Below, one piece after another: positions 1 through 64,000 of a stretch of 64,000 bases of DNA (positions are counted from its first letter, which is position 1; every line of letters starts with the position of its first letter). A model generated the notes under the pieces. That model had not been told where the DNA came from. It saw only the letters and a list, made by a program, of their open reading frames with translations, and made no database searches. The stretch spans positions 13,581,934 through 13,645,933 of the forward strand of contig OZ316899.1 in the NCBI GenBank assembly GCA_973895155.1, given 5' to 3'. This DNA comes from Marsupella aquatica (Eukaryota > Plantae > Marchantiophyta). The position numbers were made by a program, and so were the translations under genes.

Positions 1-1557
1 GTTGTTCCTCGGGTGGCCTAGTCTCCTGTGCCATATCTCGGTAAGTGTACCTTGTGGTGTGCCAGTGTAGAAGCTGTGGATTTCAGTAGTGTAACAACCG
101 GGGGGTGATGCTCTCAGGATCTCTCTGATTTTGGTATTTGGTGGTTCCCCCGAGGTGATGTACAAGACTTCCCATCCTTGTTGAGTGCCCGTCTTAATAT
201 GTAGCTTGTTACCACGGATATCCCCAAAGCTTAGTAAGTTTTTGGTTGCCTTTGGGGCGTATATTGCAGACTCCACATGAATTATCGTCCCACGGGGTAG
301 GGTGATCAATGCTGGTCCAAATCCCTCTTTCAATTGATGCTGGCCCATAATCATTGTAAGTTTTCTTTGGGATGGTATAATTTGCTTGAAGTATTCCTTA
401 TGCTTAAAAATGGAATGCAATGTACCACTATCGACTATGCAGTGGGAAAATTTTTCTTTGATACTAGAATCAGGTGTGGTCTTTGATATGACCATGTTTA
501 TAGTTGGTATAATTTATGTGGATTCTAGGAAAGTCCCATACGTCTCAGGTTCATTTTGTGCAGTGCTCTTCTTATATAGTTGCACTAGGTGTGTAGGTGC
601 ACGGCAGAATTTTTGAATGTGGCCTTTAGTGCCACAATGAAAACAGGTAGAGGGGTTTTCGTATTTATCTCTTTGAGTGCTTTGCTGTTGATAGTTGCCT
701 TGCTGCCAATTGTTTCTGAAGTTACCGCCAGTGTTTTGGTATCTTCCCCTGGATCTGCCTCTGAAGTTGTTGCTTCTGGCTCCGCGTCCTCTGAAAGAGC
801 TACCTCGGCCTCTGTATGTGTTTCTCCCCCTGAAACTACCTCGGCCACGGTAAGATGAGCCCTCTCCCCTCTGGGTTGTAACATAGTGGGATTCTGAATT
901 TGTGACTGGAGGGAGAGTTCCAGGGTGTCGTTTTTGGGAATTCTGTAATAGCAATAGCTGGTGCTTTTCAGCCAGGAGCATATGGGCAATCTATTCGGAA
1001 TATTGTGTGAATCGCATATTGCGATATTGGGTAGAGAGAATGAGATTTGTAGAGTGAAGGATAGAGAGCATTTCTCAATCTGTTTGTCATCATTAACGGG
1101 ATGGCCACATATGGCCAATTGGGATACAATCCAAAATAATTTGCAATTGTAATCCGCGATTGTTTTATGGTCCTGGACCCGGAGATTTATCCAATCATGT
1201 CTGGCCGCAGGCAGGTGTATGGTGCGCGTGTGGTCAAAGCGTGATTGACGTGCGTCCCAAAGGACTCTCGGATTATATTCGTTCATGTACTGTTGCTTCA
1301 AAGAGTCACTCAAATGGTGTCAAATTAGTATCAATGCCTGCACTTTTGCTAAAGTGTTTGGCCATTGTCAGTTATTACTGTATCCTGTAGATTCTTTGAA
1401 GTTAGATGAGCTTCACCATCAAGCATCCATGACAAATAGTTGGCACCATCGATGCTGAGTGGTTGAAATAAGAGTTTCTCCATAGAATTCTTTGACATAT
1501 TGCTAGATTCTAGTGGTGTAATTTCTTATTGGTAAGCACAAGGTTGCAATTGTATTT
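1..1557 (-). mobile_element. Ty1/Copia retrotransposon, degenerate gag-protease-GAG-pre-integrase, runs off the left edge
   Basis: ATG near 1498; gag ORF 585..1313; zinc knuckle CFHCGTKGHIQKFC (514..981); protease CIVDSGT near 430-450; WHRRLGHP near 10-40; frameshifts and stops. Confidence 0.85.
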
Positions 1558-2409
1558 CCTGGGAAAATGTTTTTTATAATAAAAAAGGGAGACTGCAAAA
1601 ACCCCACGGCCGGGGGGAAGCAAACAGCCCCATAGATATAACATCACAACTCCCTCAGGGAGGCCAGCTGGCAAAAGCAAAGGCCAGAATCACAATAAAA
1701 ATGGGGAGACTAAACCTAGTGGCCCAAAACGTGAGTGACCCACACATCATGTCAACTTGTAGAGCCCTAGAGCCGATAAGCAAGGTAACCCATTCACCCT
1801 CTTCCAATAACTATCACTCCTAGACCAGCAACGCAGCCACTGAGGTGACTCTGCCAGTACTTCTAGCAAACCAATGTCGTCGTTCTAAAACTATGAGATC
1901 CCTAGCCTTAGCCAGTCTGATGCGCCGCCCACCAATGGGGAGGCACCAGCCAGCAGACCGTAAGTGAGTCTCAGTTTCCGAGAGGACCAGCCCAAAATCA
2001 AATACTCGGATCAGCTTTTTCTCAAAAATCTGCTCATTTTGTCCCATCCATAGAGCCCACAGCATTTGATAATGCAGGAAAAAGCAGGCAGATTGAGTGT
2101 GTTCTGGAATCAGCAGCAACAAGGAGTTCCAGGCTACCCCAACCCCTGCCAAACAGTTGTCTCAAGGAGCTGGACTCTCCGATTCCCCAACAGAGCATGG
2201 CGTGAGCACAGCCAAAGAAAAGGTGGGGGATGCTTTCAATTCTCCCAGGACAAACATGGCATATACCTGAGCCTGCACCAATCTTAGCAGCCCAAGATCC
2301 GTGAAGAGACCACCAACTATCAAGCGCCAAATGAATGTTTTTGCCCTGGAAGACAAATCAGAACTCCAAATTTGAGTCCAGACAGAATTCCATTCTGTTT
2401 CCAATCGCG
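1558..2409 (-). mobile_element. 5'-truncated L1-like LINE (zf-RVT region and 3' end)
   Basis: WSSDLSSRAKTFIWRLIVGGLFT and CHVCPGRIESIPHLFFGC resemble the LINE at 57365-61985; 9-bp TSD ATTGTATTT at 1549-1557 and 2410-2418. Confidence 0.85.
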
Positions 2410-3393
2410 ATTGTATTTGTATTTGTATTTGGGTGTCCTATCTCAATTTCATTCCATTGTTGAAATTTGAGAAAGAGGATATGGAATTGCAAATTGTAGT
2501 TGGTGAATTGAAATTTCTTATCTCAATGTTCGACTTTGCATCCAATTCATTTCATGTGTAATCTCGATTTATAACATTCCATCCCCCTTGATTGTTCTGA
2601 CCACCGCTGCACCTTTGCCTGCCATAAATCCTTTCCTAAACGGTTGCAAATCTGTCTCAAAAGGAGAAGGAGGGATGATTTTAAAAAAAGTTTGATTCAA
2701 ATCAGCATCGTGCTGATAACGTGTTGTGAGGTATAGAACAACTAATTCATCATTCATCATTCCACCATTACATATAGCTCCTTAGGTGACTAGGTAGTTA
2801 GGCGGTTGGGCTTAGCCTAACTGTAGTAGGGGTTTAACCCTAGGTAGGTAGGTTTAGACACGGGTTATAACAGGATGAAATATGAATACAATGTGCAAAA
2901 TGTAAAATGGCAGGCTTTGGCAGGGGGCGTCTTTGTAAAGTCGGAGGGACAACTTTTTTTCTAAGTGTGAAATCTGAGGTTCACAACTTCATTAGTTCTC
3001 AGTGACTTTCATCAGTCACTGATATCAGTCCACGCCCAAAACTCAGCAATGTCGCCGACATGGACGTAATTCACACCCATAGTCAAACCCTATGTCGGCG
3101 TCCACTCCGACATTGTTTTGGGTTGTGCAGTTTGGACAATTAGTAATGTCAGCTGCCTCTCTAACCATCTTGGCGCCCTCTCCAAGATATCCTTGGAGTG
3201 TTGTTTCATCTCGGCTGAGCTCGCCAAGATGAAAACATACTTAACAACGTGTACAACATAGCATATAAAATAGGAGCCACATTAAGAATATTTGGACGAC
3301 ACACTTTTATTAAGCTTTGTACAGTTACAACAATGTTGTCTATTTCAAATTTTTGAACTAAATTCCACTAGGCTGCGTCTCCATGTTCCATCT

Positions 3394-4196
3394 CTACAGG
3401 CTAATTGTCTGGCAGACAAGGTCCACAACAATCTTTTGCCGCATGATGTCTATAAGTGCAGGGTCAAAGGTCAGTACTTCGCCTCTAGAAATATGCTCCA
3501 TGTAGATTATGATATGTACACCACAATTGTAATCATCCCCTTGACCTGTAATGTTATCTTGGTAAAGGCGTGGCCATTCTAATGGACATAACAAGGGACA
3601 ACCCCGCAAGATGGAGAGGCCCAAAAGAAACTTAGCTATATTCAACACTTCTATGCCATCCTGTACTTGGGGCACAAGCGGATCAAGTAAATGTAGTTGT
3701 CGCAAGGTAGTATCAACCGCAACTAGCACCTAGTGTTTTGGCTGGTAGACGGGGATTAAAATTTACTCGTGGTCCACATTTTAATGCCCCGCCAATATGC
3801 CAACGCTGTGTTGAAGTTATATTCTGGACTTGTCATCACTTGGTAAAAATGTGTTGGCAATAACATGGTCTTGGGTAAATCAAGGGTTTGTGCTCTTTGT
3901 TCCAGTAAAGCAATGTAAGCATTGATGATGTTGCAAGTGAGCCATTTTTTTGGCCTCAAGCATTTTAAATGTGCCCTCGTTAAGTGCACGTCCTCGATTG
4001 TCACTATGACCTCTTGTTGGTCCGCCTTGGGGTCCAATGCCTTCTTCACTATCGCCAAAAATTTGGATGCTTGTTGTTGTGCAAGCACTCCTTTGTTTGC
4101 AAGCCCCACCTCTTTCACTACTGGCCGGGGAGTTAGACCCTCATTCACTGGTTGCTCAGGTCTCTCCTGAGCTGCAATGAAGGTAAATTCACTCAA
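3394..4196 (-). pseudogene. Ulp1/C48 SUMO-protease-like pseudogene, probably transposon cargo
   Basis: LRPKKWLTCNIINAY; H-stop(W)-VLVAVD; LLDPL; QGDDYNCGVH, giving His/Asp/Gln-Cys; frameshift and stop. Confidence 0.75.
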
Positions 4197-4646
4197 ACAT
4201 TACTCTTTGGAACTAGAGCTTGATAAACTTATACTTACATGGTGAGTTTGGAGACTGTCACTTCTACCAAGCTACTCTCATCCGATTGAGCTTTTTTTGC
4301 CCTATCATTGACAAATGTGAGAGTTTTCCTTTTTCTCTCTTTTACACAACAAGGCACTATTTCTTCATGATACATATCAGCAGCATAGCACGAAAGGGTT
4401 AACTTCTCCGGCAAGAAATATGTCAAAGCTTCCTCCCACACGAGCTTGACAAGCCGTCTGTCCTAGTTGTCCCATTCCGCTGTAGCTGACTTGGTAGTCC
4501 TGTTTGTTGAGAACTGCTACTTAAGTAGTTATACTTAAATCCAATCAAATAATGTATTGCGCCCAAAATAGACGTAAACAAGAAGGCATCTGTCGGGGAA
4601 GGTAGTCGACATGGATAGCCCAGCAGATATCGACTATTCCATCCAG

Positions 4647-4880
4647 ATGGATCTTGGAGAGGGCAACCAAGATTGACTCTTCAATTGACGGATCTTGGAG
4701 AGGCAAGCCTTGATGACTCTTCCATCAATAGATCTTGGAGAGGGCAGCCAAGATTGACTCTTCAATTGATGGATCTCGGAGAGGCAAGCCTTGATGACTC
4801 TTCCATCGACGGATCTTGGAGAGGCCAGCCAAGATTGACTCTTCCATTGACGGATCTTGGAGAGGCCAGCCGAGATGACT
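4647..4880. repeat. Minisatellite, about 40-bp unit (GGATCTTGGAGAGG core), about 6 copies
   Basis: Direct repeats visible in the sequence; two alternating variants give an ~80-bp period. Confidence 0.9.
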
Positions 4881-4883
4881 ATT

Positions 4884-6230
4884 TGTCGCGCCCATAACCC
4901 GGGCCTTAAATCCAAGTTAGTTCCATGGGGCGACCACAACCACCAGTAGGGGTGAGGGTTCGGGCAAGGAGGTGTGTAGTGGTCCTAATTAGCCCTAAGT
5001 TGGGCTAAGTCAATATACTTACCGGTATAATACTTACGCAACTTGCACTGATCATAGGTATATTTGTTTTCCACCGCTGGAATATTCCCACAGTTAGTGA
5101 CTTGGACTAACTCCCGGCTTAGGGCTTTCAAGCCATCAACGCAACTTAGAACCTTGCAACATGCAAATTGTGGCAATCCCTACCATTAGTCCACAATCCA
5201 TATGTCCAGACAAACCATATGCCCACAATCCATATGCCCAGACAAAGCATACACACAATACCAGCTACTCGCGATAGAATCAAAGGGAAAAGACTACATT
5301 TACTCAACGAAGAATTGGTTTACATAGTTGACTCGACTTCTAAGGGGGTCAGCAGGCCTAACGGCAGTCAATGTCCAGTTTTTACGAGGCCCTGCCCTGC
5401 GCTTGCCCAACAAGCTCGACTCCGGCTCTCACTCCTTAGTGCACTCTGACCCTGCTCAGGCCGGGACTCCCTGTGCCTTGCCTTTTCTTGCACTAAGATA
5501 ACTAAGTCTCCCCCCCACAACAAAAGGGGAAGCCTAAATACTACGCTTGCAAAAAGGAACCGGAAGATACTACCATTCGGGGTAATGCCTATTGACTAAC
5601 TACCTTCTGACTAGCCGGCCGCATCTCCTCTGACCGGTTGACCATCAGATCAAGGCGGGGGCGTTGACCGGGGTGTCAGTAGCTAAGTCTACTAACCAAA
5701 ATTCTAGTCCATTGATGGACTCCATCCTACGCTGGATGATCCTAACTAATCCTATCCTAATCCTTCCTACTGGGCCACTAATCGGCACCTAATGACAGCT
5801 ATTTTGTCGTTCAGCCTAATGAAAAAAAGATGCCGTTGACCCAACCGTAATGAGCGACGCCTGCTTGCTCTCTCCGCTAACCACCCCTTACGTGCGAGCT
5901 ACGGTTGGTCCAGGGTTTGTCCTCTTGTCGGGATGAGACCTCGAGCCACCTTGATCAGAGGTGGGTCCAGGCCCATTCCGTTGACTTACAAGCAAGGTAA
6001 TGCGCTCTTGCAAGGCCTTGTTATCCCGTACTGCCTCCTCTCCCTTGTTTGCGGCTTTGTCGGCCTCGGTCTGGAGCCGTGCTACCTCTAGGCTGAGCTG
6101 GCCAATGGAGTCATGATGGGTCTGGTCCTGCGCCAGCAATTTATCTTGCTCGGCGGAGAGACTAGCCACCTGCAGGAATTGTTTGTTGAGGTCGGTCAGG
6201 CTAGTAACCCAAGCCGAGGACCCTGAGCAC
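4884..6230 (-). mobile_element. 3' fragment (coiled-coil ORF end and LTR) of a Gypsy family related to 14025-17930
   Basis: EVARLQTEADK resembles EVARLQTKAEK (53845..54318); terminus TGTCG; shares AACCCGGGC and GAGGGTTCG motifs with 14050-14100. Confidence 0.55.
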
Positions 6231-6239
6231 AGCTAAAGC

Positions 6240-7010
6240 ATAGTGTCGTCCAGCACTTCAAACCGTTCCACACATTTTTTCAAAACCATTCCACACATTT
6301 TTTTGACATGTACGTTTGCACGCAAATCTTGGGAACTAGTTGCCCAGACTTTTCCGGATCTGATCACTTGGCCTATTGCGGATCTGAAAGCTCTGATGGA
6401 CGCTTTCTCTGGACACATTCTTGCCCGTTCATTGATAATCTTTATGGTGTTTCAAGTTCTTTGGCACCTGTGGCTAGCACGGAATGACAGTGTCTTCAAT
6501 AATGGTAGAAGGCACAGCTTTGACCTACTTAGGATATTTTCGGAGATAATTGACCAGCTTCATGGCCTGTGTGAGGACTCTGGCCCCAGTAACCGGCGTA
6601 CTTGGCTGCTGCGGACTAAGGAGGAAACTATTAAGGAACGCTTGCTATGGGTTCCCCGTCCGGCGGCTAGATTCTCAGTATCTTAGTTTTTAGTTACTTA
6701 GTTCCTTCTCTTAGTCTCTCTTGGCTTTAGGGCTTCTGCCCTTCTTGGTTCTTGCATCTTGGATGGGTTCCCTGGCTGTGACCTGCTGGCAGAACTGGAG
6801 TCGTGGGGTTATGTTGTGAGACCATCATCTTCTGAGGGTCTCAGGGCAGACTGGTTCTAGAAGTAGTTTGGTTTATTCGCGTTGCTTCTCTTTGTCTTTC
6901 ACTCCCTTGGCTTTTGGCCTTCCCTTTTGAGGGTCTCATTGTTGCCTTTTGGCCCCCTTTCCCGTAGGGTTGTGCGGGTTTTATTGAAAAAAAATAAAAA
7001 TTTAAAAATG
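6240..7010 (+). mobile_element. LINE 3' fragment with A-rich tail
   Basis: KTIPHIFLTC...LWHLWLARNDSVF (zf-RVT/C-terminal region); A-rich tail near 6987-7008. Confidence 0.75.
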
Positions 7011-7326
7011 TGTTCAGATTTTGTGGGGTACTCATTATAAATTGAAATGCATGGTGTGTACTAGGTGACAAGGAAGTTCAACGCCAGGCTATCAAAGTGG
7101 GACTGTCAAAGCAAGACTACTGTGATTGTTTCAAGCCTTTGATTGTGCCAATGTCAAGTCACGCGTGTTAATTTGCATTGCGCTCCTTGACATGCAAGCA
7201 AATAGTGGGAGCAGGGGCTACGTAGAGCTTCTAAATCCCTTCTTTATGTTACATGAGTAGGCCAAAATGGTCACAATCAATCAGGTATCTGATGCCCTAG
7301 CAAGAGAGAAGCTGGAGAAGTGAAGA

Positions 7327-9925
7327 TTGGCAAACCGCAAATCCAAGTTGAAAAAACAAGAGCAGATAGCAAGTGGTCAGCAAGGAGGTGGTCACCAACC
7401 ATCTCTCTCTGATGAAATGATTCTTGAAGCACAAAAGCAATGCGATCTCATGATGGAGAGTGCAAAGCAACAATGCCAAGATTTAGTAATTGATGGCAAC
7501 CAAAGGCAAAGAGAGATATTGGCTCCTGGGCAATCAGGGGCAATCAGAATTAGTAATGAGGCTCATGAAGCTGCCACTGTGATCTTGCATACAGCCCAAG
7601 AAGAAAGTGAAATTCTTATGGAGACTGCACATTCATGCCTTGCCAAGATTTTAGAGTCTAGGCAGGGGTCCCTAAGTGCAAGCTTCTAGAACAGGATGCC
7701 CACATTCAAATGGTAGAACAAAGCACCCAAACTACTTGCAGACAAGTGCAGGCAGCCCACATTAGTCCACTTAATGAAGGTGAGCAAGGTCACAACTCTG
7801 GCTGTGATCGTCAAGTGCAGCAAGCTGCCATGCTTGAGAAGAGAAGGACGGATGCAGGCAGGAAGATAATTGAATATGAAAGGAAGAAGCGCCTTGCTGC
7901 TGATGATTGTGAAATTCTCAATCAAAAGCGTAGGTGTATCACAACTGTCTTCTCAGACATAGTTAGGTACATTTTGGAGAAGACTGCTACATTCAATCTA
8001 GGTGCAAGGAGGGCAGTACTATCTAGGGTCACGACTAGTTCACCTAAAGTAGACGGGGCTGTAGCTACTGCATTGATTGATGTGAGAAAAACCTTGAGCA
8101 TAGTGAAGCCAGGGAAGCGCAAAGACCACCTTGCTGCAAAGTACCAAGTTCTGTCAGCACTTGTAGGAAAGACATGTGTAGATAAAAGGCAGCAGACCGC
8201 TCTAGCGAAAGCTTTGGGTATACAACGGCAAAATCTTCATAGTGCATCTAAGATGAGGATTCAGATTGATGCAGACAGTACAAAAATGTCTCCTATGGGG
8301 GAAAGAAAGGTACGTCGAGACAAGATTTCTGATGAAGTTCAAATCCAGGTGGCACACTTTTGGGAAACTCACACTAGGATTTCTCCATGTAAGAATAATC
8401 AAACCAGATTGCGACTAGGATGGAAAATGGTTCAAACACATCAAGTGCACTGGCTAGAGGATACACAAGTGAGAAACTCTATGTGATTGATGCAATTGTT
8501 ATGTCCATTTTGCCAGATTTGATTTAACTCTTATCTCCAGTCCTTGATGAGTAATTTTCCTTGTTAGTCAGCCATTGTGATCGCTACAAGTACCCATTGT
8601 GTTGTAAAGGTAAGATTTGAATAAATTTTGTGGACTGATGTCCTGTATATAGTCCTTTAGGAAGAAGTTTGGTCCTTGACAAAGAGGTAATTTTTTTCAG
8701 GAGGGACTATGTACAGGACTAGGGACTTTAGTCCTTTGTCAAAGTCTTTCCTTATGGTCCTTTGACAAAGGACTAAAGACTGTTAGTAGTCCATAGTCAA
8801 GAACTATTAACAGTCCTTGATGAAGGACTATGATCAGGACTGTAGTCCTTCCCCAAGGACCTTAATAGTCCTTTCCAAAGGACTGTATAAAAGGACTAGG
8901 ACTATAGTCCTTTCAAAAAGGACTATAGTCCTTACTCAAGGACTTTACTCCTTTTCCAAGGACTCTACTCCTTTTCCAAGGACTCTACTCTTTTTCCAAG
9001 GACTAGAGTTTTTTCTCAAGGACTTTACTCCTTTTCCAAGGACTCTACTCCTTTTCCGAGGACTGTAGTCCTTTCTCAAGGACTTTACTCCTTTTCCAAG
9101 GACTCTACTCCTTTTACAAGGACTATAGTCCTTTTCCGAGGACTCCTATTTCAAGTTTTTTAAGTCAAGTGCATTGAGTACTTGAGTCCTTCCAGATTGA
9201 TTCTACTCCTTCCCTAAGAACTTTAGTCCTTCACCTCTCCTGGTAGAGTCTTCCCAATAAGAGCTCGAACCCTTACTGAAGGACTGTAGTTGCAGGCAGA
9301 ACTGAAAGTCCTTCAGTAAGTAGTAGTACCCACATACATGGGTTTTTGTGGCTGCACATTTGAGGGTATCCGTTCCTAACAGTCTTTCTAACAAAAATAA
9401 TGTATGTCTTGTATATGTGCAGTTTCGATTTTTTCAGCATTTTGTGACTGGTGCACAAGGGAGCAGAATGGGGTGTCTATAGGGATGCAGCCATTTATAT
9501 ACTTCAAGCCATATTATGTCCGTAAGATGAAAGACATAAATGTTTGTTGTTGCAAACAACATGTGGAGATGGACTTACTCAAAGAGGCAATTAACAAATT
9601 CAGGCGGCACCAGCACAACAAGGACTGTCCTTGTGAATGTGATACCTGTAGACCCTTGGGTGTTGTACCCATCTCTTCTTGTATGGCATCTACAAAGTTC
9701 ATAACCTCAGTTTGTGGTTGGATAGAGGAAGCTCTTTTTCATAGAGTGCCTGAGACAGAGTGGCACCAAAAAGCCTGTATTATGGGTGAATGTGAAGAAT
9801 GTGGAGTAGAGAAGTTGGATTGGTGCACTCAAGAGTTGGACCTTGCATAGAATCAAATGATCAAATGACAGACATTTGAATATCGTGACCTGGATGACAC
9901 TGCCCAACAGAAGAGAGAAAAAAAA
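7327..9925 (+). pseudogene. Cys-rich DNA-transposase-like gene, N-terminal half (tentatively Sola2-like), intron-containing and truncated by an insertion
   Basis: ORFs 7710..8486 and 9404..9850 with FKPYYV...CCCKQH, CPCECDTC and CIMGECEEC; candidate GT near 8469 and AG near 9436; no catalytic DDE region seen. Confidence 0.45.
8642..9280. repeat. AGGACT/AGTCCT-rich array including ~21-bp tandem units (about 8930-9145)
   Basis: Repeated CCTTTTCCAAGGACTCTACT-like units; the motif occurs in both orientations. Confidence 0.9.
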
Positions 9926-9926
9926 G

Positions 9927-12370
9927 CCGTGGAACTCGACTACCTTAACACTTAGCTCTGGCGTCGCTGACTCTGATGCCAAACTCCCTTATGGTCCAAG
10001 CCTGGATAGGCCATCCGTGGAGGACTTAGCATGGGGAGACTTGTGGGCAATGAGACGCGGCACTAGCAAAAGCAAGGCGCCAAGATGGTGACACGCACTA
10101 AGAACTTAGACTAGCTGAGTGCTGGTCGGGTCAAGGGGAAAGGGGCCGGGCTCAAGGTTGACTATCCGGACCCTTGGACGGACTTTGAGTTCCGAGGGCT
10201 TGAGTGAGAGATCCTCTTGGGCCCAAGGCCAACGGAGTTGATGCCATGGGCAACGGACGCTTGGGGCGCAAGTTATGGCCCGATCCGGGTTTGGACAATC
10301 GGGCGACGATGAGATCTGAGGGCCTAGGCATGAGCACTGGGTTGGCCAGATCACAACGGGCTAAGGCACTCCGCTTGCAGACGCCTAACTAGGAAATTAT
10401 TGATGTTGCCAGTTGGTGGCACGCACAGACATGCGGGATAGGATCCTGGTTGTGGACCAAAAAGTTGAGGACCAAAGTTAGTCCGGAGGTGGCAGGTCTC
10501 CAAAATCATATATGAGGGGAGTGGTGTCTTCCTGGGGGCTAAGGGCAAGCCAAAGTTGTGAGTCGCGACGGTCCCTACACTAAGGGAAAACTCCAAACGG
10601 AAATGGCGATAACTTCCCAAGAGGAAGTCCGTTGGAAGACTTATTGGGTGCATTGGAAATCTCTCAAGGAGGGCTACATCCTCCTGAGATCATCTGGGTC
10701 TGGGGGCATTTTAGTTTCTTGAGGTTTGCGGGTGTTATCTCGCCTGCTTGCCAAATCCTGCCAAAACAGTAGCCAAGTCACGTTCAGTCTCTTAAGGAAG
10801 CTTGCATTGGGGAGGCAAGGCCAAGTAGGCATGGAGTTGAGTTCCAAGGGCACTTGGCCCCTAGACCATCAGTGGGGTGAGAACCAGGAGTTGGTTGCTA
10901 AAGTCGGAGCCGGTCTGGCCCCGACATGTTGGGACAAGCTTGGGGACAAGCTTTAGGAAAGCTACGCTAATTGGGCCATGAGCATGTCATGGGGTAGGGC
11001 GGTCAGTTGGTGATGGATAGGTACAAGGGATAACCCGAGCTGCACCCAAGGAAGGAGTTGTTCTGGATGAACAGTGGGCAATGACGGCTCCAACTTGGAT
11101 GGATGCGACAATGATGCAGAAGCTGAATCGGAGGAAGAGGGTCAGGACCCGTAAGAGGAACTGATCTTAGCCTTGAGAGGGTTGGACGCAGAACCAAAGG
11201 ATGATGTCAAGCCGGATGTCATCATGGATAATTTGACCAAGCAGAACTAGGGCGATGTGGGTGATGCCTCAGCCCCGGGAAATCATGGTGCCCGCAAGTC
11301 ATGGGGATGTCACCAAAATCCACAAAGGAACCTAAGGATAGGCGGCCCGCAAAGGAAAGACGGTTGGAGGACCGTCCTTATACAACCCGCAAGGGCCCAA
11401 CAGTTGACAACGGTTTGGGTCCGCTGACTCAAGACCAATGACTCATTTATGAGCAGTTGGAACACAACAAGGGGGCCCAGATTAAGTACTTACTTAGTCT
11501 GGATAGTCAGAGTGCGACGCATCCTGAGGGGGGAATGGTAGTTGGACGGAGTATGTTCCAAGTGAACCAGCTACCAACTCCTCCAACTTATGACGGGGCC
11601 TATGAACAAAGTGGACAAAAGTTTCTGAGTTGGCTCTCCACGATGGAGATCCATCTCCAAGCGTGTGTTGGGCAATCCACTTGCACTACCGCAATTGCTC
11701 CTGACCTGAAGGACTATGCCTTGACTCAGGTACAAGTCTTGGAAGAAATTGCGAGATGACTCCTCCTTGTCGTTAACTTGGGAAAACCTGGTTGAGGGTC
11801 TCCGTACTCATGTCACCACTAAGTACCCAAAGCGGCATGCTCAGAAATATGTAACAGAGTTGAGCTTCAGGGGTGATATCCAAAAGTTCATCACTTATTA
11901 CCAGAACCAGTTGGCGTGTATCCGGGCGAGGCAAGAGACCCTACATACACAGCTTCACAACTTTATAGTGAAGCTCCCGCCGTTGCTGAGGGAAAAGTTA
12001 TAGGAAAAGCATCATGAGTTTAAAACGCTTTCTCATGCCTTTGACAAGGCCACTATGCTGGTGAATAACCGGCCGGACTTGGCAAAGGTGGGTGGCAAGG
12101 GATCCAAGGGGGAAGCTGGGAAAACAAAAGGTGTCAGGAATAAGCGTAAGCAGCCTGAGGGGATGGGGACCAGTGGTTTGGATCCCCCAAAACAAAGAAG
12201 TGAAGCGTAACCAGAAGGCCGACAACTTCAAGAAAGGAACCTCATCGGCGCAAAAAGCGAAGAAGCAGGCGCTCATGGAGCAGAGGCGGGCTGAAGGTTT
12301 GTGCTACACGTGTGGCGCCATGGGCCATCAAAGTAAGGACTGCCCCTTGAAGGGGGCAACCCTCAGGCTA
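9927..12370 (+). mobile_element. Gypsy-like 5' region plus decayed gag
   Basis: 9928 to about 11100 matches the reverse complement of about 48330-49505; gag-like PPTYDG...TWENLVEGLR and zinc knuckle CYTCGAMGHQSKDCP. Confidence 0.65.
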
Positions 12371-13239
12371 GGACCTGGGTCCTATAAAGGACTTGAACTC
12401 CTTAGGCCTTGCTGTCCAAGCTAATTTCAAACAAAACAGTCACAACCCTAGTCAAAGACATAAAGGGACGGTTTGAGATAGAAAACCAATAGTTACCTGA
12501 TTGATTGTTTAGACTCCGTTCACAGCTTTGGCTCTTGTTTTCCGCCCTGATTTTATCTGCTGCTTATGAAATGATATTCTATGTTATTCAGTTCATAGTA
12601 CCCAAAAACCCTCAGATTCCATTTGCTATGGGTCTCTTACAAGAAGCTGCAATCATTTCCTGGAGTTCGAGCACTTGGGACGAAGAACAAGGGATTCAGT
12701 TGTACTGCTGGACCATGGAGGTGTTTCTCCTACTTCAGTTTGAACAAGGCTCAACAGTTGCCTGAATGAAACACGAGACACAGACTCAGGAGTAAAGGGC
12801 AAGGTGCCAAGCTCAAGAGGTGTCAATGGGGTACTGGTCACCTTGCTAGCTAATTCACTCTCCTGCTTCTGTTTCTTCCTCACATGCAGTTCATTGGTCA
12901 ATGTGGGATCCAACACTGGCATTTCAGGAGTCATCCTCATGAGCACCCTGTTCATGCACAGAAATAGTGTGGTTCACATTGCACAACCGCACAACTTGGA
13001 CTTGGGCTTCTTCCTGCACACATAAATGAAGACATAATTTACTACATGGCCCAAAACCGGAACCTTAGAAACCAAATACCAATTAAAACATGACAGTGTG
13101 CCTACACATACCAGAGCTTGCGTGGACTGCATTTGTTGCACAAGGTGACAACGTCTGCCCAAGCAGGCACTGTTTACCCCGTATGTTCCCTTCATCTCTT
13201 GAATATAGCCACCTTCATCCGATTGCAACTTGTCCTGCC

Positions 13240-13791
13240 CTATGTTTGGAAGACCCCAACTTCAAACCCAATCTTCCAAAAAGGGTTTCCCACATGCAAA
13301 GCAACAGGGTGCTCTTGTTTTGTCCCCCAACAATGTAATAAGCAATGTGGATGATATATGTGGCCACAACTTGCTGGAACCCAATTGAAACAATGGTACC
13401 CGTGGCAACAAATTGGGCAATTACTCACAAGCACTTTCGTTCCCACTATTGTAGTTGATGTGGGAACAAAGCAAGGTTGCAACACTGGACATGGATTGGA
13501 CAAAAGAGACTCCAAAATAACCAGTTCAGACTTTTGAGCTGCTGCAGACAACTCAAGGGGCTTCAGGTTTGCTTCCAATTGTGACTCTACAACTTTTAGA
13601 TGATGTACCTTCTCCGGTACCCGTTCAAAGCACTTGTTGTTGGTATCTATGAGCTTGTCAAATGTTGCCATCCCCTTTAGAATAAATGATTCACTGTTCT
13701 TCAACCCCTCCATGTCCTTGTTACCATCCTCCAACTTCTGCTGTAAGATAACAATGTAACTATCCTGTGCCCCCCATAAAGAAAACAGCAC
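13240..13791 (-). pseudogene. Coiled-coil plus RING-H2-like fragment, frameshifted
   Basis: CPICCHG...SCGHIYHPHCL, continuing in another frame as PCCFACGKPFLEDW. Confidence 0.5.
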
Positions 13792-14024
13792 ATGGCAACA
13801 TTATTTTGCAGTTCATCATGCATCTATGCCTCGTCCTGCCAAACCAAATCCAACCACCCAACAAAACATACATAGCCTACAGGTATCTCAAATGAGCAAC
13901 ACAAGGACAGGCCTATGGTCTGACAAGTAGTATACCTCCTCGTCTTGCTCTCCCTTAAGCTCCTCGAGCTCCATTTCTGTTGACAAGTCATCATGTAGGG
14001 TATCCCTTGCCTGCATTTTGCTTC

Positions 14025-17000
14025 TGTCACGTCATCAGCCTAGGCCTTAACCCGGGCTTCAGCTTAGATAGGCACATCCTTCATCAAAATGAGGGTTCGA
14101 GCAGGGAGGGAGGCACGGAATGCACCTAACTCACGTAAACTAGCGCTAAGTGCGCCTATGGTCACCTCCTAGGTATGGTTTGTGTTCTGCCACCGGAACG
14201 TACCTCAATCGACAACAGGATCGACCCCGGCTTACGGGCTTCTAAGCCTTCGTGTTTTCCGCCTTCGATCTGGATTCGATGATATGGGTACTCAACCCGG
14301 GCTCGCAACCATTACCCGCAAGCCGCACCCTGTGCCCGACTTGGGTAGTGCGTTCGGCCAAGGGTTGGCACCTATACACGAGATTCATACATACACACAC
14401 ACGCAAGCATACAATCTTGATTTACACGAAGGAAATAATGGGGAAGGATTTTACTACATAGGAGACATATGCGCACACTTAGTTGACCCAAAATCTCTGG
14501 AATGAACAGGTCCAAAGCCAAGGGTGTACACTACAATGGAGCCCGGCTCCGCACTCGCCCAACGAGCTTAGTCCCACACCCTCCCCTTGGTACTCTTTCA
14601 CTCCCAGAGGTCGGGACTCCCCGCACATACCGTGGATGTCCAACATTGAGACTAAAAACCCCCTGCCTCTACCGAGGGGTGCACTAAATACTAAGGGCCG
14701 AGGAACAGAGTGCCCTCGCGCCCAAAGATTCGCTAACTAAGGTCCTAACTAAGTTGGCTGTCAGGCCGGAAAAAGGCTTGTCTTATTAGAAGATCCTAAT
14801 CTACGCAGGTTGTACAGCATGGCAGTGTTGCTTTAACTAGGGCAAGTGCTTGTCCCTATAGCCTAATTTAGCTATTCCTAACTCTACTCTAATCCTACTC
14901 CGCCGCTAATGCCTGGCATGCTTGCCAGAGCCGCCTGAGTGGGAGCGGCTATCCCGCTGCCATCTGAGCCTATCGGCGTCCTACTTGAGTAGCTGGACCT
15001 GGTCCAGCAGAGATTCGTTTTCCCGCTTTGCCGCGTCCGCGGCCTCCTGGCATGCCTCCTCCAGTTGCTGGGTGTCACTCGTCAGCTTGTCCACCAATTG
15101 GGCCTATTTCGTGGCTTCTCCTTGAAGCCGCGCCACCTTTGCCTTCGGGGTGTCAATCTTGGTTGTGTCCCGCTGAGACCTGGAGTCAACTTCCTCCAGA
15201 TCCTTTTGCCAACTGACGGCTTGCCCCTGCAAACCGTCAATCTTGGTCCGGAGCCGCGCGATCTTGGCGTCCTTTCCGAGCCCGGCCTGTACTGCTAACA
15301 CTGCTTGGGCTCTAGCCTCGGCAACCTGGTCCTCCGTGGCCGTTACTTGAGGCCGTAGTTGCTGGAGTTCAGCCTCCAGGGTTGCCACTTTGTCCTTCAG
15401 GTAGGCAGACTCAACCTGATATCGCTCTATTCTCTGCACGGTCTCTGCCTGTGCATGTCCTGCCCTTACTGCCGCAACCAACTCCTGGTTGAAGAAGTAG
15501 GCCACCCTCCGGGCTATGTATTCCCCGGTGTCCCGAGAGATCTGTTGCGAGAAATCTCCCAACAACCCGTTTAGAAATGTGCCCGGCGCAAAGAGTTCCT
15601 GATGGTCTAGACTGTGTCCCTCTGGATTTGGGCACGGGCAGACTCCAACCCGTGCGGGAGTAGGAGTGGACACATCCAGCCCTTGAGGTAAGTCGGTCGA
15701 AGGAGCTGGTTCCACTAGAGGTGGGTGGTTCTCCTGCACCACCGCGGGGGGGGTGGCGGAATCTCCCCGGCTACCGTGGCATCTGCTTTGGGTACGGCTT
15801 CATCCGGCCCAGCTTCGATGGTATTGTCCCGATTGATTGCGTCTAAGGTCGCGATAACGTCAATGGGTATGCCTGGCGGGGCGGCAGCGGTGGGTTGTGG
15901 GGCCGGGGTAGCAGGATTTGCAGCTGCCAGACTTTGGGCCTCAGGGTGCGGTCGCCTTACCTGGGCTGGGAACACCCATTTTGGCGGGGTCAGCTCGGGC
16001 TCATTGAGATGTGGGAGGCTCCGGCGGTCGAAGCGAGCGTACCACTCGATGATGATTTTGATGTGGCTAGCGAAGTACGCCCTCCCACCAAGGTACAAAG
16101 TCTTCCTTCTCCGCTCTATGTCCTCGTGGAACTTCTTGACGAAGAAGGACGCCCACTTCCTGGGCCGATAGTTCTCCACTTGGATGACCTGAGCGGCCGA
16201 TATTTCTCCTCTAGGTTCCATCATGTGGAGGGCATACCGCTGGAACTCTAGGCGTTCTGCTACCTCCGGGATGAGGCACGTCCTCATTAAGAACCCATTG
16301 TCCACTACCCCTTTGGCCGGGAAGCTAGATGACTGGTATTTAGCCCCCTTGCCCCTAGGAGCCCGCGACTCTACCCAGTTTATCCCCTCAGGTAAGCCGA
16401 AAATCATCTTCAGACGTGCCTCATCAAGACACATCACTCTCCCGTGCGCTCGGGTTTGTTGACAGGCCTCGTCGAAGTTCTGAATGAACTCCGTCATATC
16501 TTGCCCGTAATACCTGCTTCCGTTCCAAGGGAGAGAGGTGAGGTGCTCAAACCCCTGGGTCTTCAGATAGCATGCATGCTTGGGGTGGAGGATGTTCTTG
16601 TGAACGTTGTCCCCCATGCGATGCATGGTCAGCTTGGCTACCGCAACCATGGCCAAAGGCAACCCGGATACGGCTGCGGGCTCCTTCCTCTTCCTACCCC
16701 AAGACTGATTCCCGGGGTGACTAAAAGAAGGGGACATCTCTCCATCCTCTCAGTCAGGTGGTGGTAGGGCGACTGCCATGAGTATTGGTGTTGGGGCCGC
16801 TAGCGTTACCGTGTTATCCCCTCGGGCTTGCTGGAGTGGTGCTGGGTTGTTTGTACCCTGCGGCCGTTAATTCAGAGGAGGGTGAGCCTCCTTGTCTTTG
16901 GAGCTAATATTTACTGCATTCACCACGGATTGTACTCGGAGAGGTGGTGGAACCGGTGGCGGGGACCGGCTTGGCTGAGGCCAAGGAGGTGTAGGTGCGG

Positions 17001-17930
17001 GTACGGGCACGGGTTGGCCGGCACTGGTCGTTGATGGTAGAGTTGCCATGAAGTTTTGCAGGTGCCGGTGGAGGTTTTCTGATGCAAGTGAAGGTGGTCT
17101 TGTCGACCGGGTAGTGTTGAACTTGCCGTTGATGATAGCCCGGACCCGAGCGGGGATGTGGTCGAAGTGGTGCCGCTGCAAGTCGATCGTGCTTGGAATA
17201 TTGAAGACCTTGTCCGGAAGCCAAAGCAATGTCTCCCAAAAGCCGATGTATTTGCCTCCATCGAAGAAGTACCCTGATACTTCTTCGGATCGGTAAAGCT
17301 CGCTCTGGGATGGGTAATCAAAGTTAAGGAGATAGTGGTATTGTCCTGCTAGGTGGATGGCTCTCTCGTATTCGCGTTTGATCTCATATCGGCGCGGGTT
17401 GGCGTGTTTCAATAAGTCGGCCAAGTGTCCTCCGATAGACAGGAACTGAGTCCAGAATCATATCGCCAAACTGGAAAAGATCGTGTGCAACATTCAGAGG
17501 AGATAGCAAGTGACTAAGGAAAAGCGAGAGAGCTGGGATCGAAGCTGGCGCGTGGACTGGAGAGCTGGTGCACTGCAAAGGATCGGCCCCCTTTTATACC
17601 TTGAGAGCTCGTCGATCGCCCGATGCCTCCTCGTCGCTTATAGGTCAATCCTTTCACGCTCGCTGTGTACCGGCCCCTTCTCCAGTCCGGGTCAGCTCGT
17701 GTCAGTGGCCGCCTCCTGGAGTTCATTATACGGACCCGAGGGAGGGGGAAAAGGGGCCCATTACATGCTCGCAACCCGGGCGTGCGAATGGTGACCCGCC
17801 GCCAGCCCGAACATGAATTCCCCTTATTGACTAATGATTTCCTACTCATAATGGCTACCTAAATACTATTGTTATGCTAATAATAACGGCCTAAGATACC
17901 CCTAATGCGCGTGCTAAGCGCGGTTAGACT
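14025..17930 (-). mobile_element. Gypsy family X, 3' part: accessory ORF (Pro-rich, plant-transposon-protein-like domain, coiled coil) and LTR
   Basis: ORFs 16867..17424, 15715..16737 and 15104..15742; terminus TGTCAC at 14025; homologous to 50173-51002 and 52122-55965. Confidence 0.7.
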
Positions 17931-18219
17931 GAATGACTCATTACCCGCCGTACCAGTAGCGTCACAGCTTCTCACCTCACCCAACTCTTGCTCTAGTTTG
18001 TTACATTGCTCTTGAATGACTGCTGGATGATCCCATTTTGACCCCTCCAAGCTTTCCATAGTCTTCTGAACCGCATTGATGCGCTGACAAGTGTCTTTTA
18101 GACTACATTCAATTGTGACAATTTGCCCATCCAGAATGGACAGCAAAAGATTTCTTGGCAATGCAGGGAGAACGGGAGCCTCGGGCTTGGTAGGGAGAAG
18201 CTTTATTTGGGGGACACTA

Positions 18220-19102
18220 TGGCACGTTTCCCGGCACCTCTAACCCCAAGAACTACCAGAAACCGATCATAAACCACTGATTTATGTTTGGCTTCTAGGA
18301 GTTTGGCAACTATCCGGCTTGGAAACGCAGCCTATCCTTTGATCCACACTTTGCTGGACCGATTCTTTCACTAGACTTGTGAATCGTGCACTGTAGAGAC
18401 ACCTAATTTCTCCTTTGACTTCATCAGGTATATTTGTATTCCGCACCCGGAATGTACCTCTACGGCTTAATTTCTTAAGCCGGCTGAAGGTCTTTTTCAA
18501 ACGGACTCAACCCACACTTTAACCGACTAACACTCTCAATACCTCACTTTTCTCTCAGAGTTTGATTTGGCAGTTTCCAATCAAGACAATGCGATTGTAC
18601 TTTGCTCAACAATTTCACTCTATCTGACTTAAATCGATCAAACAACAAATATCACAACACACAACTTCTTGGTCGGCAAGAGTCTGTGAACTAGGCAACA
18701 AGGCCAACTCAATTCAAACAATTGCACAGAAATCCCATGGGAATTTGTGGTTTACTGATACTCCGCGGTCTAGATTTAACCGAGAGCTTCTTGTGCTCAC
18801 AACAATACACATTTACACTAAAGTCTTGACTAAGAAAAAGCCCCCTGAGCCATGTTGCTCAGGTTTTTATCCTTGCAGCGTAACCTCAAAGAACCGCGGA
18901 AATCCTAACCACTCAATCACGACCTTCCACCGTGATATTCCTATTATTAATCTAAAACAAATTCAACCTGACTAAGCCAGAAACCTTAGGGACCCGGACT
19001 CCTAATACTATCTAAGCAATATAAGCCGATAGAGCGCCACTTGCCCTGTCAATATCCTACAATGGTCGTGCCCTTCTGGCCCAAGCCCTTCTCCTTCCGC
19101 CA
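18220..19102 (-). repeat. 3' LTR of family Y (about 880 bp)
   Basis: Follows the PPT; TGGCG...GCCA ends; homologous to 24146-24585 plus 34307-34747. Confidence 0.65.
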
Positions 19103-19140
19103 CGTCCTCCTTCCAACTGACAACTGGCCCGCCTTAATTG

Positions 19141-22100
19141 TCAGATGATCAAAGGCAATCCTGAACCTTCCGACTCTGCGCATTCCTCTATGTCCAGCTT
19201 TGGCTTGATCCCCTCGACTTCCTTAGTTTTGGCTTCAGGTTCCAATTTCACGGCATCGGTATTGGCAGCATCCTCATTGGCAACGGCTTGGATAGCATTG
19301 GCCTTCACTTCTTCTATCCAAGCCTGCTCCCCAATGTGCTCGGTCTCGATCACCCACGGCTTCATGTTCTTGTAATCCATGGAAGTAGTACCAATGTCAG
19401 ATTCTGTCACCGCAACTCCAAGTTGATCCGCATTACTTACCTCCACCATAGCTGCCTTCACGGCTACAGTACCGCAAATGTGAGCGGCCATGCTTTTGAC
19501 CATGGCCTTAAGGGGCATTCCATTATTCCCTGTCGGCCCCATGAATGTTTTTGCCAGATCCGCCACCAACTGCATTGCTTTCCCCCAGTCACTTCTGACA
19601 ACATCGAGCTTGGCTTTGGCATTGCAGTATTTCCAACTACCATGACATTGATGGGAAGCCTTCCAGTTGGTGACCCTTGTCCCGCTTTGGCATATTTCTT
19701 TAGCTTCTCAGTTTGACTGTCAGCACGCCTCTGCAACCCGATCATCTTATCCTTGGCCTCCTCCAACTCCTGAGATAAGTCTTCTACTTCATTGTTAAGC
19801 CGCAGTACCTCTTCCTTGGCGGTCTTTGGCTCCTCATTTAAGATCTGCACAATCTCAAACTCCTTATCTAAAGCTGCTTTTTGCGAGTTGTTGATAGCCT
19901 CCAACTTTGTGACCTCAACCGTCCATGCCTCCTTTGTCTTAGCTAACTCCTCCTGAAGCTCCTTCCGTATTTGCTGTACTTGGTTGAGGTGGTCATTGGC
20001 AGCTGTACAAGTTGCCTCCTCATGCTTTTCACGCATGGCCTCCAGCCGGTCGAGTAGCTTGTCTTGCTTCCGCTGGGATTCTGCCAAGGCTTTATCACTC
20101 TGAGTGAGCTGCTCCTTAGCCTTTGATCTGAGTCTCTCAACTTGCCAATTAAGGCCCTGTACTTCTTCCTTTGTATCGGCTAACTCCACCTATACCTTGG
20201 TCAATTTTTCCTTGATCCGCTGGTTGTCCAATTGGTAACTTTCCGATCGGTTGTTTGCAACCTCCAACTCTTGTTGTTTAGCCAACAGATCTTGCTAAAC
20301 CTGTTGATCAACCCTTGTCTTAGCAGCTTTAGCTTCCATCCTGCGAAGCCAATTGATTACTTCCTCTTTCTTCAGTTGCTCCAACGTCATTGCCTCCTCC
20401 AACCTTGTTTGATCAGCCATTTCTTTTCTAAGAAATGGTCCGGATTCTAACTCATTGCCAAAAAAATTCAAGGCTAAGAGTCCACACATGTCTCCATATT
20501 CCTTAGCCCAATCTCTCGCATAATTTGACCTCCCAAGTGATACACGCATGTGCCATCAAGGTCGTCTCTCCCAAGCCTTTTCCCCTAGCTGATCAAAGTC
20601 AGTGAGAGGCTTGGCCTGCTTCTCACTAAGCCATTTTATTTCCTCCGGCCAATCTCCTCCTGGTAGTTGTCATTCCTGCATTTCATTCCGGGCCTCCCAC
20701 TCCTTGAGTTTCTCATGAAGTCCTACCTTGGCTTCCTTCATTCTGTCAAACTCCCTTGGTGTCATAGTCGGTGGAGGAGACTCTAGGGTTTTTTGGTCTT
20801 TTCACCTGCCATAAAAGACCGATGGAAGTGTTCTACAAAATCTTCCCAACGTCCTAACGCCTGGCATCGGCCTCTTCCCATGATCGACATATTCTTCATC
20901 GTAGTCCTCCACATTAACCTGACTACTGTGTATGCCTGCTGCCTCTACAAAGCCCCCAATCTCCTCCTCCAAGTATTGCCTGGCTATTGGTGGCTGACTG
21001 TCCTCCACAGGTTCTTCTACTTAAACCCGACCAGAAGCTCTAAGTACCGGCCTCTCCTGGCTTTGGCCTCGGCTTCCATCTTCTGACTCCAAATCCATCT
21101 GCTCGTCATGCTTCTTTCTTTCTTTGGCAGTCATCTTCCTCTTGACTAGGTAAATGCCTGCATATGGGTTATTCCAAGTAGGCCGTCGCAACGGACTCCT
21201 CACCACATCCAATGTTACCCCCTCTGGCTTCGTGATAGGGGAATTCTCCCTTCCTAGTGTTGCTAGCTTTTTCTCTCGCCTCCGTCTGTGCACGGGTTCT
21301 TTGTCCTCTTCCTCAATTATTGGTGCTACAATCGGTAGCCGCTCCAGCTTGTAGAGGCAAAACTGGTGCAAAAGACTGGCTCCTAGCATAACGACAAAGT
21401 AATTGCAAATGGTACCCTAGTCTGGATACTGCTCCCTCCCCAATGCTCTGTTTCTCCTCATTTAATGCCTTCTTCAATTGCTAGCCATTGTAATCACAGC
21501 TTGAGTCGACATTCTCGACTAAAAACACCTGGGCTTTGCCGATTTCTGCTCTCGGCAATGTGCAATGTAGCGTCACTCTCAGAAAATCAATCAACTGCCC
21601 CATATGTGGATTAGTACATTGATTTCTAAAAAACCCATTCTTAGTGGAGGGCCCTGGAAACAATCAAAACTGATTATCCGGTAACGTCTTCCTCTGCTCC
21701 ACCTTGGTCTTGTTTCCTTATAGTAAAGCAAAGACAACTTTGATTAGCGCTGGTGTTAGCTCTACAACCCTCTCATACATCAGCGTTGTGTTGAAAGAAG
21801 CCTCCCAGCATCCGACAAAGTCTAACAGATCTTTGTCTGGTATATCAACTAACCTTCACGGCAACCGGACGAATCCCTCCAAACCAGTGTCATTCATACA
21901 TCCAGAATACTTGTTATCCTGGACAGCATTGAAGACATCATCATCTTCCCGTGCAAATTGCAATTGCAAATTGGCAGATAACCTGTCTACCCAACCTGCC
22001 ATGAACTTATCTTTGACTGCCCTATCCTGGACTGGCATGACTTTGATCTTGGCTTGCCTTTCAAACCTGGTTTGCTTTGTTGGTGTGGCGGATGCCGAAC

Positions 22101-22386
22101 TCCCCTTTCGCTTCATATCTTCTAATCCCGAATACTCTCCAAGGATAGCTTCCTTAGTCCACGCCGCAGTGTGACCCTTTAATTTCCACACTAGCTGTCC
22201 TGCATTCTTGATTGCCTCCTGAATGCCAACGACGCAATTCTCCCTAATCAGCAATTTGTCAAGCTCGGCACTGGTGGGAATCCACAAAAACTTTTCCAAA
22301 ACCTCCTCAGTGCCTACGAATGCAGTTTTATGAATTCCCCACAATCGCGCAAGCTTTACTCATTCCCTAGCTACGCATTCTGACTC
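19141..22386 (-). pseudogene. Family Y accessory ORF (plant-transposon-protein-like domain and long coiled coil)
   Basis: Chain of ORFs from 21856..22344 to 19141..19575; homologues at 22716-24092 and 47005-52121. Confidence 0.65.
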
Positions 22387-24585
22387 TTTGTCTTTGTAAG
22401 TGGGTATGAGCTGCCGTGCTTCTTGTGATGCCTTGCCAGGATCACGAAGTAATAATTAAGCCTAAAATAATGGCTAAATAAGGATAGATAGAGAGTATAA
22501 GGTAACAATAAAGATTGATGCCGATTACTACGTGTTAGATGATAAGGGAAAGGATCCAACGGTTGAGATTCGGCGGGATTTGAGTTATGACCTAATCCAT
22601 GCTTGATCACAAAGACCACTAAGTGGCGGCTTTGGAGTGAGGAGGCCAATACTCTACCATTTTGCATTCTCGTGTACACGGTCTCAACATTGAGGAGCGA
22701 CTGTGAGTCGAGTGCATGTGGTGGATTGGGAGATTGCGCAAGTTCTTGGCATTTGGTGGAATGAACACGGTGAATCAGGCAGGGAATTTTGGGGGCTCTT
22801 TGCTTGAAGACGTTGAGCCGGAGCGCGCAACTAGAGAACGAGCAGAGCTTGCGCGATTGTGGGGAACTCACAAAATGGCATTTGTAGATACGGAGGAAGT
22901 GATCACTTGGCTTTGCGGCATGGTAGCAGAGGTGGCTAAATCAAGGGTGGATCAACAAGCACAGCAGGATCTCTTGGCTAAGCAGCAGGAATTAGAGGTG
23001 GCGAACAACCAATTGGAAAACTACCAATTGGATAACCAGCAGATTAAAGAGAAATTGACAAAGGTGCAGCTGGAGTTAGCCGATGCAAAGGAAGAGGTAC
23101 AGGGTCTTAATCGGCAAGTCAATAGGCTTAGGAAGGCGGCTAAAGACCAGACCACTCAGAGCAAGAAGGCCTTGGCTGCAGCCCAAGGCAAGCATGAAAA
23201 GCTACTTGATTGGCTGGAGGGCCATGCGGGAGAAACATGAGGACGCCATGAGTACAGCGGCCAATGATCACCTAAGCCGAGCCTAGAAAATACGCAAAGA
23301 GCTTCAAGGGGATATAGAGAAGACAAAGAAGGCCACGAAGCTGGAAACCATCAACGACTCCTTGAAGGCAGCCGTAGATAAGCAAGAGTTGGAGATCATG
23401 CAGATCTTAAATGAGGAGCTGAAGATGGCCAAGGCTGAGATACTACGGCTTAACAATGAAGTTGAAGACATATCTCAGGAGTTGGAGGAGGCCAAGGATA
23501 AGATGATCGGGTTGTAGAGGCGTGCCAATAATCAAACAGAGAAATTGAAGAAGTATGCCAAAGCGGGATATGGGTCACCAACTGAAAGGCTTCCCGTCAG
23601 CAGTATGGTATGCGGAAATATAGTGAAGCCAAAGCCAAAGTTGAGCTCACTGTTGTCAAGCGTGACTGGGGGCAAAGCCATGTAGTTGGTGGCAGATTTG
23701 GCAAAGACGTTCATGGGCCGGGCGGTAATAAAGTTAAGCCCCTTAAAGCCACTCCGGAGGAAGTCGAGAGCATGGCCGCTCACATTTGCGGTACTGTGGC
23801 CCTGAAGGCAGCTGTGGTAGAGGTAAGTACTGTGGATCAACTTGGAGCTGCGGTGACAGGTTCAGACGATGGTACTGCTTCTATGGATGCCTAGAACGTG
23901 AAGCCGTGGGTTATTGAGACCGAGCGCATTGGGGAGCAGGCTTGGATTGAGGAAGTTAAGGCAAAAGCTCTCCAGGCCGTTGCCAATGTGGATGAAGCCG
24001 AGGCCAAACCCGAAGCCGTAGTGAACGTGGACGAGGGGAGTCAGCCAAAGCCGAGTACAGGGGAAGGTGCAGAGTCGGACGGCTCAAGATGACCACCGAT
24101 CATCTGACAATTAAGGCGGGCCAGTCGTCAGTTGGAAGGAGGACGTGGCGGAAGGAGAAGGGCTTGGGCCAGGAGGGCGCGGCCGTTGTAGGATGTAGAC
24201 AGGGCAAGTAGCGCTCTGACGGCATGAATAGTTTGATTAGTGTTAGAGGTCCGGATCCATCGGGTTTCCGGCTTAGGCAGATTAGTTTTGTTTTAGCTAA
24301 ATAAAAAGGATTATCACGGTGGTAGGTAGGGATTGCAGGGGTAGGATTTCCGCGCTTCTTTCAGTCACGCTGCAAGGATAAAAACCCGGGCAGCGTGGCT
24401 GGGGGGGTCGTTTTCTTATTCAAGGCTCTAGTGTAAAATCTGTATTGTTGTGAGAACAGGAAGCTCTCGGCTAAATCTAGACCGCGGGGTATCAGTAAAC
24501 CACCAGTTCCCTTGGATTTCTGAGCAATTGTTTGAATTGAGTTGGCCTCGTTGCCTAGTTCGCAGATTCTTGCCATCCAAGAAGC

Positions 24586-25102
24586 TGTCATGCGCATACA
24601 CATCGCTACACAACATACATCGTTTGTCACACATATCCAAACATAGTCACAATCCACTAACACGAACATAAGAGAATGGAGTACAAATGGAACCAATGTC
24701 CACATGCCCCAAACCCACAATAACGCACCTTGTGCTTCAAGGAATCCACGTTACTTGCACACAACCTGGTCAGCCACACCATAGCCACCAAGCTCATGCT
24801 CAAAGGCTCAACATTGAAAGATGAGGCCTTTGAGCCAACACAAGGGGATAACTATCCCTCACACCAACTCAAACTAAACACAAAGTGCTCATATAGCACA
24901 CATACAAAACCTCTATATCCTAGATAGTACGATATACTTTACTACCACTCTAAATGGTGTGACAGCTGTCGTGCGCATACACATCGCTACACAACATACA
25001 TCGCTTGTCACACATATCCAAACATAGTCACAATCCACTAACACGAACATAAGAGAATGGAGTACAAATGGAACCAATGTCCACATGCCCAAAACCCACA
25101 AT
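24586..25102 (-). repeat. 3' terminal B-A-B block: B 24586-24721, A 24722-24964, GC, B' 24967-25102
   Basis: B and B' are 136 bp with 3 mismatches; A matches 34060-34302 (243 bp, 1 mismatch). Confidence 0.95.
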
Positions 25103-25104
25103 CG

Positions 25105-25111
25105 CCCCCCT
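25105..25111 (-). promoter_or_regulatory. Polypurine tract candidate AGGGGGG
   Basis: Lies just upstream of B' in element sense (AGGGGGGCGAT|TGTGGG). Confidence 0.6.
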
Positions 25112-25275
25112 AGCTGGGAGTGAGGTCCCCTAACTCTAGCTAGCCATGAGTTCTACAAGGTTAATATACACCTTTTTAGGTGCGAAGATCAGGAGGCCGG
25201 GTGCAAGTGAGCCCCATCGATCACCTACTTGCAATCTATATCTTCCACAAGAACACAAATGATAACTAGTCGGCA

Positions 25276-27093
25276 TCACCGACATTGAGGACAAAACCAT
25301 GATCCACTAGGAATCATGTGCAAGGGTGGTGTCAAACACGACATGTGCCATCCTCTAGAACACCTATCACAAATCAACATAGTAGCTGCTTCCTGAGCAG
25401 ACCCACACAACATACACTTCAAGCTAGCACGAACATGTGCCAAGCTTGGATCCACAGTGCCATCAATGTTTGGAAGGTGACATGGTGCACAATTACGCAC
25501 GTGATCCTTCCAAACCATACCATCACGCCCTTCCAACATAAGGACTCCAGAAGGCAACACTTCACGCACACGCAAGATTGTCCGCCCTGCGGTCACATCA
25601 AGCGTTGTTGGTGCTGTCTGCTGCAAATAAACATAATCGCCAGGATGAAATCTCCTAATCTTCGTGCGATAACCTCCTCCACGAATAGTAGCATATCGCA
25701 AAGTATCACGATGCTGGGCAATAGCAAGGTTGTCAAAGGCCATGGGCATGACTCTCTCAAAAACTCGTGCCCTCTCTGAACAAACCTTTACCCAAATATC
25801 TGGATCATCCAAATCCACAATAGTTGCAACATCACGATGAATAGCCGCTGGCAAATCTGGCTCTCTACCATAGAGCAAGAAATAGGGGGAGAAGGATGCA
25901 AGTGATGCTTGTCGACTGAAACGGTAGCCCATAGCTAACCAAGGTAGTTGGAGATCCCAGTCTCCCAAATGACCAACCTGTAAGCCATACTTGCGCAATC
26001 CTCTCTTCATAGTTTGTACAACTCTCTCTGCCAATCCATCTGCCTCAGGATGATCGCGAGAAGTAGTACGATGGTCAATCAGAGCTTGCTCACACAAACC
26101 CTCAAAATCTCCACGGAATTCCATGCCCTGATCAGTCAACACCTCAGCTGGTGCTCCAAAGTGACTGAGTACTCGATCCAGAAATGTGGTAGCCACTCCT
26201 CCACTAGCTTTATCTGGCAATGCCACTAGTTCAATCCACTTGGAGAAGTGCTCCACCATAACCAAAACATAACGGTTATGTCGTTGGGTGAGAGGCAATG
26301 GACCAGCAAAGTCCAAACTCCATCTGTACCCCAAACCCATGATTGGCAATGGATGCAACTGGGGAGTGGGAGCATTAAATGATGCCCTCACTCGATCACA
26401 TACCACACACTTAGCTATCAATTGCTGGACATGAGTGTGCATACCACGCCACCAATACTGTGTCTGCAGCAAGCTATAAGTGCGCTTGACACCAAAGTGC
26501 CCTAACTCCTCGTGCGCATGTCGCACCAAATGTACTCGTTGTGATGGTTTTGGTACCACCAATACCTTACCATCACCTAGTACTCTCAAAAGATGGCTTC
26601 CTTCCCATCGAAACCTCTTGGCTCTCTGTAGAACCCTGTCACGTTCCTTGGCATCAATACTGCCAACAATAGAACCACTGCGCAGATATTCCAACACTTT
26701 CACATCATTGTGAATATCTTGCTGTCCAAAGGTTACCTCACCAACATCCACATCTGAAGACTCATCATCTGCTTCATCCAATGAAGTAGAGTCCACAGAA
26801 CCACTGCATGCTGGAACCCAACAAAGGAAGGCAGATGCATGCCATCCTGGCACCATCTCCTTATCTGACTCATCATGCCATCTGGCTCCAGTCTCATCCT
26901 CCTGACTGGTACATGGATTGCAGCTCAACCCATCTGCATCCAAATTCATCTTTCCAGGCCTATGCACCACCTGGAAATCATAATCCTGTAACAACAATGC
27001 CCATCGTGCAAGCTTCCCTGTAAGCTTGTCAGACTCCATTAACCACTTGAGAGGCTGATGATTAGTGATCAAAGTGAAAGGATTACCAAACAA
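25276..27093 (-). CDS. RNase H end, integrase (HHCC and DDE) and C-terminal PHD finger
   Basis: HEELGHFG...CVVC; SLDFAG...TDQG...AERVVQ; C4HC3 motif CMLC...CDRC...HMSC...WFCPQC. Confidence 0.92.
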   Translation of the reverse strand: MFGNPFTLITNHQPLKWLMESDKLTGKLARWALLLQDYDFQVVHRPGKMNLDADGLSCNPCTSQEDETGARWHDESDKEMVPGWHASAFLCWVPACSGSVDSTSLDEADDESSDVDVGEVTFGQQDIHNDVKVLEYLRSGSIVGSIDAKERDRVLQRAKRFRWEGSHLLRVLGDGKVLVVPKPSQRVHLVRHAHEELGHFGVKRTYSLLQTQYWWRGMHTHVQQLIAKCVVCDRVRASFNAPTPQLHPLPIMGLGYRWSLDFAGPLPLTQRHNRYVLVMVEHFSKWIELVALPDKASGGVATTFLDRVLSHFGAPAEVLTDQGMEFRGDFEGLCEQALIDHRTTSRDHPEADGLAERVVQTMKRGLRKYGLQVGHLGDWDLQLPWLAMGYRFSRQASLASFSPYFLLYGREPDLPAAIHRDVATIVDLDDPDIWVKVCSERARVFERVMPMAFDNLAIAQHRDTLRYATIRGGGYRTKIRRFHPGDYVYLQQTAPTTLDVTAGRTILRVREVLPSGVLMLEGRDGMVWKDHVRNCAPCHLPNIDGTVDPSLAHVRASLKCMLCGSAQEAATMLICDRCSRGWHMSCLTPPLHMIPSGSWFCPQCR

Positions 27094-28401
27094 TTAACAG
27101 CGGAAGTGTGCCACAGCCCACACTGCTGCCAAACACTCTCCCTCATAAGAGCTATACTTAGCCTCTGCTAAATTGTTTGATCTACTGGCATATGCCACAA
27201 CAAACTCATGTCCTTCATCATCTTTCTGAGTCAGCACTGCTCCAAGTCCTACTCCACTCCAATCAGTGTGTAGCTGAAATGGTCTCCCTGAAATGGGTCT
27301 TCTCAAAATAGGGGATGATGCCAATCTTTCTTTCAACTCCTGAAAGGCATGCTCCTGATCATCACCCCAAATCCATTCCTGATCCAACTTAGTGAGTATG
27401 GTCAAAGGTTTAGCAAGCTGGCTAAATCCTTTAACATACCTCCTATAGTAGCTCGCCAATCCCAAGAATGCACGAACTCTACTCACATCAGTAGGACGAG
27501 GAATCTGTGTAATGGCCTCCACTTTAGTCTGTTGTACACCCAATCCCCCTGGGTATATAGTGTGGCCCAAATACTCAATCTGTTCTTGGAAGAACTTACA
27601 CTTGCCGGGATGGAGCTTCAATCCATGTTCCCTCAATCTCTCAAACACAATCTGCAAGTGTCGTTGATGTTCTTCCACAGTAGAAGAATAAACCAAAATA
27701 TCATCAATATAACATCTGACAAAATCCAGACCTGCAAGGATTCGATCCATGACTCTCTGGAACTCAGCTGGTGCATTCTTCAACCCAAATGGTAAGAACA
27801 ACCACTGATACAAACGATCCTTGCCATAAGAATCAATTCCCCAGAATGCTGTCTTGGACCTGTCAGAATGTCTGATTGGAAGCTGATGGTACCCTGCCCT
27901 CAGATCCAATGAACTAAAAACCTTTGCATGCCCCACTGCATCAAAGATCTCCTCAGGTGTGGGCATGGCATATCGATCAGATTTTGTCTGACGATTAATA
28001 GGTCGGTAATCACCACACATACGTCTATCCGTGTAATTACCATGCACATCCTTCTTGGCTGGCATCACTGTGGCAGATGCATACTCCCCGTATGAGATCT
28101 CCACCAAACCAGCCTCCAACAAATCCTGAGTTCTGCTCTGAATCAGAGCTCTTTCCATGTCACTATAATGATATGGTCTATGAAAGATTGGCGCATCACT
28201 AGCCAATTCAATCTGAATACCAGGGCCCTTCAATGTCCCCAAATCCTTCATGCTGAATGCAAAACAATTCCAGTAACTCTTCAAGAATCGATGCATGCGA
28301 CGTCTCTCCTCCCCAGTCAACTTAGGACCAATCTGTGGCTCCCAACTCTCCACCAGATCCCTAATATCTTTTTGTAGGGTAGAAGAGATAGCCGATGATT
28401 G
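27094..28401 (-). CDS. Reverse transcriptase and RNase H (Gypsy)
   Basis: RMCGDYR, LDLRAGYHQ, LPFGLKNAP, YIDD, TDWS, YASRS; same frame as neighbours; TAA at 27094 sits where Tyr is expected. Confidence 0.95.
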   Translation of the reverse strand, partial: QSSAISSTLQKDIRDLVESWEPQIGPKLTGEERRRMHRFLKSYWNCFAFSMKDLGTLKGPGIQIELASDAPIFHRPYHYSDMERALIQSRTQDLLEAGLVEISYGEYASATVMPAKKDVHGNYTDRRMCGDYRPINRQTKSDRYAMPTPEEIFDAVGHAKVFSSLDLRAGYHQLPIRHSDRSKTAFWGIDSYGKDRLYQWLFLPFGLKNAPAEFQRVMDRILAGLDFVRCYIDDILVYSSTVEEHQRHLQIVFERLREHGLKLHPGKCKFFQEQIEYLGHTIYPGGLGVQQTKVEAITQIPRPTDVSRVRAFLGLASYYRRYVKGFSQLAKPLTILTKLDQEWIWGDDQEHAFQELKERLASSPILRRPISGRPFQLHTDWSGVGLGAVLTQKDDEGHEFVVAYASRSNNLAEAKYSSYEGECLAAVWAVAHFRC

Positions 28402-29540
28402 CTATTTAGCAGTAGATTGAACAGTCCCTTCTTGCTCAACAATCTGTCCAGCCTTGGCCAATCTTGCCATAGGTCCATGGACTGCCTGCTCGCCCCCAGC
28501 TGTGGTCATCACTGTCTCAGTGGACCGCAAGCTCACTAATGGACGATCAGTAACACCAGCAGAGCGCATCCGCAACTGTTCAGCTACTCCCAAGCTGATA
28601 ATCCAAGTCAAGCAATTCAAATCCATGGCTTGACCAAGGACTTGGCGGCGAGAACTCTCTGACACTGAGGCAACTGCAGTAGTGCCTGTCAAAAATCCCA
28701 TAGCACGCTCTCTTTCATCAGCAGTAGGCTCCACTAATTGCTGTAGCGTTGTATCCCATACAAGTCCAGGCCCACCTGCTCTAAATGCATATGAAGCAGA
28801 ATGGCTCACAAAAGTGGGTAATGCACAACGCGGACGACCAACTACATTGACCACTGCCAATGGAGATCTGTCAGACTGGGTCACATGTTGTGCACAACGC
28901 CCTGGATCCAAAATATCATCCACCACCAAGGATGCTGAGCGAGGAATGCTATCAAATGCTCGCTTCAACACTTCACAAGGTAACAAATTAGTCCACCACA
29001 AGCGTGGACGATGTGCACGAGAACCCACACGTGCAGCATCCAATAATACAGCAGGTCCAATCCAAGATCTGACCTGATGTACACTAGCAACAAGTCGATG
29101 ACGCTCATCACCCAATAGTGGCACATTCTCCAAAATGTAGGCAGGGGAATGTGTTTGGTGTAACTGGAGATGACGCAATACCCGTAACATCTCCCAAAAC
29201 AATGCAGAGCGTGGATCATGAAGTCCATGTCCAACTCCAGCTCTTGATTGGCCTTGACATGGCCAACCAGCAATCACCAAATCAATGGGGCCAACGCGAT
29301 CCAAATGATCCGCCCCCAGCAATGAAATATTAGCCGGCAATGCATGCTGATAGCCACGAACAGCATCCACTGGCAACAACTGTGGATAACGGTCTACCAA
29401 CATAGCCACATGACGCAATGAGACTCTCCGTGTTGTCTCATCTGTCTCCACATACAAGTATCAACGCACAGGAATTCCTGCCTGAAGAATAGCAGCCAAT
29501 CCAGTGCTAATTCCACCAAATAGATCGAGCAAACAAATAC
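28402..29540 (-). CDS. C5 cytosine DNA methyltransferase domain, DNMT3-like
   Basis: Motif I LLDLFGGISTG; IV GWPCQGQSRAG; VI ENV; VIII AHRPRLWWTN; IX ERERAMGF; X LGQAM; one nonsense TGA at 29461. Confidence 0.92.
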
Positions 29541-30615
29541 CCTCTGGTGGATACTGCCATGCAATAGGAGTGGTATCCAATGGTGAAAGAGTCACTGGTC
29601 CACCTGTAGGAGATTGCTCTGCTCCTGACTGTGGTGTAAAAGCATGACGCCATGCATCATGTACCAATTGTGCTGCCCTCTGCGGCAAGGCTTGTGCAGT
29701 ACCCCATACTGGTGGCACAACACTAGTTGGATTGGGATCATCCCAATCCAGGTTGCTCCTTCGCACCATTTGCTCCTCATGTGACTCCTCCACTGATGGA
29801 ACATCTGCTGCATGTGCATTACCCTCCATCAAATCATCAGGACCAGTGATCACACCACTGAAGGGTGCCAAAGACAATAGTGTGGGTTTAGGGCCTCCCA
29901 TAGGTCCACTAAATCGCACTGGCAACCTGCTCAATCGAGCATCTCCTGACTGCCAATCAGGTCTGTATGATACTGATTCATCCCAAAAATCAAGAATAAA
30001 TCCCATGGGGTACAACACTGTACATCCCACCAACACGTCATAGGACTCGGCCTTAGTCAAAATAGCTCGCGCCTGTATGTGGGAGCTATCCTTGGTATGA
30101 CCCTCCTGAATCCTCAATTCAAGTGGTCGTCTGGTGATGTGCTGTGTGGGTGTAGGTCCCCCCAATGAAGTCTGAATAGGAAAGGGACACTCGTCCAGAT
30201 CATCTGGACGCAATGCCAATCCTCGTACCGCAGACTTACCCAACATCAAGGGCTGAGCACCAGTATCCAGTAACACTCTCTCTGGCTGGTATATGGCTCC
30301 AGTAGGCCCAACTAATCGAAAGATACCGCTCCGATTATCCAATGACACCACGCTAGGTTTAAACCTAGTCCTCTCAAATGCAGGGCGTGCTGGCAAATCC
30401 ATCAACTTTGCCGCTGTTGCATGCCATGTCTCGCTAGTAGTCGTAGGTGGCATGGTCTTCACAACTTCAACACTGCAAGCTGCTTTTGCATGGGAAGCAA
30501 CAACTGGAGTGTCCTCACAGAGTGTAGCTGCCAATCTGAACACTTCTGCAGGACCAACTCCCAAGTTCAGCATGTCTGTAGCTGAAAATAATGGGGTGCG
30601 CACTATGGTTGTAGC
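29541..30615 (-). CDS. Aspartic protease region and linker
   Basis: VLLDTGAQ catalytic motif; YDVLVG. Confidence 0.85.
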
Positions 30616-32236
30616 CGCCCCCCCCCAGCAAGGTACCTGTCATCCCTGCTGCATCACTACCTGATTCTGCCAACTTACCCACGCTAGGGTTTGTCCGAAT
30701 CGGGTTCATAGAGGCAGTCTGAACTGTCTCTGACAATGTAAAAGACTGAGGAAGCTTTGTCTGACGACGTGCATCCCCCCTCTGTGGATCTAGGTCCACT
30801 ACTGCTCCTCGGGGCTCAAGAGCTTTTGCTGCCCCACGCGTCAAAGCTGTTGATGCATCAATGTGTGCAGTGCCACACATGAATCCCATGGTGGCAAGAT
30901 CTCCATCAACCCCATAAGATGTGGAAGCTCCATAGGATGTAGAAGCCCCATCACCAGAAGTAGGTCTCACCTGAGAACTAGCCATAGCAGCTAGTTGTTG
31001 CTCCAATTGAGCAATCTTAGCATCCTTAGGATCTGTGGTCATAGCAGGAGCAACATCACCTCCCTGCCTTGCTACATGTGGCATACCTCTGCCACGACCA
31101 CCACCTCTACCTCCTCTTCCCTGATCATGTGTGTGTTGTCCTCCTCTCCGTAACTCGGGATGGAGTGAGAAACACCTATCCTTGGTGTGTCCAGGAGCTC
31201 CACAATGATCACACTGCCGCTGATCAGGTGCTGAGGCCCCTCCTGACCCTCTAGGATCAGGGCAATACCGCTGCGCATGATCCCCACCACAGGTCCAACA
31301 TCCTGATTGCTGTCCAGCATAGGAAGGCACAGGTCTCTGACTGGTAGACTCTCGTGCAATAGGCTTCTCCCTCTGGCTCTTCCGTGCAACAGGCTGTGGT
31401 GTGGATGTAGATGCAGCCTTGGGTGCTTCCTTGGCAAATCCGGAAGTCACCACCTTCTCATTCACCATATTGAGCTCAATTCGCTCAGAAAGTGTAAAAA
31501 CGACTGCCAATGTGGGATCTGCATCCCTAAGCAGAGTGACATCTCTCACTCTACGTCGCAATTCTCTATCCAGAATTGCATACCAAAACTGGACTGCTTG
31601 AGCCTCTGTCACTCCCTTGGTGACAGTGATCAATCTGCGCATACGAGTGTATGCCTCACGTAGACTCTCTCCAGTCTTGCGCTGAAACTCCTGGAGACCC
31701 TTCAACTTATCAGTCCTCACACCCTGATAGTTCTGCTTCAATACCTCAAAAAACTCTACCACAGGGTTAAATGTTGGCGCAGCTCCAATCCCTGTCACAA
31801 TCACACCGGTAGGAGTAGCGATGGATGTTGATGGAGTGGTACTGGTAGATGGTGTGCCACTCTGGCTAGTGCTACTAGAAGAAGCAACGGCTGTAGCAAT
31901 GGGTTGGGCAGTCGCTCTAGTGCCATAGGTGATGGACACATAATTAGGCGACCAATGCTGCCTCCATGCCTCAATCTCAACCAAATGAGCCTTTCGAAAC
32001 TCATGGTAATCATCCATGGGTGGCCCCTCCAAATGCTGAAATAATCCCTTCCATGCCATGAAAGGGGTAAACAGCGTGGCATTACGCAATGACTGCATGT
32101 CGCACCACGTATCAAACTCCTGGATGAAGTCATCCAGATCAATCGTGCCAACTGCACCAGAGTATCGTCGTGGCCCTTTGTAGCCCCGTACATCTCTTCC
32201 ATATCCCACAACAAAGGTGCAATCACCCGATGACAA
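30616..32236 (-). CDS. Gag with two zinc knuckles
   Basis: QRKTGESLREAYTR; CWTCGGDHAQRYC; CDHCGAPGHTKDRC; true start codon uncertain. Confidence 0.88.
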
Positions 32237-32636
32237 GGAGAACTGGTCACAGAGTCCTCGTCAGAATCACTATCTAAAGCTGCACTTGCAACTGCTATCA
32301 ATGTCGTTGGCCGAAACGGCACCCCACTTCGAGTGAAACCGGCCCTTTGTCCCTCGGACAGTTCCGTAGCACCCGAAGAATCCGTGATGACAAATCTGCC
32401 CTAAATCATCACCATCACCTTCATAATAGGCTTCACAATGCCCCAAGGTTGTAGCTAAGAATCCATGCAAAATTAATCCAATCTATGCATCTAGATGGAT
32501 TCAGAAGTATCAAAAGCCTCTAAGTAGCTTCTGATTTGGCCCAAAACAGGTCTCTAGACAAACTAATAAGTGTATAAAGCCCCCTGGCCCTTTAATTTAG
32601 ACAACAAGTTGTGAAAACTTGTGTGTACACTACATG

Positions 32637-32696
32637 CCATAAGAACTCCATGGTTAAGCACGCGCAAGAGGAATAGCTTTGGGATGGGTGACCTCC
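32637..32696 (+). promoter_or_regulatory. 5S rRNA-derived internal control region (A box to C box), antisense to the element
   Basis: CCATAAGAACTCCATGGTTAAGC...GGATGGGTGACCTCC compared with plant 5S CCATCAGAACTCCGCAGTTAAGC...GGATGGGTGACCTCC. Confidence 0.8.
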
Positions 32697-32948
32697 CCCC
32701 TTGGAGTTATGCACCAACTTAGGCACTCCAAACCAACCAATTGTCAACTACTCCTCATGTACCAACAAGCTACCTTGCGGCCCGCTCCGGTTTGGCTCCT
32801 GTTCCGTCCTCACGCCCCTCGTCACGAGTCGCCTTGAAACGCCGAGATGAGCCTAAGGGAGCCCTTCACACCCGCCACACTTCGCTATGTCGGGGTGAAC
32901 CTCCAATTCAAATCCATTCAATAGTCATCCGGACGCCCGGTCCACAAG

Positions 32949-33391
32949 TTGGAGTGGGATGATCCCAGTCCAAGTCCTTCACGTCCTCTACACAGGTGAA
33001 GTCGCCAAGATACAGTTGGATTGGGTTGATCCTAATCCAAATCCACTTCAAGGTCCAGATGAGGTCTTTGGATACGCCAACTTTCAGTTGGATTGGGATC
33101 ATCCCAATCCAAGTTCACCTTCGCCCAAAATCAAGTCTCCAACGTTGTCAATGTACAGTTGGATTGGGATGATCCCAGTCCAACTTCAACTTCAAGTCCA
33201 AATGGGGTCCGAAGTTACCAATGTATAGTTGGATTGGGATGATCCTAGTCCAAATCCAACTTCGAGTCAAAATGCGGTCTCAAGAGACAACCCACAATTG
33301 GACTCGGATGATCCCAATCCAAATCCAACTTTGAGTCAAAATGAAGTCTCAAGAGACAACCCACAATTGGACTCGGATGATCCCAGTCCAA
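32949..33391. repeat. Array of seven 25-bp palindromes with 42-47-bp spacers
   Basis: Consensus TTGGATTGGGAT-N-ATCCCAATCCAA starting at 32949, 33016, 33088, 33159, 33229, 33298 and 33367. Confidence 0.93.
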
Positions 33392-34049
33392 AACAAGGCG
33401 CGCCACAAAACACGCCGCAATTCTCGGACCAAAACACTGTTCAACAATATTGTCGTTTTCCTTGTGCCCTAGGTCGCCGCCGCACCTCATCGCAACGCGA
33501 ACTCCATCGTGACGCCAACAACGCAATTCACCAACATTTGATTGTCACTTTCTTCGTAAAAGTGTACTATCCATCAACGAATCTCAAATCCGCAATAGCC
33601 TTTGCGATGCTGCAACACAATCGATAAGGACTAGAACTCCAAAAACACAATGTAGCAACTACCACTTGAGGCGCCTTCTGATCTTTGATCAGTCCCTCAT
33701 TGCCATAGCTTTGAGAAGCTCCAAATGTCAATCCGGTAATCAACTCCAGAGAGAACTTCAATGAACAAACTATCAGAGAGCTTCAAACAGCACCACGCTG
33801 TACTCTCAGAGCAATCAATAGCTCACAATCTCCAATCTACCAACGGCTGATCTGACTTGAGCTACCACAAGTCAACCAGCAAGATCCCAACAATCCAAGC
33901 TACCATGGATCAACTCTGCAATACAGCAAGCTTCGAAACAGCTTCGAATCAACCTGCAGTGATCTTTCAATGTAATCTTTTCTGGATGAAATCGAACAAC
34001 GATCAGTGCTAATCCAACAACGATCCCGTCCGACACGATCACACATATA

Positions 34050-34302
34050 TGTCAAGCCCAACGCACCTTGTGCTTCAAGGAATCCACGTTACTTGCACAC
34101 AACCTGATCAGCCACACCATAGCCACCAAGCTCATGCTCAAAGGCTCAACATTGAAAGATGAGGCCTTTGAGCCAACACAAGGGGATAACTATCCCTCAC
34201 ACCAACTCAAACTAAACACAAAGTGCTCATATAGCACACATACAAAACCTCTATATCCTAGATAGTACGATATACTTTACTACCACTCTAAATGGTGTGA
34301 CA
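34050..34302 (-). repeat. 5' terminal repeat A' (34060-34302) plus a 10-bp GGGCTTGACA extension
   Basis: 242/243 identical to 24722-24964; no TGG-type tRNA primer-binding site follows. Confidence 0.93.
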
Positions 34303-35140
34303 AAGTTGAGTGTTATGATATCTGTTGCTTGATCAATTTAAGTCAAATAGGGTGAACTGTTGAGCAAAGTACAATCGCATTGTCTTTATTGGAGACTGTC
34401 CAATCAAACTCTAAGAGAAAAGTGAGGATTGAGAGTGTTTAGTCAGTGAAGTGTGGGTTGAGTTAGTCTAAAAAAGACCTTCAGCCGGTTTAAGAAATTA
34501 AGCCGTAGAGGTACATTCCGGGGGCAGAATACAAATATACCTAAAGAAGTTAAAGAGGAATTAGGTGTCTCAGTTGTGCACAATTCACAAGCCCAGTGAA
34601 AGAATCGGTCCGGCAAGTGTGGATCAAAGGAGAGGATCACATTTCCAAGCCAAATAGCTGCCATACGGCAAGAGGACGGACATAAACGAGTGGTTTATGA
34701 TTGGTTGCGGGTAGTTCTTGGGGTTAGAGGTCTTGGATAACGCGCCACACTTCTTTAAGCAAACAACCCCAAAACTTTCCTGCCTGATTCACCGTGGTCA
34801 TTCCACCAATAGAAAATGAGCTTACGCAATCTTCCTACCCACCACCTTCAATCGACTGACAATCGCTCCCCCTCACAAGGTCGAGACAACATACATGAAA
34901 ATGCATGATTTGACAGAGTATCGGTTCCCTCCCTTGCAAAGCCGCCACTTAGTGGCTTGCGTGATCTGGCATGGATTAGGTCAGAACCCTAATCCTGCTT
35001 GCTGTCGTTCGTTGATTTTATATGACCACCTTCAACTCCCCTAGCCCATTGTAATCAGCTTTGGAGTTGTTATTGCTACCTTACTTACCATATAATATAT
35101 GCATAATACTATTTGCCGACTATTTTAGGCTTAACTAATA

Positions 35141-38100
35141 CTAAATGATTCTTGGCAAGGCATCACATAGCTCCCCACTGAATTGTGAAGCGTCCTCACG
35201 AACATCTTCAAACTCATACATGTAGTATTTTTTAAGCCTATCATAATGTACTCTTATAGGATAAATCTTGCCCGTGATATTGGCTAATTGAACTGACCCA
35301 TTAGAGAACATCATTTCTACCTTGTAAGGTCCTAACCAACGAGTGTAAAGCTTCCCAGGGAACTTTAGATATCCATTGTCATAAAGTAACACAAGATCTC
35401 CAGTCTGAATACAGATTGGCCTTAACTTCTTATCGTATCGATGCTTCATCAGCTCCTGACGATACTTCAGTCTCTCTGATGCTATCAATCTGGCTTCCTC
35501 CAATGCTTCTAGTTGGTACAACCTTGCTTTCCTACTCTTGGCCTCATTTAGACGTTCTTGTATGGTAACAGAATAAGTGGGAACCTCCAATTTGATTGGC
35601 ACCAAAGCCTCTTGCCCAAATGTTAGGAAATAAGGTGTATGTCCCGTTGTTGTTTTGTAGGCTAAGTTGTAAGCAAAAATAGCAACGTATAGCTTGTCAT
35701 CCCAATCATCCTTGTGATCCGACACCGTCTTGTTTAGTATTTTACCAATGATTCCATTCACACGTTTGGTAAGTCCATTGGCCTTTGGATGGTAGGGAGT
35801 TGTAGGCCAATGCCGAACCAAGTATTGCTCATTAAGCCGCTCGACAACATTATTCAAAAAATGAGTCCCCCGGTCGCTGACCAGTTCTAGAGGCGCCCCA
35901 TACCGAGTGAAGATTTGCTTGTATAAAAACTGAGTTGTTGTAACTGCATCATCCTTCATGGTTGGCCTAGCTTCTACCCACTTAGTCGCATAATCCGTGG
36001 CCAAGATGATGTATTTATTTATCCAAGGATATAGTTTTGGCTTCAGAGGCCCAATGTAATCAATACCCCATTTTTCAAATGCGGCAAGGGGTAAAATTGG
36101 ATGCAATGGATGTCTGCTGGCAGCCCTTGGTCCCCCCGCCCTTTGGCAAGGATCACATTCCTTAATGAATTGATGGACATCCTTGTGCAAAGTCGGCCAC
36201 CAGTAACCGGCATCCAATATCTTTTGTGTGGTAACTACTGGTGCAAAATGGCCTCTGGCCTCCTCTCCGTGCATTGCTTCCATTACCTTTCGGGCATCAT
36301 CTCTCTCCAAACATCGTTGGAGACTACCATCCGCTCCCATCATGTGCAACACTCCTTTAATGGCCTGGTAACGTGTTGCCTTCCGCAAGAACACCGCCTT
36401 TTGTTCTCTGGTCCATGCCCTATTCAATCGTGTTGTACTCAAAAATCCTAATATCTCTAGGTACCAGGTATTCAAAGCCTCAACCTGAAATAACTCCTCA
36501 TCCAGAAATTGGTCGTCAATGCAATCCGATGCCGGATCACCGGGTACCCTAGAGAAGAAATCTGCATTCACGTGTAACTTCCCAGGTTTAATTATTGATT
36601 TGTAATTGAATTCGTGCAACAGAAGTATCCATCGAGCCACTTGTCCTGTAAGATCCGGCTTGTTCACTAGGTACGTCAAACTTTCATGATCTGTATGAAA
36701 GATCACATGGTAACCTAATAAATAATATCAAAACTTCTTAGAAGAGTAAATGACCCCCAACGCCTCCCTCTTAGTGGTCGAGTAGTTCTGCTTGGCTATG
36801 GCTAACTGTCTGCTTGCAAAATAGATGGCACCTTCCCCTTATCATCTAACTGACTTAGAACGGAACTGATTCAAAATCCTGATACATCCACAAATACATG
36901 GAAATCCTTGTTCCAATCAGGTGCCATCATGACGGGTGCTTCTACCAATTTTTGCTTCAACTACACCACGGCCGTAACTCGTTCAGGTGTTGATTCAAAA
37001 TCTGAACCCGTTTTGAGCATGTTGGTTAGCGAAAGCGCTAGTTTGGCAAAATCCTGGATAAACCTTCGATAGTAACCAATACAACCTAAGAAAGATCCGA
37101 CATCTTTTATATTCTTGGGTTGCATGATATCCAACCAAACTGCCAATTTTCCCTTGTCAATTTTGATACCCTTCTTGGACACCTTGTGACCAAGCAGGAC
37201 CCCCTCAGTTACTCCAAAAAAAAATTATCCGGATGTAGCTTTAGTCCCACTTGTCTGCATCTTTCAAAGGTTTTGCGTAAGTATTTGGCATATCTGGACG
37301 CCTTCCCAAGCACAGCAAAATCATCTATGAATATCTCCAGAAATTTCCTCAGGTAGTCATGAAATATGTTAACCATCAACCTTTGGAACATAGCTGGTGC
37401 ATTACATAATCCAAAAGGCATCCGGTTGAACACATAGATTCCCCACTCGGTAACAAAAGTAGTTTTGATCTGATCCTCTTGCCTAATTCTGATTTGATTA
37501 TATCCAGAGTAGCCATCCATGAAATAATACAACTCATGGCTAGCTACAGTGTCTAACACCATATCAATAAAAGGTAAAGGAAAATGAATGATCCTTTAAA
37601 GTGACATCGTTTAACTTCCTGTAATCCTGGCAAACCCTGATCTTCAGTTTGCCATCAGGCCCCGCCTTCTTGGTACAATGACAATAGGAGATACCCAATC
37701 CAAATGTAGAACTGGAGTAATGACGCCGGCCTCCACCAACTTATCGATTTCTACTTTTACCAACAATGAGTACTTTGGGTTCATCCTCCTCATTGGTTGC
37801 CAAAATGATTTGGCTCCCAACATAAGATCAATCCGATGCTCTCCCAACTTTGGGTCCACTCCTTGTAAATCAAGGTGACTCCAAGAAAAAACATCCTGGT
37901 ATTCCGTAAGTAATTCACTGATTTCCTTCTCAACTTTTGGAGCAAGGTCCCTACCTAGATTCACCTCCCGTCCTTCAGCCAACCTTAGCTTCCTGTACAT
38001 ATTGCTGTGATTGAATCATGTTGATTTGCTTTTTAAGGTTTGGATCTAAGTCAGCTTCCAACCTAGCCACCTCATTCCTCCATACACCAGAATTTCCGGC

Positions 38101-39176
38101 TCCGTGATTGTTTTTACCCCCTCCGCAGTTGACTCCCCACTGGAACAAGTAGCTTCTTCAATGATGGTGTTGATCTCCACTATAGTAGACACAATCGGCT
38201 TCAGCCTTCCTTTTAGCCTTAGCATTTTCAACCTCATTTTTTTGGTAGCAGGCCGACACCTTATTCTGTTTGAAACACCCGGTTCCAAACTCTCCTTACT
38301 TATTGTGACAGCAGGTACTCCGTCTCGAATTGACTACACCTCCTCTTTATTTGCCTGCGTAGCTGCCTTGCCTGCCGAGTGAGCCTTTGTAATCGGAGTG
38401 ACCTTTTTATCAACCAGCGCTGCCGACTCCGGCCACTGTGCCATAGCGCTTGATGAAAATCGCCAGATTGTCTTTAGGATCCTTTGATAGAACAAGTTCC
38501 TCCACTTGAACTTGTGTTTCTGCGTTTTTATCCACAAGAATTGATTCCAAGAAGGCGGCCTAATTGCGAAGCAACTGTCGGCCGGAACTTCCTGAAATTC
38601 TGTCTCACCCTCCTGAATTATTGGTTTCATACGACTCTCCTTTGCCAACATTATTGGAATCACAAATGGGCTCTTCCTCAATCTCTAAAATGATTGGCCC
38701 TATGGAGTTTGTGTCCTCCATCCAAAGTCCACTGGGGGGTGTATCAGGTCCGAACACACTCTCTTTTGTAACCCCAGTTAGGCATTCCAGCCAACGCACA
38801 TCATCAGCGGATTCTAACCCAGTATCATAGTTGTCTGCTTCATGAATCAACCTTGCCGCTTCATCCTCCACCTCCCATGACATGGTGATAGGTGGAGTTC
38901 TGAATGTAAACTATTTCGTTCCCCAGTTTTTCACAACTTTTGCAAGGTACAACCATGGTCGCCCTATCAAAACCCTAAATGAGGTGGGATTCACTGGCTT
39001 CATCACAATGTAATTGATACTGAACACAATACCACCAATCTCTGTACGTATTCCTTGAAGAATGCCAGTGGGCACTACCTGGTAGCCGTTGGCCATATTC
39101 AGTACCCTACCTATCAATTCTGGTTTGAAACCCCAAGCTGCTACTGTTGAGTCAATGAGGATGCATACCCCTGACC
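35141..39176 (-). pseudogene. Gypsy pol (PR-RT-RH-INT), Athila/Tat-like, decayed
   Basis: FMDGYSGYNQI, MPFGLCNAP, FIDDF, WGIDYIGP, SDRGTHF, WLGPY. Confidence 0.9.
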
Positions 39177-42100
39177 AACAAGAGCCTACAAATTACTACG
39201 ATATATCCAGGCTGTGACAATTGTCGGACTATATGCCCTAGGCAATAGCGCTAGAGGCCATAATCCTAATGGACCCAGCCTATGATGGGAAAAAGGCCTG
39301 AAAGGAAGGAGGCAAGAAGAAGGTCGACGCAGAACAATCCGCCGAGGCCAGTCTGTCAGATTCTATAAGCACTCCAACAAAGACCCCATCAGGTATTACT
39401 CAATTCCTTTTGCATTAGGTGGTGGCTTGCATTGGAACTAACCTTAGCTGGGGTTGCTGACATAACATGGAAGGAATGAGGGTCTCATCTTGGTGAGGGT
39501 GGATGACATAGAACGTCTTTGAAATCCAGACCCCTCCACATGTCGGCGAGGCTTGTCGAGATTAAGTGTCCGGTCCAGTCCAGATGTTGGCAAGGCTTGC
39601 CAAGATGAAGTATTAGTTGAGTAATAAGTTGCTTGCATATAATGAACCCAATCTTGGCGAGGCTCGCCAAGATGCAGTTGCCATGATGAAGCTCATCAAT
39701 TTGCATCCTATGCAGGTTATGCAGAGATCCAAACGGAACCTGGTTCTGTCAAGAGCAAGGGTGTAGAGCCAGATACAAAGGCAGCAGTCAAGGATGGTCC
39801 AGGGGTTGAGGAGGGTCCGGAGCACAAGGGTACACAGCCAATAGTCAATTTGGGTCCAGACAAGGCTCCATTGCAAGAATTTGACTTGCCTCCGCATGAG
39901 GCTCCTGAAGTACAAGATGAACTGGCTAACGAGCAGCAAGGTGAGGATGATGTGGGTGAGCAAGAGGAAGAGGACAAAGGAAAAAGGACAATCCGGAGAC
40001 AAAGGGCGCTTGTTTGATATCTCTCTTGTACCTTACCGGCCGCCATTATTGTCATGGCAAAAGGAAAAGGCTGTAAAAAGAAAGCAAACTAGGCAACCCA
40101 GAGCTCCCAAAGGGAGTCCAAGCAAAGCACGTGACAAGGAATTTCCTCCTCTTCCTTCCCCTACTATATTGCCTCCCCCACCCGACACTGGAGAGGTTTT
40201 GCCCACAACCATCCAACCTGACCCCACATTGGAAAATGAGGAGGATCAAGAGGCCCTCGGAGAAGAGGATAATACAGAGGTGGAAGGGGTAAGGCGTTCT
40301 TACACCAATACCATGTCTTCCTAGAGCAGACATATGTATTTTAGGTGGTCTCCAAATCTGTTTACAACTTTTTTTGATGCGACTGAAGAAGGTACCAAAT
40401 CCCCTGTAGTTAGTCAATTGATCTCATGGTGCAGAAAGCTATTGCGGGAAGGTTTGTGTCAAAATGCCTAGAGAAAAGGGGGGAAGTGAGTCAAGACTAG
40501 TGCAGATTTAATTTTGATACATATGGGAATAGACATGTGTATAGTCAAGGATAAGTCCACCCCATTGTGGAATTCGTTTCGGGAAGACAATTTGAATCGG
40601 GTTCAGGAGTTTGCTCGAGATGTCCTTGATTCCAAGGGACTGTTTGCCATCATGCACAGTGGTTTGCTTTGGCACTTGACTTGTATTTATGATGCATTAG
40701 TTTACGAGAATACCAACTAGGGGTTGAGAGAAAGCTTCTTTATCTGGAACGACACACCTGCCTACAACAGTAGGACTAGGGAGCGAGTAAGTCCCATCAA
40801 TTACCTACTTCCTCATTCATTTTTTATTCCAATGACTTATTGTCCTAAACTAAGGAAGTCTGACCTCTGAATGTGTTTGGCTAATCCAGAGCAAATATCT
40901 CAAGCTAGACCTGTGGGGGTTTAAGTCTGTTGTAGAGTTGTGCCCAAAGGACGATGTGGCACCAATTAGTGCAAAGCTTGATATGAAGAGTAGGAATGGG
41001 TTAGGTGGATTGCATGATTGAGGACTACCATTTTTCTCCACTTTTCTCCTAAAAAAGGACTCAAGTCCTTTCCATGTTGCATTAAATGTGCAACATGTCC
41101 CTCGATGGCCAAGATTGAAAATTCATAGATCAAAGGCTAGAATTAAATGATTGAGAAATGATTCCATTATAACCATTTTTGGATTTAGTAGCCAAACTCT
41201 AATTTAAGTCATAAAGTACTTACATGCAAGAAGTGTTTAATAAATGTCCTTGGGGAAGCAACCTGCATTGAATTGACTTTGGAAAGTGGACGATAATGTC
41301 CTATTGTCCCGCGTCGTCAAGGACTATTTGAAAACAAGGACTCCAAGTCCTTCCATCCTAGCCGCAACAATGACAATAGTGGTAAGGACTTGTGGACGCA
41401 ACAAGTTTTATCAACATTCCACAATTTCTCAAACTTTTTGATGGTGAAAACCGAGCTTGATAACCATAGTTGCCAAAATCAGAAAGTAGTTAACGTTTCA
41501 GTGTCGGGTGAGGAAGGGAGAGCAACAATCATTAGCAAACTTGGTGTAGGTATTTTGCGCACATTTGCAAGATAAGAGGTCTACCTTCCATGGATGCATT
41601 GACTCACATTGTTTGCAATTGATTTAGAGGACTCTCGTTCAAACCATTGAGAATATAGGGGAGCTTTCATTGCAAAATAGCTTGAAGCTAGACATTGGGA
41701 GCTTTCTTTGCATTAGCTTGAAGCTAGACATTGGCAGTCAGTGGAGGAGCTTTGGAAGGAGCTTTGTTGGCAACACAGGCAAGGTAGTGAAGGAAGTTCA
41801 AATTGAGGGGAGCTTTTTTGACAGTCAAACTGTACAATAGCTTGGTATGTTAAATGTCATTTGCAAATTCTAGATTAAGTTTGAATTGAACAACTATATC
41901 AGAAATCTATTCTTCAGATGGTGTCTTAAGCTTCCACCGGTCGCCTTACGTTTGGTTTGCGCAATCAGGAAACTCTCAAAACAATGGCTAGCTTTGTTTT
42001 GGTTCCTTAGCTGACTTTTGATAGGTCATAGCGCCCTGTTTGTAGTTTTCAAACAACTATACCAATGAATCACAGATTGAGTACAAGCCTTCTCAGTAAT

Positions 42101-42816
42101 CAAACCCTTTAAAGTGACTATTAATATGTTTAAATTGGATGAAGGGCCCACGGTTGGCCTGAAGCCAGTGGAGGAAACTTTACCTGCAAGTCATTGGTGA
42201 TTGAACATCCATTTCAATCTGCAACAGCCCTGAGGTTACTGTAGGTGTTCGCCCAATGGTAGTTGAAGTTTTCACCATTGAACACTAGCTTTCCTCAGTG
42301 ATACCTTCTACGCTTTGTTCAAATGCAGTCATGGATGCGTCAACTAATCAGCCAAAAGCTCCTCCAACTTCTACCATTCAGTTAGGAGAAAAGGAGATAG
42401 TTGTCCCACACCTTGTTATCCCTCGTAGCGGCAGAGCGCGAACTACTAGCTAACCCAAAGTTTATGCTTCCCTAGCTATGGACCATGCTACAACTGACTC
42501 TCTTGCTCCCCTATCTGAGAGTACCAAAGCGTTAAAAGGAAAGGCTAAGGTGGAGGTGCCTGTAGAGTCATGGGATCCTGAAGATTACGTTAAGGATGTA
42601 AGATTCTACAGGCACTCAGGCTCCTCCACACCACATTTGGTCTTCCAAACAAAGGTATTAATCCTCATAAGATCAAAGACATTTCCAAGGAACAATTGGC
42701 CAAGGTGTTTGAAGAGAAAGACAGGAATGGGTATAAGCTGAGTCTCTATGTCGGCCTTCCAATTGAGGAGGTTTTGCAACTATCCCAAGTTGTGGATGGT
42801 TACGATTCACCAGTGA

Positions 42817-45800
42817 ATGGATTTCTCCACGGATAGTTGGATTCAGAGGTTTTTGGGAGATGTTGGCACCACAGAGTTGCCACGTTTCATTATGGAGTTT
42901 GAGCGGTGGTGTGATCAACAAAAGTTGCACAACACGGCATTCTCCCCTTTCATGGCATGGCGGGCATTGTTCCAGCACTTGGAGGGGCCACCCATGCATG
43001 ACTATGAGGAGTTTCAGATGATGTATGCTGAGCACATTGAGTCTTGGAGATGCAAGTGGTCTCCAGATTCCGTCTCACTCATAGGTGAAGACGTGTCCTC
43101 AAAGGAGGAAGAGGGTGCTAGCAGCTCTAGCACATCGTTGCCAATCCCCAGGTTCAACCCGATGGTGGAGTTCTTCAAGGTGTTGAAGAAGAATTATCAG
43201 GGTGTCTGCGTGGACAAGTTGTTGAGCCTCCAGACATTCAATAGGATGGAGGGTGAGAGTTTGCGCAAGGCGTACACGCGCATGAGGCGGTTGATCAGTA
43301 CCACAGAGGGCATTACTGATGCCCAGGCTATCGAGATTTGGTACAAGGCCCTGGATAAGGATTTGAGGAACCGGGTTTGGTTTTTGGCGTTGGCCATTGA
43401 TGAGAAACTGACACTGGAGAAAGTTTTCCTGCTTTCTGATACCATTGACATGAACCGGTCAGAGGAGAAGGTTGCCACCCTTGGATTTGGCAAGGAGTCC
43501 CTTGGAGGCAGTGCTGCTAGTCCATGTAGTGGGCAGCAGCCAAATTGATTGGGGAATGTGCCAGGGAGGGCACAGCCCAATGCTCCCGGTGGTGCTATTG
43601 CTAGTGGCAGGAGAGCAGCAGCACCCCAACGTCCCTTTCAGCCCTCTTATGCCACTTAGGTGGAGTGCTGGAGTTGTAAGGGACCTCATAACCAGCCTGA
43701 TTGCCCTGATAGGAAGGGTCCACCTCGTGCAAAGCCGGGCGGAGCTGCCCCTAGACAGCCCGATCTTAGGCATTGTGACCATTGTCACCAAGATGGGCAT
43801 ACTATTGATAGGTGTTTTGAGCTGCGTCTAGAGATGCGGTTTGGTGTTGCCCGTAGGGGAGTTTCTCCTAGAGGTCGTGGAGGCCCCACCCTGGTTGTGG
43901 AGGTGACAGGGTAGTCCCCGTAGCCAGTGCACAAACCACCAATCTTGCAGCAGCCACCAGTATCCAGGAGTTGGAGAAACAGTTGGCAGCAGCCAATTTG
44001 GCGTTGCGGGCCCCTAGCAGAGGAGAGGCCTCTAGTTCTTGCACCATGGACAGTTCCCAGATTGCTTTTGGATTCAGTGACTTGGATTACATGTGAAGTG
44101 TTGCACAATTAGATAGTGGTGCAGCTATCACCAGAGCAGTGGCTAGGGTTGCTGAGCCACGAGGTGCTGCCGTGGAGCTGGATCCACCATGAGGGAAGGC
44201 CAGCCGGCAACAGAGATTACCATAGAGTTTTACATTGATGGATACTGCACGGACTTCTACTATGGCACCCATTGCTGACAATTGTGGACCTTCTGTCCAC
44301 TCTCATGATCACATGGGGCCACCCAACATTGATTCTAACATGGTAATTAGCCCAGTGTTGGGGGCGGCTAGAGCCTTGTGTCAGGTTCCATTGTTTTTTT
44401 GTGCTCAATTATCTTCTCTTGGAGTTCCTGTTGCAGATGTGTTGCGCCAAGCAGCTACATTGTATGATACTGGAGCAGTTTTGGCATCTAGCTGTGACAC
44501 AGCTGGTCCACCGGTTGGCCCAGATGACACAAGGTCCAACCATTCTTTGCTGAGAGATGCTGGGACTTCTTGGCAGGCTTCTGCTGCTTGATTGAGTGAG
44601 CTCCCTGCCAGACCAGGCATTGATCTGAGTGTTGTGACTCCTGGTGTGGTTGTGGTGGACAATCGTGCTGGTGTTTTTACATTGGTTGGCCCTAGTGGCA
44701 CAGTGTATGTGCCACCCCATGTATTGTTGGATTCAGGTGTACAACCTCTCATGCTGGGGAAAGCAGCTGTCCAGGGCTTGGGCTTAAAGAATGCTGAGGT
44801 GGAGCCTTGCCCATTTCAGATTCATACATCTCTTGGCGTCCAAGAGAAGGCACAGCACATGATGCAAGACAACCTCATTGTGAGGTTAAATCCCCACCGC
44901 ACTGGAGATGACTCTACCTTGAAGGTGCGAGCCGTTGTCACACTTGTAGAGTCTTATGATGTTTTGGTAGGGGGAGCCGTACTCTACCCCATGGGCTTTG
45001 TGTTGGATTACTAGCAGGAGACTGTTCACTATCGACCAGGATGGCAGTCTGGAGATGGTAGGAAGTGTGAGCTACCAGTCCACTATTTCCTACGTCGGAC
45101 TGAGCCATCACCAGAGAATGGAGGGTAATGCCCATGCTACAGACATCCCCGTAGCAGAGCAGTTGCACGACTCCTAAGGTAATCACAGCATTCCCGTTGT
45201 CCCACAGGTATGGGGTTCCACTCCTGAGTTATAGCAACATGTTGATTCATATATATAGGCAGCATGGCGTGAACCATTTGCCCCTTTAGCGGAGCCACCT
45301 GTGGTGGATGGCATTCCCAGGTTGATCACTGTGTCCCCTTTAGACATCACTCCCATTTTGTGGACATACCCTACTGAGGGTATTCGCTTGTTGGAATTGT
45401 TTGGTGGCATGAGCACTGGTTACCTGCTGTCTTACATGCTGACATTAGAGTGCAGCAGTATCTCTATGTGGAGCGCAATGACACAGCCCGACGTGTCTCA
45501 CTACGTCATGTTGCTCAGTTGCATCAGCAGTTCCCTGATTTGTTGCCTCTATCAGCAGTAGCATGTCTCTCCTACCTACATTCTGGAGAATGTTCCCTTG
45601 TTGGGTGATACTCGGTCATAGATGGTGGCTAGTATGCACCAAGTGAGGTCCTAGTTAGGACCTGCTGTTTTTTTAGATGTTGCTAGTGTCGGATCGACAG
45701 CACATTGTCCACGATTATGGTGGACCAACTTGATGCCGCCTGAGGTTTTGCAGAGGGCATATCAGCACATTGTGCAGCCTGTTGGGCTCACTGTGGACCA

Positions 45801-46965
45801 CATTTTGGATGCTGGACGACATGCACAGCTGGTGCGTCACGATGATCGCTCCCCATTGGCAGTGGTGAACCGGGTTGGTCAGCCCCGTGCAACACTTCCC
45901 ACTTTGGTGAGTTTCCCCTCATCATATGCTTACCGTAATGGTGGACTGGGGTTAATTTGGGATTCCCAGCACAGAGAGTTGATGGAACCTATTGCTGATG
46001 AGCGTGAGCGTGCTATGGGATTTCAGACTTGCCCCACGGCAGTACCCTCAGTGACTGAAGTAGCACGCCGTCACATTCTGGGTCAGGCTATGGATCTTAA
46101 TTGTTTGACTTGGATTGTGAGCTTAGCCTTGGCAGAGCAGCGCCGATTACAATCTGTGACACCTCAACATGGATGCTCTTCCTCTATTGGGTCCTTAGAG
46201 ATCAGAACAAGGGGCGACAGTGCCAGAAATTGTCATCCCTGGACTTCATGGGGAGTCAGTGGAGAGGCCAGTGGGCTTTCTTTTTTGGAGCAACATGGTA
46301 TTGCTGCTCTTGAGGTTGCAGCATAGCAACCACAGTTGGTGTTCTCTGCAACTTCTGCCAAGGTTACCATTGACAGTTGGGAGCCAACTATTGGCCCCAA
46401 GATCACTGAAGGTGAGAAACAACGTGTACAACAGTTTCTACAGAGTTATGGAAGTTGTTTTGCTTTCAGCATGCAGGATTTGGGCATGTTAAAGGGACCA
46501 AGCATCCGGATAGATTTGGCAGTTGATGCACCCATCTTTCGGAGACCATATCGGTATTCCGATATGGAGAGGGCACTAATTCAGGCAAGATGCCAGGATT
46601 TGTTGGCAGCAGGACTTGTGGAGAAGTCATTTGGTGAGTATGCTTCTGCCATTGTGATTCCAGCAAAGAAGGATATGCATGGCAATTGGACTGACAGGAG
46701 GATGTGTGGAGACTATTGTCCAATTAATCGGCAGACTAAGTCTAACAGGTATGCCATGCCCACACCAGAGGAGATATTTGATGCCATTGGGCATGCGAGA
46801 GTGTTTAGCACATTGGATCTCAGGGCTGGATATCACCAGCTGCCTATTAGGATTGGTGACAGGCAGAAGACAACATTCTGGGGGATTGATGCTCATGGGA
46901 AGGATGTGTTGTATCAGTGGCTATTCTTACCGTTTGGATTGAAGAATGCGCCAGCTGAATTTCAG
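42817..46965 (+). mobile_element. Degenerate relative of the DNMT-Gypsy element (gag-PR-DNMT-partial RT)
   Basis: Collinear homology: WRALFQHLEGPP, LLDSGVQ, LLELFGGMSTG, ENV, ERERAMGF, LGQAMDLNCL, RMCGDY; many stops; truncated within RT. Confidence 0.9.
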
Positions 46966-47004
46966 AGTAATTTGAATTCCTCTGAGAGATGTCTGCCGAA
47001 CTCG

Positions 47005-50000
47005 AGTCGTTGGAATTCGGGAGGCGATTAAGAACGTTGGACAGCCAGTGTGGGAGTTGAAGGGTCACACTTTGGCTTGGACCAAGGAAGCCATTCTTGG
47101 AGAGTTCTTAGGAACTGAAGAGATGAAGCGTAAAGGTAGTTCGGCGTCTGCAACACCAGCTAAGCGGAATCGATCGGAGAGGCAGGTCAAGGCTGAAGCC
47201 GTGCCAGTTTGTGATAGGGCAGTAGAGGATAAGTTTATGACGGGTTGGGCAGATAAGCCACCGGCCGACTTACAACTATAGTTTGCACAAGAAGAAGATG
47301 AGGTCTTCTGTGCTATCCAGGATAACAAGTATTTTGGATACATGAACGACACCGGCTTAGAGGGATTCATTTGGTTACCACGACGGTTAATTGACATAAC
47401 AGACAAAGATCTGTTAGACTTTGTAGGATGTTAGGAGGCTTCTTCTAACACGACACTGACATATGGGAAGGTGGTGGAATTAACGCCAGCACTAATTGAA
47501 GCCGTCTTCGCTCTTCCACAAGGGAATAAAACTAAGGTGGAGCAGCGAATGACATTGTCGGATAACCAATTCCGATCATTTCCAGGGCCCTCTACTAAGA
47601 ATGGGTTCTTTAGAAATCAATGCACTAATCCACATGTGGGGCAGTTGATTGATTTCTTACGAGTCACGCTACACTATACAGTGCCGAGAGCAGAGATCGG
47701 CAAAGCCCAGGTATTTTTGGTGGAGAATATCGATTCAAGCCAAGACTACAATGGCTATCTTTTAATGCAATTAAAGAAGGCATTGAATGAAGAGAAGCAG
47801 AGTATTGGGAAAGGAGCGGTATCCAAAATAGGGTACCATCTGCAATTACTTTGCCGATATGCAAGAAGCCAGTCTTTGCACCCGTGTTACCACTATAGGA
47901 GAGGACGGCGATTACAACACGGGTGGAGGAGGAGGACGAGCAGCCCCTGAACAAGCGACGGCAAGAGAAGAGGTCGGCAACACAGGCAATCCAGGGACGG
48001 GAGAATAGGCCGGAGTGGTGGACCTTGCCACCCAGTGCCCTCACCAATCCTAGCACTCATGCCTAAGTGCCCTTGGTGCCCGAACGCCTCCACGGAATAC
48101 CCCGAGCAAGTAACCTAGTGCCCCTTGCACCGCCAGCGGCCCCTTCCATACGAAGCCGCACTTGCTCTCTAACACGACCGCTACTCAACGGTCCTCCCTA
48201 CCTGCACAAGCAACCAAACACCTCGGTAAGTAACCCTTCAGGATCTAGAACTCGCCAAGTCTAGCATCCTAACTCAAGCTCAACAGACGTTGGTAAATAG
48301 GTCAGTGATAGGTCCTCCCGATGCCATAAGCCGGAACCAGAACCCACGCCCACCGTTTGTCAAGAACAGCTCCTTCCTTGGGCGCGGCCCAGGTTCCCCC
48401 TCGTACCTATCCATCACCAACTGACCACCCTGACCTCAGGACATGCTCATGGCCCAAATAGCGTAGCTTGTCCTAAAGCTTGTCCCAAGCTTGTCTCAAC
48501 ACGCCGAGACCAGAATGGCCCCGACTGTAACAACCGCTCCCGGTTCGCCCCACTGATGGTCTAGGGACCAAGCACCCTTGGGACTCAGCCTCCATACCTA
48601 CTTGGCCTTGCCTCCCCAACGCAAGCTCCCTTGGGAGGCTGAACGCGGCTTGGCTGCTGTTCGGCAGGATTTGGGAAGCGGACGAGCTAACACCCGCAAA
48701 CCACGAGAACCCATGGCACCCCCAGACCCATCTAAGCTTAGAAGGGCATAGCTCTCATCAATAGCTTTCCAACGCACCCAAGAAGTCCTCTAACGGACTT
48801 CCCGTTGGGGAGATATCGTCATTTCCGTTTGGCGGTTTCCCTTAGTGTCGCGACCGCCGCGGCTCACGACTTCGGCTCGGCCTTAGCCCCCAGGGAGACA
48901 CCACTCCCCTCATATATGCTTCTGGAGACCTGCCACCCCCGGACCAGCTTTGGTCCCTAAACATTTGGCCCCCAACCCGGATCCCATCACGCATTATGGG
49001 TGCGCCACCAACTGGGAACGCCCATAACTTTCTTGATAGGCATCCGCAACCGGGGTGCCTTAGCCCGTTGTGACCAGGCCGACCCAGTGCTCATGCCTAG
49101 GCCCTCAGGTCTGATCGTCGCTTGGGGCCCCCGACCGGCCCAACCCGGATCGGGCCACAACTTGCGCCCCAAGCGTCCGTTGCCAATGGCGTCAACTCCA
49201 TTGGCCTTGGGCCCAAGAGGAGCTCACTCCCAAGCCCTCAGAACTCAAAGTCCATCCGACGGTCCGGACGGCCATCCTTGAGCCCGGCCCATTTCCCCTT
49301 GACCCGACCAGCCATAGGCTAGTCCAAGTCCTTAGTGTGTGTCCCCAGCTTGGCCCCTTGCCTTGCTAGTGCGACGTCTCATTGCCCACAAGTCTCCCCA
49401 TGCTAAGTCCTCCCCAGATGGCCTATCCGGGCCTGGACCATAAGGGAGCTCGGCGTCGGAGTCAACAACGCCGGAGCTAAGTGTTAAGGTAGTCGAGTTC
49501 CGCGACTGCCGGCACACAGGCAGTCCAGGGACGGGAGAATCCCCCTCTCAAGGAACCAGAGGTGGTAACATATGATGAGGTGAGAAATCCGTTGCGACGG
49601 CCTACTCGTAATAAGCCATATGCAGGTATTCAACTGGTAGAGAGGAAGATGACTGCCGAAGAAAGAAAGAAACGAGATGAGCAAATGGATTTGGAGTCAG
49701 AAGATGGAAGCCGAGGCCGTAGTCAGGAGAGGCTAGTCCTTAGAGCTCCTAGTCGGGCCCGAGTGGAGGAACCGGTGGAGGTAAATCAACCAGTGGCAGC
49801 CCAACAATACTCAGAGGAGGAGATTGGGGGCTTTGCAGAAGAGGCGGCATGCTCGGTAGTCAGGTTAATGTGGATGACTATGACAATGTTTATGTCGATC
49901 ATGGGGAGAGACTGGTGCCTGGAGTGAGAACGTTGGGAAGGTTTTGTAGAAGACTTCCCTCAGTCTTTTATGGCAAGCCGGAGGATTAGAAAACCCCAGA

Positions 50001-52121
50001 GTCTCCTCCACCGGACGTGACACCATTGGAATTTGACCGAATGAAGGAAGCCGAGGCAGGTTTGAAGGAGAAACTCGATGAGTGGAGGGCCCAAAATGAC
50101 ATACAAGAATGGCAGCTACCAGGTAGTGATTGGCCGGAGGAAATAAAATGGCTTAGTGAGAAGCAGGCTGAGGCACCAGTGGTCGATGGTACGGTTGCCA
50201 TGAAATTCTGCAGGTGCCAGTAGAGGTTTTCTGAAGCAAGTGTAGATGTCCTTGTAGACTGTGTAGTGCTGGACTCGTTGTTGATGATGTCCCGGACCCA
50301 AGCGGGGATGTGGTCAAAGTGGTGCCGCTGTAAGTCGATCGTGCCCGGGATAGTGAAGACCGCGTCCGGAAGCCAAAGCAATGCTTCCCAAAAACCAATA
50401 TATTTGCCTCCGTCAAAGAAGTACCTTGATATCTCTTCGTGTCGGTAAAGCTCGCTTTGGGACGGGTAGTCAAAGTTAAGGAGATAGTGATGGCAGCTTG
50501 CTAGGCGGATGGCTCTCTCGTACTCATGCTCGATCTTTTATCGTCGCGGGTTGGCGTATTTTAATGAGTTGGCCAAGTGCAGCCCGATAGACAAGAATTG
50601 CGTCCAGAATCGCAAGGCCAAACTAGAAAGGATCGTGTGCAACATTCAGGGGAGATAGAAGGCGACTAAGGATAAGCGAGAGAATTGGGGTCAAAGCTGG
50701 CGTGTGAACTGAAGAATTGGTGCACTGCAAAGGATCGCCCCCCTTTTTATACCCTGAGAGCTCGTCGATCGCCCGACGCCTCCTCGTCGCTTATAGGCTG
50801 AGCCTTTCATGCTTGCAGTGTACCGGCCACTCCGCCGGTCTGGGTCAACGCGTGTCAATGGCCGCCTCCCGAAGTTCATTATACGGACCCGAGGGGGAAA
50901 GGTGAGGGCCCATTACACACTCGTAACCCGGGCGTGCAAATGGCGACCCGCCGCCAGCCCAAACACGAACGCCCCTTATTGACTAACGATTTCCTACTCA
51001 TAATTGTAATTAGGTGATTATTCTAAAAAAGAGAGTTAAAGTATCAAAACCATAAATTTTTAAATTTTTAAAGTTTTTATAAGGCCCTTTAAGCAAATTT
51101 AAGTTAGTATAAGCTCAAATGGGTTCAGCACTTCAGTATTTCCGGCTACCACGCCACTAGCGGGAGATCATCCAGTTGGTAATCCGTGCCCGGCTTCGGC
51201 ATACTTCCGCAACTTCTCTGTTTGATTATTTGCACGCCTCTGCAAGCCGATCATCTTGTCTTTGGCCTCCTCTAGCTCTTGGGATAAATCCTCAACTTCC
51301 TCATTAAGCCGATGCGCCTCATCCTTGGCCGCCTTGAGCTCCTCGTTTAAGATCTGCACGATCTCAAACTCCTTCTTATCCAAAGCGGCTCTCTGGGAAT
51401 AGTTGATGATTTCCAGCTTTGTGACCTCATCCGTCCATGCCTGCTTTGTCCAGGTTATCTCCTCCTGCAGCTCCTTGCGTATCTCTTGGACTCCGCTCAG
51501 GTGATCATTGGCCGTAGTGCAAATGGCGTCCTCATGCTTCTCTTGCATGGCTTCCAACCGGTCGAGTAACTTGTCATACTTCCTTTGGGCTTCTACCAAG
51601 GCCTTCTCGCTCTGGGTGGCCTGGTCCTTAGCCGTCTTTTTGAGCCTCTCGACTTGGCAAATTAGACCCTGTACCTCTACTTTTGAATCGGCTAACTCCA
51701 GCTCTACCTTCGTCAAATTTTCCTTGATCTGCTGGTTATCCAATTGGTAGTTTTCCAATTGGTTGTTTGCCACCTCCAATTCCTGTTGCTTAGCCAAGAG
51801 ATCCTGCTAAGCTTGTTGATCAAACTTTGTCTTAGCAACTTTGGCTTCCATGGAGCGAAGCCGAGCGATTACCTCTTCTTTCTTTAATCGCTCCAACGTC
51901 ATTGCCTCCTCCAACCTTGTTTGGTCAGCCATTTCCTTTCTAAGAAATGGTCCGGATTCTAACTCATTGCCAAAGATTTCTAAGGCTAGCAGTCCACACA
52001 TGTCTCCATACTCCCTAGCCCGATCCGTCGCATATTTTGACCTGCCAGGTGATACTGGCATCTGCCAACGAGGCCGTTTCTTCCAAGCTTCGGCCCGTAA
52101 TTGATCGAAGTGAGTGAGAGG
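47005..52121. mobile_element. Third family Y accessory-ORF copy, split by an insertion (48007-49513) and an inversion (50173-52121)
   Basis: ORFs 47048..47950 and 49562..50170 (+) and 51168..52061 (-) match 19660-22240. Confidence 0.75.
48007..49513 (-). mobile_element. Insertion related to 9928-11100, flanked by a 27-bp duplication
   Basis: ACACAGGCARTCCAGGGACGGGAGAAT at 47980-48006 and 49514-49540. Confidence 0.75.
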
Positions 52122-55100
52122 CTCCAGCTCAGCCGTGCCCGTGCCCGCACCAGCACCAGCTCAGGCTCAGGCTCCGCCTCAGCCTAGCCAAACCCCGCCA
52201 CCAGTCACCCCACCCATACAGGTGAGATCCGTCGTCAACGCCGTAGATCTCAACGATGACAAAGAGGCTATGTTACCCTTGTTCAGGTGGCCCAGAGGAG
52301 CAAACACTCAGGGAGCCGGGACTACATCGCCCCCTCCCCAGGCCCGGACCCAAGTAGGGGCTCCAGCAGACAACACGGTGACTGTAGCCGCCCTGGCCCC
52401 AATACTAACGGTGGTGGCACTACCTATACCCGATCGAGAAGATGGGGAGGTGTCACCCTCCCCGAGCGAGTCTTGGGGAAAGAAGAGGAAGGAACCCGCA
52501 GCTGTATCCGGGTTACCCATGGCCATGGTAGCCGCGGCCAAGGTGACAATGCATCGCATGGGGGAGAACGTGCATAAGAACATCCTCCACCCCAAACATG
52601 CGGTGTACTTGAAAACTCAAGGGTTTGTGCACCTTGCCTCTCTCCCCTAGAACACCTGTAGGTACTACGGGGAGGACATGACAGAATTTGTCAAGAATTA
52701 TGACAACGTCTGTCAACATACTCGGCTGCGGGGGAGGAATATGTCCCTCACAGAGGAGCGGCTCAGGATGATCTTCGGGCTACCCGAGGGAGATCACCGA
52801 GTCAAATCACGGGCTCCCGGGGACAAAGGAGCCAAGTACCAATCCTTGAGTTTTCCCTCCGAGGGGTCAATGGACAACGGGTTCATGATGAGGACCTGCC
52901 TCATCCCCGAGATAGTCGAGCGACTGGAGTTCTAGAGGTACGCCCTCCACATGATGGAACCCCGGGGTGAGATCTCCGCTGCCCAGGTTATCCAGGTCGA
53001 GAACTATCGACCTAGGAAGTGGGCGTCGTACTTCGCTAAGAAGTTCCATGAAGAGATGGAGCGGCAAAGGAAGGCGCTATACATCGGCGGGAAGGCGTAT
53101 TTTGCAAGCCACATTGAGATCATTCTTGAGTGGTACGCCCAGTTTGATCGACGAACCCTTCCTCAGGTCAACGTAACTAAGTTGGTCCCAGCTAGGTGGG
53201 TCTTCCCGGCCCTGGATAGACGGCCCCAACCCGAGGCCCAAAGTCTGGCGGCCACGCAGGCCTCACCCACCCCACCTCCACAAGTAGTCGTAGTCGTGGA
53301 AAAAGTGGTACGAGACAAGGTAGTAATCGTGACCTTAGATGTGATCAACCAGGTCGGGCCGAGCGCAGAAGTCGAAGCGGTAGAAGACTTGGCTGAGCTT
53401 GAGGGTCCAAAAAAACCACCAATGGCTATTCCGGAGGAAAGAATGATGATGGAGGAGGACACTCCAGCACCTTCCAACACTACATCCCCAGGGCTGGATG
53501 TCACTACCCCGGCCCCCGCGCGAGTTGACGTCTGCCCGTGCCCAAATCCGGACAGGCACAACCTGGACCACCCGGAACTCTTTGTACCGGGTACATTTCT
53601 GAACGGGCTTTTGGGAGATTTCTCTCAACAGATTACCCGGGATACCGGGGAGTTCATGGCCCGGAAGGTAGCCTACTTCTTCAATCAGGAGTTGGTTACC
53701 GCAGTAAAGGCAGGTCGGGCCCAGTCGGAGGCCCTTCAGAGGATAGAGCAGTACCGGGTTGAGTCCGTGTTCCTAAAGGACAAAGTTGCGGCTCAAGAGG
53801 CTGAGCTTCTGCAACTATGACCCAAGGTTGCAGCCGCCGATGAGTTGTTAGCAAATGCGCACGCCCTTACCGCCCTAGCCAAACAGGCCAAAGCTGGGAA
53901 GGAGGCTGAGATTGCACGGCTACGGACCCAGGTTGACAGTTTGAAGAACCAAACTGTCATCTGGCAAAAAGACCTGGAGGTGGCCGAAGAGCGGGCCCAA
54001 CGTGACACTGCGGAGATAGCCGCCCTACAAGCCGAAGTAGCGCGGCTTCAAACCAAAGCCGAGAAGCAGAACCAGATGGTAGGCAAGTTGACGAGCGACA
54101 CCCAGCAGCTGGAAGAGGCATGCCAGGAGGCAGTGGAGGAGATGGACACGGCGAGGCCAGAGAACGAATCTCTGTTGGACCAAGTCCAGCTCCTCAAGAT
54201 GGACAACGTAGGCAGCAGGATGGCCGCTCCCACTCGGACGGCTCTGGCAAGCGCACCAGGCATTAGCAGGAGGGTTAGGCTTAGAATAGAACTAGGAGTA
54301 GCTAAAACAAGCTGTTAGGACAAGTGTCGGCCAGAAGATAGCGGCGCTGACACATTAGCCAGCTTGTATAGAATAGGTTAGACTAATAGGACAAGTTGTA
54401 ACCAGCTTAGCAAGGATATAAGTTAGCATAGATTTGGGCACGAGGCCAGGCTGGTCCTCAGCCCTTAGTATTTAGCAGCCCTCCGATAGAGGCAAGTGGG
54501 GGATTTTAGACTCAGAAGTTGGCCATTCGCGGTACGCGTGAGGAGTCCCAAACTCGGTGAAGTACCGGAGCGCCAAGGGGAGGGTATACGACTAAGCTTG
54601 TTGGGCAAGTGCGGAGCCGGGCTTTGTTGTAGTGTATACTCCTCGGCCTTGGGCCCGTGCGTTCACGAGGTGTCGGGTCAACCAATCGTAAGTGTATGAT
54701 CATAAATGAATGAAATCCTTTTCCCCTCAATTCCTTTGTGTAAATCGAGATTTATGTTAATGTGTAAATGCATGTATGAGTCTTGTGTGCAAGTATCAAT
54801 GCCGGGCCGAACACGTTGTCACGAGGACTTAAAGTTAGGGGCTCCTCGGGCAAACTATGCGTTTCTGGTTGCAATCGGGATAGGTGACAAGCACGTTTCG
54901 GAGCGAACTCTCACTCCTTTATATTTTTTTACTTTTCTCACAAAGGTTACAATAGGTGCCCTCGAGTAAGCTTGCCCGCAAGAGTCTGGTAGCTGGCCCT
55001 ACGGCGGGCTGCTACCTCTAACTTGTCGGGTAGAACTCCTCGAGTGACTAGCTACTCAAAATCTGACGGAAAAACTATCCTCCTTAGCTCACAAAACCAA

Positions 55101-55965
55101 AAACTTGACTAGCTACTCCACTAGTCTAAAACAGCTTGCACGGAACTTGGGCCTAGACCAACGAGGCTCCAAACTCAAGAAATCCCCGCCTGGATCAACG
55201 AGACTCCAGACTCGAGAAATTCCCCGCCTGGATCGAAAACTCCCCACCTGGATCGAAAACTCACTCGGAACTCAAAAACCGCCACACAACAGTCAAGTTC
55301 CACAAAATGGAGTGGAACTCACAGAATGCAACTCAACAGACCTCAATAGACAACCGCCAACCTCAATGAGCCGAGGCTCAAGTCTTAAGTAGCATCGGAA
55401 ACCCAACCATCCAGCCTGAGCCAGCTGCCAGCAGCGAGGCTCATCCAAACACCAAGCCTGGTGACTCACCCAAACACCAAACCTGGTGACGACGAGTCAC
55501 CCAATCGCCAAACCTCAATCCATCCAACCAAGCAGCCCCTCCAAGTCAGCATGTACGCAACCCAACCGGGAGGCCTTGCCCATCATCCCCTATAAAAGCC
55601 ATTCTTGAGCCGAAATCTTTCGGCACGACAACGTTATGCCAAGCATGCACGGGGTGCAGGGTACGGATATGGGGTTGTGAGCCGGGGTTGAGCACTTGTA
55701 CTAATGGATCCGGATCGAAGGCGGTAACACGAAGGCTTAGAAGTTTGTAAGTCGGGGTTGACCCCGTGTCGACTAAGGTACGTTCCGGCGGTGGAACACA
55801 AACTATACCTAGGAAGTGTCTGTATATAACAGTAAGCGCACTTAGCGCAATTTACATGAGTTAGGAGCATTCCGTGCATCCCTCCCTGCCCGAACCCTCA
55901 TATTTACAAAGGATGTGCCTGTCTAAGCCAAAGCCCGGGTTAAGGTCTAGGCTGACAACGTGACA
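52122..55965 (+). mobile_element. Family X copy 2 (accessory ORF and LTR ending GTGACA)
   Basis: Homologous to the reverse complement of 14025-17020; its 5' part lies inverted at 50173-51002. Confidence 0.75.
54817..55630. repeat. Solo LTR-like insertion, TGTC...GACA, with 4-bp TSD ACGT
   Basis: ACGT at 54813-54816 and 55631-55634; absent from the homologous site near 14350. Confidence 0.7.
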
Positions 55966-55969
55966 ATCA

Positions 55970-56190
55970 GGTTCATTGCCTCATACAATTAATGCGCGAG
56001 GTAGCAATTGTAGGCCCGATACATTGTCAATGGATGTATTGGGTAGAGCGTTACATGGGGGTGATGAAGTCATATGTCTCTAATTGGGCTAGGGTGGAAG
56101 GTAGCATTGCAAAGCGTCATCTTGGAGCAGAGAGTATGTTTTATTGTAAAAGCATAGTTGCCACACTAGATCTAAGGGCTCCCAGGGGAT
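55970..56190 (+). pseudogene. CACTA/En-Spm transposase fragment (DUF4218-like)
   Basis: GPIHCQWMYWVERYMGVMKSYVSNWARVEGSIA. Confidence 0.75.
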
Positions 56191-56199
56191 GGATAGATG

Positions 56200-59100
56200 T
56201 GTTAGGTATTTACTCAAGGTCTAGGGTTACGACATGTAACCATAGTTAGGCTAACTGTAGTCGGAGACATGGTTAGGTTTACTAGGATGCACACTATATG
56301 TCAAACGGTGTTTGATTGGATAAGTGGAACTTAGGCTCATTGTTATGGAGCCACTTGAGAGATGAGGAGAGCTTACATTGTGGAGACTTGGTATGGCCGA
56401 CGGGCTTAGAGTTCAATAAAGCTCTCTTGTGTGTTCCTGTGGATGTACCCTCAAGGAGGTGAACCACGTATCTCTTGTGTTGACTACTTGCACGTTGGAT
56501 GTGTCATGTGCTTACCGTTGCGATTGTCGTCTATGCTCAACAATTGGTCACAAAAGCGTCCCGAGCAGCGCATGAATGGCAAGGACAAAGTAAATCTAGG
56601 ACAAGATTTGCTTCAAGGGGAAAGTCTCAAGAGAGAAAGGAGAGCAAACAATGCGTGGATTCTTGATTGTGCTTGCTCCTTTCACATTTGTTACATTCGT
56701 GAGTATTTCAATTCTTATTTTGTGTCAAACGATTCAATTTTGATGGGAAATGATCACTCCTGTCGAGTTGAGGGTATTAGATCTATAAAGATTCAAATGT
56801 TTGATGGCATTGTGCGCATAGTGTCCGGAGTCAGATTTGTACCTGGCTTGCGTAAGAATTTGATTTCACTCGGTGTGTTGGATACAAATGGTCATCAATG
56901 GCCAGTAATTGATGGGGGGACTTCAAGTCATGTCGAGAGAGACAATGATTTTGAAGGGGAGCAGATAGAAGAATTTGTATGTGCTGCAGGGCAATACAGT
57001 ATGTGGAGAGGCCAATGTAAACAAGTCTCATGAGGAAATGACTCAACTGTGGCATTCACGGCTAGGCCACATGACTGAGAAAGGATTGGCTATCTTGTGG
57101 AAGAATGGGCTCATTTCTAATTTGTAGTCTTGTAAATTGGATTTTTGTGAGCATTGCATTTTTGGAAAGCAGCATTGTCGTGCTTTTGGTGTTGGAACTC
57201 ATTATTCCAAAGTGGTTCTTGAGTACATACATAGTAACATGTGGGGACCATCCCCGACTCCCTCACATTCTGGAAAATTGTTCTATGTATCTTTTATTGA
57301 CGATTACTCAAGATTTATATGGATTTATTTCATGACACATAAGTCTGATGTCTTGTCCATTTTTCCTTGGAATTGATTTTTTATAAGAAGTTTTAGCCCG
57401 CGAAAAACCCCACGGGCAGGGCAAACAAGCCACACGGCAAAACAAGACAACCCCCCCTGGGGGGGGGGAAACAAGGGGTACAAAAGAAGTCGTCACCAGA
57501 CAACCCAAAACCAGCAAGTCAAGAGAGAATAGCAGTAGCAAATGAGAAGAGGGGGTCCCATGTCAGGACCACAGCTAAGACCTAATCCCGCATTCTAATC
57601 CCATTGTGGGCACAGGGTCATCCACCAGTGGAAATACAACCCCTGCCATCACTAAGCCAGAGCCTACGCAAACTGTCAATCCTATCTTTTGCCCGACACA
57701 ACCGGGTGTTCTTTCTACCAGGGGGTGAGCATCTGCTCACAGCATTCAAGCACTCAGCAGCTTCAGAAAGCACTAGGCCCATATCAAATGTACGTCTACC
57801 ACCTGCTTTGAACATATGGGAGTTCCTGCCTAGCCACAACCTCCATAAAATCTGTTGCAAGACAAATAGTTTGACAATCTGCTCAGGGTCCCTCCCGTAA
57901 GCAGAGTCCAACAAAGTCAGCAGCCCCTGGCCGATTGGTAAGCCCAGCTCACGTAAGAAGCAGTGGCAGAGTCTCCAGCACCTCACAGCAAATGCACACA
58001 CAAAGAACATGTGGGGGATGGTCTCCAAGGTACCGCTACACACCTTGCAATCACCATTGCTCACACCAATTCTAAGTGCCCTAGCACCCGTGAATAGACC
58101 CCCAACAATAATTCTCCAGATGAATGTCTTGCCCCTGGTTGGCAGATCAGAGCCCCACAATCTAGACCACCCCAAGTTCCATCTCAATTCAGGTCGAGAA
58201 ATGGACCAGATCCAATTAAGACGACCGTGATTTGCGCTTTTGGGCCGCAGGAATTCATAAACACGACAGTTATCCACCCTGAAATCCTTCAACTTCTCTG
58301 TTTTGTCAGCCCACCGCCACTGTTTGGCATAAAGGTAAAAGTCAGTCCTACATTCATTGGTGTTCCACAGGTATTCTAGGAATGAGTGTGCAAGTGCTCG
58401 GTGCTCAGAAGTGAAACCCCGCAAGCTGTGCCATCTCATTGGGAGTTCCTTCCAGGCTCTATCCTCCAAAGACCATCCGTCCCCAATAGATCTCATTCCT
58501 AGTCTACCACAAATGGTGGCAACCCCAACAATGGCCTCATTCAAAAGGGAGTGAAATCCTGCAAGGCAATGTAAGGTGTCATAGATGCTCCATCGCGCCG
58601 GAACCCCAAGCCTGCCAGGTTCAAAAGACAGGTGTGCTCTGAGCATCGTCCAACTCCTCCATAGTCCACTCGTATATGGAAGGCCACTATATGACCTCGG
58701 TGTACACAGTAATAACTTGCCTTGAAAGGAATATTGGTTTCGTCTGATCACTTTGTAGTTCATCCAACCCATCAGAGCCAGATTTGCAGCAAGCATTATA
58801 GACCATTCTAGGTTCGGGGAGTTAAGTGCTTTAGCGAACCATTGGGAGAGCAGTGCATCTGAGTGACTTCTGAAGTCTTTAAATCCCAGACCCCCCTCCA
58901 CCCTAGGAAGTGCCAGCCGTTCCCAGGCCACCAGGGGGATCTTCCTTCCCCCTGTGGTATTGTATCCCCATAAGAAATCTCGACTAAGAGCAATCAACTT
59001 CTTTGCCAGACTAGCAGAGGCTTTACAGTACATCACATGATATATAGGAATTGCTTGCAAAATATGCTTAAACAAAAGGGTTCTACCTGTGAATGACAAG

Positions 59101-62100
59101 AGCTTGTTTACCCAAGTAGAAAGACGAGAGCTGATCTTGTCTAAACAGAATTTATGCAGCTATTCTGTCTGCAGCCCCACCCCAATTGGTGCGCCCAAGT
59201 ACTTCTGAACCTCACCTTTCTGGCTGATAATACATCCAGTGTTAGTTAGCCATCTTGGTATTTCCTCCAAGGCCAATGGGATAACCACTGATTTCTCAAG
59301 ATTCAGTTTGGCGCCGCTGGCAGTCTTGTAACATTCAAGTGCCAACTTTGTATCCTCAAAGTCCTTCTTTGTAGCTGGGATGAACATGCCAACATCATCT
59401 GCAAATAGTCTGTAGCAAATCATGAGGTCCTCCGTGATCCGCAGTCCTCTGAGTCGCCCTTCCTCAATCTCAGCATCAAGGAAGTCCATAAGCGGCTGTG
59501 TGGAGAGTACAAATAAAAGTGGTGAGAGCGGGCATCCTTGTCGCACCCCATGCTTCAGGTGTACCTTTTCCGAGAGGAATCCGTTAACCAGTGCCCTAGA
59601 GGTAGCTTGCGCCAACAACGCTCTCACTAGCATGATAAAGCGCCCACTGATCCCGAGCAGGTGCATGCACTCCCAGATGTAGTCATGGCAGACCCTGTCA
59701 AAAGCCTATTCAAGATCAAGCTTTAGAAACAATGCTTCACTCTTTCTGTTTTGCACCCAATCACATGTTAACATTGCAAGAGAAATATTCTCAAGGATGT
59801 GCCGTCCTGGAATGAAGCCCGTCTGTTGAGGACTGATAATCTTATGAAGGAGAGGTTTCAGGCGTAAGGCAAGGATCTTGGCAATGATTTTATACATTGT
59901 GTTTAACATTGTCAATGGTCTCCAATCTTTTAGGTAACGTTTATCTGGTTCTTTGGTATGAATTTGATAATCCCCTCACAGATCCCACCATCGAGGACGC
60001 CTGAAAGCCAAAATTCCTGTATCACATCAACCAGATCTCTACCCATGAATCCCCAACAGGCCCTGTACACCTCCGCAGTAAGGCCGTCTGGTCCGGGGGA
60101 TTTGTCACTAGGCATAAGCCACAGTACATCCTTCACCTCCTGGAAGGAAGGAAGTTCCTCCATCTTCAATATCTCAGGAGCAGATAATGCAAATCTAGTA
60201 TTCCGTAATAAGCGTGTTCTAGCTCTCCCTTGCTCCCCCACTTCACTCGGTGTTAGATCCGGAGGTGAATACAGGTTCGTGCATAATGCCTCAACCTCAC
60301 CAAGGATCTCACGCGGGTCATCAATCACTCGCCCGTCATCACCAATCAAGGATGTCATAGCTTCTCTGGATCTCTTCGCTCTCACAGTCGCAAAAAAGAA
60401 TTTAGTTGATTCCTCCCCCTCCCCCAACCACTTAACCCTCGCAAGTCTACGCCCCCTGTGGGCTTCCTCAATCTCAGTCAGATGCAGGGAGTCCTCCACC
60501 TCCAAGAACTCTGTGATTTCCGAGGTTGAATGTGCCTCCAGAATGGACAGCTTAAGAGCCCGCATCCTTGCTCTCAAAAAGGCAAGCTCCATCTCAGCTG
60601 ATCGAGGTCTGGCTTGAAGCTGCCTGTAGGTGTTCCGCAGTTGGGCACACCCCTTCGCAAATCAAAGGTGCGGGTCCGTAAAGTTCTCTCTTCCTTTCGT
60701 CCAAGCTTCTTCCAGCAATATCAGATCCTCATTACTCCTCAGTACAACCGGATTAGCCATAAAAAGTTTCGTATTCCCTCTCTCCCCCTTCTCTCTAGGT
60801 CCTGCGAGCCTCACATGCATTAGCACCGGATCATGATCTGATAGCGCAGAGCCACCCTCATGTATGAGCTCAACAAGTTCACCTATCCACCATCCTTTCT
60901 CACTTATATAAAAACGGTCCAGCCTTGACTGCACCAATTCCCCGCTCCTAAACCTTCTCCATGTGAAATGAGGGCCAGTAGCAGCACCTTTGATGTCCCA
61001 GGCGTCCACCATGTCCAGCCGCATTTTAAGAAATCGCCAGAACTCCGCCTCTCGTCCTCGTATTAGTGACGAATTACCTGTAGAGTCCGACCTGCACTCT
61101 GTCATGTTGAAGTCCCCGCAAACTATCAAGTCATTTTGTGGGAGCATCGTCTTGAGGTCATTCTAGAGCAATGCTCTTAGTCTAGAAGAGTTGGGGGCAT
61201 AAACACATGCAATACCAATCTTCCCAGCATCTGTACCCACACAGCGCGCCCTAAGTCAAGGGTTCCCGATCCAACCACCTTGAGCTCCGGGTGGACCAAA
61301 AGAGCAGTTCCCCCTCGGCCCTCATCTGGCGCAGAAGAGAAGTGTTGGTAGTCAGGCAGTATTGCCCTCAACGCCATGTCTAAGCGAAACTGGTCAGTTT
61401 TAACCTCCTGTAATGCAAGAATATTCAATGGTGTCCTCAATGATTTCACCCAGTTCTTGACCACATGCTTGCGGTTTGGCTCGCAAAGGCCACAAACATT
61501 CCACGATGCCAGCCTAAAAAGATCTGCCATCACCTGCTTATACAGTGGATTTGCATAGCAGGACGCCCAGCCCCCAGTAATGGAGCTCTTAGAGCCGGTT
61601 GCGTCCTGGGGACAGACCAGTCGTTGGTCCACTCATGTATCCAGTGGGCGAGTCATGTCTAGGAGAGTCATTCCCAGCCGTACTTAAGCAGATTTGTGCA
61701 AGCACTGGGCCAGCAGTCCCCCTCAAGTCCGCCCGCGGGGGTTCCACACCATCCTTGGACCTTCGTGACCGATTCTCTCCTGCATCAGACAAGAATCCTT
61801 GTGAGAAACTGAGTGCTCTTTGCTTCTTAGCCTCACCTTTGAGTTTCTCAGATCTATCAGTTGGGGGGGTGCGCAGCTCCTGTTTGCGTGCTTGGGCCTT
61901 GAACTTGCTGTGAGCAATGTATTCTTCATACTCTGACATCTCTGCATCAAAACCCTCATGGAATGAGAATCTCTCATCCTCACCCGATGTCTTGTCCATT
62001 TTTACAAAGTGGAAGGCCCAAGTGGAGAATCAGACGGGAAACACAGTTAAGTGTTTGGATACCAGGGTGAAGAGTCTGAGGTCAGACAATGGCGGGGAGT

Positions 62101-64000
62101 ACACTTCAATAGAATTTAAATAGTACTGTGCAGAATAGGGGATAACTCGCCATCTCACCATAGTTTATACTCCACAACAGAATGGTCTTGTTGAGAGGCT
62201 CAATCGAACACTATTGGAGCAGTCAGGAGTATGCTGAGCCAATCAGATAATTTACCACAAGAATTTTGGGCAGAAGCTGTCAATATTGTAACTTATTTAG
62301 TAAATATTTCTCCTTCTAGTGCAATCAATTTCAAAACGTCATTTGAAATGCGTTATAAGCGGCAAACAAACTATCATGGCTTGGTAGTTTTTGGAAGTGA
62401 TGCATATGCTCTCACACCAAAGAAAAATAGGACCAAGTTGGATCCTACGTCCAGGAAATGTATTTTTCCTGGGTATCAAAGTGGTGTGAAGGCCTATAGG
62501 CTATGGGATCCTATTGCCTGTAAGCTTGTTGTCAGTAGGGATGTTTCCTTCAATGAATCTAGATTATTGAAGGAGGGGGAGAATACTCAGGTCTTCCGTA
62601 CTGACAAAAGAAAATCTCATATCCCGGATCTCGTTGAGGGGGAGATTGATCATGAAGTGCATGATCGGAGAGAAGGAGGTGCTCCAAGTATGGAGCTGGT
62701 TCCTGTGCCAGAGGAACAAGAGGAGTTTGTTGATGTTGGTGAGCAGAAAGTGGATGCTGCTAAGTGTCAAATTGTACCAATAGACGCAATTCAACGGGAG
62801 TCATCGGCTAGAAGAATATCTGGTCACACTGTACGCGCTCCTCCTAGGTATGGATAGTGGGTTGATTCATCTCAACTGCAAGAGGATGATTTTGCAATTG
62901 ATGATGAGGGTGATGCATTAATTTTGGAAGAAGGGGAACCTTCTTCATTTGATGAGGCAAGTGCTTCAAAGGAGAAGCACAAATGGACTGCAGCAATGCA
63001 AACGGAGATGTAGTCACTGAAGGACAACAAAAATTGGGAGCTTGTTAAGCTGCCTAAGGGTCAGCAAGTGGTGGACAACAAGTGGATATACAAGCTGAAT
63101 GATCAATCTACGGGAGGTGGATCAAAGGTCTACAAGGCTAGGTTGGTAGCGAAGAGATTCACAGAAGAAAAATGTGTGGATTACAATGAGTTCTTCTCAC
63201 CAGTTGCTAAGTACTCAACAATATCGCTATTGTGTGTGCTTGTTGTAATATTTGGTTTGCTGCTAGATCAGATGGATGTTGTCACAACTTTCCTCTATGG
63301 CACCTTGGAACTTCGTGAGATAGCCGCTAGGTTTTGTGAAGAGAGGACAGGATGAACTGGTTTGCAGATTGCTGAAATCCTTGTATGGGTTGAAGCAGTC
63401 ACCAAGATAATGGAACAAGCGGTTTGACGATTGGATTCGCTCACAAGGTTTTCACAAGAGTATGTTTGACCCTTGTGTATATTTGAAACCGGTGAAGAAT
63501 GTTGTCTTTGGATTCATTGTTTTAGTACTTTATGTGGATGACATGCTTATTGCGGCCAAGGATAGGTCTGAGATTGTTAAGCTTAAGGCACTGCCCAGTG
63601 TAGAGTTTAAGATGAAAGACTTAGGGCTAGCTAAGAGGATTTTGGGTATGGAGATCACTAGGGACTTGGAGGCTGGTAAGCTATGGTTGACACATAGCAG
63701 TTATGCGAGGAAGGTAATTGCTAGGTTCAACATGAGGATAGTAAGCCAGTAAGTACCCCTTTGGCTGCACACTTCAAATTGTCATCAGTTTTTTGTCTCA
63801 CAGATGCGACAGAGAAGGGGCTGATGTCAAAGGTTCCTTACGATAAGGCAGTGGGAAGTCTCATGTATTTGATGACTTGCACTAGACCTGATCTTGCCAT
63901 GGCTATGGGCAAGGTGAGCATGTACATGTCGAATCCAGGGAAGGTACACTGGAAAGCAATGAAGTGGATTATCAGGTACTTGAAGGGTACCATGGATCAT
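56200..64000 (+). mobile_element. Ty1/Copia element (Tnt1/Tork-like), gag largely deleted, interrupted by a LINE, runs off the right edge
   Basis: LTR 56200-56542 (TGTT...AACA); degenerate PBS TGGTCACAAAAGC; WILDCACSFH; WHSRLGH; RSDNGGEY; YVDDML. Confidence 0.88.
57365..61985 (-). mobile_element. L1-like LINE: ORF1 end and full but decayed ORF2 (APE-RT-zf)
   Basis: SWNVCGL, LQEVK, GDFN, SRLDRFY, SDHDPV, GVRQGCPLSP, LFADD; 18-bp TSD GATGTCTTGTCCATTTTT at 57347-57364 and 61986-62003. Confidence 0.93.

Follow-up and report, generated by a model that had tools for sequence, protein, structure and literature searches.

This study asked whether an in-frame TAG codon that separates a DNA methyltransferase from the reverse transcriptase (RT) in a liverwort retrotransposon is damage or a programmed signal. 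The window, a stretch of 64,000 nt from Marsupella aquatica, contains two copies of a Gypsy-DNMT3 LTR retrotransposon, and both carry the codon. Our comparison with related elements indicates that the TAG is most probably a programmed, conserved stop of a bryophyte Gypsy-DNMT3 clade that is passed by type-I (TMV-like) readthrough, and not damage.

Copy 1 lies on the minus strand, where its pol frame runs from 30603 down to 25276 and encodes protease (PR), a C5 DNA methyltransferase (DNMT), RT, RNase H (RH), integrase (IN) and a PHD finger at the C-terminus. The Gypsy domain set of PR, RT, RNase H and IN was thus found together with a C5-DNMT inside the polyprotein (PF00145, RVT_1, RT_RNaseH, rve and Integrase_H2C2), the PR being identified from its alignment and the LLDTGAQ motif. 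Three stops break this frame (29461-29463, 28402-28404 and 27094-27096), the last of which, a TAA, was missing from the earlier note. The PR-containing part (29464-30603), whose translation holds LLDTGAQ and aligns with the PR of loci L083, L055 and L085, is followed, just past DNMT motif I, by the TGA at 29461-29463. This stop had been described as unshared, and it is indeed a decay stop private to copy 1, the codon being AAG in Calypogeia L083 and a Q codon in copy 2. The DNMT and the linker behind it (28405-29457; Pfam PF00145, E=4.6e-11) stay open until the TAG at the DNMT/RT boundary (28402-28404), which is followed by CAA TCA at 28396-28401. The linker after the stop, the RT and the start of RNase H continue in the DNMT frame (27097-28395; Pfam RVT_1, E=6.8e-35, and RT_RNaseH_2, E=5.1e-29) up to the TAA at 27094-27096 within RNase H, another private decay stop, where L083 has TAC. 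The remaining RNase H, the integrase and the C-terminal PHD finger occupy 25276-27093 (Pfam Integrase_H2C2, rve and PHD). The PHD finger (PF00628, E=1.1e-10; 25279-25420, minus strand) ends the integrase, as it does in Calypogeia L083, where a PHD gene call lies at 9403-9678; in chromoviruses this position is held by a chromodomain.

Upstream of the pol frame, gag with its two CCHC knuckles (30515-32236, minus strand) is out of frame with PR. A second recoding site at this gag/PR junction (30515-30603) was considered and rejected because the direction of the shift is inconsistent, being +1 in copy 1 and -1 in L053. Gag and PR form a single frame in L083, L085 and L004, and the frame breaks of copy 1 and of L053 (at 1088-1112) look like private indels in these alignments.

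Copy 2, on the plus strand, covers gag-PR-DNMT-RT up to RT residue 219 (42844-46977). It belongs to a different subfamily, carries several frameshifts and is truncated at its 3' end; its pieces share 45-77% identity with those of copy 1 by tblastn, with switching between frames 1 and 3. Its in-frame TAG at the DNMT/RT boundary lies at 46324-46326 and is followed by CAA CCA at 46327-46332. The motif strings given in the earlier note were recovered exactly, namely AAA TAG CAA TCA in copy 1 (TAG at 28404-28402) and GCA TAG CAA CCA in copy 2, and in both copies the TAG is in frame with the C-terminus of the DNMT upstream and the N-terminus of the RT downstream, the distance from the stop to SWEP being 18 codons in copy 1 and 16 in copy 2, as had been stated. 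The further claim that the linker around the stop is otherwise unalignable was also supported, as the two copies barely align there despite identities of 66% in the DNMT and 77% in the RT. Copy 1 was counted as dead because of its two extra stops, and copy 2 because it is frameshifted and truncated; both are dead fossils that inherited the stop signal. The window also contains a third, unrelated Gypsy-type RT/IN relic on the minus strand (35588-38006), with 27-29% identity to copy 1 and a 521-aa ORF at 35141-36706.

The site was compared across the family in the DNA of 80 metagenome loci and several assemblies, found by HMMER on 1.8 billion representative proteins and by a word-indexed search. 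About 40 database ORF fragments end at one and the same residue, 100 residues past the LGQAMDLN motif, and one database protein runs through the site, reading W, then QP and, further on, WEP. The homologous codon is a stop in 50 loci (39 TAG and 11 TAA). In the 280 codons flanking it, stops occur at a rate of about 1% per codon; the sharing of the stop lies far beyond chance. Three further stop-bearing loci (L084, L085 and L086) bring the total to 53. These 53 loci derive from metagenome contigs of the Sphagnum type, from Calypogeia fissa and Marchantia polymorpha, and from further assemblies, and they span some eight subfamilies and three or more named genera of bryophytes; many of the Sphagnum-type loci are copies of one family and do not count as independent observations, and for most metagenome loci the host is inferred. 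The large subfamily groups with annotated proteins of Sphagnum tenellum, S. troendelagicum and S. jensenii, L083 is part of a Calypogeia fissa chromosome, L084 comes from Marchantia polymorpha subsp. ruderalis, and the database proteins closest to the window element are from bryophytes. The sole sense variants at the site are TAY (L038) and TGG (P0219), each one step from TAG in an otherwise stop-bearing family. In addition, P0055/L002, whose contig ends with ATG TGA CAA CT, is a possible UGA variant of the site. Thousands of family contigs from four sequencing runs match positions 26900-29700 at 80% likeness, and the three stop positions are absent among the 40 of 634 differences listed.

Apparently intact relatives retain the stop as the only one in their frame. 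It is the sole in-frame stop in 5,324 nt of L055, in 5,207 nt of L086 and from 651 to 8,701 in L085, and in these three elements the open frame after it measures 722 to 1,039 codons. Pfam places PR and DNMT before the stop of L055, and RT, RNase H and IN after it. The earlier note had put the methyltransferase on the Gag side of the stop, and this arrangement was borne out: gag, PR and DNMT form one unbroken frame in L083 and L085, therefore the upstream product is Gag-PR-DNMT and the gag/PR break of copy 1 is private, while RT-RH-IN follow beyond the stop in frame 0 and under purifying selection. The downstream ORF is in frame 0 in all subfamilies, the step from the stop to the W anchor of the RT being 17, 18, 20, 24 or 25 codons, and in every subfamily, at any linker length, the spacer contains exactly one stop, the reading frame being open and preserved on either side of it. 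Public gene models (NCBI; Calypogeia L083, Marchantia L084 and Sphagnum) split the element into several 'genes', one of which ends at the stop; annotated bryophyte proteins thus conceal its two-ORF organisation.

The RT beyond the stop evolves under strong constraint, with omega values of 0.03-0.08 between subfamilies at dS of 1.3-3, and the linker on both sides of the stop is near-neutral (omega 0.4-1.25). Synonymous sites are thus saturated at these distances, and the downstream ORF was translated throughout the divergence of the subfamilies. In the RT tree, rooted at the midpoint, all 13 rows with the stop fall into a single clade (96/96). Its sister is a stop-less clade that comprises three Closterium proteins, ENA contigs and L070-L082, and elements of the order RT-RH-DNMT-IN lie outside both. 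The simplest account is one gain (or one loss) of the stop followed by long retention. In the representative library, the order RT-RNaseH-DNMT-IN is that of most long Gypsy-like polyproteins with a DNMT (P0011, P0022, P0023, P0028, P0043 and about 40 others); these polyproteins come from ENA, JGI and Logan contigs, and their DNMT lies between RNase H and IN rather than between PR and RT.

The hexamer behind the stop follows a recognisable pattern. CAA-TCA is found in copy 1, L001, L053, L061 and L085, and CAA-CCA in copy 2, L057, Calypogeia L083 and Marchantia L084; CAG-TTA occurs in L054 and L055, and CAA-TTA, the hexamer of TMV itself, in L062. The TMV-type context CAR-YYA claimed for the two window copies is therefore present in both, as well as in L001, L053-L055, L057, L061, L062, L083, L084 and L085, and it follows the stop in most subfamilies. 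The most abundant subfamily, the Sphagnum-type with CAA-CCC in about 38 loci, agrees at five of the six positions and deviates at the sixth base; L016 reads CAA-CCT. L086 does not fit, its stop being followed by GAA-TTC (TAG GAA TTC at L086:2087-2095). CAR-YYA is thus not found in every member, and a different stimulator may act in some; for L086, either this or a lower readthrough rate would apply. Among 11 subfamily representatives, the information content reaches 1.2-2 bits across nine bases (the stop plus CAR-YYN), a peak that coincides with the hexamer, and is mostly below 1 bit on either side. The amino acid of the second codon after the stop varies (P, S or L), yet its two pyrimidines are retained, which fits a constraint at the RNA level.

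An RNA structure shared across the subfamilies was not found 3' of the stop by RNAalifold, and the conserved stimulatory structure that characterises MuLV-type sites was likewise absent. Single folds 3' of the stop gave z = -1.1 and -1.2 for the window copies. Single folds hinted at a long stem in which the pyrimidine-rich linker would pair with the purine-rich LTGEER codons; it was rejected as a general feature, as a swap of cognate and non-cognate duplexes with shuffles was unconvincing. A possible extended stem-loop is present in the subfamily L053-L062 only, where it starts 11 nt past the stop, with its closing side some 100 nt further downstream (L053:3164-3290, L054:2081-2210, L055:3155-3281, L061:806-935 and L062:873-999). 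It has 11 outer pairs, with several wobble changes besides a single compensatory change from GC to AU, and single folds gave z = -2.7 and -3.0. This stem resembles the extended 3' elements of other readthrough sites, which we take as a lead only.

Based on these data, an active element would produce two proteins from one mRNA. Termination at the stop would give Gag-PR-DNMT as the major product, and a near-cognate tRNA that now and then decodes the stop, aided by the CAR-YYA hexanucleotide as a type-I/TMV-type signal, would give Gag-PR-DNMT-RT-RNaseH-IN-PHD as the minor one. The stop would accordingly set the ratio of structural protein, PR and methyltransferase to the replication enzymes. The ribosomal bypass, its efficiency and the fate of the DNMT are what we infer; among sequencing runs, a search turned up no RNA run with the sequence. 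The case of Tca2 illustrates that an in-frame stop between gag and pol is by itself no proof of context-driven readthrough (PMC2194720). Here, type-I readthrough is favoured because the frame continues, a single stop stands in an open linker, no conserved ATG lies downstream and the 3' hexamer is conserved.

Three other explanations were weighed against programmed readthrough. The TAGs of the window could be products of independent decay that coincide by chance, for example through C-to-T changes on CAG, in keeping with the degraded state of both copies, of which copy 1 has two other nonsense mutations and copy 2 several frameshifts. The earlier note had proposed an alignment of family copies as the check on this point, with CAG in intact copies as the sign of independent hits; neither CAG nor CAA was found at the stop codon of any family locus compared, the other stops of copy 1 are private, and the stop recurs in 53 loci, including apparently intact elements of several subfamilies and genera. 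By this family comparison, independent decay is already refuted, and the window TAGs are inherited. It is also very improbable that the stop is a true terminator of non-autonomous lineages that make Gag-PR-DNMT only and depend on stop-less relatives for their RT and IN. Such relatives do exist (L070-L082), some of them in the same metagenome collections, but they form a distant sister clade; moreover, the RT after the stop is under purifying selection between stop-bearing subfamilies (omega 0.03-0.08 at dS >1), and the 722 to 1,039 open codons in L055, L085 and L086 would not have been retained in an untranslated ORF.

A programmed, conserved stop might, on the other hand, be bypassed by a route other than readthrough, such as partial splicing as in Ogre elements, termination followed by reinitiation, or an internal transcript for RT-RH-IN. 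We regard this as improbable, though less so than a true terminator. In Ogre, GAG-PROT is divided from RT-RH-INT by an intron that is spliced in a subset of transcripts only (PMC6317226), and the near-neutral linker around our stop, the ATG that the Sphagnum-type subfamily carries two codons past the stop and the deviating hexamer of L086 could all be accommodated by such routes. However, the Ogre spacer is about 274 bp between separate ORFs, whereas the spacer studied here holds exactly one stop and remains open and in frame whatever its length. No ATG is conserved past the stop, and none is nearby in copy 1, copy 2, L001 or L055. Further, it is in the hexamer 3' of the stop that conservation is concentrated, as a readthrough signal would predict, and not in motifs resembling splice sites. 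Type-I readthrough of a programmed stop is thus the reading we prefer.

Retroelements need far more structural protein than polymerase, and the position of the switch between the two decides which activities are abundant. With the switch behind a captured DNMT, the methyltransferase would be made at Gag levels. That it is made at these levels, or packaged in many copies, would follow from how the ORFs are arranged only where readthrough is inefficient. A wider proposal, namely that the Gag/Pol switch of a whole land-plant clade is a leaky stop of TMV type behind a captured DNMT, which is made at about the level of Gag, travels in or with the particle and methylates new cDNA or host chromatin, is tentative and in our view rather doubtful as a whole. 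In this case, the DNMT would be produced in stoichiometry with Gag and perhaps 5- to 20-fold above RT/IN.

All experimentally verified cases of readthrough in plants were viral as of 2009 (PMC2754532). If the wider proposal is true, plants would have in this stop their first type-I readthrough signal of a cellular, non-viral kind that is open to experiment, and, since a stop-less sister clade exists, also a natural experiment. A signal kept across mosses and liverworts would be a compact case of cellular readthrough to test in model bryophytes. For annotation, it follows that the stop is not to be scored as damage and that gene models breaking or splicing around the site are wrong.

Gypsy elements with a DNMT in the polyprotein have been described in streptophytes. 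KnitGypsy-Dnmt3 of Klebsormidium nitens carries its DNMT within the Pol polyprotein ORF, and neither a stop nor readthrough is mentioned in its description (de Mendoza et al. 2018, PMC5890265); a 2026 preprint treats Gypsy-DNMT3 elements as a streptophyte group. The window element agrees with this group in being Gypsy-type with a DNMT in the polyprotein, its order being PR-DNMT-RT-RH-IN and its assignment to the Dnmt3 class being taken from PMC5890265. Unlike KnitGypsy-Dnmt3, its nearest relatives are bryophyte, and the stop-bearing clade is distinct from stop-less relatives including the Closterium proteins. The literature searched yielded no account of a conserved type-I stop that separates DNMT from RT.

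In other retroelements, the ratio of structural protein to polymerase is set at the end of gag. LTR retrotransposons have reportedly been surveyed for gag-pol recoding by Gao et al. in 2003. Among gammaretroviruses, UAG readthrough between gag and pol of MuLV requires a purine-rich spacer and a pseudoknot. MuLV resembles our element in having an in-frame UAG in a retroelement, where low-frequency readthrough yields a polymerase fusion; it differs in that its stop follows gag and not PR-DNMT, and in that no conserved 3' structure is seen here. The earlier note had set the position of the switch apart from that of most LTR elements. The switch does lie behind the DNMT and not at the end of gag; a position after PR is nevertheless not unique, as some plant LTR groups have GAG-PROT as one ORF and RT-RH-INT as a second (PMC6317226). 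Ogre, in particular, is a Ty3/gypsy element of plant hosts with the switch behind PR rather than gag. It differs from the window element in its spliced spacer, as opposed to a single stop in an open linker with a DNMT upstream; the non-coding spacer of a few hundred bp between separate ORFs that defines the Ogre type is not seen, the linker being open on both sides. Rice RIRE2 has been cited as a candidate readthrough element (PMC2754532), and the closest precedents are these two-ORF plant elements and the rice candidate.

The stop also resembles the TMV-type signal of tobamo-, beny- and pomoviruses. The type-I motif is defined as UAG-CARYYA (PMC5382211), and the TMV context in plant reporter assays gave 6-32% readthrough, with UAA and UGA decoded too and Tyr or Trp inserted (PMC2754532). 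In our elements, a UAG stands between two ORFs in frame 0, CAR-YYA follows it, and the arrangement is conserved in diverged relatives with purifying selection downstream. Unlike these viruses, the element is a DNA-integrated LTR retrotransposon, its main subfamily has CAA-CCC and one member GAA-UUC. The two systems share the in-frame UAG, the CAA or CAG followed by YYA, a polymerase downstream and a plant host. As in the P126/P183 pair of TMV, the upstream product includes a methyltransferase, and L062 even shares the TMV hexamer CAA-UUA.
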